The notes beneath the pieces are model-generated. The model ran no database searches and was not told the origin of the DNA. It saw only the letters and a list, made by a program, of their open reading frames with translations. Below are positions 1 to 64,000 of a stretch of DNA of 64,000 nucleotides, piece by piece. Every line of letters starts with the position of its first letter. Position 1 is the first letter of the stretch. Source of the stretch: the human T2T-CHM13v2.0 reference genome, Homo sapiens; the NCBI RefSeq assembly GCF_009914755.1, contig NC_060947.1. One strand, written 5' to 3'. The translations under genes were made by a program, and so were the position numbers.

Positions 1-589
1 TTTGACTACTGAATTGAGACAGCTTGTTGCTTTTTCTTGGCATATTAGATTGATTATACATGAAAACCTATCTGAGATGTTTTCTACAATGTCTATCCAT
101 CATATGAAGGACTTAATGTCTCTGTGGTTAGACAAAGATAATACAAGCCATCTTAGAAGGTATGCTGTATAGGTTGCCCACGAAATAAACAAACAAACAA
201 ACTGGAATTCAACATGGCTGCCCAAGGTCAACCTAGACTACTTAATGAAGTTCAGCCATAGACTAGCTACCATTTTTCGTAGAGAATTGTTTCCTCTTTG
301 GAGCAATGCTTATCGTATATAAACTTTGTAATCAGTCTCTTCACATTCTTTTAAATATCTCATTGGCTATATATTGGCCTTTCCAAAACAATCAAGTGTC
401 CTACTGTGAGTTCTCAACATTACTAATGGACATTGAAGAGACAGTTTTACAATAAAGTTTTGAAGGCTTAACACTGGAATTAGGAGCTATTCAGTATAGC
501 ATCTTCAGGGTCAGGGCATTCTCTGAAAAAAACATAGGATCCTACAAGATAGAAAACCCTACTTCACTCTCCTCTCTATCTAATTTCTA

Positions 590-1727
<1,138 letters not shown>

Positions 1728-1730
<3 letters not shown>

Positions 1731-1901
1731 CCCACTCTGCTTCGGCTCACCCTCCTTGGGCTGCACCCACTATCTAATCAGTCCCAATGAGATGAGCCGG
1801 GTACCTCAGTTGGAAATGCAGAAATCACTTGCTTTCTGCGTTGATCTCACTGGGAGCTGCAGACAGGAGCTGTTCCTATTCGGCCATCTTGCCGGCCACC
1901 C
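1728..1901 (-). mobile_element. L1PA (L1PA7/8-like) 5'UTR, first ~170 bp only
   Basis: Antisense of GGGTGGCCGGCAAGATGGCCGAATAGGAACAGCTCC...CCAACTGAGGTACC, the L1PA 5' start with its YY1 motif. Confidence 0.9.
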
Positions 1902-1938
1902 CATTGGTTCTCTTTCTCTGGAGAACCTTGACTAACAT
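1902..1938 (+). mobile_element. MLT2-like (ERVL) LTR 3' terminus remnant
   Basis: attggttctctttctctggagaaccttgactaacata resembles the MLT2 end (...ctctggagaaccctgactaataca). Confidence 0.55.
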
Positions 1939-3635
1939 ATACTTTTTACCTGGTATTCACACCATCGTCTCTATGATTCAACATAGAATGGTGATTCTGT
2001 CTCCTTGAACATAGTTGATGGAACCATGGACTATGTACCTGACCTGTGGCTTGGCTTAAAAATTTTTTGTTCGTCTATCAGGTCTATTCTCTTGGGAATC
2101 CAAACTGAGAAAATAAAGCAATTGGCATCAGGAACTGTGACTGAAAGAATGTATATAGAGACGTCTCATGATTTACAATCAGCAGCCAGGAGGCCTCGTG
2201 GCAGGCTAGATTTTAAGGAAGCAGATACTCTGAGAGCTACAGAGAAACCATAAGCAAGAGATCATGTAGCCTGTGTGAGAGGAGATAACAGCCAATCCCT
2301 AGATTTTTCTTGGCTTCTAATGTTTTTCCTGTACCAGTGCCTGTGTATCCTCACAACAAACTCCACTTCGCAAGGCTTCTTGTGTGATTTCCTGTTTCTC
2401 ACAACCTGTGGAGCCCAGTTAGAACTTGGCACAGTCTTCAGAGGCCTCCATGACTGCTCATATTTTTAGGAAATATGCTTTCATCAGTTCCCTAACACAG
2501 CTTATATTTCTCTTACAAGGCCTCCAACATTAATAATAAAAAAGAGAAATAAAATGATCGAAAAGAAAGGAAATGCCTCAAATGAAACCAACTCATGGGA
2601 AAACACTAGATATAACTGGATTAATCCATTCTTTAAAAATAAGCAGTTGCTCTCCGTGGTTTTTCTTTGGCCAAATTTAAAGGCCAGGAGAAGTTTGAAC
2701 ATACCTCTGGACTATGTAAATATCTCTCTTTCTTTACATTAGGATACCCACAGTGGAAAGGCTCCGTATGGAAACAGTGCTAAATGCATCTCAGGTGGGC
2801 TTTTCCAAGAAGTGTTACAACAGTATTTCCTCAAAGGAGGCATATAGAAGCACATATGAAGGGAGAGAACTGTCTCCCAATAGGATAGCAGAGACAGAAG
2901 GCAAAAGAGGCACTAAGTCAGACAACCGTTCTGTATTTGTTTTAATGAGGAGAAGAGGAAAATGTGCCCAGAGCAGCTATATAAGACTGACGGTGAGCAA
3001 TTAAACTGTCTATAACGTTTTTGGTATTGCTGTTATAAGAAGCTTCTAAAATGGATGAGACACCAGAATCAGTCAGCCTGCTTACATGCTGAGTCAAAAA
3101 AATAGAAATCCCTTGGGGAGATTTGAGCACTTGCTTGGTTCTGGCGGAAGTGCTGCTGATTGAAAAGTGGCAGGTGGCATGTTCTCCTTGGGATAAATGC
3201 CCTTTTGAGTCAATTGGCAGGCACCTCAGGGGCCCATGTTTGAATGAAGCTGAAGGGACACTTGGGCCATTTTTCCTCCTGTCTTATTACCAGAAATACA
3301 AATTTAGGTAAATGACATGGAGTAGTATTTCTCAGTTCTTTTTTCCAAATGATTTCCCTTTTTACCAAGCATAAATATCTCATGCCCTTTTCTAATGTTA
3401 TTGGAAATTTCAAAATAAATTAAAATCTGATGTAAAACAAATCATTGTAATGGGACTAAAGATTACTTTCACACTAAGCATTTATTCTTTTAACGTCACT
3501 AAACAGGATATGAAAGTTATCAAGTTTTAACCTAAATTTTAAAGTCAAAGTTATGCAGTTACTCAAGTTTCTTGAATGATAAACATATTCTGTAGCTCTC
3601 ATGTGTATTCCTCTCTCTCCCCCATATATATACAA

Positions 3636-3660
3636 ACACACACACACACACACACACATA
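3636..3660. repeat. (CA)n microsatellite
   Basis: Direct read, about 11-12 units. Confidence 0.95.
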
Positions 3661-3801
3661 TATGTTTTCTTAATGTTGAGCTAGATGCTGTGACCAGTTT
3701 ATACCTATAAAAGAGCACAAAAATATTTGTTGTTAATATATTTGTGAGACAAGACTTTCACACCTAACATCTAAGTTGGCTATCATTGCAGAGTTATGAT
3801 A

Positions 3802-4163
3802 CTATGTTGAATTATAGAGACGATAGTGTGAATACCAGGTAAAATGTATGTGTTAGTCAAGTTTCTCCAGAGAAAGAGAACCAGTGGGGTGGCTGGCAAG
3901 ATGGCCGAATAGGAACAGCTCCGGTCCGCAGCTCCCAGTGAGATCAACACAGAAGGCAGATGATTTCTGCATTTCCAACTGAGGTACCCAGCTCTCTATA
4001 TACATTCTTTCAGTCTCAGTTCCTGATGCCAATTACTTTATTTTCTCAGTTTGGATTCCCAAGGGAATAGACCTGATAGACCAACAAAAAAATTTAAGCC
4101 AAGCCACAGGTCAGGTACATAGTCCATGGTTCCACCAACTATGTTCCAGGAGATGGAATCACC
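3802..4163 (-). repeat. Inverted, circularly permuted duplicate of 1794-2161
   Basis: 3802-3994 = reverse complement of 1794-1986; 3993-4163 = reverse complement of 1990-2161; roughly 90% identity by eye. Confidence 0.92.
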
Positions 4164-4229
4164 TGATCTGTGTAAGACTATCCCTCCTGAACTGGTAATG
4201 AGTAGATGTTTTCTCTTAAAAGGAATTTC

Positions 4230-4269
4230 AAACAGATAAGAACAGATACTACACTTGATCTTAGCCAAA
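4230..4269 (-). pseudogene. U2 snRNA fragment (about nt 16-55) fused to the 5' end of an L1
   Basis: Reverse complement TTTGGCTAAGATCAAGTGTAGTATCTGTTCTTATCtGTTT matches U2 with one mismatch and includes the GTAGTA branch-point recognition sequence. Confidence 0.93.
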
Positions 4270-5714
4270 TGCTGGTGGCATCATGCTACCTGACTTCAAA
4301 CTATATTACAAGGCTACAGGAACAAAACAGCATGGTACTGGTACCAAAACAGATATATAGACAAATGGAACAGAACAGAGGCCTCAGAAGTAACACCACA
4401 CATCTGCTACCATCTCACCTTTGACAAACCTGACAAAAACAAGAAATGGGGAAAGGATTCCCTATTTAATAAATGGTGTTGGGGAAACTGGCTAGCAATA
4501 TGCAGAAAACTGAAATTGGACCCCTTCCTTATACCTTATACAAAATTTAACTCAAGATGGATTAAAGACTTACATGTTAGACCTAAAACCATAAAAACCC
4601 TAGAAGAAAACCTAGGCAATACCATTCAGGACATAGGCATGGGCAAACACTTCATGACTAAAACACCAAAAGCAATGGCAACAAAAGCCAAAATAGACAA
4701 ATGGGATCTAATTAAACTAAAGAGCTTCTGCACAGCAAAAGAAACTATCATCAGAGTGAACAGTCAACCTACAGAATGGGAGAAAAATTTTGCAATCTAT
4801 CCATCTGACAAAGGGATAATATCCAGAATCTACAACGAACTTAAACAAATTTAGAAGAAAAACAAATAACCCCATCAAAAAGTGGACAAGGGATAGGAAC
4901 AGACACTTCTAAAAAGAAGACATTTATGTGGCCAACAAACATATGAAAAAAAGCTCATCATCACTGGTCATTAGAGAAATGCAAATCAAAACCACAATGA
5001 GACACCATCTCACATCAGTTAGAATGGCGATCATTAAAAAGTCAGGAAACAACAGATGCTGGAGAGGATGTGGAGGAATAGTACCACTTTTACAGTGTTG
5101 GTGGGAGTGTAAATTAGTTCAACCATTGTGGAACACAGTGTGGCGATTCCTAAAGGATCTAGAACCAGAAATACTATTTGACCCAGCAATCTCATTACTG
5201 GGTATATACCCAAAGGATTATAAATCATTCTACTGTGAAGACACATGCACACGTATGTTTATTGCAGCACTGTTCACAATAGCAAAGACTTGGAACCCAC
5301 CCGAATGCCCATCAATGATAGACTGGATAAAGAAAATGTGGCACATATACACCATGGAATACTATGCAGCCATAAAAAAGGATGAGTTTGTGTCATTTAC
5401 AGGGACATGGATGAAGCTGGAAACCATCACTCCCAGCAAACTAACACAGGAACAGAAAAACGAACACCGTATGTTCTCACTCATAAGTGGGAATTGAACA
5501 ACGAGAACACATGGACACAGGGAGGGGAACATCACCTGCCAGGGACTGTCGGGAGGTGAGGGGATGGGGAGGGAGAGCATTAGGAGAAATACCTAATGTA
5601 GATGACGGGTTGATGGGTGCAGAAAACCACCATGTCACGTGTATACCTACGTAACAAACCTGCATGTTCTGCACATGTATCCCAGAACTTAAAGTATAAT
5701 TTAAAAAAAAAAAA
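4270..5714 (+). mobile_element. 5'-truncated L1PA (L1PA7-like): ORF2 C-terminal part, 3'UTR, poly(A)
   Basis: ORF2 fragments in the track (4516-4854, 4928-5497 ending ...HRMFSLISGN); L1PA 3'UTR; TSD aaaaggaa(t/c)ttcaa at 4218-4231 and 5728-5741. Confidence 0.95.
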
Positions 5715-5749
5715 TCTAGAAGGAAAAAAAAGGAACTTCAAGACACACT

Positions 5750-8557
5750 TCAGAGAAAAGTGGCAGAGTAGGCAGCTCTCATTTTTTTTGTGCCCACCGC
5801 CACCCCAACAAATTAAACACAAGCAGAAACTGTCAAAACCAACTGTTTCAGAACTGGAAAACAGTCAAAGGTTTACAACAATCAAGCAAACACTGAATTA
5901 AGAATAAAAGCAACTTCAAAACAGTAGGAAAGCTTTGGGTCATTTTTATTTGCCTTTATTCCAAGTCTTCCCTGCCACAACAGGAGCCTTAGCCCACATT
6001 CCCAGTGTAAGACTCTGATCACTGGTGCCAAAGGAACAGAGCAGACCTTATTTGCAGATTATCATTTATGTCTATTCTAGCATGTCTGTGGCAGGCTATT
6101 GATAAAAGGAACTTATCTCTGTTTCACCTAACTCAGACTCACTAAGAAAAAGCAAGAGGCACCACTCAAAAACACTGCAAGCCCAACTAAAAACCCATCA
6201 ACATCTGGGACAAAAGATTAATGTTGCAATATATAATAAAATGTGTAAGGCCTGGGAGCTAAAGTTGGGAAAAATTTCTTTGGAAAATTGGGAAATTCAA
6301 CAGCACCTATGTATAGCAAGGAATTTATGAAGCAACATAAATGCCAAGGGTAAGATGCATACTTAGAAAACACAGAGAGAACCCTAAGTTTTCATTTTGG
6401 GCTGAATATTGGAATCAGTGCAAGCAAGCCTAAATACGGAAGTAGAACTCCGAAACACAGGTAATGTGGAAAGGCTGAGAGATATGTTTTCCATTTGTGT
6501 GTATTGTTGTTGTCTTTTTGTTTTTGTTTGTTTGCTTTTAGCTCCAGGCACTCAAGAAATATCTGTCAAATTTAGTATAGTACTAGGATTACTAGCAAGA
6601 ACAATCAGACAAGAAGAAATGAAAACCATCCAAATCAAATCAAAAGAAGTAACATTTTCCCTGGTTGCAGATGACATGATCCTATATGTAGAAAATACTA
6701 AAGAATCTGCAAAAATAATAATACATGAATTCAGCAAAGTAGAAAGATACAAAATCAACATACAAAACTCAGTGGCATTTCTTTACACCAATAATAATCT
6801 CTATGAAAAAAAAAAAACCAAGAAAACAATCCCATATACAATACCTAAAAAAATAACTGTTTAGGAATAAATTTAACCAAGTAAGTAGAAGATCCATACA
6901 CTAAAAACTATAAAAGACTGATTAAAAAAATTGAAGAAGACACAAATAAATGAAAAGATAAGCTATATTCATGGATTGGAAGAAATAATATTGTTAAAGT
7001 GTCCATACTACCCAAGTGATTCAAGTGATCTACAATTTCAATGCAATCCCTAACAATTATCCAATGGCATTTTCGACAAAAATACAAAAAAAAAAAAACA
7101 AAAAAAAAAAACCTTTTCTAAAGTGTGTATGGAACCACAAAAGACCCCTCCTAACCAAAATAATATTAAGACAAAAAAGCAAATGAAGGCATCATACTTC
7201 CTGATTTCATCTTATATTACAAAGCTATAATAATCAAAACAGTGTGGTATTGGCATAAACACAGACAAAGACCAAGGGGACAGAATAGGAACCCCAGAAA
7301 TAAACTCAAGCCTATATGGTCAACTAATTTTCCACAAGGGCACCAAGAGTACACAATGGGAAAAGGACAGTCTCTTTAATAAATGGTAATGGGAAAAGCG
7401 GATATCCACAAGCAAAAAAAAAAAAAGACAAGAGAAGAAACTGGAACTTTCTTTAACCCCATACATCAACTTGAAATGTATTAAAAGACCTGAACATAAG
7501 ACCCAAAACTGTAAAACACCAAACAAAAAATTGAGTGGAAATTCTTCATGACATTAGCCTGGGTAATGATTTTTTAGATATCACGCCAAAAGTTCAGGTG
7601 AGAAAATCAAAAATGAACCAGTTAAACTATATCAAACTAAAAAGCTTTTCCACAGCAAAGGAGACAATCAACAGAATGAAAAAGTAACCTACAAAATAGG
7701 AGAACATATTTGCTAGCCATATACATATAAACATATAAGAAATTCAGACAACTCAATAATAAAAAAATTAAAAATCAGACAACAGACCTAAATAGACCTA
7801 AATTTTTACAAAGCAGATATACAAATGGACAATGGGTATATGAAAAGGTGCTCAACATCACTAATCATCAAAGAAATACAACACCATGAGATATTAACTC
7901 ATACCGATTTCGGTGTTAGATGGCTACTATCAAAAAGACAAGAGATGTGTTGGTGAGTATGTGAAGAAAAGGGAACTCTTCTACACTGATGATAATAATG
8001 TAAATTGTTACAGCCATTATGAAAAACAGTATGAAGCTTCCTCAACAAAATTTTCAAAAAGAGCTACAGTACGATACAGCAATTCCTCTTCTGGGTATGT
8101 ACCTAAAGGAAATGAAATCAGCACATTGCAGAGCTATCTGCAACTCAATGTTCACGGAAGCATTATTAACACTAGCCAATATATAAAAGCAAACTAGGTA
8201 CCCATCAACAGATGATTAGATAAATAAATCATGGCATATATACACAATGAATATTATTCAGCCTTAGAAAAGAAAGAGATACTGCCATTTGGGATGACAT
8301 GGATGAACCTGAAGGACATTATGCTGGGTGAAATAAGTGAGACTTAGAAAGACAAATAATGTATGATCTCACACTTATTTGACTTTTTAAGAGAGTCAAA
8401 TAAATACAAACGAAGAGTAGAAAGGTGGATAGCAGAGGTGAGGAGGGAAGGAAATGGGAAGAAGTAGGTCAAAGTAGGTCAAAATTCCACCTAACCACTT
8501 TGCAGTTAGGTGGAACAAATAATGTACAGGATAAGGACTATAGTTAATAATATTGTA
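5750..8557 (+). mobile_element. Old L1M: probable 5' region (5750-6570) joined by deletion to ORF2 3' half and partial 3'UTR (L1MA8-like)
   Basis: ORF 6409-6864 carries the decayed RT motif VADDMILYVEN; L1 ORF2/3'UTR sequence runs to ~8557. The 5' assignment is weaker. Confidence 0.75.
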
Positions 8558-9935
8558 TAACTGAATATTCATATACAGAGGAATGAAACTGGACCACTCT
8601 CTCTCACCATGTACAAAAATCAAAACAAAATGGATTGAAGACTTAAATATAAGACCTCAATCTATTAAGCTACTACAGGAAAACATTGGGGAAACTCTCC
8701 AGGAAATAGGACTGGACAAAGATTTCTTGAATAATACCCCGCTAGCACAGGCAACCAAAGCAAAAATGGACTAATGGGATTACATCAAGTTAAAATGATT
8801 CTGCACAGGAAAAGAAACAATCAACAAAGTGCAAAGACAACCCAAAGAATGGAAGAAATTATTTGAAAACTACTCATCTCACAAGGGATTGATTAATAAC
8901 CAGAATATATAAGGAGCTCAAACAGCTCTGTAGGAAAAAATCTAATGATCTGATTTTAAAATGGGCAAAAGATTTTAATAGACATGTCTCAAAAGAAGAC
9001 ATACAAATGGCAATCAGGTATACGAAAATGTGTTCAACATCATTGGTCATCAGAGAAATGCAAATCAAAACTACAATAAGATATCATCTCACTCCAGTTA
9101 AAATGCCTTTTATCCAAAAGTCAGGCAATAATGAAGGCTGGCAAGGATGTGGAGAAAAGGGAAAACTTGTATGCTATTGGTGGGAATGTAAATTAGTGCA
9201 ACCACTATGGAGAACACTATGGAGTTCTTCAGAAAACTAAAAATAGGACTACTATATGACCCAACAATCCAAAAGAAAAAAAAATGGTATATCAAAGAGA
9301 TATCTGCACGTCCATGTTTATTGCAGCACTATTCACAAAAGCGAAGATTTTAAAACATCAACATCTGTGTCCATCGACAGATGACTAGATAAAGAAAAAG
9401 TGTTACATATGCACAAGGGAGTACTACTCTGCTATAAAAAAGAATGAGATCCTGTCATTTGCAACAACATGGATGGAACTGGAGACTATTATGCTAAGTG
9501 AAATAAGCCAGGCATGGAAAGACAAGATTTGCATGTTCTCACTTATTTGTGGGAGCTAAAAATGAAAACAATTGAACTCATGGAGATATAGAGTAGAATG
9601 ATGGTTACCAGAGGCTGGGAAGGGGAGGGGGGAGGGGGAGGGGGAAGTGGAGATGATTAACGGTTACAAAACCTATAGAAAGAGTGAATGAGGTCTAGTA
9701 TTTGCTAGCACAACAGGGTAACTACAGTCAATAATTTAATTGTACATTTAAAAATAACTAAAAGAGTGTAATTGGATTGCTTGTAACACAAAGGATAAAT
9801 GCTTGAGGTGATGGATACCCCATTTACCCTGATGTGATTATTACACATTGTCTGTATCAAAATATCTCATGTATCCCACAAATATATACACCTACTATGT
9901 ACCCATAAAAATTAAAAATAATAAAAAGAAAAGAG
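8558..9935 (+). mobile_element. 5'-truncated L1MA (L1MA2-4-like)
   Basis: Restarts in ORF2 (KLDHSLSPCTKIKTKWIEDLN); complete 3'UTR ending cacctactatgtacccataaaaattaaaaa plus A-rich tail. Confidence 0.9.
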
Positions 9936-9984
9936 AACAAGCTATTGCCTCTGCTCCTAAGCACCTCACTTGTCACTGAGGAGA

Positions 9985-10291
9985 CATGTTAGGTGGTAGC
10001 CTTTGGTAAAAGCTTCTCTGTCAGACCTTTAAAGTGTCAGACTTTAGTCTCCTTTCCCTGTAAGTTAATTTTTGCTAGCCTAGAATAAGTCAGCCTCAGA
10101 GAAAGCCTGTTTGCCTCAGCTGTTTACCTTGCTGTTTACCTCACTAATGTAGATTTTCTGTACGGATGCAAATCTTCTCCACAAAAGACAGCCTTTCAGA
10201 AGTATTCCTGTGGTTTGCAGCCCCTCTGAATAGACATATGGAAATATGCCAAAGAAGGATATTTTGGGGTAAAATATTCTGGTTTACTTCA
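9985..10291 (-). mobile_element. ERV1 LTR fragment, MER34/MER39 group
   Basis: Reverse complement begins TGAAGTAAACCAGAATATTTTACCCCAAAATA, similar to the LTR start at 25025. Confidence 0.7.
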
Positions 10292-10875
10292 ATAGCAATA
10301 AACGCCTACATTGACAACAAGAAAGAGCCCGAATAAACAACCTCACATTATGCCCCAAGAAGCTAGAAAAAGAACAAATAAAACCTGAAAAATCTAATAA
10401 AAATTAGCAAATGAAGGGGAAAGGAGCATTAAAATAATAAATCTAAAAATATATTATCTCGAGTAAAGACATATTGCTAAAGAATGTGTATAAAATTCAA
10501 GTAAGGCTCGAAGCATGCAAATAATACCATATATTGTCTATACTATATATTACTTGCATATAATAAAAATTTGTAAAAACATGCTCAGAATTGAAACACA
10601 TCAAATACAGCAGAGGAGGTGTGCAATCAGGTTTTCACTCTTTAAAAACTACATTTGACTGATACTGAAGTTGGGTGATGAGATATTGAATGCATTGGGT
10701 GCATTATTCTCTCCTCTTTGGGTTCTGTTTAAAAATTTTGATGATAGAGTTACTATACAGAACAAACAACTATAAAAAATCAAAAAAACTTTAAGACAAC
10801 TGGAAAATTTTAATTACAGTCTGGGTATTAGATAATATTAAGAACATTTTACTAATTCTTCAGGTACAATAATAG

Positions 10876-11577
10876 TGAAACTGCCTTTGCAAAAATTATA
10901 GCTGAGGAAATTATGACAGTGAAAGAGATCTGACCTAACCAACTCCATCTTGCTTTCAACCTTGAAGCTGTCTTTTCTCATTCCTAGGAATGGGCCAAGC
11001 TAACTTTGGGAGAAATTTAGTTTATAGTTTAAATATTAGTCCTTCCCCACAACTAAAATATTCTTGTAAAACTAATGAAAGGCCACCAAGTGAGGATGGG
11101 AGGAGCTTGAATTCTACATAATTACCAGCAATTATTCCAGAGGTCATAAGATTTGCAACTTTCCCAATTACTACTGAAGATAATATCACTATTGTAGAAT
11201 CTAAGATTGGCCTTTTGAGATGTCTTTTCACGTTTTTGCATTTCTGACAACCAGATGGCTCCACCTGGACCTGCCAACCAGTCCTTGTGGCCCCCACCCA
11301 GGAACTGACTCAACGTAAGAGGACAGCATCAACTCCCTATGATTTCATCTCCGAGCCAACCTATCAGCACTCCCAACTTACTGGTCCCCTATGCAGCAAA
11401 TTATTCGTAAAAACTCCGATCCTCAAACTCTCAGGGAGACTGATTTGAGTAATAAGTCTCCAGTCTCCTGGACAGCCAGCTCTGTGTGAATTAAACACTT
11501 TCTCTATTGCAATCCCCTGTATTAATAAATTGGCCCTGTCTAGACAGCAGGAAAGGAGAACCCATTGGGTTGTCACA
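10876..11577 (+). mobile_element. Solo LTR8A-like (ERV1)
   Basis: TG...CA termini; starts tgaaactgcctttgcaaaaattatagctgaggaaattatgacagtgaaagaga; 4-bp TSD atag. Confidence 0.88.
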
Positions 11578-11840
11578 ATAGCACAATGGTCATGTGAATG
11601 AAACAAATGATCTCAGTAATTCATACCAAAATATTTACAACTGAACAACATCATGTCTAGGATTTTCTTTAAAAACATTCTGGCAAAATTTTAAGAAGGG
11701 GTAGAGGAGGATAGGTGAAAATTAGATTGGCAATTGTTGCTAATTGTTAAAACTGAATAAAGGTTACATGAGTATTCATTATAATATATATTTCACTTTG
11801 GTATATTTAACTTTGTATACACAATATTATATTATACTAC

Positions 11841-12402
11841 TACAGGGGCTAAGGGAAAACTCCCCCTTTGACCTCTGAAATTTCACTGAAAAATTAACTG
11901 ATAAAAGGCAGATTAATAGGAGAAATGGCATACAAATGTATTAGCATGCACAGGGGAGAATCGCAGAGTGATTACTCAATATCTCTCATAGGGCCCAGAT
12001 AATTATATAGCATTATTTCAGAGGGGAGCAGGGAGATGGGGAATATAGGTAATTCTGTTGAGGGGCAATAAGTGATTTGCTAGGGAGAATAAGTGGATCG
12101 AGGAATGGAGATTAACTTGTAAGAGTTTCTCTTAGAAAACTGAATGAGCCTGAGAGATAGACACTATTTTGTGAGAGGGTCTGTTCAGTCCTGGTTACAT
12201 TCTTGGTCTTTTCCACAATAAATAATGAGACAACAGGGAATGGAAGGAAGAACAATTGTTCTCCTTGGTGGGTCCTTCTGGTTTTTATGCAGATAAGGGA
12301 AAAGTTTCTTCCAGTGTCTGTTGGTCTCTAAGAGCCTTTAATTCAAATTACTCATTTTAGCAGGGAGCCATATTGGGGGATGAAGATCCCTGCACTCCTT
12401 CA
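11841..12402 (-). mobile_element. ERV1 solo LTR (MER34/MER39/LTR48-group-like)
   Basis: ttcactgaaaaattaactgataaaaggcagattaataggagaaatggcatacaaat is the antisense of the U5 motif shared with the LTRs at 18.1, 21.4 and 25.5 kb. Confidence 0.7.
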
Positions 12403-13168
12403 GTATATTATATTAAAATGTTATGATTGGAAAAAGCTGGAGGTAGATACACAGATATTCATTATATTTCTTCTTTTTATATGTTGGAAATACTGTTTAA
12501 TTTTAAAAAGGGAAAAAACTTATTTAAAAAATTGTATACATTCTCCATATAAACCTTACCAGTTTCTCACAAATATTTCTGTAATACTGCTCTTTAAAAC
12601 TCAAAAAAGCCTACATGTCCTGCAACGTAGATTTTTTAAAAAGACCTTTATCTCAGAAATGTCATATGTTCTAGAAAAACCCCAAGACCTTAGAATTCAT
12701 TTTTAAACTAAAATTTCAAAGATGCAGGAGGCTCCTAACCTCGTTTTCTCTTTGTATTTCCAAAGATCTGTCATGCCCTTTTAATACAATGCCTTCTTTA
12801 TCCCCCAAAGAATTCCTGCTGCTTAACATCTCTGTGAAACCCCTATGGTGCTATGAAGTAGGGGAAATAAAATATGCTCCCCTTGGAGGAAAAGTGTGTG
12901 TCCATAAGAAGTAACTTACCTCTTGGAGGCAAAACACACCCATTTCACTCCCAGAAGAAGATTGTATGCTTTGTCCTGTCAAAATGTAGGACTGTGTATG
13001 GGGAAGGTGGAGAGGGAGATAAAATTTGAGAAGTTAATGAATCAGGAGGCATGGAATATTAGAAAAAGCACCGGGACTGGAGCCAGCTCCACCATGTATT
13101 AGCTGCATAGTCTTGGACAAGCTGTTTTAGTGTCTCTACATTTCAGAGAAGTTGTAATAGGTTTATAT

Positions 13169-13337
13169 CAGTGGTCTTTAATCCTGACTGCACCTTAGAA
13201 TTCCTGGAGATCTTTTTAAAACTTCTAATGCCTGGGCCCTACCCCATTCAAAAATCCCTGGGATACATCTGAAGCAAGGACCATCCTTAATGCTCCTCAG
13301 GTGATTCTAAGCTGCAGCCAGGGTGGTGACCCACTGG
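13169..13337. mobile_element. MER5A-like hAT-Charlie DNA transposon relic
   Basis: cagtggt...caggtgattctaagctgcagccagggtggtgacccactg termini. Confidence 0.75.
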
Positions 13338-13340
13338 TTT

Positions 13341-14004
13341 TGTAACTGTCCAGTGGATTCATTTTGCCCACTGCCCAAATAGAGCTGATTTATCAAGACA
13401 CAGGAATTTCAATAGAGAAAGAATTTAATTCATGCAGAGCCGACTGAATGGGAGACCAGAGTTTTATTATTACTCAAATCAGTTTCCTAATCTCAGATAC
13501 TAGGGTTTTTCAAGCATAGTTTGACGGTAGGGGGCAAGGGAGTGGTGAGTTCTGACTGGTTGGGTCAGAGATTATATCACAGGAAGTCCTCTTGAGCTGA
13601 GTCAGTTCCTGGATGGGGGCCACAGGAACAGCTGGCAGGCCCAGGTGGAGCCATCGGTGGTCAGAAATGGAAAAACCTGAAAAGATATCTCAAAAGGCCA
13701 GTCTTAGGTTCTACAATAGTGATATTATCTGCAGGAGTAATTGGGGAAGTTGCAAATCTTGTGGCTAATTTGTTAGTCTTACAAAGGCAATCTGGTCCCC
13801 AGGCAAGAAGGGAGTTTGTTTTGCGAAAGGGCTGTTATCATCAAAGTTAAACTATAAACTACATTCCTCTCAAAGTTAGTTTGGCCTGTGCCCAGGAATG
13901 AACAAGGGCAGCTTGAAGGTTAGAAGCAGGATGGAATTGGTTAGATCAGACCTATGAACTATCATAACTTTCTCACTGTTATTATTTTTGCAAAAGTGGT
14001 TTCA
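13341..14004 (-). mobile_element. Solo LTR8-family (ERV1)
   Basis: Reverse complement starts TGAAACCACTTTTGCAAAAAT; homologous to 10876-11577 in the opposite orientation; imperfect TSD gttt/gtct. Confidence 0.85.
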
Positions 14005-14232
14005 GTCTAGATCTTGAAGGTCCCCTCCAGCTTATCATTCTACTTGGATATACCTGTAGGAAACTGTGGTAGCTATAATTTTTGCCTTCCTAACATGCTT
14101 CTTCCATAGCTTCTTCCAGTCATAACCACCTTCTGTTGGAAAACATGTTCTATGTAGTTCTGTGGGGTTAATGCCTCCCTCATCTGACATTCAGCACTAT
14201 TCCAGTTTTATTATACTAACTACAATATATAC

Positions 14233-14720
14233 TGTAGCAGGACAAGCCGCAGACAAAACTCCTCAGATATCGAGTTAAAGAAGGAAGAGGTTTATTTGGC
14301 CGGGAGCATCGGCAAGACTCCTCTATCAAGAGCTGAGATCTTCGAGTGAGCAATTCCCGTCCCTTTTAAGGGCTAACAACTCTAAGGGGGTCCACGTGAG
14401 AGGGTCGTGATCCATTGAGCAAGCAGCGAGTACATGACAGGGGCTGCATGCACCGGTGGTCAGAGTGAAACAGAACAGACCGGGAAGTTTCACAATGTCT
14501 TTCTACAATCTATAGATAAAATCAGTTGCTAGGTCAGGGGTCAAATTTTAACTACCAGGCTCAGGTCAGGCAGGCCCAGGCCTGGTTTCGGGCCTGGTTC
14601 CTTGGTTTCGGGTCTGGTTCCCAGGCGCCAGACTACCTGCCTTTTAGTTTTGCTTCTCTTTCCTTTTCTGAGTATAAAACAATATAAAACAACATGAGAG
14701 GGTCTGTCTCTCTTCTCTCA
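14233..14720 (-). mobile_element. Solo ERV1 LTR, LTR15-like
   Basis: TG...CA termini, ~490 bp, perfect TSD atac, CpGs partly retained; reverse complement starts TGAGAGAAGAGAGACAGACCCTCTCAT. Subfamily name is tentative. Confidence 0.75.
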
Positions 14721-15295
14721 ATACCATAAAGAACAATCAAGCAATAGTTATAGCTGTACCCAATGAACACTAAAAATCTTAAGAGTTCACAGCCTGAAGG
14801 ACCCAAATAAAACAACCTAAGATCATAGTTTTTTGTTTGATTTTTTTCTGAATTGGGCAAGAAACATATAAAGATATATTCAGTGATCAAATCCCTAAGA
14901 TTCTATAAAGCTCTATTTATGACAATTGCCTGCTCCACAAAACCCCTAAACTTTTTTCTGTTAAAGAACATTTACAGAGTGGGCATTCAAACCCAGAAAA
15001 TCTGAATCCAGAACCTCTACTCTGAACTACAAGCCCATATCATCCCAGAATAATGGGATATGCTATTTATTTGCCTTGGGATTAATAGAGGGTAAATAAC
15101 CCTTTCAGAATCATTACTGGTGATATAAAAAATTTAGCTATGCTCCTCAATTTAAAATATTGCATTACATTTTAAATTACTGTATTTAAAAACAAAATGT
15201 TACCATCTGGATATTCCTTTAACTTCTACAAGTAGGGAAAACTCATATTTAAGTCATTTGTCCTCAGGCCACTTTTGTCTTAAAGGTCTAATCTA

Positions 15296-15613
<318 letters not shown>

Positions 15614-15935
15614 CTATCTGCCATAAATTTACCCTCCAAGTCCAGATAACCTATGGCTCAGTTTGTCTCACTCCCTCTGACCACTTCGGTAAACACTTGA
15701 GACCAGGAAAGGAAATATACTAGATGCTGTATTTAGCTTCAGAACTATAAATTTCTTGTGGTTATGTGAAGTGATAACATTTGTGGAAGCTGAGTGAAGG
15801 ATATAATGGAATTCTTTGTATTATTTTTGTAACTTTTGCTAAGTCTGAAATTATTTCAAAATGAAAAAATATTTAATTTAACATCATGTAGTCATTCTAA
15901 TAAAAACACTTTGACACAACTGTTTAGGGGGAAAT

Positions 15936-15966
<31 letters not shown>

Positions 15967-18900
15967 TTAAAAAGGCCAGAGCTACATTTTTAACATAAAA
16001 TTGAAAGTTATATGAAAGGTACATAAAACTATGTGTAACCAGACTTGTTTTTATTCACTATTCACATCAGAGAAGACTTGAGGGAATGGTTACTTCAGAA
16101 TTAATCTGTAATAGATCACTCTCTAGACATTTTCTACATTTGTTTCCCCTTCAGTTTCAGTGTCATCTAATCCCTTCACCATGTATATAAAGCTTTAGAT
16201 AAAGAAAGGAAACATTAGAGAAATACTAGATAGACACCCATGATGAAGTTGAGGCAAAAATGTCTCAAGAGGACCAGCAGAAGGAGTGGAAGATAAAGAA
16301 GAAAAAAGAAAGTCAGTGCACTTGGTCCCAAAGTTGAGGGAAAAAAAAAAAGATGTTGCTGCCCTCTATTCCTCCCTCCTTCCTAGCCCCCAATTAACTC
16401 ATCATTCCTAAAATGCTCTCATAAAATTCTAACCAAATTCAATGTGGCTAATAGTTTTCATTTCCTACCAACTGCTAGGAAAATGTGGTCCCTCAGTGAA
16501 AACATCAACAAATCTCTTAATCTTGTAAAAAAATTAATCTTGTAAAAAGAGAATGTAAAATGTTTCCAGTTTGAGACCTGTCCTCATAAAACACACCTTT
16601 TTTAACCTCTTTAGAGAAAGTAAACTCAGTTGGGGGTATAAATAAACAATGGTTTCAACCTTGAAAGAGGGACTATTGCATAAATTAAATAAACCTTAAA
16701 ATTAATTTCAAAATTAAATAAAAAGTATGCTCTTTTCTAAATAAATCAAATCAGTACTTTGTTAATCTGTTTAAATTATTACTTTCCTTAGTGAAGAGAA
16801 ACTAGACATTTCAAACCTGGTCATGGATCCTATTCCTAACTGTCATATCTCCACAAGCAGGAAGATGCTAATTAAACAAACTCAAGGAGCACTTTGGAAC
16901 CCACTCTTCACTTTTCAGTCTTTATCAGTTGAAGATGTCATATTTTGGAAATTTACATTTCCATCATACATTATGTTTAATACTAAGTTCATTTTTGCAA
17001 AATGGCCAGTAGATGACAAGCTTTGACATAATTTGCAGATCACTGAAAGGACTTTCCCCCTCATTCCTCTCAGTGTTGTCTTTTGGTATGATTGCGTCTC
17101 CATGATGAGGGAAGGGACTCATCTAAGCCAAGATGGGTGGCAGCATTTAATGTATCCATGGTCCCTGCCAAGAAAAGCCATGAACACAAAAATGTCATTC
17201 AGACCAGAGGCCTGAAAAGAGATGGAAAACCTCTAACAGTCTAAGGAATAGACCTAGGAAAATAAAAAGGCTCTTGTCTAGGCCTAAGTAAATACCAAAT
17301 ATACTTTATAAAAAGAGCAATGATCCAGAAATGAGATCTAGGTTCTGGCCTAGGCTCTGCTACTAGTTGGATAAGTTGTATTGAGGAAATTTTGCATTCA
17401 TTTTTAAAGGGTTGATATATCTTCTTAAGGTCATTTGTGGAGCTTAGGACAACAATCGTGAAGTTAGATAAATTTCAAGGTATATATCCAACATTAGCAT
17501 TCTGTGACAGTATGAGACTATACAAACCTTTGAAGCATATTACTAAATAATACCAGACTCTTATTAGAGTAGGTTTGGACCTGAGGTTTGAAAGCCTAAA
17601 CCAAACAATTTTCACCAGTGTTGGGACTCAGAAAACAATACCTCAAAATGAAAGCCCCAGAAGCAGTCTCAGAAGCAAAAGCTTTTCTCTGACCTTTTCC
17701 TGCCCATCTGTCTCTCAGTCTTATTTGCCTCCAGGGCTAGCCATTGAAACTAATATCTCTCTTACCCAAGGCAAGTTACAGAAATCAGAACCCCTTTTTT
17801 CCAAAGCTAGTCATAAACCTAAAAATATTACTCTAATTTTTCCTTTTCCTCTTTATATAAAAACTAGCTATTAACAATTATCTGAACTACCTTAGGAAGG
17901 AATGCGTGCCCTGAGAGATCAAGAAAAATCGAGACAGACAAACCTTGATGGGTTCCCCCATTCAATCTTTTATCATTAGGTCATACTCTTTCCCTCCAAT
18001 CATATTTGGACATGGCTGTCCATACCTTGTTGAACTGAAAAATGGGCAATTTTACCTTTACCTTTGGGTCTTCATTCTGAAGGCTGCCACATATACATGT
18101 TACATAAATTTATATGCCTTTTCTCCTATTAATCTGCCTCATGTCAGTGATTTTTCAGTGAACTTTTAGGAGGGCAATGACTTTAGCTCCCACAGTTTTG
18201 GTGCTATGTGCAGGGTCACCAAAGCTGCTCTGCTCTTCCGAAAGCCACCGTAAAAAAAATCCAGAACTTGATCAGCTGGTAATAGGGTAAAAATCTCTTC
18301 CCAGTCAGGCTCTCAACCTCTTTCTCTGTGCAATCTGGTTGAACAGATGATATAAATCACTGTTCGTCTCCTGTGAGATTTTAATTAATGGGAAAAAATC
18401 ATTATGACTAGTCTTGGGGTTCCAGTGCCTAGTCTCTGGTGTACTTTTTGATACTTTCTGGTTATAAATATTCATATTGTTTAATCCATTTCCTCCCAGA
18501 AATAGTCTTTTCCTTTGTCTTTTTCTTTCTGTATTGTTCTGTCATAAAGAGGGGTACCAGATAAAGTTCCTTCTTCTCTAGTTTTATGTCCTTGAGAATT
18601 TGACTTGCGATCAAGTGGGGGAACTCTCTTGATCTTCACCATATGGGGCCATGATTTTTGGGTGACATCAGGTGACCAGTCTAAAAATGGCTGGGAACAC
18701 AAGATTTTTTTTGTTCCAAATGTGCCAAGCCCTCAGGAGGGTTTGTCATACAATGTCCCATCCATAAGGAGCTTTTGTCTTCTCAACCCTTATTGCCTAG
18801 TTAATACTAAAAAAGTCCAATCCCAGGAGGGCCTACCCAGTGTCACAGATTAAGGGACCTGTGACTGGCAGTCCCCCCACACAAATCTGTGGGTTATCAG

Positions 18901-19509
18901 AGGCAAACACCACCCTTAACTGTCTGTGACAAGAGTCATTTGCTATCTCAGCCTATTCCTGAGAGTACATTATTTTGAGAGAGAACTTTAAAATTATTCC
19001 TTCTATGCCTTAAAATGACATCCCAAACTTTACATAAGAGACTTTTAAATAGAGTTGCTATTAAAACAAACTACACCATTAAAAATTCTAGTTGTCAATG
19101 GCCAAAAGAGAAATCCTTTAAATTTGACTAAAATTCTTAATTAAAAAAAATTTAGAGATCTCTCATTCTAAACAATTAACTTGTATTTATGACAAGGTCA
19201 GTTTTTTAAAAAGATACATAATAGTATCATGACTAGCCTTAAAAATTCTCTTAACTAAATTAAAAATCAAAAACAAAAAGCTAACCTAAAACAAAGTTAA
19301 AAATCCTTTATGAAAAATCCCCCGAGGGAATAACAACAGAAGCCATGCTGCCTTGTGCTCTAATAGACAAAATTCCACACTTTTACTGCCATTGCCTGGG
19401 TTTCACTCCTGCTCAAAAAATCCGATTCATTTAATATTTGTGTGACTTTTAACGTTTTGGGGGTACCCATTTGTTATAAGTCATTTTCCCTTGTACAGAT
19501 AGCTTTTGA

Positions 19510-19847
<338 letters not shown>

Positions 19848-19978
19848 CTGTCTTCCTCTTTTTGAGACGACATCTGGATTTTTGGGCCTTTATGTATACA
19901 CGGTCAGCTATAAAACCGAGACCCTAAAAAATATGGCCAAACAAAAATGTGGATTATATATACTTCATTTGTTATTAA

Positions 19979-20299
<321 letters not shown>

Positions 20300-21712
20300 A
20301 ACTTTTCTTTCTTTAAGCCGTCTTTGGGATAGTTCTAGATCTTATGAGGACTGCTTTGTACCTTTTATAGACGCTTCATGCATCCTTGGTTAAGTCATAA
20401 GGTTAACCGAGTCTTAACTTTAAAAGGTACCTTTAGTCTAAACAACAAAAAAAGCAATCTTCATGTTTGTTGATGTATAGACTACTCAAAAAGTTCACTA
20501 AAACATCTGATATAAACTACAAACCAGAAAAATTATCAGATTGCCACTATCTGCTCTCACTTCATCTAAAGATGCTTCCAGCCCAACATCTAAAAATCTT
20601 CTCAACTGGCTGCCCTCTGGACTCAAAAACTGAGTTTACAGTTTATTCTAGCCATTAATCTTTATTTTTATTTTGTTTCCATGGAAATGCCTCTTATCTG
20701 ATTGTCAAATAATATAGAAGCCAGACTTTGGCGAAAGTCCATCTATAACATCAATGCCTAAAATGAGATACAAGCATAAATATTAACTATTCAACTGAAC
20801 CAGCCTATTATCAGGACTTAGAGACTTACTCAAATGGCTTAAAAGACAATCCACCAACCCAACTTCTGATTGAGAAACTTCTCGAGGAAGTTTCATACTG
20901 GGGGATGTTGAGCTTCAGAAAACAATACCCAAAAATAAAGGCCTCAGAATCAGTCTCAGAAGCAAAAATTTTTCTCTGACCTTTCCCTGCCCTCCTATCT
21001 CTCAATCACATTCTCTCCCAGGGCTAGCCATAGAAACTAAAATCTCTCTTTCCCAAGGCAAGTCACAGAAACCAGAACTCCTCCCTAAAGCTAGTTATAA
21101 AACCTAAAAAATATTTCTCTAAGTTCCCCTCTACCTTTACATATAAAAACTGGCTATAAAAAAATCATCTGATCTATTGGGTCCCGCCCCACACCCAGAA
21201 GGAAGGAATGGATGCTCAGAGAGGCCAAGAAAAATCTAGACAGACAGGCCTTGATGGGTTTCCCCAAGCAGTGTATTAGCATTATATCATACCCCTTTCC
21301 TCCAATCATATTTCTACATGGCTGTCCGTATTTTGTTGAACCTAAACATAAAAATAGACAATTTCCCCTGTATCTTTGGGTCTTCATTCTGAAGGCTCCT
21401 GTGTATACTCGTTAAATAAATTTATATGCCTTTTCTCCTATTAACCAATTGCCTCATGTAACTGATGTTTTAGCAAGCCTTAAGAGGGCCAAGAGTTCCT
21501 CTTGACTCCTACACCAGGAACATGAGAACATGAGAGAAAAGGAAGAACACAGTTTTTAAAAAGATGCAGGGAATCTGAAAACAGTATCAATAAACATGGG
21601 TGACCTCACAACTCTACCAAGAAACAGCACTACTTAACATGTTAGAAGTATTCTGCCTCTCCCTTAGAGCAAATAGGTCTTTCATTATTGTTTATCTTAA
21701 CTGTGTTGAGGA

Positions 21713-22045
<333 letters not shown>

Positions 22046-22399
22046 TGAGCACTTCTGAAATTTAAAAGCTATAAAAACAATGAGAAATGACCCATATTTA
22101 TTTTATTCTGTATCACCAGCCTAATTCTTCACCATTTTGGGTTATATAGTCAGTTAGCAACAGCCTATTGACTATGAATTTGGTATAGAGCATTGTACTA
22201 TGGAATAAGAATGTACAAAACAATTAAAAAAGATAGACCCTGCCCTCAGAGAGCTCATAATTGCATTGGAAACACAGACATGCAATCAGTAATATGATTT
22301 GCAAATACATGTATGATTTTCAAATATATATTAACATATTCACAAATATGCATGTATGCATATATGTGTATGTATTCACAAAATGCTCACTCGAATAAC

Positions 22400-23160
22400 T
22401 AAATGAAAAAGACAAGATTAAGTGTTAGTAAGGATTTACAGCAATTACAATTATCATAAAATGTTGATGGGAATGTAAATTTGTATAATCACTTTGAAAA
22501 ACTGTCAGTGTCTACTAAAACTGAATGAACATACATATACCCTATAGCCCAGGAATTCTTCTAGGTATGTACTCAACAGTAATGTACATATATGTTCTTC
22601 AAAAGATATTTACAAGAATATTAATAGCAGCATTATTCACAAGAGTCAAAAACTGGAAACAACGCAAATGGCCTTCTACAATAAAGTGAAAAAGTTATTG
22701 TGGTATATTCATTTAACGAAAAGGTATACAATTATGGAAGTGAAAAAACTACAAATACACATAATAACATGAATAATTTCTCAAACAAGGCTGAGTTTCA
22801 GTAGAGTTAAGATGGTATTAGGTGAATGTTGACAGAAAGAAATGATAAACAAGAGAGTAAAGACCATATGATTCCATTTATGTCAAGTATAAAACCAGGC
22901 AAAACTAATCTATGCTATTAGATGTCAGGTGAGTGATTACCTTCAAGGGAGTAGTGACTGGAAGGGAGCACAAGGGGAGTTTCTTGGATGCCGGGAATGG
23001 TCTGTTTCTTAATCTGGGTCCGGGTTACATGGATATGTCCACTTTGTGAAAATTAATTGAGCTGCACACTTATAATATGTTTCCTCTTCCATATGCATGT
23101 TATAAAATAAAATTTACATGTTATAAAATAAAATTTACTTCAATAAAATTTACATGAAAA
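22400..23160 (+). mobile_element. Old L1 3' end (L1MD/L1ME-like)
   Basis: gcagcattattcacaagagtcaaaaactggaaacaac; tatgattccatttatgtcaagtataaaaccaggcaaaactaatctatg. Confidence 0.75.
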
Positions 23161-24117
23161 TACACATCTTTATATACCCCCAAATACAAATACATTCAGG
23201 ATAAATGAACAGCCCACCATAAATACCAAGGAATCCTGTAAGTAGGAATAAAAGTCCTATGTGTAGAAATATGTAGGAATCAGAATCAAATGGGGCATAA
23301 CTAAGAAGATATCTCAGGGTGAGGTTGCAGTCAGGTTTTGAAGAAAGAGCTTACAAATTGGAGGGAGGAGTGGTGAGGAGTTTAGGACAGTTAAAAAGCT
23401 GTTTTCAAATGAGATAAATAACACGTATAGAAGCACTAGTCATGATATGGCTTGAGTTGTGACTTCTTTTTATAACTTGGAGAAGTATAAACTACCAAAA
23501 TAATATGGGCTTTTGACTTTCTGTTCTTCTTATTCTGGATTCCTATGTTACAGTGTAGTATTGTGTCAGACCATGACCCCCTCCCCAAGGGCTAGTACCA
23601 AGTCTTACTCATCTTTATATTACTACCATCTGAAACGAAAGCTATGAAACCTCAGATAAAAAATGCTTATAGCTTTTGTTAACTAATAATGAATAAGTAA
23701 CTGGCAAATTAATCAAATAGGTATATGGAAACTGTCTCGTACTGGTTTTTTGTCTTGTGTATTGTTTAAGTTAAAATAATAGAGTTGGGATGTCAGAAAT
23801 TTTCTGAAGCCGACCACAGTCCCCAGCTGTGGCTTAGTAACCAAGGAAAACCAAGGATTTCTCCTTCTGATCCAGCAGTCGGCACAATGCCAGGTGAGTC
23901 AGTGACCGGTAGAGCAGGTGGTGACACATTCTAATCATAGCCCAGCTCTAGGCAAACAGCAGCTGCTAAGAGTTCCTGCTGGCCTGAGTAAGTTTTCCAG
24001 GCCCAGCCAGCCAAGAGCAGCCCTAGTTAAAACCCGCCAGCAGTTTTCCCATCTGTCTCCCTCATGCTACTTGCGACACTTCACACATCTCACCCCAAAG
24101 TGCATTGGGACTCTTGC

Positions 24118-24313
24118 TCCCCGTCTCTACTAAAACTACAAAAATTAGCCGGGCATGGTGGTGCACATCTATAATCCCGGCTACTTCGGAGGCTGAGGCA
24201 CAAAAATCTCTCGAACTCAGGAGGCAGAGGTTGCAGAGAGCTGATATGGTGCCACTGCACTCCAGCCTGGGCAACACAGCAAGACCCCTTCTCAAGAAAA
24301 AAAAAAAAAAAAA
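24118..24313 (+). mobile_element. 5'-truncated Alu (end of left arm, right arm, poly(A))
   Basis: Starts ccccgtctctactaaaactacaaaaattagccggg; A tail; no TSD found. Confidence 0.88.
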
Positions 24314-25024
24314 CAATAGGCAGAAGTGGCTTAGCACACAGTACTATGGCCGTCTTCCCCAAAGCTTGGACTACAGCAACCAATGTGAGGCTTAGCTCTG
24401 CAAGGAGACCCAAATCACAGCCACTTCATGCTGATCATCAGTTCTTTGCTACCTCCACAGTAATTCTAGGGATCATGCCAGCCCTGGAGGTGGGGAGTCC
24501 TGGGGGGAGGGAAAAAGGGTGCAGGCTACAGTGGGTCAGGATTCTAAGGGAAAACACTGAGTGAGGAAGCTGTGAGGGCCTTCTTAATGACTGGCTTCTT
24601 GAGCTGAAACTGGAAATCAGAGCCCTCTGGTTATGGACATTGGATTTTTCATATCCCAGAGAACGGTTGTTATGTTTTTTTTCTCTCTGAGAAGCCAACA
24701 CAAACATTTCAGGGACTCAGAAGAGTACATTGTGTCCTCCCTAATTCTCAGTGACTCCTGCTAATTTTCCTTGAGATGTAATGAAAAGAACCCTGGGTAC
24801 ATTATCAGGCTGGGTTCAAACTCTATTTCAGCTGCGCTTCTCCATTCTAGCTGTGCCACTCCAGGCAAATTAGTTAGTTCCTCCGCTGATAAAATAGTGT
24901 CATCACAAAGCTCAATGATAAATACTAACTTGGTCTCCACCATATGTCAGGCACTGCTCTAGCTGCTCATTCTGGATTTACCGCAACCCTGTTGGGTAGA
25001 AGCTAATATTACTACCCTTTATAC

Positions 25025-25602
25025 TGAAGGAAACCAAAATATTTCACTCTAAAATATATTTCCTTGACATACTTCAATATGGCTAATCAGAACGGCTGGA
25101 AATACAAGAATAGCTAAAAAGCTTTCTTTTGTGGGGAAGATATGTATCTGTAGAGAAAATCTGCATGGATGCAGCCAGGCTGTCTCTGAAGCCCTCCCTT
25201 GTTCAAAAGATGAACTGAGAGTCTGACACCTTTCAGGGCCTGAAAGAAACATTCACTAGCTCTCTGAGGACTGCTACCAGTGAGGTTTCTTCTACATAAC
25301 AAAACTCCCTTTGTTAGCTAAGCCTCCTCTTCTCCCCCTCCCATAACCTGTCTTGCCACTGTAACCTGATTTCCACCATAACTTATTTTGGCCGTGCTCT
25401 GAGATCACAATCTTTCTGTAGCCTCAAGATGATATATAAGCCTCTGTACCCCATTAGAGGGTTGGAGTAATCATTCTGTGATTTTCCCTCAATGCACGTG
25501 AATACATTTCTCTGCCTTTTCTCTTATTAATCTGCCTTTTGTCAGCGGATTTTTCAGCAAGCCCTCACGGGGCCAAGGGGCAGTTTTCTCCTGGCTCCTA
25601 TG
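25025..25602 (+). mobile_element. Solo MER34-like ERV1 LTR inserted in a MIR
   Basis: Starts tgaaggaaaccaaaatatttcac; the flanks rejoin as the MIR core (ccctttatac|agatgaagaaatgaggcacagagagg). Confidence 0.8.
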
Positions 25603-26010
25603 ACACAGATGAAGAAATGAGGCACAGAGAGGGCATGCAACATTCCCAGGGCCACACAGCTATGAGCAGGTGTGAAGTCTGAACTCAGGCAAACTGGCTC
25701 CAGGCCTGACCTTTTAACCACCATCTCCCAGAAGGTCAAAGTGCCTGGGAAACATGGAGATGGAACTTAACACTTGATGTATTTTACTTTTTGAAAGGTA
25801 ATGTGGTGCAATGAAAAGAACTTGGGTTTTAGAGTCAGACTGACTAAATCCGATTTAATTGCTGTGTGATCTTGGGCAAATTACATCATTTCTCTGAGTC
25901 TCAGTATCCTAAAAATGAAGTTGCAATCATAATCCATACATTGGAGGGCCGCTGGGAGATGTGCACTTACAGCACCAAACCTGGCACTTGATGGGCACTC
26001 AAGTGAACAT
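25603..26010. mobile_element. MIR fragments (two, opposite orientation)
   Basis: agatgaagaaatgaggcacagagagg and gctgtgtgatcttgggcaaattacatcatttctctgagtctcagt core motifs. Confidence 0.75.
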
Positions 26011-26144
26011 TAACTTTAATCCTCTTCCTAGGCAGGCATATGTAGAGCACTGAAATACTCTTCTGTGAGTATCCTAACATGTTAAGCCTTTCTTCCTTCT
26101 AATAAAGAAAACAAACAGGACAAATAAAAGCCATCCGCTCATAG

Positions 26145-26564
26145 TGATAGACAGGAGACAGCCAAGAGTCCCTGGTGAAACCCCACCTTCAAGCCTAAAA
26201 CAGCCTGAAGGCTGAAAAACTGGACTGCTGGTCCCGGATGAAGCCTGCCCTTTCCCAGCTGATTCCTTCTGAATAATGCCCACCTGCTCACTGGGAAGAT
26301 TGGTGGAGTCTCAGGAAGTTCGTGCCATCTGCAGGGGGAAGGAGCCTGGCCTCTCCTGTTCCTGGGTGGTGACCTGGGATTCAATCTGTGAGGAAGGAAA
26401 CCTGCTAGCAGGACTCTCACTTTGCTGAGCATTATTTTTCCTTCTTCCTTTTTGCCCAATAAATTCCATTTTCCTCACCCTTCTATGTGTCTGCGAGCCT
26501 AATGTTTCCTGGTCATGTGACAAGAGCCCGGTGTGAGCTGAACTAAGGAGAAAGTTCTGCAACA
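26145..26564 (+). mobile_element. Solo MER61-like ERV1 LTR
   Basis: TG...CA termini, 420 bp, AATAAA at ~26458, perfect TSD atag. Confidence 0.78.
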
Positions 26565-26766
26565 ATAGTACCTCAGGGTCTCTCTGCAACTTTCCTGGGA
26601 CTTTTTTCTGATGGAAGGAAAATAAGAAATAGGAAAGATGTTTAAGGAAGCACCCATCCCTGTAATCAATGATACCAAATAAGACAGAATGGGCAGCCGG
26701 AGTGATAGTCATCTTCTTAATGTAATCAACTAGTATTCTGCCAAATTCCTCTTTATTTTTTTGTCA

Positions 26767-26869
26767 GGTCAGACGGGTAATGTGCCAACGTCTAACAAGA
26801 TGCGAGGGTGGTACATCTCACACATGCATGTGAACACCCAATCGTCATGCTCGGGAACTATAAAGGGAT
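26767..26869 (-). pseudogene. U13 snoRNA (SNORD13-like) processed pseudogene
   Basis: Reverse complement ATCCcTTTaTAGTTC...GATTGGGTGTTCA...GCACATTACCCGTCTGACC matches full-length U13; short A tail; perfect 12-bp TSD ccaaattcctct at 26741-26752 and 26872-26883. Confidence 0.93.
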
Positions 26870-27923
26870 CTCCAAATTCCTCTGTAGTTAACTAAACCTA
26901 CTACAAAGTTGATTTAACCTCTGAGAAACTGAAATGCTGCCTTATGATACAGCATTTTTAAAATTTTTCTCTCAAATCTCAAATGCTTTAAGACAAATCC
27001 ACTTCTTTCTTTCATCTTAGGGTAATAAAATCATTATTCAAACCCTGCAAAAGCATGAATCTCATTTCCTTGCCCCCATCTCTACTGAGATATTTTACCA
27101 ATTAATATTTACTGTACAGAGTGGGCCTGTTTTAACATTGCACTCCAGAAAGCCTTTTACTAAACTATTTTCTTGAGAGCACGGTATCTTGCCGTAAAGA
27201 CAATAACTCCCAAGATCTTTTTTCATAACCTCTATTAGAATGTAAATCACAATAGCAAATATGCACTGACACAAGTACCCTGTAGGTTAAGTTGCTTACA
27301 CCTGACTAGGAATTGCCACAAAACCCTGATCAAATTTGTCAGGTTTGACGTAGGATTCTAAGACTTATTTATAAAGCAATATTTTCAATATCTCCCCAGA
27401 ACTCCCAAAGCTATATCTGAGACAATGATAAAAATCCATGAAATTAATTTCATCCTCAAAATCAAAGCAGCTGCATTAATAATTAACTTAATACATTTCA
27501 AAGCCATCTCAATTGTGCCTACAAATCTAGCACAGATTGAGATCAAACCTGGAACACAATTCCATTTTCCAAACTATGAATTAATGCTGATGAAGGGTGA
27601 AACTGCTGACCCAAAAATACCTATTACGTTAACCATCATTCACATCAGCAGCAGCAGCATCCTGTCCTTTGCACAAGAAGTAGACACCTATTGACTCACT
27701 TTTTAGAAGGCTCTGTCCTTGAAATATTTTGTCAGTAAGAATGTTGAACTTGATCCAGACATCTTTACTCAATTTCAATTCTGATCAACATTTTCAAGGA
27801 CTCTAGCCAGGGTTAAATGAGCAGTCTATGGCCAAGGACTAACACAAAGTTAACTGTTTTACCAGGAAATCAAACACTTTACCTTGATCCAATAAGCATC
27901 TACAGAGTTATGGTGAATCACAC

Positions 27924-30120
27924 TGATATGGTTTAAATCTGTGTCCTCACCCCAATCTCATGTTGAAATGTAATCCCCAATGCTGAAGATGGGGCCTGGT
28001 TGGAGGTGAGTGGATCATGGGGGCAGTTTCTCATGATTTAACACCATCCCCCTTGGTGCTATCATAGCAATAATGAATTCTCACGAGATCTGGTTGTTTA
28101 AAAGTATGTGGCACCTTCCCCCTCTCTTGCTCCTACTCTGGCCATGTAAGATGTGCCTGCTTCCCGTTTGCCTCCTGCCATGATTATAAGTTTCATGAGG
28201 CCTCCTCAGAAGCAGAAGCTGCTATGCTTCCTGTACAACCTGCAGAATCATGAGCCAATTAAACCTCTTTTCTTTACAAATAACCCAGTCTCAGGTATTT
28301 CTTTATAGCAATGCAAGAATGGACTAATATAGAAAATTGGTACCAAGGAGTGGGGCATCGATATAAAGATACCTGAAAATGTGAAAGCAGCTTTGGAACT
28401 GGATAATGGGGAGAAATTGGAAGAGTTTGGAGGCACAGAAGAAGATAGGAAGATGAGGGAAAATTTGGAACTTCCTAGAAACTTATTGAATAGTTGTGGT
28501 CAAAATGCTAATAACGATATGGACAGAGATGGCCAGGCTGATGAGGTCTCAGACGAAGATGAAGAACTTATTGGGAACTGGAGTAAAGATCACTTTTGTT
28601 ATTCTTTAGCAAAGAACTTGGAGGCATTGTGCCCCAGCTCTAGGGATCTGTGGAACTTTGAACTTGAGAGTGATGATTTAGGGTATCTGGCAGAAGAAAT
28701 TTTTAAGCAGCAAAGTGTTCAGGAAGTAGTCTGTCTGCTTCTAACAGCCTATGCTCATATGCATGAGCAAAGAAATGACCTGAAACTGGAACTTATATTT
28801 AAAAGGGAAGGAGAGCATAAAAGTTTGGAAAATGTGCAGCCTGGCCATGTGGTAGAAAAGAAAAACCCATTTTCAGGGGAGGAATTCAAGCTGGCTGCTG
28901 AAATTTGCATAACTAAAAGGAAGGCAAAGTGCTGATAGCCAAGACAATGGGGAAAAGGCCTTGAAGGCATTTCAGAGATCTTTAAGGCGGCCCTCCCATC
29001 ACAGACCCAGAAGCCTAAGAGGGAAGAATGGTTTCCTGGAACAGGCCCAGGGCCCCACTGTGCCAGGCAGCCTCCAGACACTGCTCCCTACATCCCAGCT
29101 GCTCCACCTCCACCCATGGCTCAAAGGGGCCCAGCTACAGCTCAGGGCACTGCTCCAGAGGGTGTAAGCCATAAGCCTTGGAGGCTTCCAAGTAGTGTTA
29201 AGCCTGCAGGTGCATAGAGCACAAGAGTTGAGGGTTGGCAGCCTCTGCCTAGATTTCAGAGGATGTATGGAAAAGCCTGGATGTTGAGGCAGAGGCCTGC
29301 TGCAGGGGCACAGCCCTCATGAAGAACATCTACCAGGGTAGTGCAGACGGGAAATGGGAGGTTGGAGACCCCACACAGAGTCCCCACTGGGGCATTCCCT
29401 AGCGGGGCTGTGAGAAGAGGGCCATTGTCCTCCAGACCCAAGAAAGGTATATCAACCAGCAGCTTGTACCCTGCACCTGGAAAGGCTACAGGCACTCAAC
29501 GTCAGCCTGTGTGAGCAGCTGCAGAGGCTGAAGCCTGAAAAACCACAGAGGTGGAGCTGCCCAAGACCTTGGGAGCCCACCCCTCACACCAGTGTGCCCT
29601 GGATGCGAGACATGGAGTCAAAGAATTTTATTTTGGAGCTTTAAGATTTAATGACTGCCCTGCTGGGTTTTAGACTTGCATGGGGACTGGAGCCCTTTTC
29701 TTTTGGCCAATTTCTCCCTTTTGGAATGGAAGTATTTACCCAATGCCTATAATCCCGTTGTATCTTGGAAGTAACTAACTTGCTTTTGATTTTACAGCCT
29801 CATAGGTGGAAGGGACTTGCCTTGTCTCAGATGAGATTTTGGACTTTGGACTTTTGAGTTAATGATGAAATAAGGTAAGACTTTGGGGGGACTGCTGGGA
29901 AGGCATGATTGTATTCTGCTCCTAATTCAGTCATGTAAGATGTGCCTGTTTCCCCTTTACCTTCCGCCATGATTGTAAGTTTCCTGAGGCCTCCCCAGAA
30001 GCAGAAGCCACTATGCCTCCCGTATAGCCTGCAGAACTGTGAGCCCGTTAAACTTCCTTTCCTTATAAATTACCCAGTCTCAGGTATTTCTTTATAGCAA
30101 TGCAAGAATGGACTAATATA
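27924..30120 (+). mobile_element. MSTA/THE1-family MaLR provirus: 5' LTR 27924-28331, internal region, 5'-deleted 3' LTR
   Basis: tgatatggttt...ggactaatata LTR; internal start gaaaattggtacc; the 3' half of the LTR is repeated at ~29915-30120; TSD cacac/cacag. Confidence 0.92.
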
Positions 30121-30445
30121 CACAGGAAATCAGTTTCACAACTACTACAGAGCTCCTCAAGTATAACCTAAGGATGCTGAAGAAAACTGAATGAAAGATC
30201 CACTACTTCATTATTATTTCAGAGCTGTGATTGGAAGCATGTACTTAAACACCAGCTATTCATAATCACAGGATAATAGATGGTCCCTGAATTTATTCAG
30301 GGATTTAAATTTATGGCTTCATAGAATAAAAATTACGCACTTCCCTTAGGAAGTAAAATATTTGTCCATCCCAAGGAAAGAGAAGCATATTTTATTCAAC
30401 CTTGATGAGACCAGATTTCAGTGCAGCTCAGTATGTTATGGTGGG

Positions 30446-30888
30446 TATATTAGTTTTTTAGGACTACCATGACAAAGTATTACGAACTTGGTGGCTTGAA
30501 ACAACAGAAATGTATTCTCTTACAGTTCTAAAGTCCAGAAGCCTAAAGCCAAGGGATCAGTAGGACCAGCCTTCCTATGAAGGTTCCAGAGAAGAATTCT
30601 TCCTTACCACTTATTAGCTTCTAGTGTATCTTGCAATCCTTAGAAAAGCTTGAGATATAGCACCATCACTCAAACCTCTGCCCTCATTGTATATGGCCTT
30701 CTTCCTTCTGTGTCTGTGTGTCCACTCCCCATATGAAGACACCAGTCATTGGATTTAGGGCCCACACTAATCTAGTATGACCTCATCTTAACTAGTTACA
30801 ACTGCAAAGATTCTAGTTTCAAATAAGGTCACATTCTGAAACTCTGGGTGGATGTGATATTCTGTAGGGCACTATTCAACCCACTACA
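30446..30888 (-). mobile_element. MLT1B/C-like MaLR solo LTR
   Basis: ggtggcttgaaacaacagaaatgtattctcttacagttct...actattcaacccactaca. Confidence 0.8.
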
Positions 30889-31258
30889 GTGGGCACTCTC
30901 AATCGGATATGGTGCCAAAGAGTCACAGCTCTTAGCAGATTAATCTCCTATAAGGCTTCTTGGTTCCACATAAGAGCAGGAGACTGCGAACTGTTTTCCC
31001 TCCAGGTCTTCACACTTTAGTGTAATTTGGTAGTCTACAAGCAATGCCCAATTTAGAGCAGTATACTAAACATGTGCAGTTTTTACCTTCTTTTATTTGC
31101 CAAGGTATCTTAGCTCTTGACAAAAGTTAAAATTGACATAGAAAGCAGAAAAAGCAGTGATTTAAACTAAAACTCTTTTAAAATGTTGACCAAACATTAA
31201 TTCACACTAGCCAAAGAGGAAGGTGATTCTAATGTTCAGCCAAATTGTTAACAACTTT

Positions 31259-31420
31259 AGAGCAGTGGTTTTCCAAATATGATCTCTAGACAAACAGCAT
31301 AGGCATCATCTGGGAGCTCCTAAGAAATACAGAATCTCAGCCCTCACTCCAAATCCATAGAATCAGAATCTTCATTCTAACGTTATTCTCCAGATGACTG
31401 ATGTGCTCTGTTCTAAAACT
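31259..31420. mobile_element. MER5A-like relic
   Basis: agcagtggttttccaaa...gaatcagaatcttcattctaac...ccagatga. Confidence 0.7.
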
Positions 31421-34400
31421 CTGATGCCAAAAGTAAAAGTCTAACCCTCCCATGTAATTCTATACTTTCTGGCAGGAATGGGTATTTGTTTTGCTGAGGG
31501 CTGATAGGGAATGTTAAACACATACACACTTGCACATACTGGTCCTTTGCCTTCCCACAGAGTGGCAGCAGCTTTCCAAATGAACAAGCTGTTTCCATGA
31601 CACCAAATCCTTAATTTGAAGCAGATACACCAACCACCCAGGAGCGTGATAGCATGAAGCACCATTTCATATTTATTTTATTTAGGTTCTTGGTCTCAAA
31701 CATCTCCTCCTTGAAAAAGAAATCTTTGAGAAGAAACACTAATATTTAAAGCAACACTTTAATTGGCAAATTTGTCCCCTTTCTTTGTCCTATAAATAGA
31801 GCACTCTGAATTATTCTGTTAAGTCCCTTTTCATGATTAATCAATCAGAGATAATATGAATGACTAGTAAATTAATTATACTACTATGAGTATACAGTCT
31901 GCCCATCTAGTGAATGTTTTCCTTTTCTCGATCACAGTTCCAGGCCATTTTATTCTTAATACATTCTTTAAATTCAACTTATTCTTTGCTGTGAACATGT
32001 ATCTTTCTGTCACTCCTCTGAACAAATAATGGAAAAATTCTCCATTTTGCATCATCTATACTGAACAATATCCTGACATGAGAGAGGCAAACTCAGGAAT
32101 GTGACTAAAAGCAATTTATTTGCATTAACAGCAGCATGGAAAGACGGTGAATCGAGTCTAGCATGTCCTGAACAAGCCTCCTTTAAATGTTTATCTCCAC
32201 AGCTTTTCTAAATTAATTTACCCCACCAACAAATTTAAAGGGAAACAACAGTGTGTTGAATGCCAACCAGTTAAAAATAGTCAAGTCTGTTCTGCAGGGA
32301 ACAGATCAAATTCAAAAGTACAGAAAGGAGCCGTGTGCAAAGAGGGCAATTAAATAAGCACATACATAATATGGCTCACAGTCACAAAACTGCAGGCTCA
32401 GGTGCAAATCAGCTTCACTGTCAGAAGGTTCAGGCAGGAGCTGTTAGAATTCTTCACAGCATTTTCGAGCCCGGGACACCTACCAGGCTTTCACCCACCT
32501 GCTCACACACCAGATAAAATTTGAGAAAAAGAGAGTGTTGCTTGAATGCATAATTCCCAAATGCCTAAGGCAAATAGAGGTCTGAATCTGAGGGATTCAC
32601 CCATTCTTTGTTCCTATGCTCCTGAGATTCAGCCATTCAGTCCCAGGATTGTAGGGTATGAATCATTGCTGTAAATCATTTTGGATTTCTAAATATATAA
32701 GGACAATTTAAGAGAAAAAACAAGGTGACATTCCTTCCACAACCTTCAAGAGCTGGCTCTGTGACAAGAATCAGCACCAGGGGAACCCAGCCACGAGAAA
32801 GAAGAGGTAGCCCAGAAAAATCCCTTCTAGACGGAAGGATAACAGGAAATGGGATAAAGGAGCAGGGAATGAAGCAAGGACTGACAAAACAGAGCTGAGC
32901 TTAGAGCTCAACCAGCTGCCTTCTCTATCATGTAAATTTCTCAAGGAGTTACATGGGCTGCATTTGCTACACAGGTGTTGCAGCTGCCCTCTCATCCCAT
33001 ATCTCCATGAGGATGTGGCCCATGTCTATTTTCTTCATAGTTGTATCTCCAGCATTGAGTACACTGATAGGCATTAGTAGGAGCACAATGTACATATTTG
33101 ATGGAATTAACTGATTAATGAATGAAACAAAAAGGTTCCCAGCAAAGTTTATCAAATACTATTTTTGTAGAATTATCATTATAATTATCATTATAAAAAT
33201 GATACCTGTATTTTTCTGGGGAAATGTGGAAAAGAACATTTTTCCATAGACAAAATAAAATCACATACTGAAATGGAAGAAAAACTGTAAATCTCATTAA
33301 AGGAAACAATTGTGCTCTCCTAATAAAATATTATACATAATATAAATGGAAACATAAGCATGAAATAAGTAAGGATTTTCTTTTTTTAGTTTGGCTCAAT
33401 AATTTATCCAGCATTGATAGCCTAGCTGAACAGAAAAGCTAGGCCAGCGAAGCTACTGAACTTTGATCAAAGTTCCTGCACAATATTTTTGCCTCTGTAT
33501 TTCACAGTAACATTCAACTTCCCTTGGATCCTCAGATTCAAACATACTATGGAAGTTGATGGTGGTGATGACTAAATTTCCCTGGATGGATGAACAAAAC
33601 AGGTTTATGAACCAATTTGCAGCAGCAATTAACAAGCATATGAAGAAGATACTGACTAGAATATATGAAAGAGGCTGGGAAAGTATTTTTAGCACACCAA
33701 CATGCAGTAGAAATGTAGGAGGGAGTGAATCTTGGCAGTGTAAAAGGTCTAATTGTGTTGCAGATGCTCTACTATGTGAGAAATCTTAATAGCTCTTACA
33801 CCATCCCAAATCCCTGACCCAGCCCCAGGCTCATTCGGCATCCAGTAACGGAATAGATGGAGCTACACTCACAGCCCCCACAGCAAGCAGATGGAGAAGC
33901 AGCAGCAGGATTCTGTATGGGGGAGGTTGATGCCCAGTGCTCCCTCTAGCACTAAAATTCTGTGGGAACCTGGATTGCCCAGGACACAAAAGTAGACCAT
34001 AATAAAGTGTTGTGACTTTCCAATCCCTCTGTCACACCTTCCCAAAGTCAGATGTTTCTAAAGGGTACTCCACATGGGCTCTGCACTTCTCTGTTACCCT
34101 CCTGATGCAGTCTCTGTGAGAGCTCAACCATGGATGTCATCAGAGCTCAGGTCTTAGGCCCTGCTGCTCACCACATATCAGACAAAGAGGTTACCTCCCG
34201 TCTCGGTCTGCACAGGGATGACTGTTCATAACTGCTGTCCAGGTCACACCACATGTAGCATATACCAGCCTGACCCTATCACCTCTGGCTCACACCATTC
34301 CTGGACATGCCTACTGCCTCCCACTGCCAGCACCTGCAGCTTTCCACCTGAGGGCTTTCTCATATGAGGGCAGACAGGAAGTGCCGGGAGTTAGTTACCC

Positions 34401-34994
34401 CAGGAGTAGTTCTCAGCCAGAAATGATAGAATTGGAGGATAAAATCCCTAGCTTCCTTGCCCTTTGGATGGAATAACTCTGAAGGATGTTTTATATTATC
34501 TCTCAGATGCCCCTAGTAAGACTGAGCTTCACCCACAGTGGTCATCTGCTCAATGGTGTACACTTTATTGCCATTTGTTACAAAATATACTTTTGTGTTT
34601 TATAACCCAGCCCTCATTTCCAAGCAAGGAAACAATGGAATTGCTTTTGTTCCCACACAGACAAGTACTTTAACATTACAATTTCCTATGAAAGAGGAAG
34701 TGTGGCAGGCATGTCAGAGACTGCCCATTTAACCTCAGGCCTTACCATTGTAAGCTGGCGGACTGCCAGCTGCCAGCACCTACAGCTCTCCACCTGAGGG
34801 TTTGCTCTGGCTACCAGGGCCCACTTTGCCACCCACAACATGCTAGAAACAGCAGGGAGTTGATACACTCAGGAGCAGCCCTCAACCTATGACTGAGAGG
34901 GATAGCTCTGAAACACTTATTCCATGCTGGCTCTCAGTATTCCTAGTGGAATCATGCTCCAGTTACCCGTGATGCTAACTTGCTTGATAACACT

Positions 34995-35135
34995 CCCTTC
35001 CCTTCCCCTTCTCCTTCTCCTTCCCCTTCCCCTTCCGCTTTCCCCTCGTGTCTCCTCCTGTCCCCTCCCTGTGTCCTCCCTTCCCTTCCTCTTTTCCCAC
35101 CCCTTCCTCCCCTCCCTTCCCCAATTCACTTCCCC
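34995..35135. repeat. Polypyrimidine/polypurine low-complexity tract
   Basis: (cccctt)/(cttc)-type repeats, almost all C/T over ~140 bp. Confidence 0.9.
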
Positions 35136-35179
35136 ACTCTCCTGTCAGTGTTTCCTGGGATCAATTTCCAAATTAATTA

Positions 35180-35523
35180 CAGTTGCCCCTTGCTATCCAT
35201 GAGGGATTGGTTTCGGGACTTCCCCACAGATACCAAAATCCACAGATGCTCAAGTCCCTTATATAAAATAGTGTTGTTTTTCCATATAACCTATGCACAT
35301 ATTCTTGTATACTTTAAATTATCTCTATATTACGTATAATACCCAATACAACGCAAATGCTATGTAAGTAGTTATACTGTCTTGTTTGGGGAATAAAGAC
35401 AAGGGAAAAAATCTGTAAATATTCAGTAGAGACACAATTATCCCATTTTTCTGAATATTTTTGATCCACAGTTGGTCAAATCTACTGATGTGTGTGTAAC
35501 CCATGGATATAGAGGGCTGACTG
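35180..35523. mobile_element. MER2 (TcMar-Tigger)
   Basis: Terminal inverted repeats cagttgccccttgctatccatg / catggatatagagggctgactg, ~345 bp, preceded by TA. Confidence 0.88.
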
Positions 35524-35879
35524 CACTTGTACTCGTGTCTTAGCCTCAGGGTCTGTTTCTAGGGAAAGATAGTAAGATAGGGAAGAGATGCAATTCCAAA
35601 TGTCTGTGACTCTAAATGCCAAATAAGCATCCAGAGAAAGACACGAACCCTTAAATCCCTAAATTTTGTTTCCTACAAAGATTAGTGTGAAGGTAAAATG
35701 AAGCCCTTGGAGTTCCAAGGCCTCAGGATTATTTACCAAAAAGTTTATCTCTAAGAACACTTCTGAGCCCAGTACTGAGTTACCAAAGATTCTAATGTAC
35801 TACTCTGGTCCTTCAGCATTTCTTTTGTATCTATTCCACAGGATATAATGAGCCTCTTAAAAGAACCTGCCTGGTCAAA

Positions 35880-38793
35880 ATTTTAAAAAATATTTGTTTT
35901 TATTTTTGTGGGTATGTAGTTGCTATATATATATATATTTATGGGTTTCATGAGACGTTTTGATACAGGAATATAATATAAAATACGCAAATTATCAAGA
36001 ATTGAGTATCCATTCCCTAAAGCATTTTTGCTTTGAGGTACAAACAATCCAATTACACTCTTTAAGTAACTTAAAATGTACAATTCAGTTATTATTGACT
36101 ATAGTCACCTGGTTGTGCTATCAAATAGTAGGTTTTACTCATTCTTGCTACTTTCTGTACCTGTTAACCATCCCCATTTCCTCCCAGCCCCCCACTACCT
36201 TTCTCAGGCTCTAATAACCATCCTTCTACTCTCTATTTCCATGAGTTTAATTGCTTTGATTTTTAGATCTCACAAAAAAGTGAGAATATGTGATGTTTGT
36301 CCTTCTATGCCTGGCTTATTTCACTTAACATAATGATCTCCAGTTCCATGCATGTTGTTGCAAACGATTGAATTTCATTTTTAATAGCTGAATAGTACTC
36401 CATCATGTATATGTACCACAAATTGTTTATCCATTCATCTGTTGGTAGATGCTCAGGTTGCTTCCAAATCTTGCCTATTGTGAACAGAGCTGCAACAAAC
36501 ATAGAAATGTAGATACCTCTTCAATATACCGATTTCCATTCTTTTGGGTGTATACCCAGCAGTGGGATACCTGGGTCATATGGTAGCTCCATTTTTAGTT
36601 TTTTGAGGAATCTCCAAACTGTTCTCCAAAGAGGGTGTACTTATTTACATTCCCACCAAGAGCGTACAAGGGTTCCCTTTTCTCCACATCCTCGCCAGCA
36701 TTTCTTATTGCCCGTCTTTTAAATAAAAGTTATTTTAACTGAGGTGAGATGATATCTCCTTGTAGTTTTGATTTGCTTTTCTCTGATGATCAATGATGTT
36801 CAACACCTTTTCATATGCCTGTTTGCCATTTGTATGTCTTCTTTTGAGAAATGTCTATTCAAATCTTTTACCCATGTTTTGATTGGATTGTTAGATTTTT
36901 TTTCTACAGAGTTGTTTGAGCTGCTTATATATTCTGGCTATTAATCCCTTGTCACATGGGTAGTTTGCAAATATTTTGTCCCATTCTGTGAGTTGTCTGT
37001 TCACTTTGTGGATTGTATCCTTTGCCATGCAGCTTTTGAACTTGATGCGATCTCATTTGTCCATTTTAGCTTTGGTTGACTTAGCTTTTGTGACTTGTGC
37101 GGTATTACTCAAGAAATTTTTGCCCAGACCAATGTCCTGGAGATTTTCCCCAATGTTTTCTTGTTGGAGCTTCATAGTTTGAGGTCTTGATTTAAGTCTT
37201 TAATCCATTTTTATTTGATTTTTATATATGGTGGGAGAGAGAGGGGTCTAGTTTCATTCTTTTGCATATGCATATCCAGTTCTCCCAGCACCATTTATTG
37301 AAGAGACTGTCTTTTCCTCAGTGTATGCTCTCGGCACCTTTGTTGAAAATGAGTTCATTGTAGGTGCATGGATTTGTTTCTGTGTTCTCTGTTCTGTTCC
37401 ATTGGTCCATGTGTCTGTTTCTATTCAATGTGTCTGTTTTTATATCAGCACTATGCTGTTTTGGTTACTGTAACTCTGTAGCATAATTTGAAGTCAGGTA
37501 ATGTGATTCCTCCAGTTTTGTTCTTTTTGCATAGAATAGCTTTGGCTATTCTGGGTCTTTTGTGATTCCATATAAATTTTAGGATTGTTTCTATTTCTGT
37601 GAAGAATGTCATGGTTATTTTGATATGGATTGCACTGAATCTGTAGATTGCTTTAGATATTATGGACATTTTAACAATATTGATTCTTACAACCCATGAA
37701 TATGAAATATTTTCCCATTTTTGGTGTCCTCTTCAATTACTTTCATCAATGCTTTCTAGTTTTCATTATAGAGATCTTTTACTTTTTTGGTTAAGTTAAT
37801 TTCTAGCTATTTAATTTTATGGGTGGCTATTGTAAATGAGATTACTTTTTAATTTCTTTTTCACATTGATCATGTTGGCGTACAGAAATGCTACTGAATT
37901 TGCATGTTGATTTTGTATCCTGCAACATTACTGAAATTGTTTATCAGTATTAATAGTTTTCTTGTGTAGTCTTAAGGTTTTTCCAAATATGAAATCATAT
38001 CATCTACAAAAAAGGATAATTTGACTTCTTTCCAATTTGGATGCCTTTTATATGTTTCTCTCATCTGCTCTAGCTAGTACTTCTAGTACTATTTTGAATA
38101 AGAGTGGTGACAGTGCACATCGTTGAGGTATTCCAGATCTTAGAGAAAAGGCTTTCAGGTTTTCGCCATTCAGGATGATACAAGCTGTGGGTCTGTCATA
38201 TATTGTTTTTATTATGTTGATGCATGTTTCTTCCATCCCCGGTATTTTGAGGGTTTTTATCATGAAGGGATGTCGAATTTTATCAAGTCCTTTTTCAGCA
38301 TCAATGAAAATGAGACTCTTGTTCTCTTCCCTTACTTTCTCTAAAACAAATGGAGGTTGTGTCTCTGTTCTGAGCCACTTACAGCTGGGGGTGAAGTAAG
38401 TAAGACCAGCATCCCTGTGGTCACCACCGCTATGACTGCACTGGGTCTGACCTAAAGCCAGCACAGCACTGGGTCTCACCCAAAGCCTGCTGTAACCACT
38501 CCCTGGTTGCTGCCTATGTTCGCTCTCCCTCCCCGAGCACCCAAGAGAGACTCTCCACAACACGCCGCTGCTGCCACAAGGAAGCGGGGTGGGCATTGTG
38601 ATTCAGGACAATTTTTTCTATCTCCTCACTGTCTCTTTCAGTGATATGAAATTATAACCAGGTACTATGAACGCTCTGATTTTTTGGTTTTTCTGAAGAT
38701 GTATTTTTCTGTGTAGATAATTGTTAAATTGGTGCCCTTGTTGGGGCGATGATCAGTGAAGCATTCTATTCCACCATCTTGCTCCACCTCCCA
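35880..38793 (-). mobile_element. L1MA2-like element with both termini but large internal deletions (L1-A)
   Basis: 3'UTR and ORF2 3' part at 35880-38310, fused to 5'UTR pieces ending ctattccaccatcttgctcc; TSD ctgcct(g/a)gtcaa at 35867-35878 and 38795-38806. Confidence 0.9.
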
Positions 38794-38811
38794 TCTGCCT
38801 AGTCAATCTTA

Positions 38812-39183
<372 letters not shown>

Positions 39184-39677
39184 TTAAAACACTGTACCCA
39201 TGTGTTCTTCACCTTTCAAAGTGCACTTTAACAAAGTTGTCATCTTTTATTCTTATTATAAAAGTAATAGAGGCTCATTGTAGATAATCTGAAATAATGT
39301 GCAAAATTAAGATCATGCTATGTAATAATATTTTAAAATAAATAAAATACTTATTTTAAATAAATACAGCTCTCAATTTGCCATAATCATTTGGGCTGAG
39401 GAATCATGAATAATATTGAAACAACAAATAATATAACAAAAAAACCCATCCGTCATTTTGTTTTTTCTTTAAATCTCGTCCTTCTCCTCCACTTTGATGA
39501 ATCCATTTTACATGAACTGTTTTCTTAACCGAAGTAGACTGATTAAAATGTAACAACCTTTTCCCTCTCTGCCCACCTTTCTAAGAACTGTTAATGAACA
39601 GTAAACTGGTCAATCAGCAGGGTCAAAGAGCAGAGAAAAGTAACAGAGGCAAAGTTGATGGAGATGACAACTAGCTT

Positions 39678-42018
<2,341 letters not shown>

Positions 42019-42354
42019 TAGCTTCTTTAGATAATCAAGGCTGATTGTGCATTCACTTTCCCATGAATGTCTAAAGCTGTGAAGGGCAATTGCCGAGTGC
42101 ATTAAGAGAAAGGAGCTCTATCTGGGAGTTCTTTGTAGTCAATACAAGGAGGAAAGAAGGCCCCCAGCAGATGTGCTCCTGAATTTGTTGAAAGATTGGA
42201 AGATATCCCCTCTGAAATAACAGTTAACAAGAACTAGCAAATAAAATAAAAGAGCTTGCATATAAACAGTAGATGCCTCCCCAGTAGACAACTCATCTAA
42301 AAGAACTCTTAAAGACACTGGTTACTGATAAAAGAGAATGATTTTTGAAACCCT

Positions 42355-45300
42355 GAGGCAGAGCAAGATGGCAAAATAGAGGCCGCCCCGCCTGGGAAGT
42401 GAGGGGCGCCTCTGCCCGGCCGCCCTTCGTATGGGAGGTGGGGAGCACCTCTGCCCGGCCGCCCTGTCTGGGAATTGGGCGCCTCTGCCCGGCCGCCCCG
42501 TCTGGGAGGTGAGGGGTGCCTCTGCCCGGCCGCCCCGTCTCGGAGGTGAGGGGTGCCTCTGCCCGGCTGCCCCGCCTGGGAGGTGAGGAGCGCCTCTGCC
42601 CGGCCACCCTTCGTCTGGGAGGTGGGGAGCGCCTCTGCCCGGCTGCCCCATCTGGGAAGTGGGCGCCTCTGCCGGGCCACCCCATCTGGGAGTTGAGGGG
42701 CGTCTCTGCCCGGCTGCCCCGTCAGGGAGGTGAGGAGCGCCTCTGCCCGGCTGCCCCGTCTGGGAGGTGAGGAGCGCCTCTGCCCGGCTGTCCCATCTGG
42801 GATGTGGGGAGAGCCTCTGCCCGGCCGCTCTTTGTCTGGGAGGTGGGGAGCACCTCTGCCCGGCCACCCCGTCTGGGAGGTGAGGAGCACCTCTGCCCGG
42901 CCACCCATCATCTGGGATGGGAGGAGCACCTCTGCCCAGCTGCCACCCGTCTGGGAGGTGAGGAGCGCCTCTGTCCGGCCGCCACCCCATCTGGGAAGTG
43001 AGGTGCACCTCTGCCCGGCCGCCCCGTCTGGGAAGTGAGGAGCGCCTCTGCCCAGCCGACCATTGTCTGGGATATGAGGAGCACCTCTGCCTGGCCACCC
43101 CGTGTGGGAAGTAAGGAGCGCCTCTGCCAGCCCGCCCTGTCTGGGAAGTGTACCCAACAGCTCCGAAGAGACAGCGACCATCGAGAAGGGGCCATGATGA
43201 CGATGGCGGTTTTGTCAAAAAGAAAAGGGGGAAATGTGGGGAAAAGAAAGAGAGATCAGATTGTTACTGTGTCTGTGTAGAAAGAAGTAGACATAGGAGA
43301 CTCCATTTTGTTCTGTACTAAGAAAAATTCTTCTGCCTTGGGATGCTGTTAATCTATAACCTTACCCCCAACCCCGTGCTCTCTGAAACATGTGCTGTGT
43401 CCACTCAGGGCTAAATGGATTAAGGGTGGTACAAGATGTGCTTTGTTAAACAGATGCTTGAAGACAGCATGCTCGTTAAGAGTCATCACCACTCTCTAAT
43501 CTCAAATACCCAGGGACACAAACAGGGCCAAAGGCCGCAGGGACCTCTGCCTAGGAAAACCAGAGACCTTTGTTCTCGTGTTTATCTGCTGACCTTCTCT
43601 CCACTATTATCCTATGACGCTGCCACATCCCCCTCTCTGAGAAACACCCAAGAATGATCAATACTAAAAAAAAAAAAAAAAAAAAAGATGGCAGAATAGA
43701 AGTCTCCACCAATCATCCTCCCCAAACCCCACTGCAAGGACATAAAGTTAACAACTATCCACACAAAAAAGCACATTCATAAGAACCAAAAATCAGATGA
43801 CCACTCACCTTATCTGGTTTTAACTTCATATCACTGAAAGAGACACTGAAGAGACAGAAAAAACAGTCTTGAATCGGCAACAGCACTCCTCCTCCATCCC
43901 CACAACAGCAATGGCAGGGTGTGGAGAGCATCTCTGGGCACTGGGGGATGGGAGAACCCAGTAATTGTGAGGCACTGAACTCAGTGCTCTCCTGTTATAG
44001 CAGAAAGGAAAACTGGACCAAACTCTGCTGATGCTCACCCACAGAGGAGGGTTTAAACCAGTCCTAGCCAGAGGGGAATCGCCGATCCCAGTCGTCCAAA
44101 CTTGAGTTTAGCAAACCTCGCCACCACAGGCTAAAGTCCTCTGGGGTTCTAAATAAACTCAAAAGGCAATCTAGGCCACAAGGACTGTAACCCCTAGGTG
44201 AGTCCTAGTGCTAAGCTGGGCAAAGTGACAGTGGACTGGGGCATGTGACCTACTGAGACACCAACAAAGGTGGCTAAAGGAATGTTGACATCACCCCTCC
44301 CCTAACCCGAGGCTACACAGCTCACAACTCCAAAACAGACCCATTTCTTCTGCCTAAATAGAGGAGAGAGAAGAGTGGGGAGTATTTTGTCTTGCATATT
44401 GGATACCAGCTCAGACACAGCAGAATAGGACACTAGTCAGAGTTCTGAGGTACCCTCTCCAGGCCCTAGCTCCTGGACAACAATACACACCATGGGCCAC
44501 AAGGGAATCTGCTACCTTGAAGGAAAGAACCCGGTCCTCGCATCATTCATCACATACTAACTGAAGAGGCCTTGGGCCCTGAATAAGCAGCAGTGATACC
44601 CAGGTACTATGTTGAAGGCTCTGGATGAGAGTCTGAGACTTGCTAGCTTCAGGTGAGACTCAGCACATTCCCAGCTGTGGTGGCTATAGGGCAAGAATCA
44701 TTGTGCTTACAAAAAGCAAAGGGAAAAGTAAAGTGGACGTAAAGTGGACTTTCTATTGCACCTAAGGTACCAGCTCAGCCACAGGAGAGTGGAGCATCAA
44801 GTGGGCTCTTGGGGATCCCAATTCTAGGACTTGGCTCCTACACAGCATTTCTGGACCTGCCCTGGGCCAGAAGGGAGCCCACTGCCCTGAAGGGTGGGTC
44901 CCAGGCCAGGCAGCATTCACCACAAGCTGGTTTAAGAGCCCTTGGGCCTTAAAGGAACATAGGCAATAGCCTGGCAGAACTCCCCATGGGCCTGTGGTGG
45001 TGATGACCATAGGGAGAGGCTGCTCTGCTTTCAGAGAGGAAAGGGACGAGTAGAAAGGACTATGTCCACTGGTTTGGGTGCCGGATCAGTCACAGTACAA
45101 TAGAATACCAGGTAAACGTCTAATATTTTTGAACCTAGTCCCTGGCTCCCAGACAGCCCCTCTGGAACTCCCTGTGGCCTGGGGAAACTCAGTAACCTAA
45201 AAGAAAGGATACAGACCTGGCTGCCTTTGCCTTATGCTGACTGTAGAGCCTCAGGGCCTTGAGCAAACATAGGCAGTAGCCAAGAAGTGGTTACAGCAGG

Positions 45301-48300
45301 CTTTGGGTGAGACTGAGTGTGCTGGCTTCAGGTCAGACCCAGCAGTCATAGTGGAGGTGGCCACAGGGGTGCTTGTGTCACTCCATAACCAGCTTAGGTG
45401 ACTCAGAACAGAGAGACCTTCTTTGTTTTAGACAAAGTAAGGGAAAAGAACAAGAGTCTCTACCTAATAATCCAGAGAATTCTCCCAGATCTTATCCAAG
45501 ACCATCAAGGTAGTACCTTTGCAAGTCTGTAAGAACCACAGCAACACAGGGCTGGGGTATCCCCTAAAGCAGATATAGCTTATATTACAACACCCAAATC
45601 CTTACAAATATCTAGAAAGCTTTCCCAAGAAGGAAGGGTACAAACAAGCCCAAATGCAAAGACTAAAATGAATACATAACTCTTCAACGGCCAGACACAG
45701 ATGAACAACTAGAAGCATCAGGATGATCCAAGGAAACATTACCTCACTAAATGAACTAAATAGGTCATCAGGGACCAATCCTGGAGAAACTGAAGTATCT
45801 GACCTCTCAGACACAGAATTCAAAATAGCTGTGTTAAGCAAACTCAAAGAAATTCAAGATAACACAGAGAAGGAATTCAGAATTCTATCAGATAAATTTA
45901 ACAAAGAGATTGAAATAATTTAAAAGAATCAAGTAGAAATTATGAAGCTGAAAAATGCAACTGGCATACTAATGCATCACAGTTCTTTAATAACAGAATG
46001 GATCAAGCAGAAGGAAGAATTAGTGAGCTTCAAGACAGGCTGTTTGAAAATACACAATCAGAGGAAACAGATAAAAAATAAAAAACAATGAAGCACACCT
46101 AAAGGATCTAGCAAATACTTTCAAAATGACAAATCTAAGTATTGTTGGCCTTAAAGAAAGGGTAGAGAAAGAGACAGTGGAAGACAGTTTATTCAAAGGG
46201 ATAATAACAGAGAACTTCCCAAACCTACAGAAATATATCAACGTCCAAGTACAAGAAGGTTATAGAACACCATGCAGATTTAACCCAAAGAAGACTACCT
46301 CAACACATGTAATAATAAAACTCCCAAAGGTCAAGGATAAATAGAGGATCCTAAAAGCAGCAAGAGACATAAAACAAATAACACAAAATGGAGCTCCAAT
46401 ATGCCTGGCAGCAGACTTTCAGTGGAAACCTTACAGGCCAAGAGAGAATGGCATCACATATCTAAAGTGCTGAAGAAAAAATACTTTTATCCTAGAATCA
46501 TATATCCGGTGAAAATATCCTTCAAATATGAAGGGGAAGTAAAGATTTTCCCAAACAAAAGCTGAAGGATTTCATCAACACCAGATCTGTCCTACAAGAA
46601 ATGCTAAAGGGAATACTTCAATCAGAAAAGAAAGGACATTAATGATCAATAAATAATCACGAGAAGGTACAAAACTTACTGGTAATAGTAAGTACACAGA
46701 AAAATACATAATATTATAACACTGTAATGGTGATATATAAACTACCCTTATACTAAGTAGAAAGATCAAAGGATGAACAAATCAAGAATCATAACTACAA
46801 CAACTTTTCACAACATAGTCAGTACAATAAGATATAAATAGAAACATAAAAAGTGAAAAAAGTTAGGGGAGAAAGTAAAGGTGTACAGCTTTTAATAGTT
46901 TTCTTTTTGCTTGTTTGTTTATGCAAATAGTGTTACATTGTTATCAGGTAAAAATAATGGGTTATACGATAGTATTTGCAAGCTTCATGGTAACCTCAAA
47001 ACAAAAAACATGCAATGGATGCACAAAAAATAAAAAGCAAGAAACTAAAATATATCACCAGAGAAAATAATCTTCCCAAAAAGAAAACAGGAGGAAAAGA
47101 AAGAAGGAAGGGAAGACCACAAAACATTCAGAAAACAAATTATAAAATGGCATATGGAAGTCCTTACTTATCAATAATAACATTGAATGTAAACGGACTA
47201 AACTCTCCAATCAAAAGACACAGGCTGACTGAATGGATTAAAAAGGCAAGATCCACTGATCTGTTTCCTACAAGAAACACTATCTATAAAAACACACATA
47301 AACTGAAAATAAAGGGATGGAAAAAGATATTCCATGCCAATGGAAACCAAAAAAAGAGCAGCAGTCACTATACTTAGACCACACAAAATAGATTTCAAGA
47401 CCAAAACTATAAGAAGACACAAAGAAGGCCACTACATAATAATAAAGAAGTCAATTCAGCAAAAGTATATAACAAGTTTAAATATATATGCACCCAATAT
47501 TGGTGTACACAGATATATGAAGCAAATATTATTAGAGCTAAAAAGAGGGATAGACTCCAATACAATAATAGCTGGAGACTTCAACACCTCATTTCAGCAC
47601 TGGACAGATTTTTCCAGACAGAAAAACATCAGAGAAACATCACATTTAATCTGCACTATAGAACAAATGGATCTAATAGACATTTATAGAATATTTTATC
47701 CAACAACATCAGAATGCATATTCTTTTCCTCAGCACATGGATCTTTCTCAAAGATAGACCACCTGATAGGTCACCAAAAAAGTCTTAAAACATTCCAAAA
47801 GACTGAAATAATATCAAGCATCTTTTCTGACCACAATGGAATAAAACTAGAAATTAATAACAAGTGGAATTTTGGAACTATAAAAATAACGGAAATTAAA
47901 CAATATGCTTCTGCATGACCAGTGGGTCAGTGAAGAGATTAAGAAAAAAAAACCTAAAATTTCTTGAAACAAATGATAAATGAAAACACAGCATACCAAG
48001 ATCTATGGGATACAGCAAAAGCAGTACTAAGAGGGAAGTTTATAGCTACTAGTGCCAACATTAAAAAAGAAGAAAATCTTCCGGTAAATAATGTAGCTAT
48101 GCATCTAAAAGAACAAGAAAAGCAAGAACAAACGAAACCCAAAATGGTAGAAGAAATGATAAATGTCACAGCAGAAATAAGTGTAATTGAAATGAAAAAA
48201 ATACAAAACATCAATGAAACGAAAAGTTGGTTTTTCAAAAAGTTAAACAAAAATGACAAACTCTAGCCTGACTGAAAAAATTAGAAAATACCAAAATAAA

Positions 48301-51290
48301 TGAAATCAGAGATTAAAATGAAGACAGCACAACTGATACTGCAGAAATTCAAATTAGCATTACCAACTACTATGAGCAACTATATGCCAATAAATAGGGA
48401 AATTAGAGAAATTGACAAATTCCTAGATACATACAACCTACCAAGATTGAACCAGGAAGACATGCAAAACCTGAACAGACCAATAAGAATTAATGAGATC
48501 AAAGCCATAGTAAAAAGTCTCTCAGTAAAGAAAAGTCCAGGACACTCTGGCTTCACTGCTGAATTCCACTAAACATTTAAAGAAGAACTAATACCAATCA
48601 TACTCAAACTATTCTCAAAGAGAGAAGGGAGGAGTACTTCTAAATTCATTCTATAAGGCCAGTATTACCCTGGTACCAAAACCAGACAAAGACACATCAA
48701 AAGAGAAAACTGCATGCCAATATCTCTGATGAATATTGATGTAAAAATCCTCAACAAAATACTCCCAAAACAATTTCAACAATACATTACAAAGATCATT
48801 CATTGTGACCAAGTTGGATTTATCCCTGGGAACCAAGGATGGTTCAACATATGCAAGTCAATCAATGTGATGCATCATATTAAGAGAATGAAGGATGAAA
48901 ACCATATGATCATTTCAATTGATGCTGAAAAAGGATTTGATGAAATTCTACATCCTTTCACGATAAAAACCCCTCAAAAACTGGTAATAGAAGAGAAACA
49001 TACATCAACATAATAAAAGCCATATATGACCTACTCACAGCTAGTATACTGAATGGAGAAAAACTGAAAGCTTTTTCTCTGAGATCTGCAACATGAAAAG
49101 GATGCTCACTTATACCACTGTTGTTCAACATAGACAACAGAAGGAAATAGGGCACCCAAATTGAAAACAAAGAGGTCAAATTATCTTTGTTTGCAAATAT
49201 GATCTTATATTTGAAAAAAACTAAAAATGCCATTAAAAACTATTGGAACCCATAAACAAACTCAGTAAAGCTGCAGAATACAAACTCAATACAAAAATCA
49301 GTAGCATCTCTATATGCTAACAGTAAACAATCTGAAAAAATATCAGAAAAGTAACCCCATTTACAATAACCACAGAAAATTAAATATCTAGGAATTAACT
49401 AAACCAAAGAAGTGAAAGATGTCTATAATAAAAACTATAAAACACTGATGAAAGTAATTGAAAAGACACCAAAAAATAGAAAAATATTCCATGTTCATGA
49501 ATTGGAAGAATCAATATTGTTAAAAATGTTCATACTACCCAAAGCGATGTACAGATTTAATGCAATTTCTATAAAAATACCAATGACATTCTTCACAGAA
49601 ATAGAAAAAGATAATCCTAAAATTTATATGGATCAACAAAAGACCAAAAATAGCCAAAGTTATTCTAAGCAAAAATAAATCTGGAGGAATCCCAATACCT
49701 GAGTTCAAATTATACTACAGAGCTATAGTAACCAAAACAGCATGATAATGGCATAAAAACAGACATATAGACAATATGAACAGAATAGAGAACACAGAAA
49801 TAAATCCACACACCTACAGCGAACTTATTTTCAACAAAGGTGCCAAGAACATATACTGCAGAAAAGACAGTCTCTTCAATAAATGGTGCTGGGAGAACTG
49901 GATATGCACATGCAGAAGAATGAAACTAAACTCCTCTCTCTCTCACAATATACAAAAATCAAATAAAAATGGATTAAAGGCTTAAATCAAGACCTCAAAC
50001 TATGAAGCTCCAACAAGAAAACATTGGGGAAAATCTCCAGGACATTGGTCTGGGCAAAAATTTCTTGAGTAATACCGCACAAGTCACAAAAGCTAAGTCA
50101 ACCAAAGCTAAAATGGACAAATGAGATCGCATCAAGTTCAAAAGCTGCATGGCAAAGGATACAATCCACAAAGTGAACAGACAACTCACAGAATGGGACA
50201 AAATATTTGCAAACTACCCATGTGACAAGGGATTAACAGCCAGAATACATAAGCAGCTCAAACAACTCTGTAGAAAAAAAATCTAACAATCCAATCAAAA
50301 CATGGGTAAAAGATTTGAATAGACATTTCTCAAAAGAAGACATACAAATGGCAAACAGGCATATGAAAAGGTGTTGAACATCATTGATCATCAGAGAAAA
50401 GCAAATCAAAACTACAAGGAGATATCATCTCACCTCAGTTAAAATAACTTTTATTTAAAAGACGGGCAATAAGAAATGCTGGCGAGGATGTGGAGAAAAG
50501 GGAACCCTTGTACGCTCTTGGTGGGAATGTAAATAAGTACACCCTCTTTGGAGAACAGTTTGGAGATTCCTCAAAAAACTAAAAATGGAGCTACCATGTG
50601 ACCCAGGTATCCCACTGCTGGGTATACACCCAAAAGAATGGAAATCAGTATATTGAAGAGGTATCTACGTTTCTATGTTTGTTGCAGCTCTGTTCACAAT
50701 AGGCAAGATTTGGAAGCAACCTGAGCAACTACCAACAGATGAATGGATAAAGAATTTGTGGTACATATACACAATGGTACATATACACTATTCAGCCATG
50801 AAAAAATGAGATCCTGTCATTTGCAACAACATGGATGTTACTGGAGATTATTATATCAAGTGAAATAAGCCAGGCACAGAAAATAAACATTGCATGTTCT
50901 CACTTATTTGTGGGATCCAAAAATCAAAACAATTGAACTCATGGAGATAGAGGGTAGAAGGATGGTTAACAGAGGCTGGGAGGGGTAGGGGAAGAGTACA
51001 GTGGAAGTGGGGATGGTGAATGGGTACCAAGAAAATAGAAAGCATGAAAAAAAAACTAGTATTTGATAGCACAACCAGGTGACTATAGTCAATAATAATT
51101 TAATTTTCCATTTAAAAATAAGAGTATAATTGGATTGTTTGTAACACTAAGGATAAATGCTTGAGGGGATGGATACCCCATTCTCCATGATGTGATTATT
51201 ACACATTGCATGCCTGTATCAAAACATCTCATATGCTCCATAAATATATAGACCTACTATGTACCCACAAAAATTAAAAATAATTTTTTA
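42355..51290 (+). mobile_element. Full-length decayed L1MA1/2-like element (L1-B): 5'UTR, ORF1 ~45700-46640, ORF2 ~47140-50900, 3'UTR
   Basis: ORF1 remnants (IITENFPNL), endonuclease motifs (IIAGDFNT, FSDHNGIKLEIN), RT motifs ([26 protein letters not shown]), all with stops/frameshifts; TSD agaatgatttt(tg/ct)aaaccc at 42335-42353 and 51292-51310. Confidence 0.93.
42381..43684 (+). mobile_element. 5'-truncated SVA (SVA_A-like): VNTR ~42381-43150, SINE-R, poly(A)
   Basis: About 19-20 GC-rich ~40-bp units (cctctgcccggccgccccgtctgggaggtgaggagcg); HERV-K-derived SINE-R; TSD aagatggca(a/g)aataga at 42365-42380 and 43685-43700. Confidence 0.95.
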
Positions 51291-51597
51291 AAGAATGATT
51301 TTCTAAACCCCATAACGGGACCTGGGTTATGTTCTGAAATGAAATCTAAAATATAACTACTGTGAGATAAACTATAGTCTTGGAAACCAACTTCTCTAAA
51401 ATGAGGAATAAAGACAGAAAATTTGTGAAAACTGAAAAGGGAGGAAGGAGGAAGGCTGTGACAAAAACTAACATTGGTTGATTACTATGTATACATTGGC
51501 CTAGGTGCTTTATATCAGTCGCATCTCAAATTACTCGATGAAATGCATTTTACTCTTTCCACTTGATAGATGCGGAAACCGAGGCTCAGAAAGATTA

Positions 51598-51911
<314 letters not shown>

Positions 51912-52460
51912 GAAATTAGGTAATAAACAACTAGTAGGTGGAAGAGCTGGCATTCCAATCCATGATTGCCTTAATCCAGAGTGTGATGCAGTAATATGTT
52001 AACGTTTACCAGAAATATTTCTGGCAAGATAATGCCCTAATTATGTTAAACTGTTATGGTTACAAACACCAAAATACTTTTGCAACCAGCTACAAAACCT
52101 AATAGGGGTATACCTTAAGTCCATTTAATTCCTATTTCTTACCAAGCAAACATGTAATGTTTGTTGCCTCCAGAATGGGCGTCCCCTGTATAAATTACTG
52201 TGGGTAGTTATCCTTCCAATGAGAGTTCTCAATGTACATTGATAAACTGGCAATTTGTGGCTTTGATTAGTAAAGAAGTCATTGAATTTGCTACCCAGCA
52301 AGTATTTACTCCATCCTGTCTACCCTGCCTTTATCCTTTCTAATGAAACCTCTAAAAGCCTCGTCCACATGCCCATGTGCTTCACTAAATTAAACAGGCA
52401 TCCCATTCCTCTAGCCAGGGAGTGTTTCAGGAATGGGAATGTCACATAATTCTGAAATAG

Positions 52461-52799
<339 letters not shown>

Positions 52800-53251
52800 T
52801 TGGGAATATTTCTTTATCCCGAATGAAAAGCACACTAACTAGGGTTCCTTGAATGAACATCTAATTTCAGAGAATGTACAAGGTAAACAGAGAATAGACA
52901 TCTTGTTTTGTCAGAAAGCAAAGGGCCTTCCAAAGATGAATGGAGTCACATAAGAATGACATAATAGCCATCAGGAAGGGTCTCCCCTTGACCAAAATTG
53001 GGAGAACTTGAGTATCAAAAGAATAAGAACTATAATTGGCTGAAAAGCTTTGAATATTTTTTTAAAACATGAGTTCAAACTAATATTTTTAAAAGAAAGT
53101 AAAAACAAAGAATCAAACTTAATTGTCACCATTACACCAACACCTTACTCTGAAAATTGGTAAAATTTAAGAGGTAACAATTTATCTTGCCTTTCTAGTA
53201 GAAATGGTACTTGAGAGTAACCTAATAAATAGCCCTAGTTGATTGCTCCTC

Positions 53252-53481
53252 GAACAGTGAGAACACATGGACACAGGAAGGGGAACATCACACTCTGGGG
53301 ACTGCCGTGGGGTTGGGGGAGGGGGGAGGGATAGCATTAGGAGATATACCTAATGCTAAATGATGAGTTAATGGATGCAGCACACCAGCATGGCACATGT
53401 ATACATATGTAACTAACCTGCACATTGTGCACAGGTACTCTAAAACGTAAAGTATAATAATAATAATAATAATAATAAAAA
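53252..53481 (+). mobile_element. Short L1PA2/3-like 3' end with (AAT)n tail, nested in old L1MC-like sequence
   Basis: gcagcacaccagcatggcacatgtatacatatgtaactaacctgcac; no TSD found. Confidence 0.9.
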
Positions 53482-54342
53482 GAATTTCAGCTAATAAATA
53501 TGGTTTTGTAAATTCTAATGAAATAATTGATTCAGGCAACTATCTTCAGTGGAAGCTAAAGCCATTAAGTGTCTCTTCTGGGTCTTCGTTGTCAGAAAAT
53601 AAATAAAGCCATTACATGAAAAGAGAAACTGGATAGTTTCATCCAGAGCCAAGGTATCAACTCCAAAATTATTTAGTAGTTGCAAGAGAAAAAATGTTAT
53701 AAAATGTTATTTTGTAATAAAAAGATTGAGCTGAAATCCCCTTATTTTAACATCACTATGTGATTGATTTTAACATCACTAAAAATGAGAAATCAGACAT
53801 TATATGACTCAGTGTAATGCAATAAATATACAGCCTCATCTCTGAAGTATTTCTTCCAAAAAATATTTAATCTGAATCTATACAACTCTTTAGATCTAAT
53901 ATCCAGTTTACAGGAAATATGGAGGACAGAGAAATGCATCAAGAAAATTCAGACAAAGCCTGAATTTGAGTCATTCTATAGGACAACAGGACTGGGCCCT
54001 TCAATACTTCAATTTTATGAGGAAAAAAAAAAGAAGACAATGTTCTAGAGTCAAGACATTCTAGAAGAGATTTAGGAGATAAAAAGAGATCTAAAGGCGA
54101 CATAGTAGATATAACAACAATATGCACTGCATAATCCTTGATTAGATTTTATGTGTCAAAAAAAACCCCAAAAAGTTAAAAGGCAAGCTAGCATAAAAAT
54201 ATTGACAAAGTATTAATGTCATTTATTTATATAGCTCTCTTAAAATCAATTTAAAAAAAACACTTCAGGTGAAAATTGGCAAAGGATATAATAGATCATA
54301 GAAACACAAATTAAAATAATTAATGTAAAAAAGACACTTTTA

Positions 54343-54487
54343 TGCTGGGCACAGTGGCTCAGGAGTCTGAGGCAGGGGAATCACTTGAACATGGAAGGTG
54401 GAGGATGCAGTGAGCCAAGATCATGCCACTGCACTCCAGCCTGGATGACAGAGCGAGACTCAGTCTCAAAAACAAACAAACAAAAAA
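54343..54487 (+). mobile_element. Internally deleted Alu (first ~18 bp joined to right arm)
   Basis: gctgggcacagtggctca|ggagtctgaggcagg; TSD aaaaaagaca(c/t)tttt. Confidence 0.85.
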
Positions 54488-55072
54488 GACATTTTTGGGA
54501 AAATTTTTAAATTTTGGAAAATTGTAAAATTTGAACACAGACTGGAATATTAGTTTCTATTAAGAAATAATTATTAAGTTTTAGGTCTGATAGTAATATT
54601 GTGATTAGTTAGGGAACTATCTTTGTTTTGTAAAGGTGCATTCTAAAGATATTTCATAATATCGGTAATTACTTTAAAATAATTTAGCAAAAAATCAAGA
54701 AAATATATTAAAATGTTAACAATGATTACATCTACATTACATCTGCATATCCATGGGTAATTTTTATATTGTTCTCTCTATTTTTCTGAGTAATTGAAAT
54801 TTCTATTTAAAAAGTGTATCTTCTACTTCTACTAGATATTGTTGTATCTGCATATGATCCTGGAAATTGAGGCAGCCATCTTCATACCATCAGAAGAGCA
54901 GGTGTGCAGGGGAAAGCTGGCATGCTAAAGATGGAAGAGTAGGAAGATGGAAAATCTGAGCCCCTGATGACATTGTTGAGAAAACCCTGGGCATCAACCT
55001 CTGGGCTTCCTAAAATGTGAGATAATACATTTTTCTTATTATTTATGCCATTTTGAATTGCATTCTGTTACT

Positions 55073-56760
55073 ACAAAACCTGGCAGACACACAACAAAGA
55101 AAGAATACTTCAGGCCAACATCTTTGATTAACATAGATGCAAAAATCCTCAACAAAATGGTTGCAAATTGAATCCAGCAGCACATCAAAAAGCTAAGTCA
55201 CCGCAATTAAGTAGGCTTTATCCCTAGGATGCACAATTGGTTCAACATATGCAAATTGATAAAAATTATTCATCACATAAACAGAACTAAAAATAAAAAC
55301 CACATGATCATGATTGTCCACATCACAATAGATGGAGAAAAGGCTTTCAATAATATTCAACATTTCTTCATGTTAAAAACTCTCAACAAACTGGGCATTG
55401 AAGGAATATACCTCAAACTCAGAGCCATCCATGACAAACCCACAGCCAACATTATACTAAATGGGCAAAAGCTGGAAGCATTCCCCTTGAAAGCTGGAAC
55501 AAGACAAGGATGTCCACTCTCATCACTCCTACTCACCATAGTACTGGAAGTCCTAGCCAAAGCAATCAGGCAAGAGAAAGAAATAAAAGGCATCAAAAAG
55601 GAAAAGAGGAAGCCAAACTATCTCTGTTTCCAGACAAAATGGGTCTATACCTATATAACCCCATAGTTTCTACCCAAAAGCTCCTGATCTGATAAACAAC
55701 TTCAGCAAAGTTTCAGAATACAAAATCAGTGTACAAAAATCAGTAGCATTTCTATACACCAACAACATCCAAGCTGAGTACCAAACCAATAATGCAATCC
55801 CATTCACAATAGACACATACAAAAAATAAAATACCTGGGAATACAGCTCACCAGGGAGGTGAAAGAGCTCTACAATGAGAATTACAAAACACTGCTGAAA
55901 AAAATCAGAGACAACATAAACAAATGAAAAAAAAATCCCATGTTCATGGATAAGAAGGATCAAAATCATTAAAATGGCCATATTGCCCAAAGCAATTTTT
56001 GAATTCAATGCTATTCCCATCAAACTACCAAAGACATTTTTCACAGAATTAGAAAAACCTATTCTAAAATTCATATGGAACCAAGAGAGAGCCTGAATAA
56101 CCAAGGAAATCCTAAGCAAAAAGAACAAAGCCAGAGGCATCACATTACCTGACTTCAAACTGTACTGCAAGGCTACAGTAACCAAAATAGCATGGCTCTA
56201 CTATAAAAACAGACACATAGACAAATAGAACAGAATAGAGAGCCCAGAAAAAAAAAAAAAAAAGAGAGAGCCCAGAACTAAAGCTGCACACCTACAACCA
56301 TCTGGCATGCATATGTTCATCACAGCACTATTCACAGTAACAAAGACATGGAATCCACCTAAATGCCCATCAATTGTAGACTGGACAAAGAAAATGTGGT
56401 ACATCCACACCACGAAATATTATGCAGCCACAAATAATGAAATCATGTCCTTTGCTGCAACATGGATGCAGACGGAGGCCATTATCCTAAGCAAACTCAC
56501 ACAGGAGCAGAATACCAAATATCTATTGAATGTTCTCACTTATAAGTGGGAGCTAAACATCGAGTACACAGAGACATCAGGAAAAGAACAATAGACTTGA
56601 CAATGGAGGATGGGAGGAGGGTGAGTACCAAAAAACTACCTATCAGGTACCATGCTTATCACCTAGGTGATGAAATAATCTGTATACCAAACCCCAGTGA
56701 CACTCTATCTATATAACAAACCTGCACATGTACCGTGAACCTAAAAGTCTAAAAAAGAAA
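55073..56760 (+). mobile_element. L1PA13-16/L1PB-like ORF2 3' part and 3'UTR with internal deletion at ~56305
   Basis: RT-region ORF 55229-55666 (GTRQGCPLS); jump from caaccatctg to gcatgcatatgttcatc. Confidence 0.88.
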
Positions 56761-56764
56761 TTAT

Positions 56765-57590
56765 TGCCTGACCACAATAGAATTAATTTAGACACCAATT
56801 TTTAAAGATACTAGAAAATCTGTAAACATTTGTAAAAGCCATATCTTCTAAATACATCATGGGTCAAAAAAGAAGTCACAAGAAAATTAGAAAATGTTTT
56901 GAATTATATGATAACGAAAACATAATGTATCAAAATGTATATGATTTCTCTAAAGCAGTACTTGGAGGAAAACTTTCAGATTTAAAATGCTTATATTAGA
57001 TAAAAGAGTTTCTACCTTAAGAACCTAGAATTTTAAAAGAGCAAAGGTCAAATAAGTTGAAAACAGAAACTAATAAAAATGAAAGGGGGAAATCAATCAA
57101 ATAGAAAGCAGAAAAACAAACAGTAAAAGTTGCCTGTCTATGTGATTAATAAAATTGATAAACTTCTAGCTGGTCTGATAAAGAAAAAACTGAGGAACAT
57201 AAATTAACCAACATCAGGAATGAAAGTGAGAGTATCAGTACAGATTCTACAGATAATGAAAAGGTAATAAGGGAATAGTTAAACAACTTTATGCCAATAA
57301 AGTTGAAAATATAGATGAATTTTTAAAATCCTTGAAAAACATAATTTATAATTTATGAAAACTAACTAAAGACATTGAAAATATGAAAAGATTTACCTAT
57401 TTTAGGGAAATTATTAATATAACCTTTCCTGCAAAGAAAACTGAAGGCAAGGTTGACTTCACTTGTGAATCCTATCAAACATCTAAGAAAGAATTATAGC
57501 AATCTTACATAAAATCTTTCAGAAAAATATGAGGAATAAGACATTCCAATTCAATTTATTAGGCCAGAATAATCCTAATTCCAAAACCTA
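56765..57590 (+). mobile_element. Old L1M ORF2 fragment
   Basis: tgaccacaatagaatt; ctaaagcagtacttggaggaaaac; acaactttatgccaataa. Confidence 0.7.
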
Positions 57591-58101
57591 TGCATAGGGT
57601 ATATTTGAATATGCTCTCTTCAGGCCATTGCTTGTTTATAAATTTCAGACCAATATGAATAAAGCCCATGTAAAATACTTGAAGCCAATGTAATTTTTCC
57701 AGCCCTAGCTTGCAATACTTTAATCATAAGACTGTTGGTCATGACATTGGTCTTTATCAAAAAACAGTACCAAAGGGAGCAACAGTGATACAACTTTATG
57801 AGTTTCTCATAATTTAGTCATTAAATTTTAAAGAAATGATTTCTCCCCAACAACAAAACCAGTAGAAAGCTTTATCCATGCCAAAAGCTCAGAAATTAGT
57901 AAAAACGTTAATTTTTCTTGCCCTCCTATAGAAATTCCACTCATGCAATCAAACTAGCTTATCCAAAATGACTGTTATGTGCCAATCAAGCGGAAAAGTC
58001 AACTTTGCATCAGAAATAAGATACAGGTATTTCCTATGTATCTCTCCTATGTTTTACAGGAAGAATTCCGATAGCAACAAACTTCCCTCCCAAATACAGC
58101 A

Positions 58102-58334
58102 CAGTCGTCTCTCACTATATGTGGGAAATTAGTTCCAGCACCTACCTACCAAAATCCGTGCATACTCAAGTCCTGCAGTGGGCCCTGCAGAACCCGTGTA
58201 TACTAAAATTCAACCTGACTACATAGGGTTCACATCCTGTGAATCATGTATTTTTGAAGCACATTTGGTTAACAAAACCTGTATATAAGTGGACCTATGT
58301 CGTTCAAATCCATGTTGTTCAAGGGTCAAGTGTA
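58102..58334. mobile_element. MER8-like Tigger relic
   Basis: cagtcgtctctc...ttcaaatccatgttgttcaagggtcaagtgta, ~235 bp. Confidence 0.75.
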
Positions 58335-59081
58335 AATGACAGGGTTTAGTACTTAGCAGTGACTCCACTTCAGCCAAGAGTAGCTGGCTACTTTGTAAGC
58401 ATCAGAAAAGAAACACCCACAGGGGGACACCCACTGTACTATGACATCCAAATTGTATTTTGACAAAAAAATATTTCACAAATGCTTTCTTTCTGTATTT
58501 ACAAGAGATTCATACTAGATGAGAAAACAGCACATACCTCATTGAATTGTGGTTAACTGGTGTTTTGGGAAATATAATGAAAGGTGATTTTGACTACTTT
58601 TCTTTGCATAGGTTTTAAACATAACCATGTAAGAGGTTTACAGGGAGCCAGCTAGAAGGTGTTTGTCAAAAAAAAATAAAAAGATATCTGTGCATCTGTG
58701 TGTGTGTATGTATGTGTGTGTTTCAGCAGAGCTATTTCTTATTACAGTTCTGAAATTTTTTAAATTAAAAGACAAAGAACGACACTACCTAGAAGTCTAG
58801 CATGAGGACAGGAAGTTGTCTGGAATTTACTTACCAAAGTGATTTTATGAGAAGTAACTTGTGAAGACTTGGGTTAAAAGTAATGGAATCAATGCCAAAT
58901 TCCATACCTAGAAGTTTGTTGCAAGGAACATTTTGGAGAGGCATGCAATGATTTATATGCAAAAACATTTACTGTTGTGTTACTTAAAATAGAAACTTAC
59001 TAATAATAGCCTAGATGAGCAAAATTAGAAAAATAACACAGTTAACTACATGAAAAATATGCAGCCACTAAAAATCATGCT

Positions 59082-59088
<7 letters not shown>

Positions 59089-59137
<49 letters not shown>
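59089..59137. repeat. Perfect (AC)~24 microsatellite
   Basis: Direct read; uninterrupted, so likely length-polymorphic. Confidence 0.97.
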
Positions 59138-59139
<2 letters not shown>

Positions 59140-59602
59140 GTTGCATAGCATCCCTCAAACTTAATGTCAACCCAGAACATGGGAATAAGATCTGATTTGG
59201 AAGTACAATCTTTGCAGATGTAGTGAAGTTAAGATGAGGTCATACTAGATTAGGATAGGCCCTAATTCAATGACCAGTATCCTCATAAGAGGGGAATTTG
59301 GACATAGACACAGAAGGAGGATGTCATGTGAAGACAGAGACAGATTAGAGTGATGTGGATGTCATGTGAAGACACAGATAGATTAGATTGATGTTTATAC
59401 AAGCCAAGGAGTGCAAAGGATTGCATTAGAAGCTAGGAGAGAGGCATGGAACAGTTTCTCCCAAGCTTCCAGAAGGAACCAGCCCTGCCCACGTATTGAT
59501 TTTGTACTTGTAGCCTCCAGAGCTTTCAGAAAATAAATTTGTGTTGCTTGAAGCCACGCAGTTTGTGGTAATTTGTTATAGTAGCTCTAGGGAACAAATA
59601 CA
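59138..59602 (+). mobile_element. MLT1B/C-like solo LTR with an internal ~40-bp tandem duplication
   Basis: ttaagatgaggtcatactagattagg...tagggaacaaataca; ggatgtcatgtgaagaca occurs twice. Confidence 0.8.
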
Positions 59603-59687
59603 GTGTGCACGCACGTGTGTGTGTGTGTGTCTATCATGTTATAATATAGCTTTGAAAAGTATGATACAAAAAGGAATGTACGGAACT

Positions 59688-64000
<4,313 letters not shown>

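What the first reader, a model, noticed from the sequence alone, without database searches (positions are those of the whole stretch)
1794..4163. A ~365-bp local segment re-inserted inverted AND circularly permuted, like an integrated DNA microcircle
Seen: the donor reads A(1794-1986)-B(1990-2161). The copy at 3802-4163 reads rc(A)-rc(B), which equals rc(B-A), not the rc(B)-rc(A) of a simple inverted duplication. The donor's two outer ends are joined in the copy (gaggtacccagc-tc-tctatatac, 2-nt microhomology), and it is opened at an internal point with ~3 nt lost. A 4-bp tgat lies on both flanks; there is no poly(A). The segment crosses an L1PA 5'UTR/MLT2/unique junction, so it is not a dispersed repeat, and the donor is the copy whose L1 5'UTR continues. 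Inference: a circle of about dinucleosomal size was linearised and captured 1.6 kb away in the germline. Two-step template switching (MMBIR/FoSTeS) is the alternative. About 10% divergence implies an old primate event.
Basis: partly seen in the sequence, partly recalled or inferred. Interest (0 to 1): 0.78.

Follow-up and report, generated by a model that had tools for sequence, protein, structure and literature searches.

The report
Old 2-kb inversion with duplicated ends
Two adjacent short stretches of the human X chromosome reappear 1.6 kb away, flipped and in swapped order; this is likely the scar of one old inversion that copied its own ends, a known kind of mutation, rather than a captured DNA circle.

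Summary
The arrangement is real: A (1794-1989) and B (1990-2161) recur as rc(A) (3799-3994) then rc(B) (3993-4163), 92% and 94% identical. Divergence is 6.5%, not 10%. The same order results from one inversion of 1990-3994 that duplicates both breakpoints. [quoted passage not shown] It needs two new junctions; the circle needs three. The models differ in which junction is old. B belongs to an old dispersed repeat. Against 61 other copies, the sequence 5' of the right-hand B (4164-4232) matches their upstream part at p<=0.05 in 12 of 18 settings. The A tail does so in 1 of 18. The test is weak, and five earlier unranked tests were inconclusive. The flanking tgat sits inside an 11-nt imperfect repeat that both models can use. 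No primate outgroup was available, so the decisive test is not done. Verdict: inversion with duplicated ends 0.75, integrated microcircle 0.15. It is a new, intergenic example of a known class.

The parts
1794..1989 (+). Segment A, left copy: first ~100 nt of an L1 5' end on the minus strand (1794-1893), a short LTR end (MLT2 label recalled, not tested), and a 53-nt tail
   Evidence: match to a dispersed L1-type 5' end in L053
1990..2161 (+). Segment B, left copy; middle of an old dispersed LTR-type repeat that runs on to about 2425
   Evidence: similarity outside the search motifs to L085, L061, L078, L090 (z 8.9-5.1) and L114 (E 0.0012)
1989..1990 (.). A|B junction: likely new (inversion model); old under the circle model
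2162..3798 (.). Spacer M, 1,637 nt, single copy in the window apart from a CA repeat; likely inverted relative to the ancestor
   Evidence: orientation is inferred, not shown
3799..3994 (-). rc(A), 15 substitutions from A (4 of CpG type), no gaps
3993..3994 (.). rc(A)|rc(B) junction with a 2-nt overlap; new under every model
3993..4163 (-). rc(B), 9 substitutions and one 1-nt gap from B
4164..4232 (-). Right flank Q; read on the minus strand it likely continues the old repeat 5' of B
   Evidence: modest, parameter-dependent signal
3797..3807 (-). Imperfect repeat, copy 1 (ACATAGTATCA on the minus strand; includes tgat 3797-3800 on plus)
   Evidence: sequence
4164..4173 (-). Imperfect repeat, copy 2 (ACACAGATCA on the minus strand; includes tgat 4164-4167 on plus)
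   Evidence: sequence

Best explanation
The locus reads A-B-spacer-rc(A)-rc(B), and it likely arose when one event inverted the 2-kb stretch 1990-3994 and duplicated about 196 and 172 bases at its two ends. The inferred ancestor had A, then the spacer in the other orientation, then rc(B). Inferred mechanism: a replication fork that had copied A jumped about 1.8 kb ahead onto the opposite strand, at an 11-nt imperfect match. It copied backwards through B, the spacer and A (2,005 nt). It then jumped again at a 2-nt match and resumed forwards at the start of rc(B). Two staggered breaks filled in and rejoined give the same product and cannot be told apart here. Shown: the arrangement, the junction sequences, the divergence, and that this history yields the observed order with two new junctions. 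Inferred: the spacer's inversion, the switch mechanism, and an age of very roughly 25-40 million years (recalled primate rates). No function is proposed; the annotation supplied shows no gene within 76 kb upstream or 22 kb downstream.
For: (1) Label-level check: one 3-1-4-2 event gives the observed order with 2 new junctions, and all ancestral junctions survive. The circle needs 3 new junctions. [quoted passage not shown] It also appears as staggered-break inversions in Drosophila, six with both ends duplicated, median duplication 321 bp (PMC1885836, passages), and as dupINVdup (PMC5338099, passages). (3) Nearness and inverted orientation are required by this model and incidental for a free circle (inference). 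(4) With 61 dispersed copies ranked only on sequence 3' of the junction, 4164-4232 matches the upstream part of the ten closest (10 of 1,500 random stretches and 3 of 500 shuffles reach it). The A tail does not (862 of 1,500; 290 of 500). Over 18 settings, Q reached p<=0.05 in 12, A tail in 1, and the right-hand A tail in 0; Q beat the A tail in 16. (5) Over the first 25 nt past the junction, the A tail scores below all 61 real copies, while Q has 10 copies below it. (6) L056 and L061 align about 60 nt across 4163/4164 but stop at or inside B on the left (picked after viewing, 2 of 61). (7) The 11-nt, 9-of-11 match at the junction fits the 7-14 bp, 70-90% microhomeology reported at template-switch junctions (PMC6902434, passages).
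Against: The repeat-continuity test is weak and came after five inconclusive tests on unranked copies (Q z 0-1.7, A tail z -0.9 to 1.4). It fails under the strict scoring set in 5 of 6 settings. With all 61 copies, Q is not significant against genomic stretches (137 of 1,500), and the A tail is borderline against shuffles at N=20-61 (14-21 of 500). L055 and L094 give short alignments into the A tail. In one search the whole left stretch scored higher than the right (11.2 vs 6.5 bits), which is the difference in B itself, and it aligned 22 nt into the A tail. The piece beyond the L1 insertion (5741-5795) showed no match to the closest copies and only a weak one to all 61 (3, 20 and 107 of 800). 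35 further fetched stretches added no usable upstream sequence. The A|B junction lacks the last two bases (CA) of the shared motif, so a 2-nt loss must be assumed. At 2 kb the copied fragment is much longer than the catalogued short-range events (tens to hundreds of nt).
Confidence: 0.75

Rival explanations
1. A ~367-bp DNA circle made from A-B was opened at the A|B point and inserted, inverted, 1.6 kb away, possibly by crossover at the imperfect repeat.
For: It gives the observed order. ATCA/tgat on both flanks reads as a 4-nt target duplication, or as a crossover with a 2-nt duplication. Circle-mediated duplications are argued for large human duplications (PMC7450558, passages: 22-3,918 kb, 0.09 Mb or more apart; PMC7188851, parts 1-2 of 4: 3 candidates among >1 kb duplications). 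L055 and L094 align a little into the A tail.
Against: It needs three new junctions and chance landing within 1.6 kb in inverted orientation. The A tail does not match the upstream part of the closest repeat copies, while the supposed target flank Q does. The flank motif is longer than tgat and is shared with A's own end, so it is junction homology that either model can use: a 2-nt gain here, a 2-nt loss in the inversion model.
Confidence: 0.15
2. A templated insertion at a break between 3798 and 4164, with three template switches (to the end of A, from the start of A to the end of B, then back) and no free circle.
For: It explains the short distance. Local inverted duplications are common in humans (277 events, median 284 bp; PMC12350158, Inversions section).
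Against: The first landing point and the last leaving point must be adjacent to the base by coincidence. The same junction evidence applies as for the circle.
Confidence: 0.05
3. Two separate events, for example a duplication followed later by an inversion or recombination between the short inverted arms.
For: A and B differ slightly in divergence (15 of 196, 9 of 171).
Against: The difference is within sampling noise and shrinks without CpG-type changes (11 of 196, 9 of 171). One event suffices.
Confidence: 0.05

Closest known systems
Four-point template switch, type 3-1-4-2 (Loytynoja and Goldman 2017, PMC5453318; Walker et al. 2021, PMC7954356)
   Same: The product is two inverted repeats with an inverted spacer, exactly the order seen; point 2 lies ahead of point 1, so the switch would be inter-strand.
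   Different: Catalogued events span tens to hundreds of bases in great-ape comparisons; this one copies 2,005 nt and is older. The spacer's inversion is not shown here.
Staggered-break inversion with inverted duplications (Ranz et al. 2007, PMC1885836)
   Same: Both breakpoint regions are duplicated in inverted orientation; the arm sizes (196, 172 bp) lie within the reported range (46 bp to 1.9 kb, median 321 bp).
   Different: Described for large Drosophila inversions; this is a 1.6-kb spacer in a primate.
dupINVdup / DUP-NML-INV/DUP complex variants (PMC5338099; PMC6902434)
   Same: Paired duplications joined by an inversion; microhomology or microhomeology at the junctions.
   Different: Those are present-day, mostly much larger variants found in patients; this one is an old event in the reference genome.
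Duplications through circular DNA intermediates (Chicote et al. 2020, PMC7450558; Takahashi and Innan 2020, PMC7188851)
   Same: A-B to B-A order swap, with 1-2 bp microhomology at the closing junction.
   Different: Their cases are larger than 1 kb; in PMC7450558 they are 22 kb or more and at least 90 kb apart, with an empty site shown in primates. Here the copy is inverted and adjacent, which is the configuration in which a single inversion mimics the swap.

Membership tests
3-1-4-2 template switch / dupINVdup / staggered-break inversion | Two pairs of inverted repeats in the order A B ... rc(A) rc(B) around a spacer | tested here: met
3-1-4-2 template switch / dupINVdup / staggered-break inversion | Spacer inverted relative to the ancestral state | not testable with these tools
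   No other mammalian genome is held (no relatives); base skew was uninformative
3-1-4-2 template switch / dupINVdup / staggered-break inversion | rc(B)|Q is an old junction and A|B a new one | tested here: inconclusive
   Leans towards met: Q p<=0.05 in 12 of 18 settings, A tail in 1 of 18; real copies reach p<=0.05 in only 30 of 61; earlier tests inconclusive
3-1-4-2 template switch / dupINVdup / staggered-break inversion | A|rc(spacer) is an old junction | tested here: inconclusive
   No dispersed repeat crossing 3798/3799 was found in 314 kb of held sequence; the one hit near it (L053) is the L1 5' end with a low-complexity extension
3-1-4-2 template switch / dupINVdup / staggered-break inversion | Both duplications of one age; short homology at both new junctions | tested here: met
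   15 of 196 and 9 of 171 substitutions; 2-nt overlap and 9-of-11 match
Circular-intermediate duplication | A-B to B-A order with the donor's outer ends joined | tested here: met
   not specific, since the inversion model gives the same join
Circular-intermediate duplication | Donor A|B continuous in the ancestor | tested here: inconclusive
   Leans towards not met
Circular-intermediate duplication | Empty acceptor site in an outgroup | not testable with these tools
   No primate or other mammalian genomes held
L1-mediated retro-copy | Poly(A) tail, long target-site duplication, endonuclease site | tested here: not met
   None at 3799 or 4163; the neighbouring L1 insertion at 4233-5740 has all three

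The most novel reading that the evidence does not exclude
A ~367-bp microcircle cut from A-B integrated 1.6 kb from its source by crossover at an 11-nt imperfect repeat and was fixed in the primate germline. That would be a base-resolved fossil of microDNA re-integration, far smaller than the circle-derived duplications in the two papers read.
Probability: 0.15. Interest if true: 0.6.

Novelty: new member of a known kind. Interest (0 to 1): 0.3.

Why it matters
As an inversion with duplicated ends it is a clean, base-resolved example of a rare known class (1-3% of short template switches), at a size between the catalogued short events and clinical variants. It lies in intergenic DNA with no evident function. 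The useful lesson concerns method: an inverted, near-by 'circularly permuted' copy is not evidence of a DNA circle, because one inversion yields the same order, and only the ancestral junctions decide. If outgroups showed an empty site instead, it would be direct evidence that microDNA-sized circles re-enter the germline genome.

Tried and rejected
Colinear inverted duplication: rejected. Dispersed-repeat artefact: rejected; DNA searches of the genome find only this locus, and the match crosses repeat boundaries. Retro-copy: no poly(A) or long target duplication. Junction tests on unranked copies led nowhere: summed local alignment with 20 and 43 copies, a profile of 61 copies (Q 246 of 3,000, A tail 1,283 of 3,000), and anchored pair-HMM extension. 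nhmmer with window stretches found no relatives elsewhere in the window or in the loci beyond the motifs. Patterns taken from this copy found no informative relatives. Of 24 + 11 short stretches (11 of 16 new places fetched), 2 clearly passed the membership test and 1 sat at the threshold; none added usable upstream sequence. Two loci were dropped as duplicates (L035 = L055, L037 = L057), giving 61 copies; the 15 loci and those were not used in the ranked test. Base skew of the spacer was near zero and the window's skew is dominated by repeats. Literature: ten full-text searches; none of the listings showed this locus. Only one search was aimed at it. Supplements of inversion and SV catalogues (PMC12350158, PMC6748972, PMC7450558, PMC7188851) were not read and may bear on whether it is in print; RepeatMasker and self-chain tracks were not available.

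Full report
Observation. The structure is as described. A (1794-1989) recurs as its reverse complement at 3799-3994 (181/196 identical). B (1990-2161) recurs at 3993-4163 (162/172, one gap), so the right side reads rc(A) then rc(B). DNA searches of the whole assembly with these stretches return only this locus. No other such permuted pair occurs among the 16 near-by pairs in 86 held sequences. With recalled primate rates this points to very roughly 25-40 million years (inference). The start of A cuts an L1 5' end that continues on the left, so the event is younger than that L1 and the left copy of A is in its original place.

Two histories give the same sequence. Write the locus as P A B M rc(A) rc(B) Q, where P and Q are the flanks and M is the spacer. 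The other starts from P A rc(M) rc(B) Q and needs one event that copies B, M and A backwards and then resumes at the start of rc(B). A label-level check shows that both give the observed order, the circle with three new junctions and the inversion with two. The second history is a named class. [quoted passage not shown] Walker et al. list it at 3% (PMC7954356, S1 Table row; main-text passages). Ranz et al. derive the same product from staggered breaks (PMC1885836, passages); a study of the human X and Y applies that model to human sex chromosomes (PMC2817401, passages). Clinical genomics calls it dupINVdup or DUP-NML-INV/DUP (PMC5338099; PMC6902434; passages). In this model the adjacency of A and B, the short distance and the inverted orientation all follow necessarily.

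What separates them. The circle model makes A|B (1989/1990) old. The inversion model makes rc(B)|Q (4163/4164) and A|rc(M) (3798/3799) old. No other mammal is held, so I looked for an old repeat crossing one junction. B and the start of M belong to an old dispersed repeat. The ERVL-type LTR label is recalled; the family itself is shown by similarity outside the search motifs to L085, L061, L078 and L090 (z 8.9, 5.9, 5.8, 5.1) and to L114 (E 0.0012). I collected 61 other copies by motifs homologous to the inside of B (two duplicates dropped). I then asked whether their upstream part resembles Q or the A tail.

Result of that test. Five tests on unranked copies were inconclusive. One search did show the A tail scoring below all 61 real copies over the first 25 nt, with Q inside their range (10 below it) and right better than left for 45 of 61 copies. 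After ranking the copies only on sequence 3' of the junction, Q matched the ten closest (10 of 1,500 random stretches, 3 of 500 shuffles). The A tail did not (862 of 1,500; 290 of 500). Across 18 combinations of length, scoring and ranking, Q reached p<=0.05 in 12, the A tail in 1 and the right-hand A tail in 0. The signal vanished in 5 of 6 strict-scoring settings. Real copies left out in turn reach p<=0.01 in 14 of 61, p<=0.05 in 30 and p>0.3 in 19. So the test is weak, but Q behaves like a member and the A tail does not. Single alignments agree for L056 and L061 and disagree slightly for L055 and L094. With all 61 copies, Q is not significant against genomic stretches (137 of 1,500) and the A tail is borderline against shuffles (21 of 500). 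The piece beyond the L1 insertion gave mixed results. The ranking step was added after the failures, so I discount it to roughly ten-to-one evidence.

Junction sequences. On the minus strand the right flanks read ACATAGTATCA|TAAC (A into spacer) and ACACAG-ATCA|GGTG (Q into B); the left junction reads ACATAGAAT|GGTG. The tgat is thus the end of a 9-of-11 match between A's end and the sequence before B. The circle model can use this match with a 2-nt gain and the inversion model with a 2-nt loss, so it does not decide; at most it leans slightly to an insertion. Matches of this length and quality are reported at template-switch junctions (7-14 bp, 70-90%; PMC6902434). The other junction has a 2-nt overlap under either model.

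Mechanism. Most likely (0.75) an inter-strand double template switch during replication, or equivalently two staggered breaks, inverted about 2 kb and duplicated both ends. The arrangement, junctions and divergence are shown; the spacer's inversion and the switch mechanism are inferred. The microcircle stays at 0.15. Circle-derived duplications are argued in print for larger cases (PMC7450558, passages; PMC7188851, first half of the text), so even that reading would extend a known idea to a small size. A three-switch insertion and two-step histories get 0.05 each.

Novelty. None of ten literature listings showed this locus (only targeted it). Catalogue supplements were not read. It is best filed as a new member of a known kind, intergenic and without evident function. 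Recurrent human inversions in one study involve inverted repeats of 654 bp or more (PMC6748972, passages), so these 170-200 bp arms are probably inert (inference). One look at New World monkey and lemur orthologs would settle the question. Interest 0.3.

Noticed in passing
window 4233-5740: A ~40-nt antisense piece of U2 snRNA is fused to the 5' end of a truncated L1 inside one ~14-nt target duplication (4219-4232 / 5728-5741, one mismatch). A matching entry is catalogued: U2:16-55 antisense plus a 1,442-nt L1PA7 at chrX:23,484,675-23,486,157 in the supplement of PMC13174262 (row seen; identity inferred from size, structure and position). That paper links antisense chimeras to twin priming.
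   Followed up: yes
window 1714-1730: The 164-nt L1 5' end (1730-1893, minus strand) is joined directly to the 3' part of a much older L1. A dispersed L1 5' end aligns about 16 nt past the join, which suggests a deletion at an imperfect microhomology between two L1s of different age.
   Followed up: partly
window 5741-5795: Read on the minus strand, this resembles the 5'-most part of the same old repeat family, which would place the U2/L1 insertion inside that repeat. The signal is weak and mixed (3, 20 and 107 of 800 with all 61 copies; none with the closest copies).
   Followed up: partly
window 28128-28331 and 29917-30120: Direct 204-nt pair, 86% identical, near the annotated enhancers; probably two copies of a common short repeat.
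   Followed up: no
L022 224-435; L046 1084-1299: Short local direct duplications (70 nt at 89% and 108 nt at 90%) in two fetched loci.
   Followed up: no
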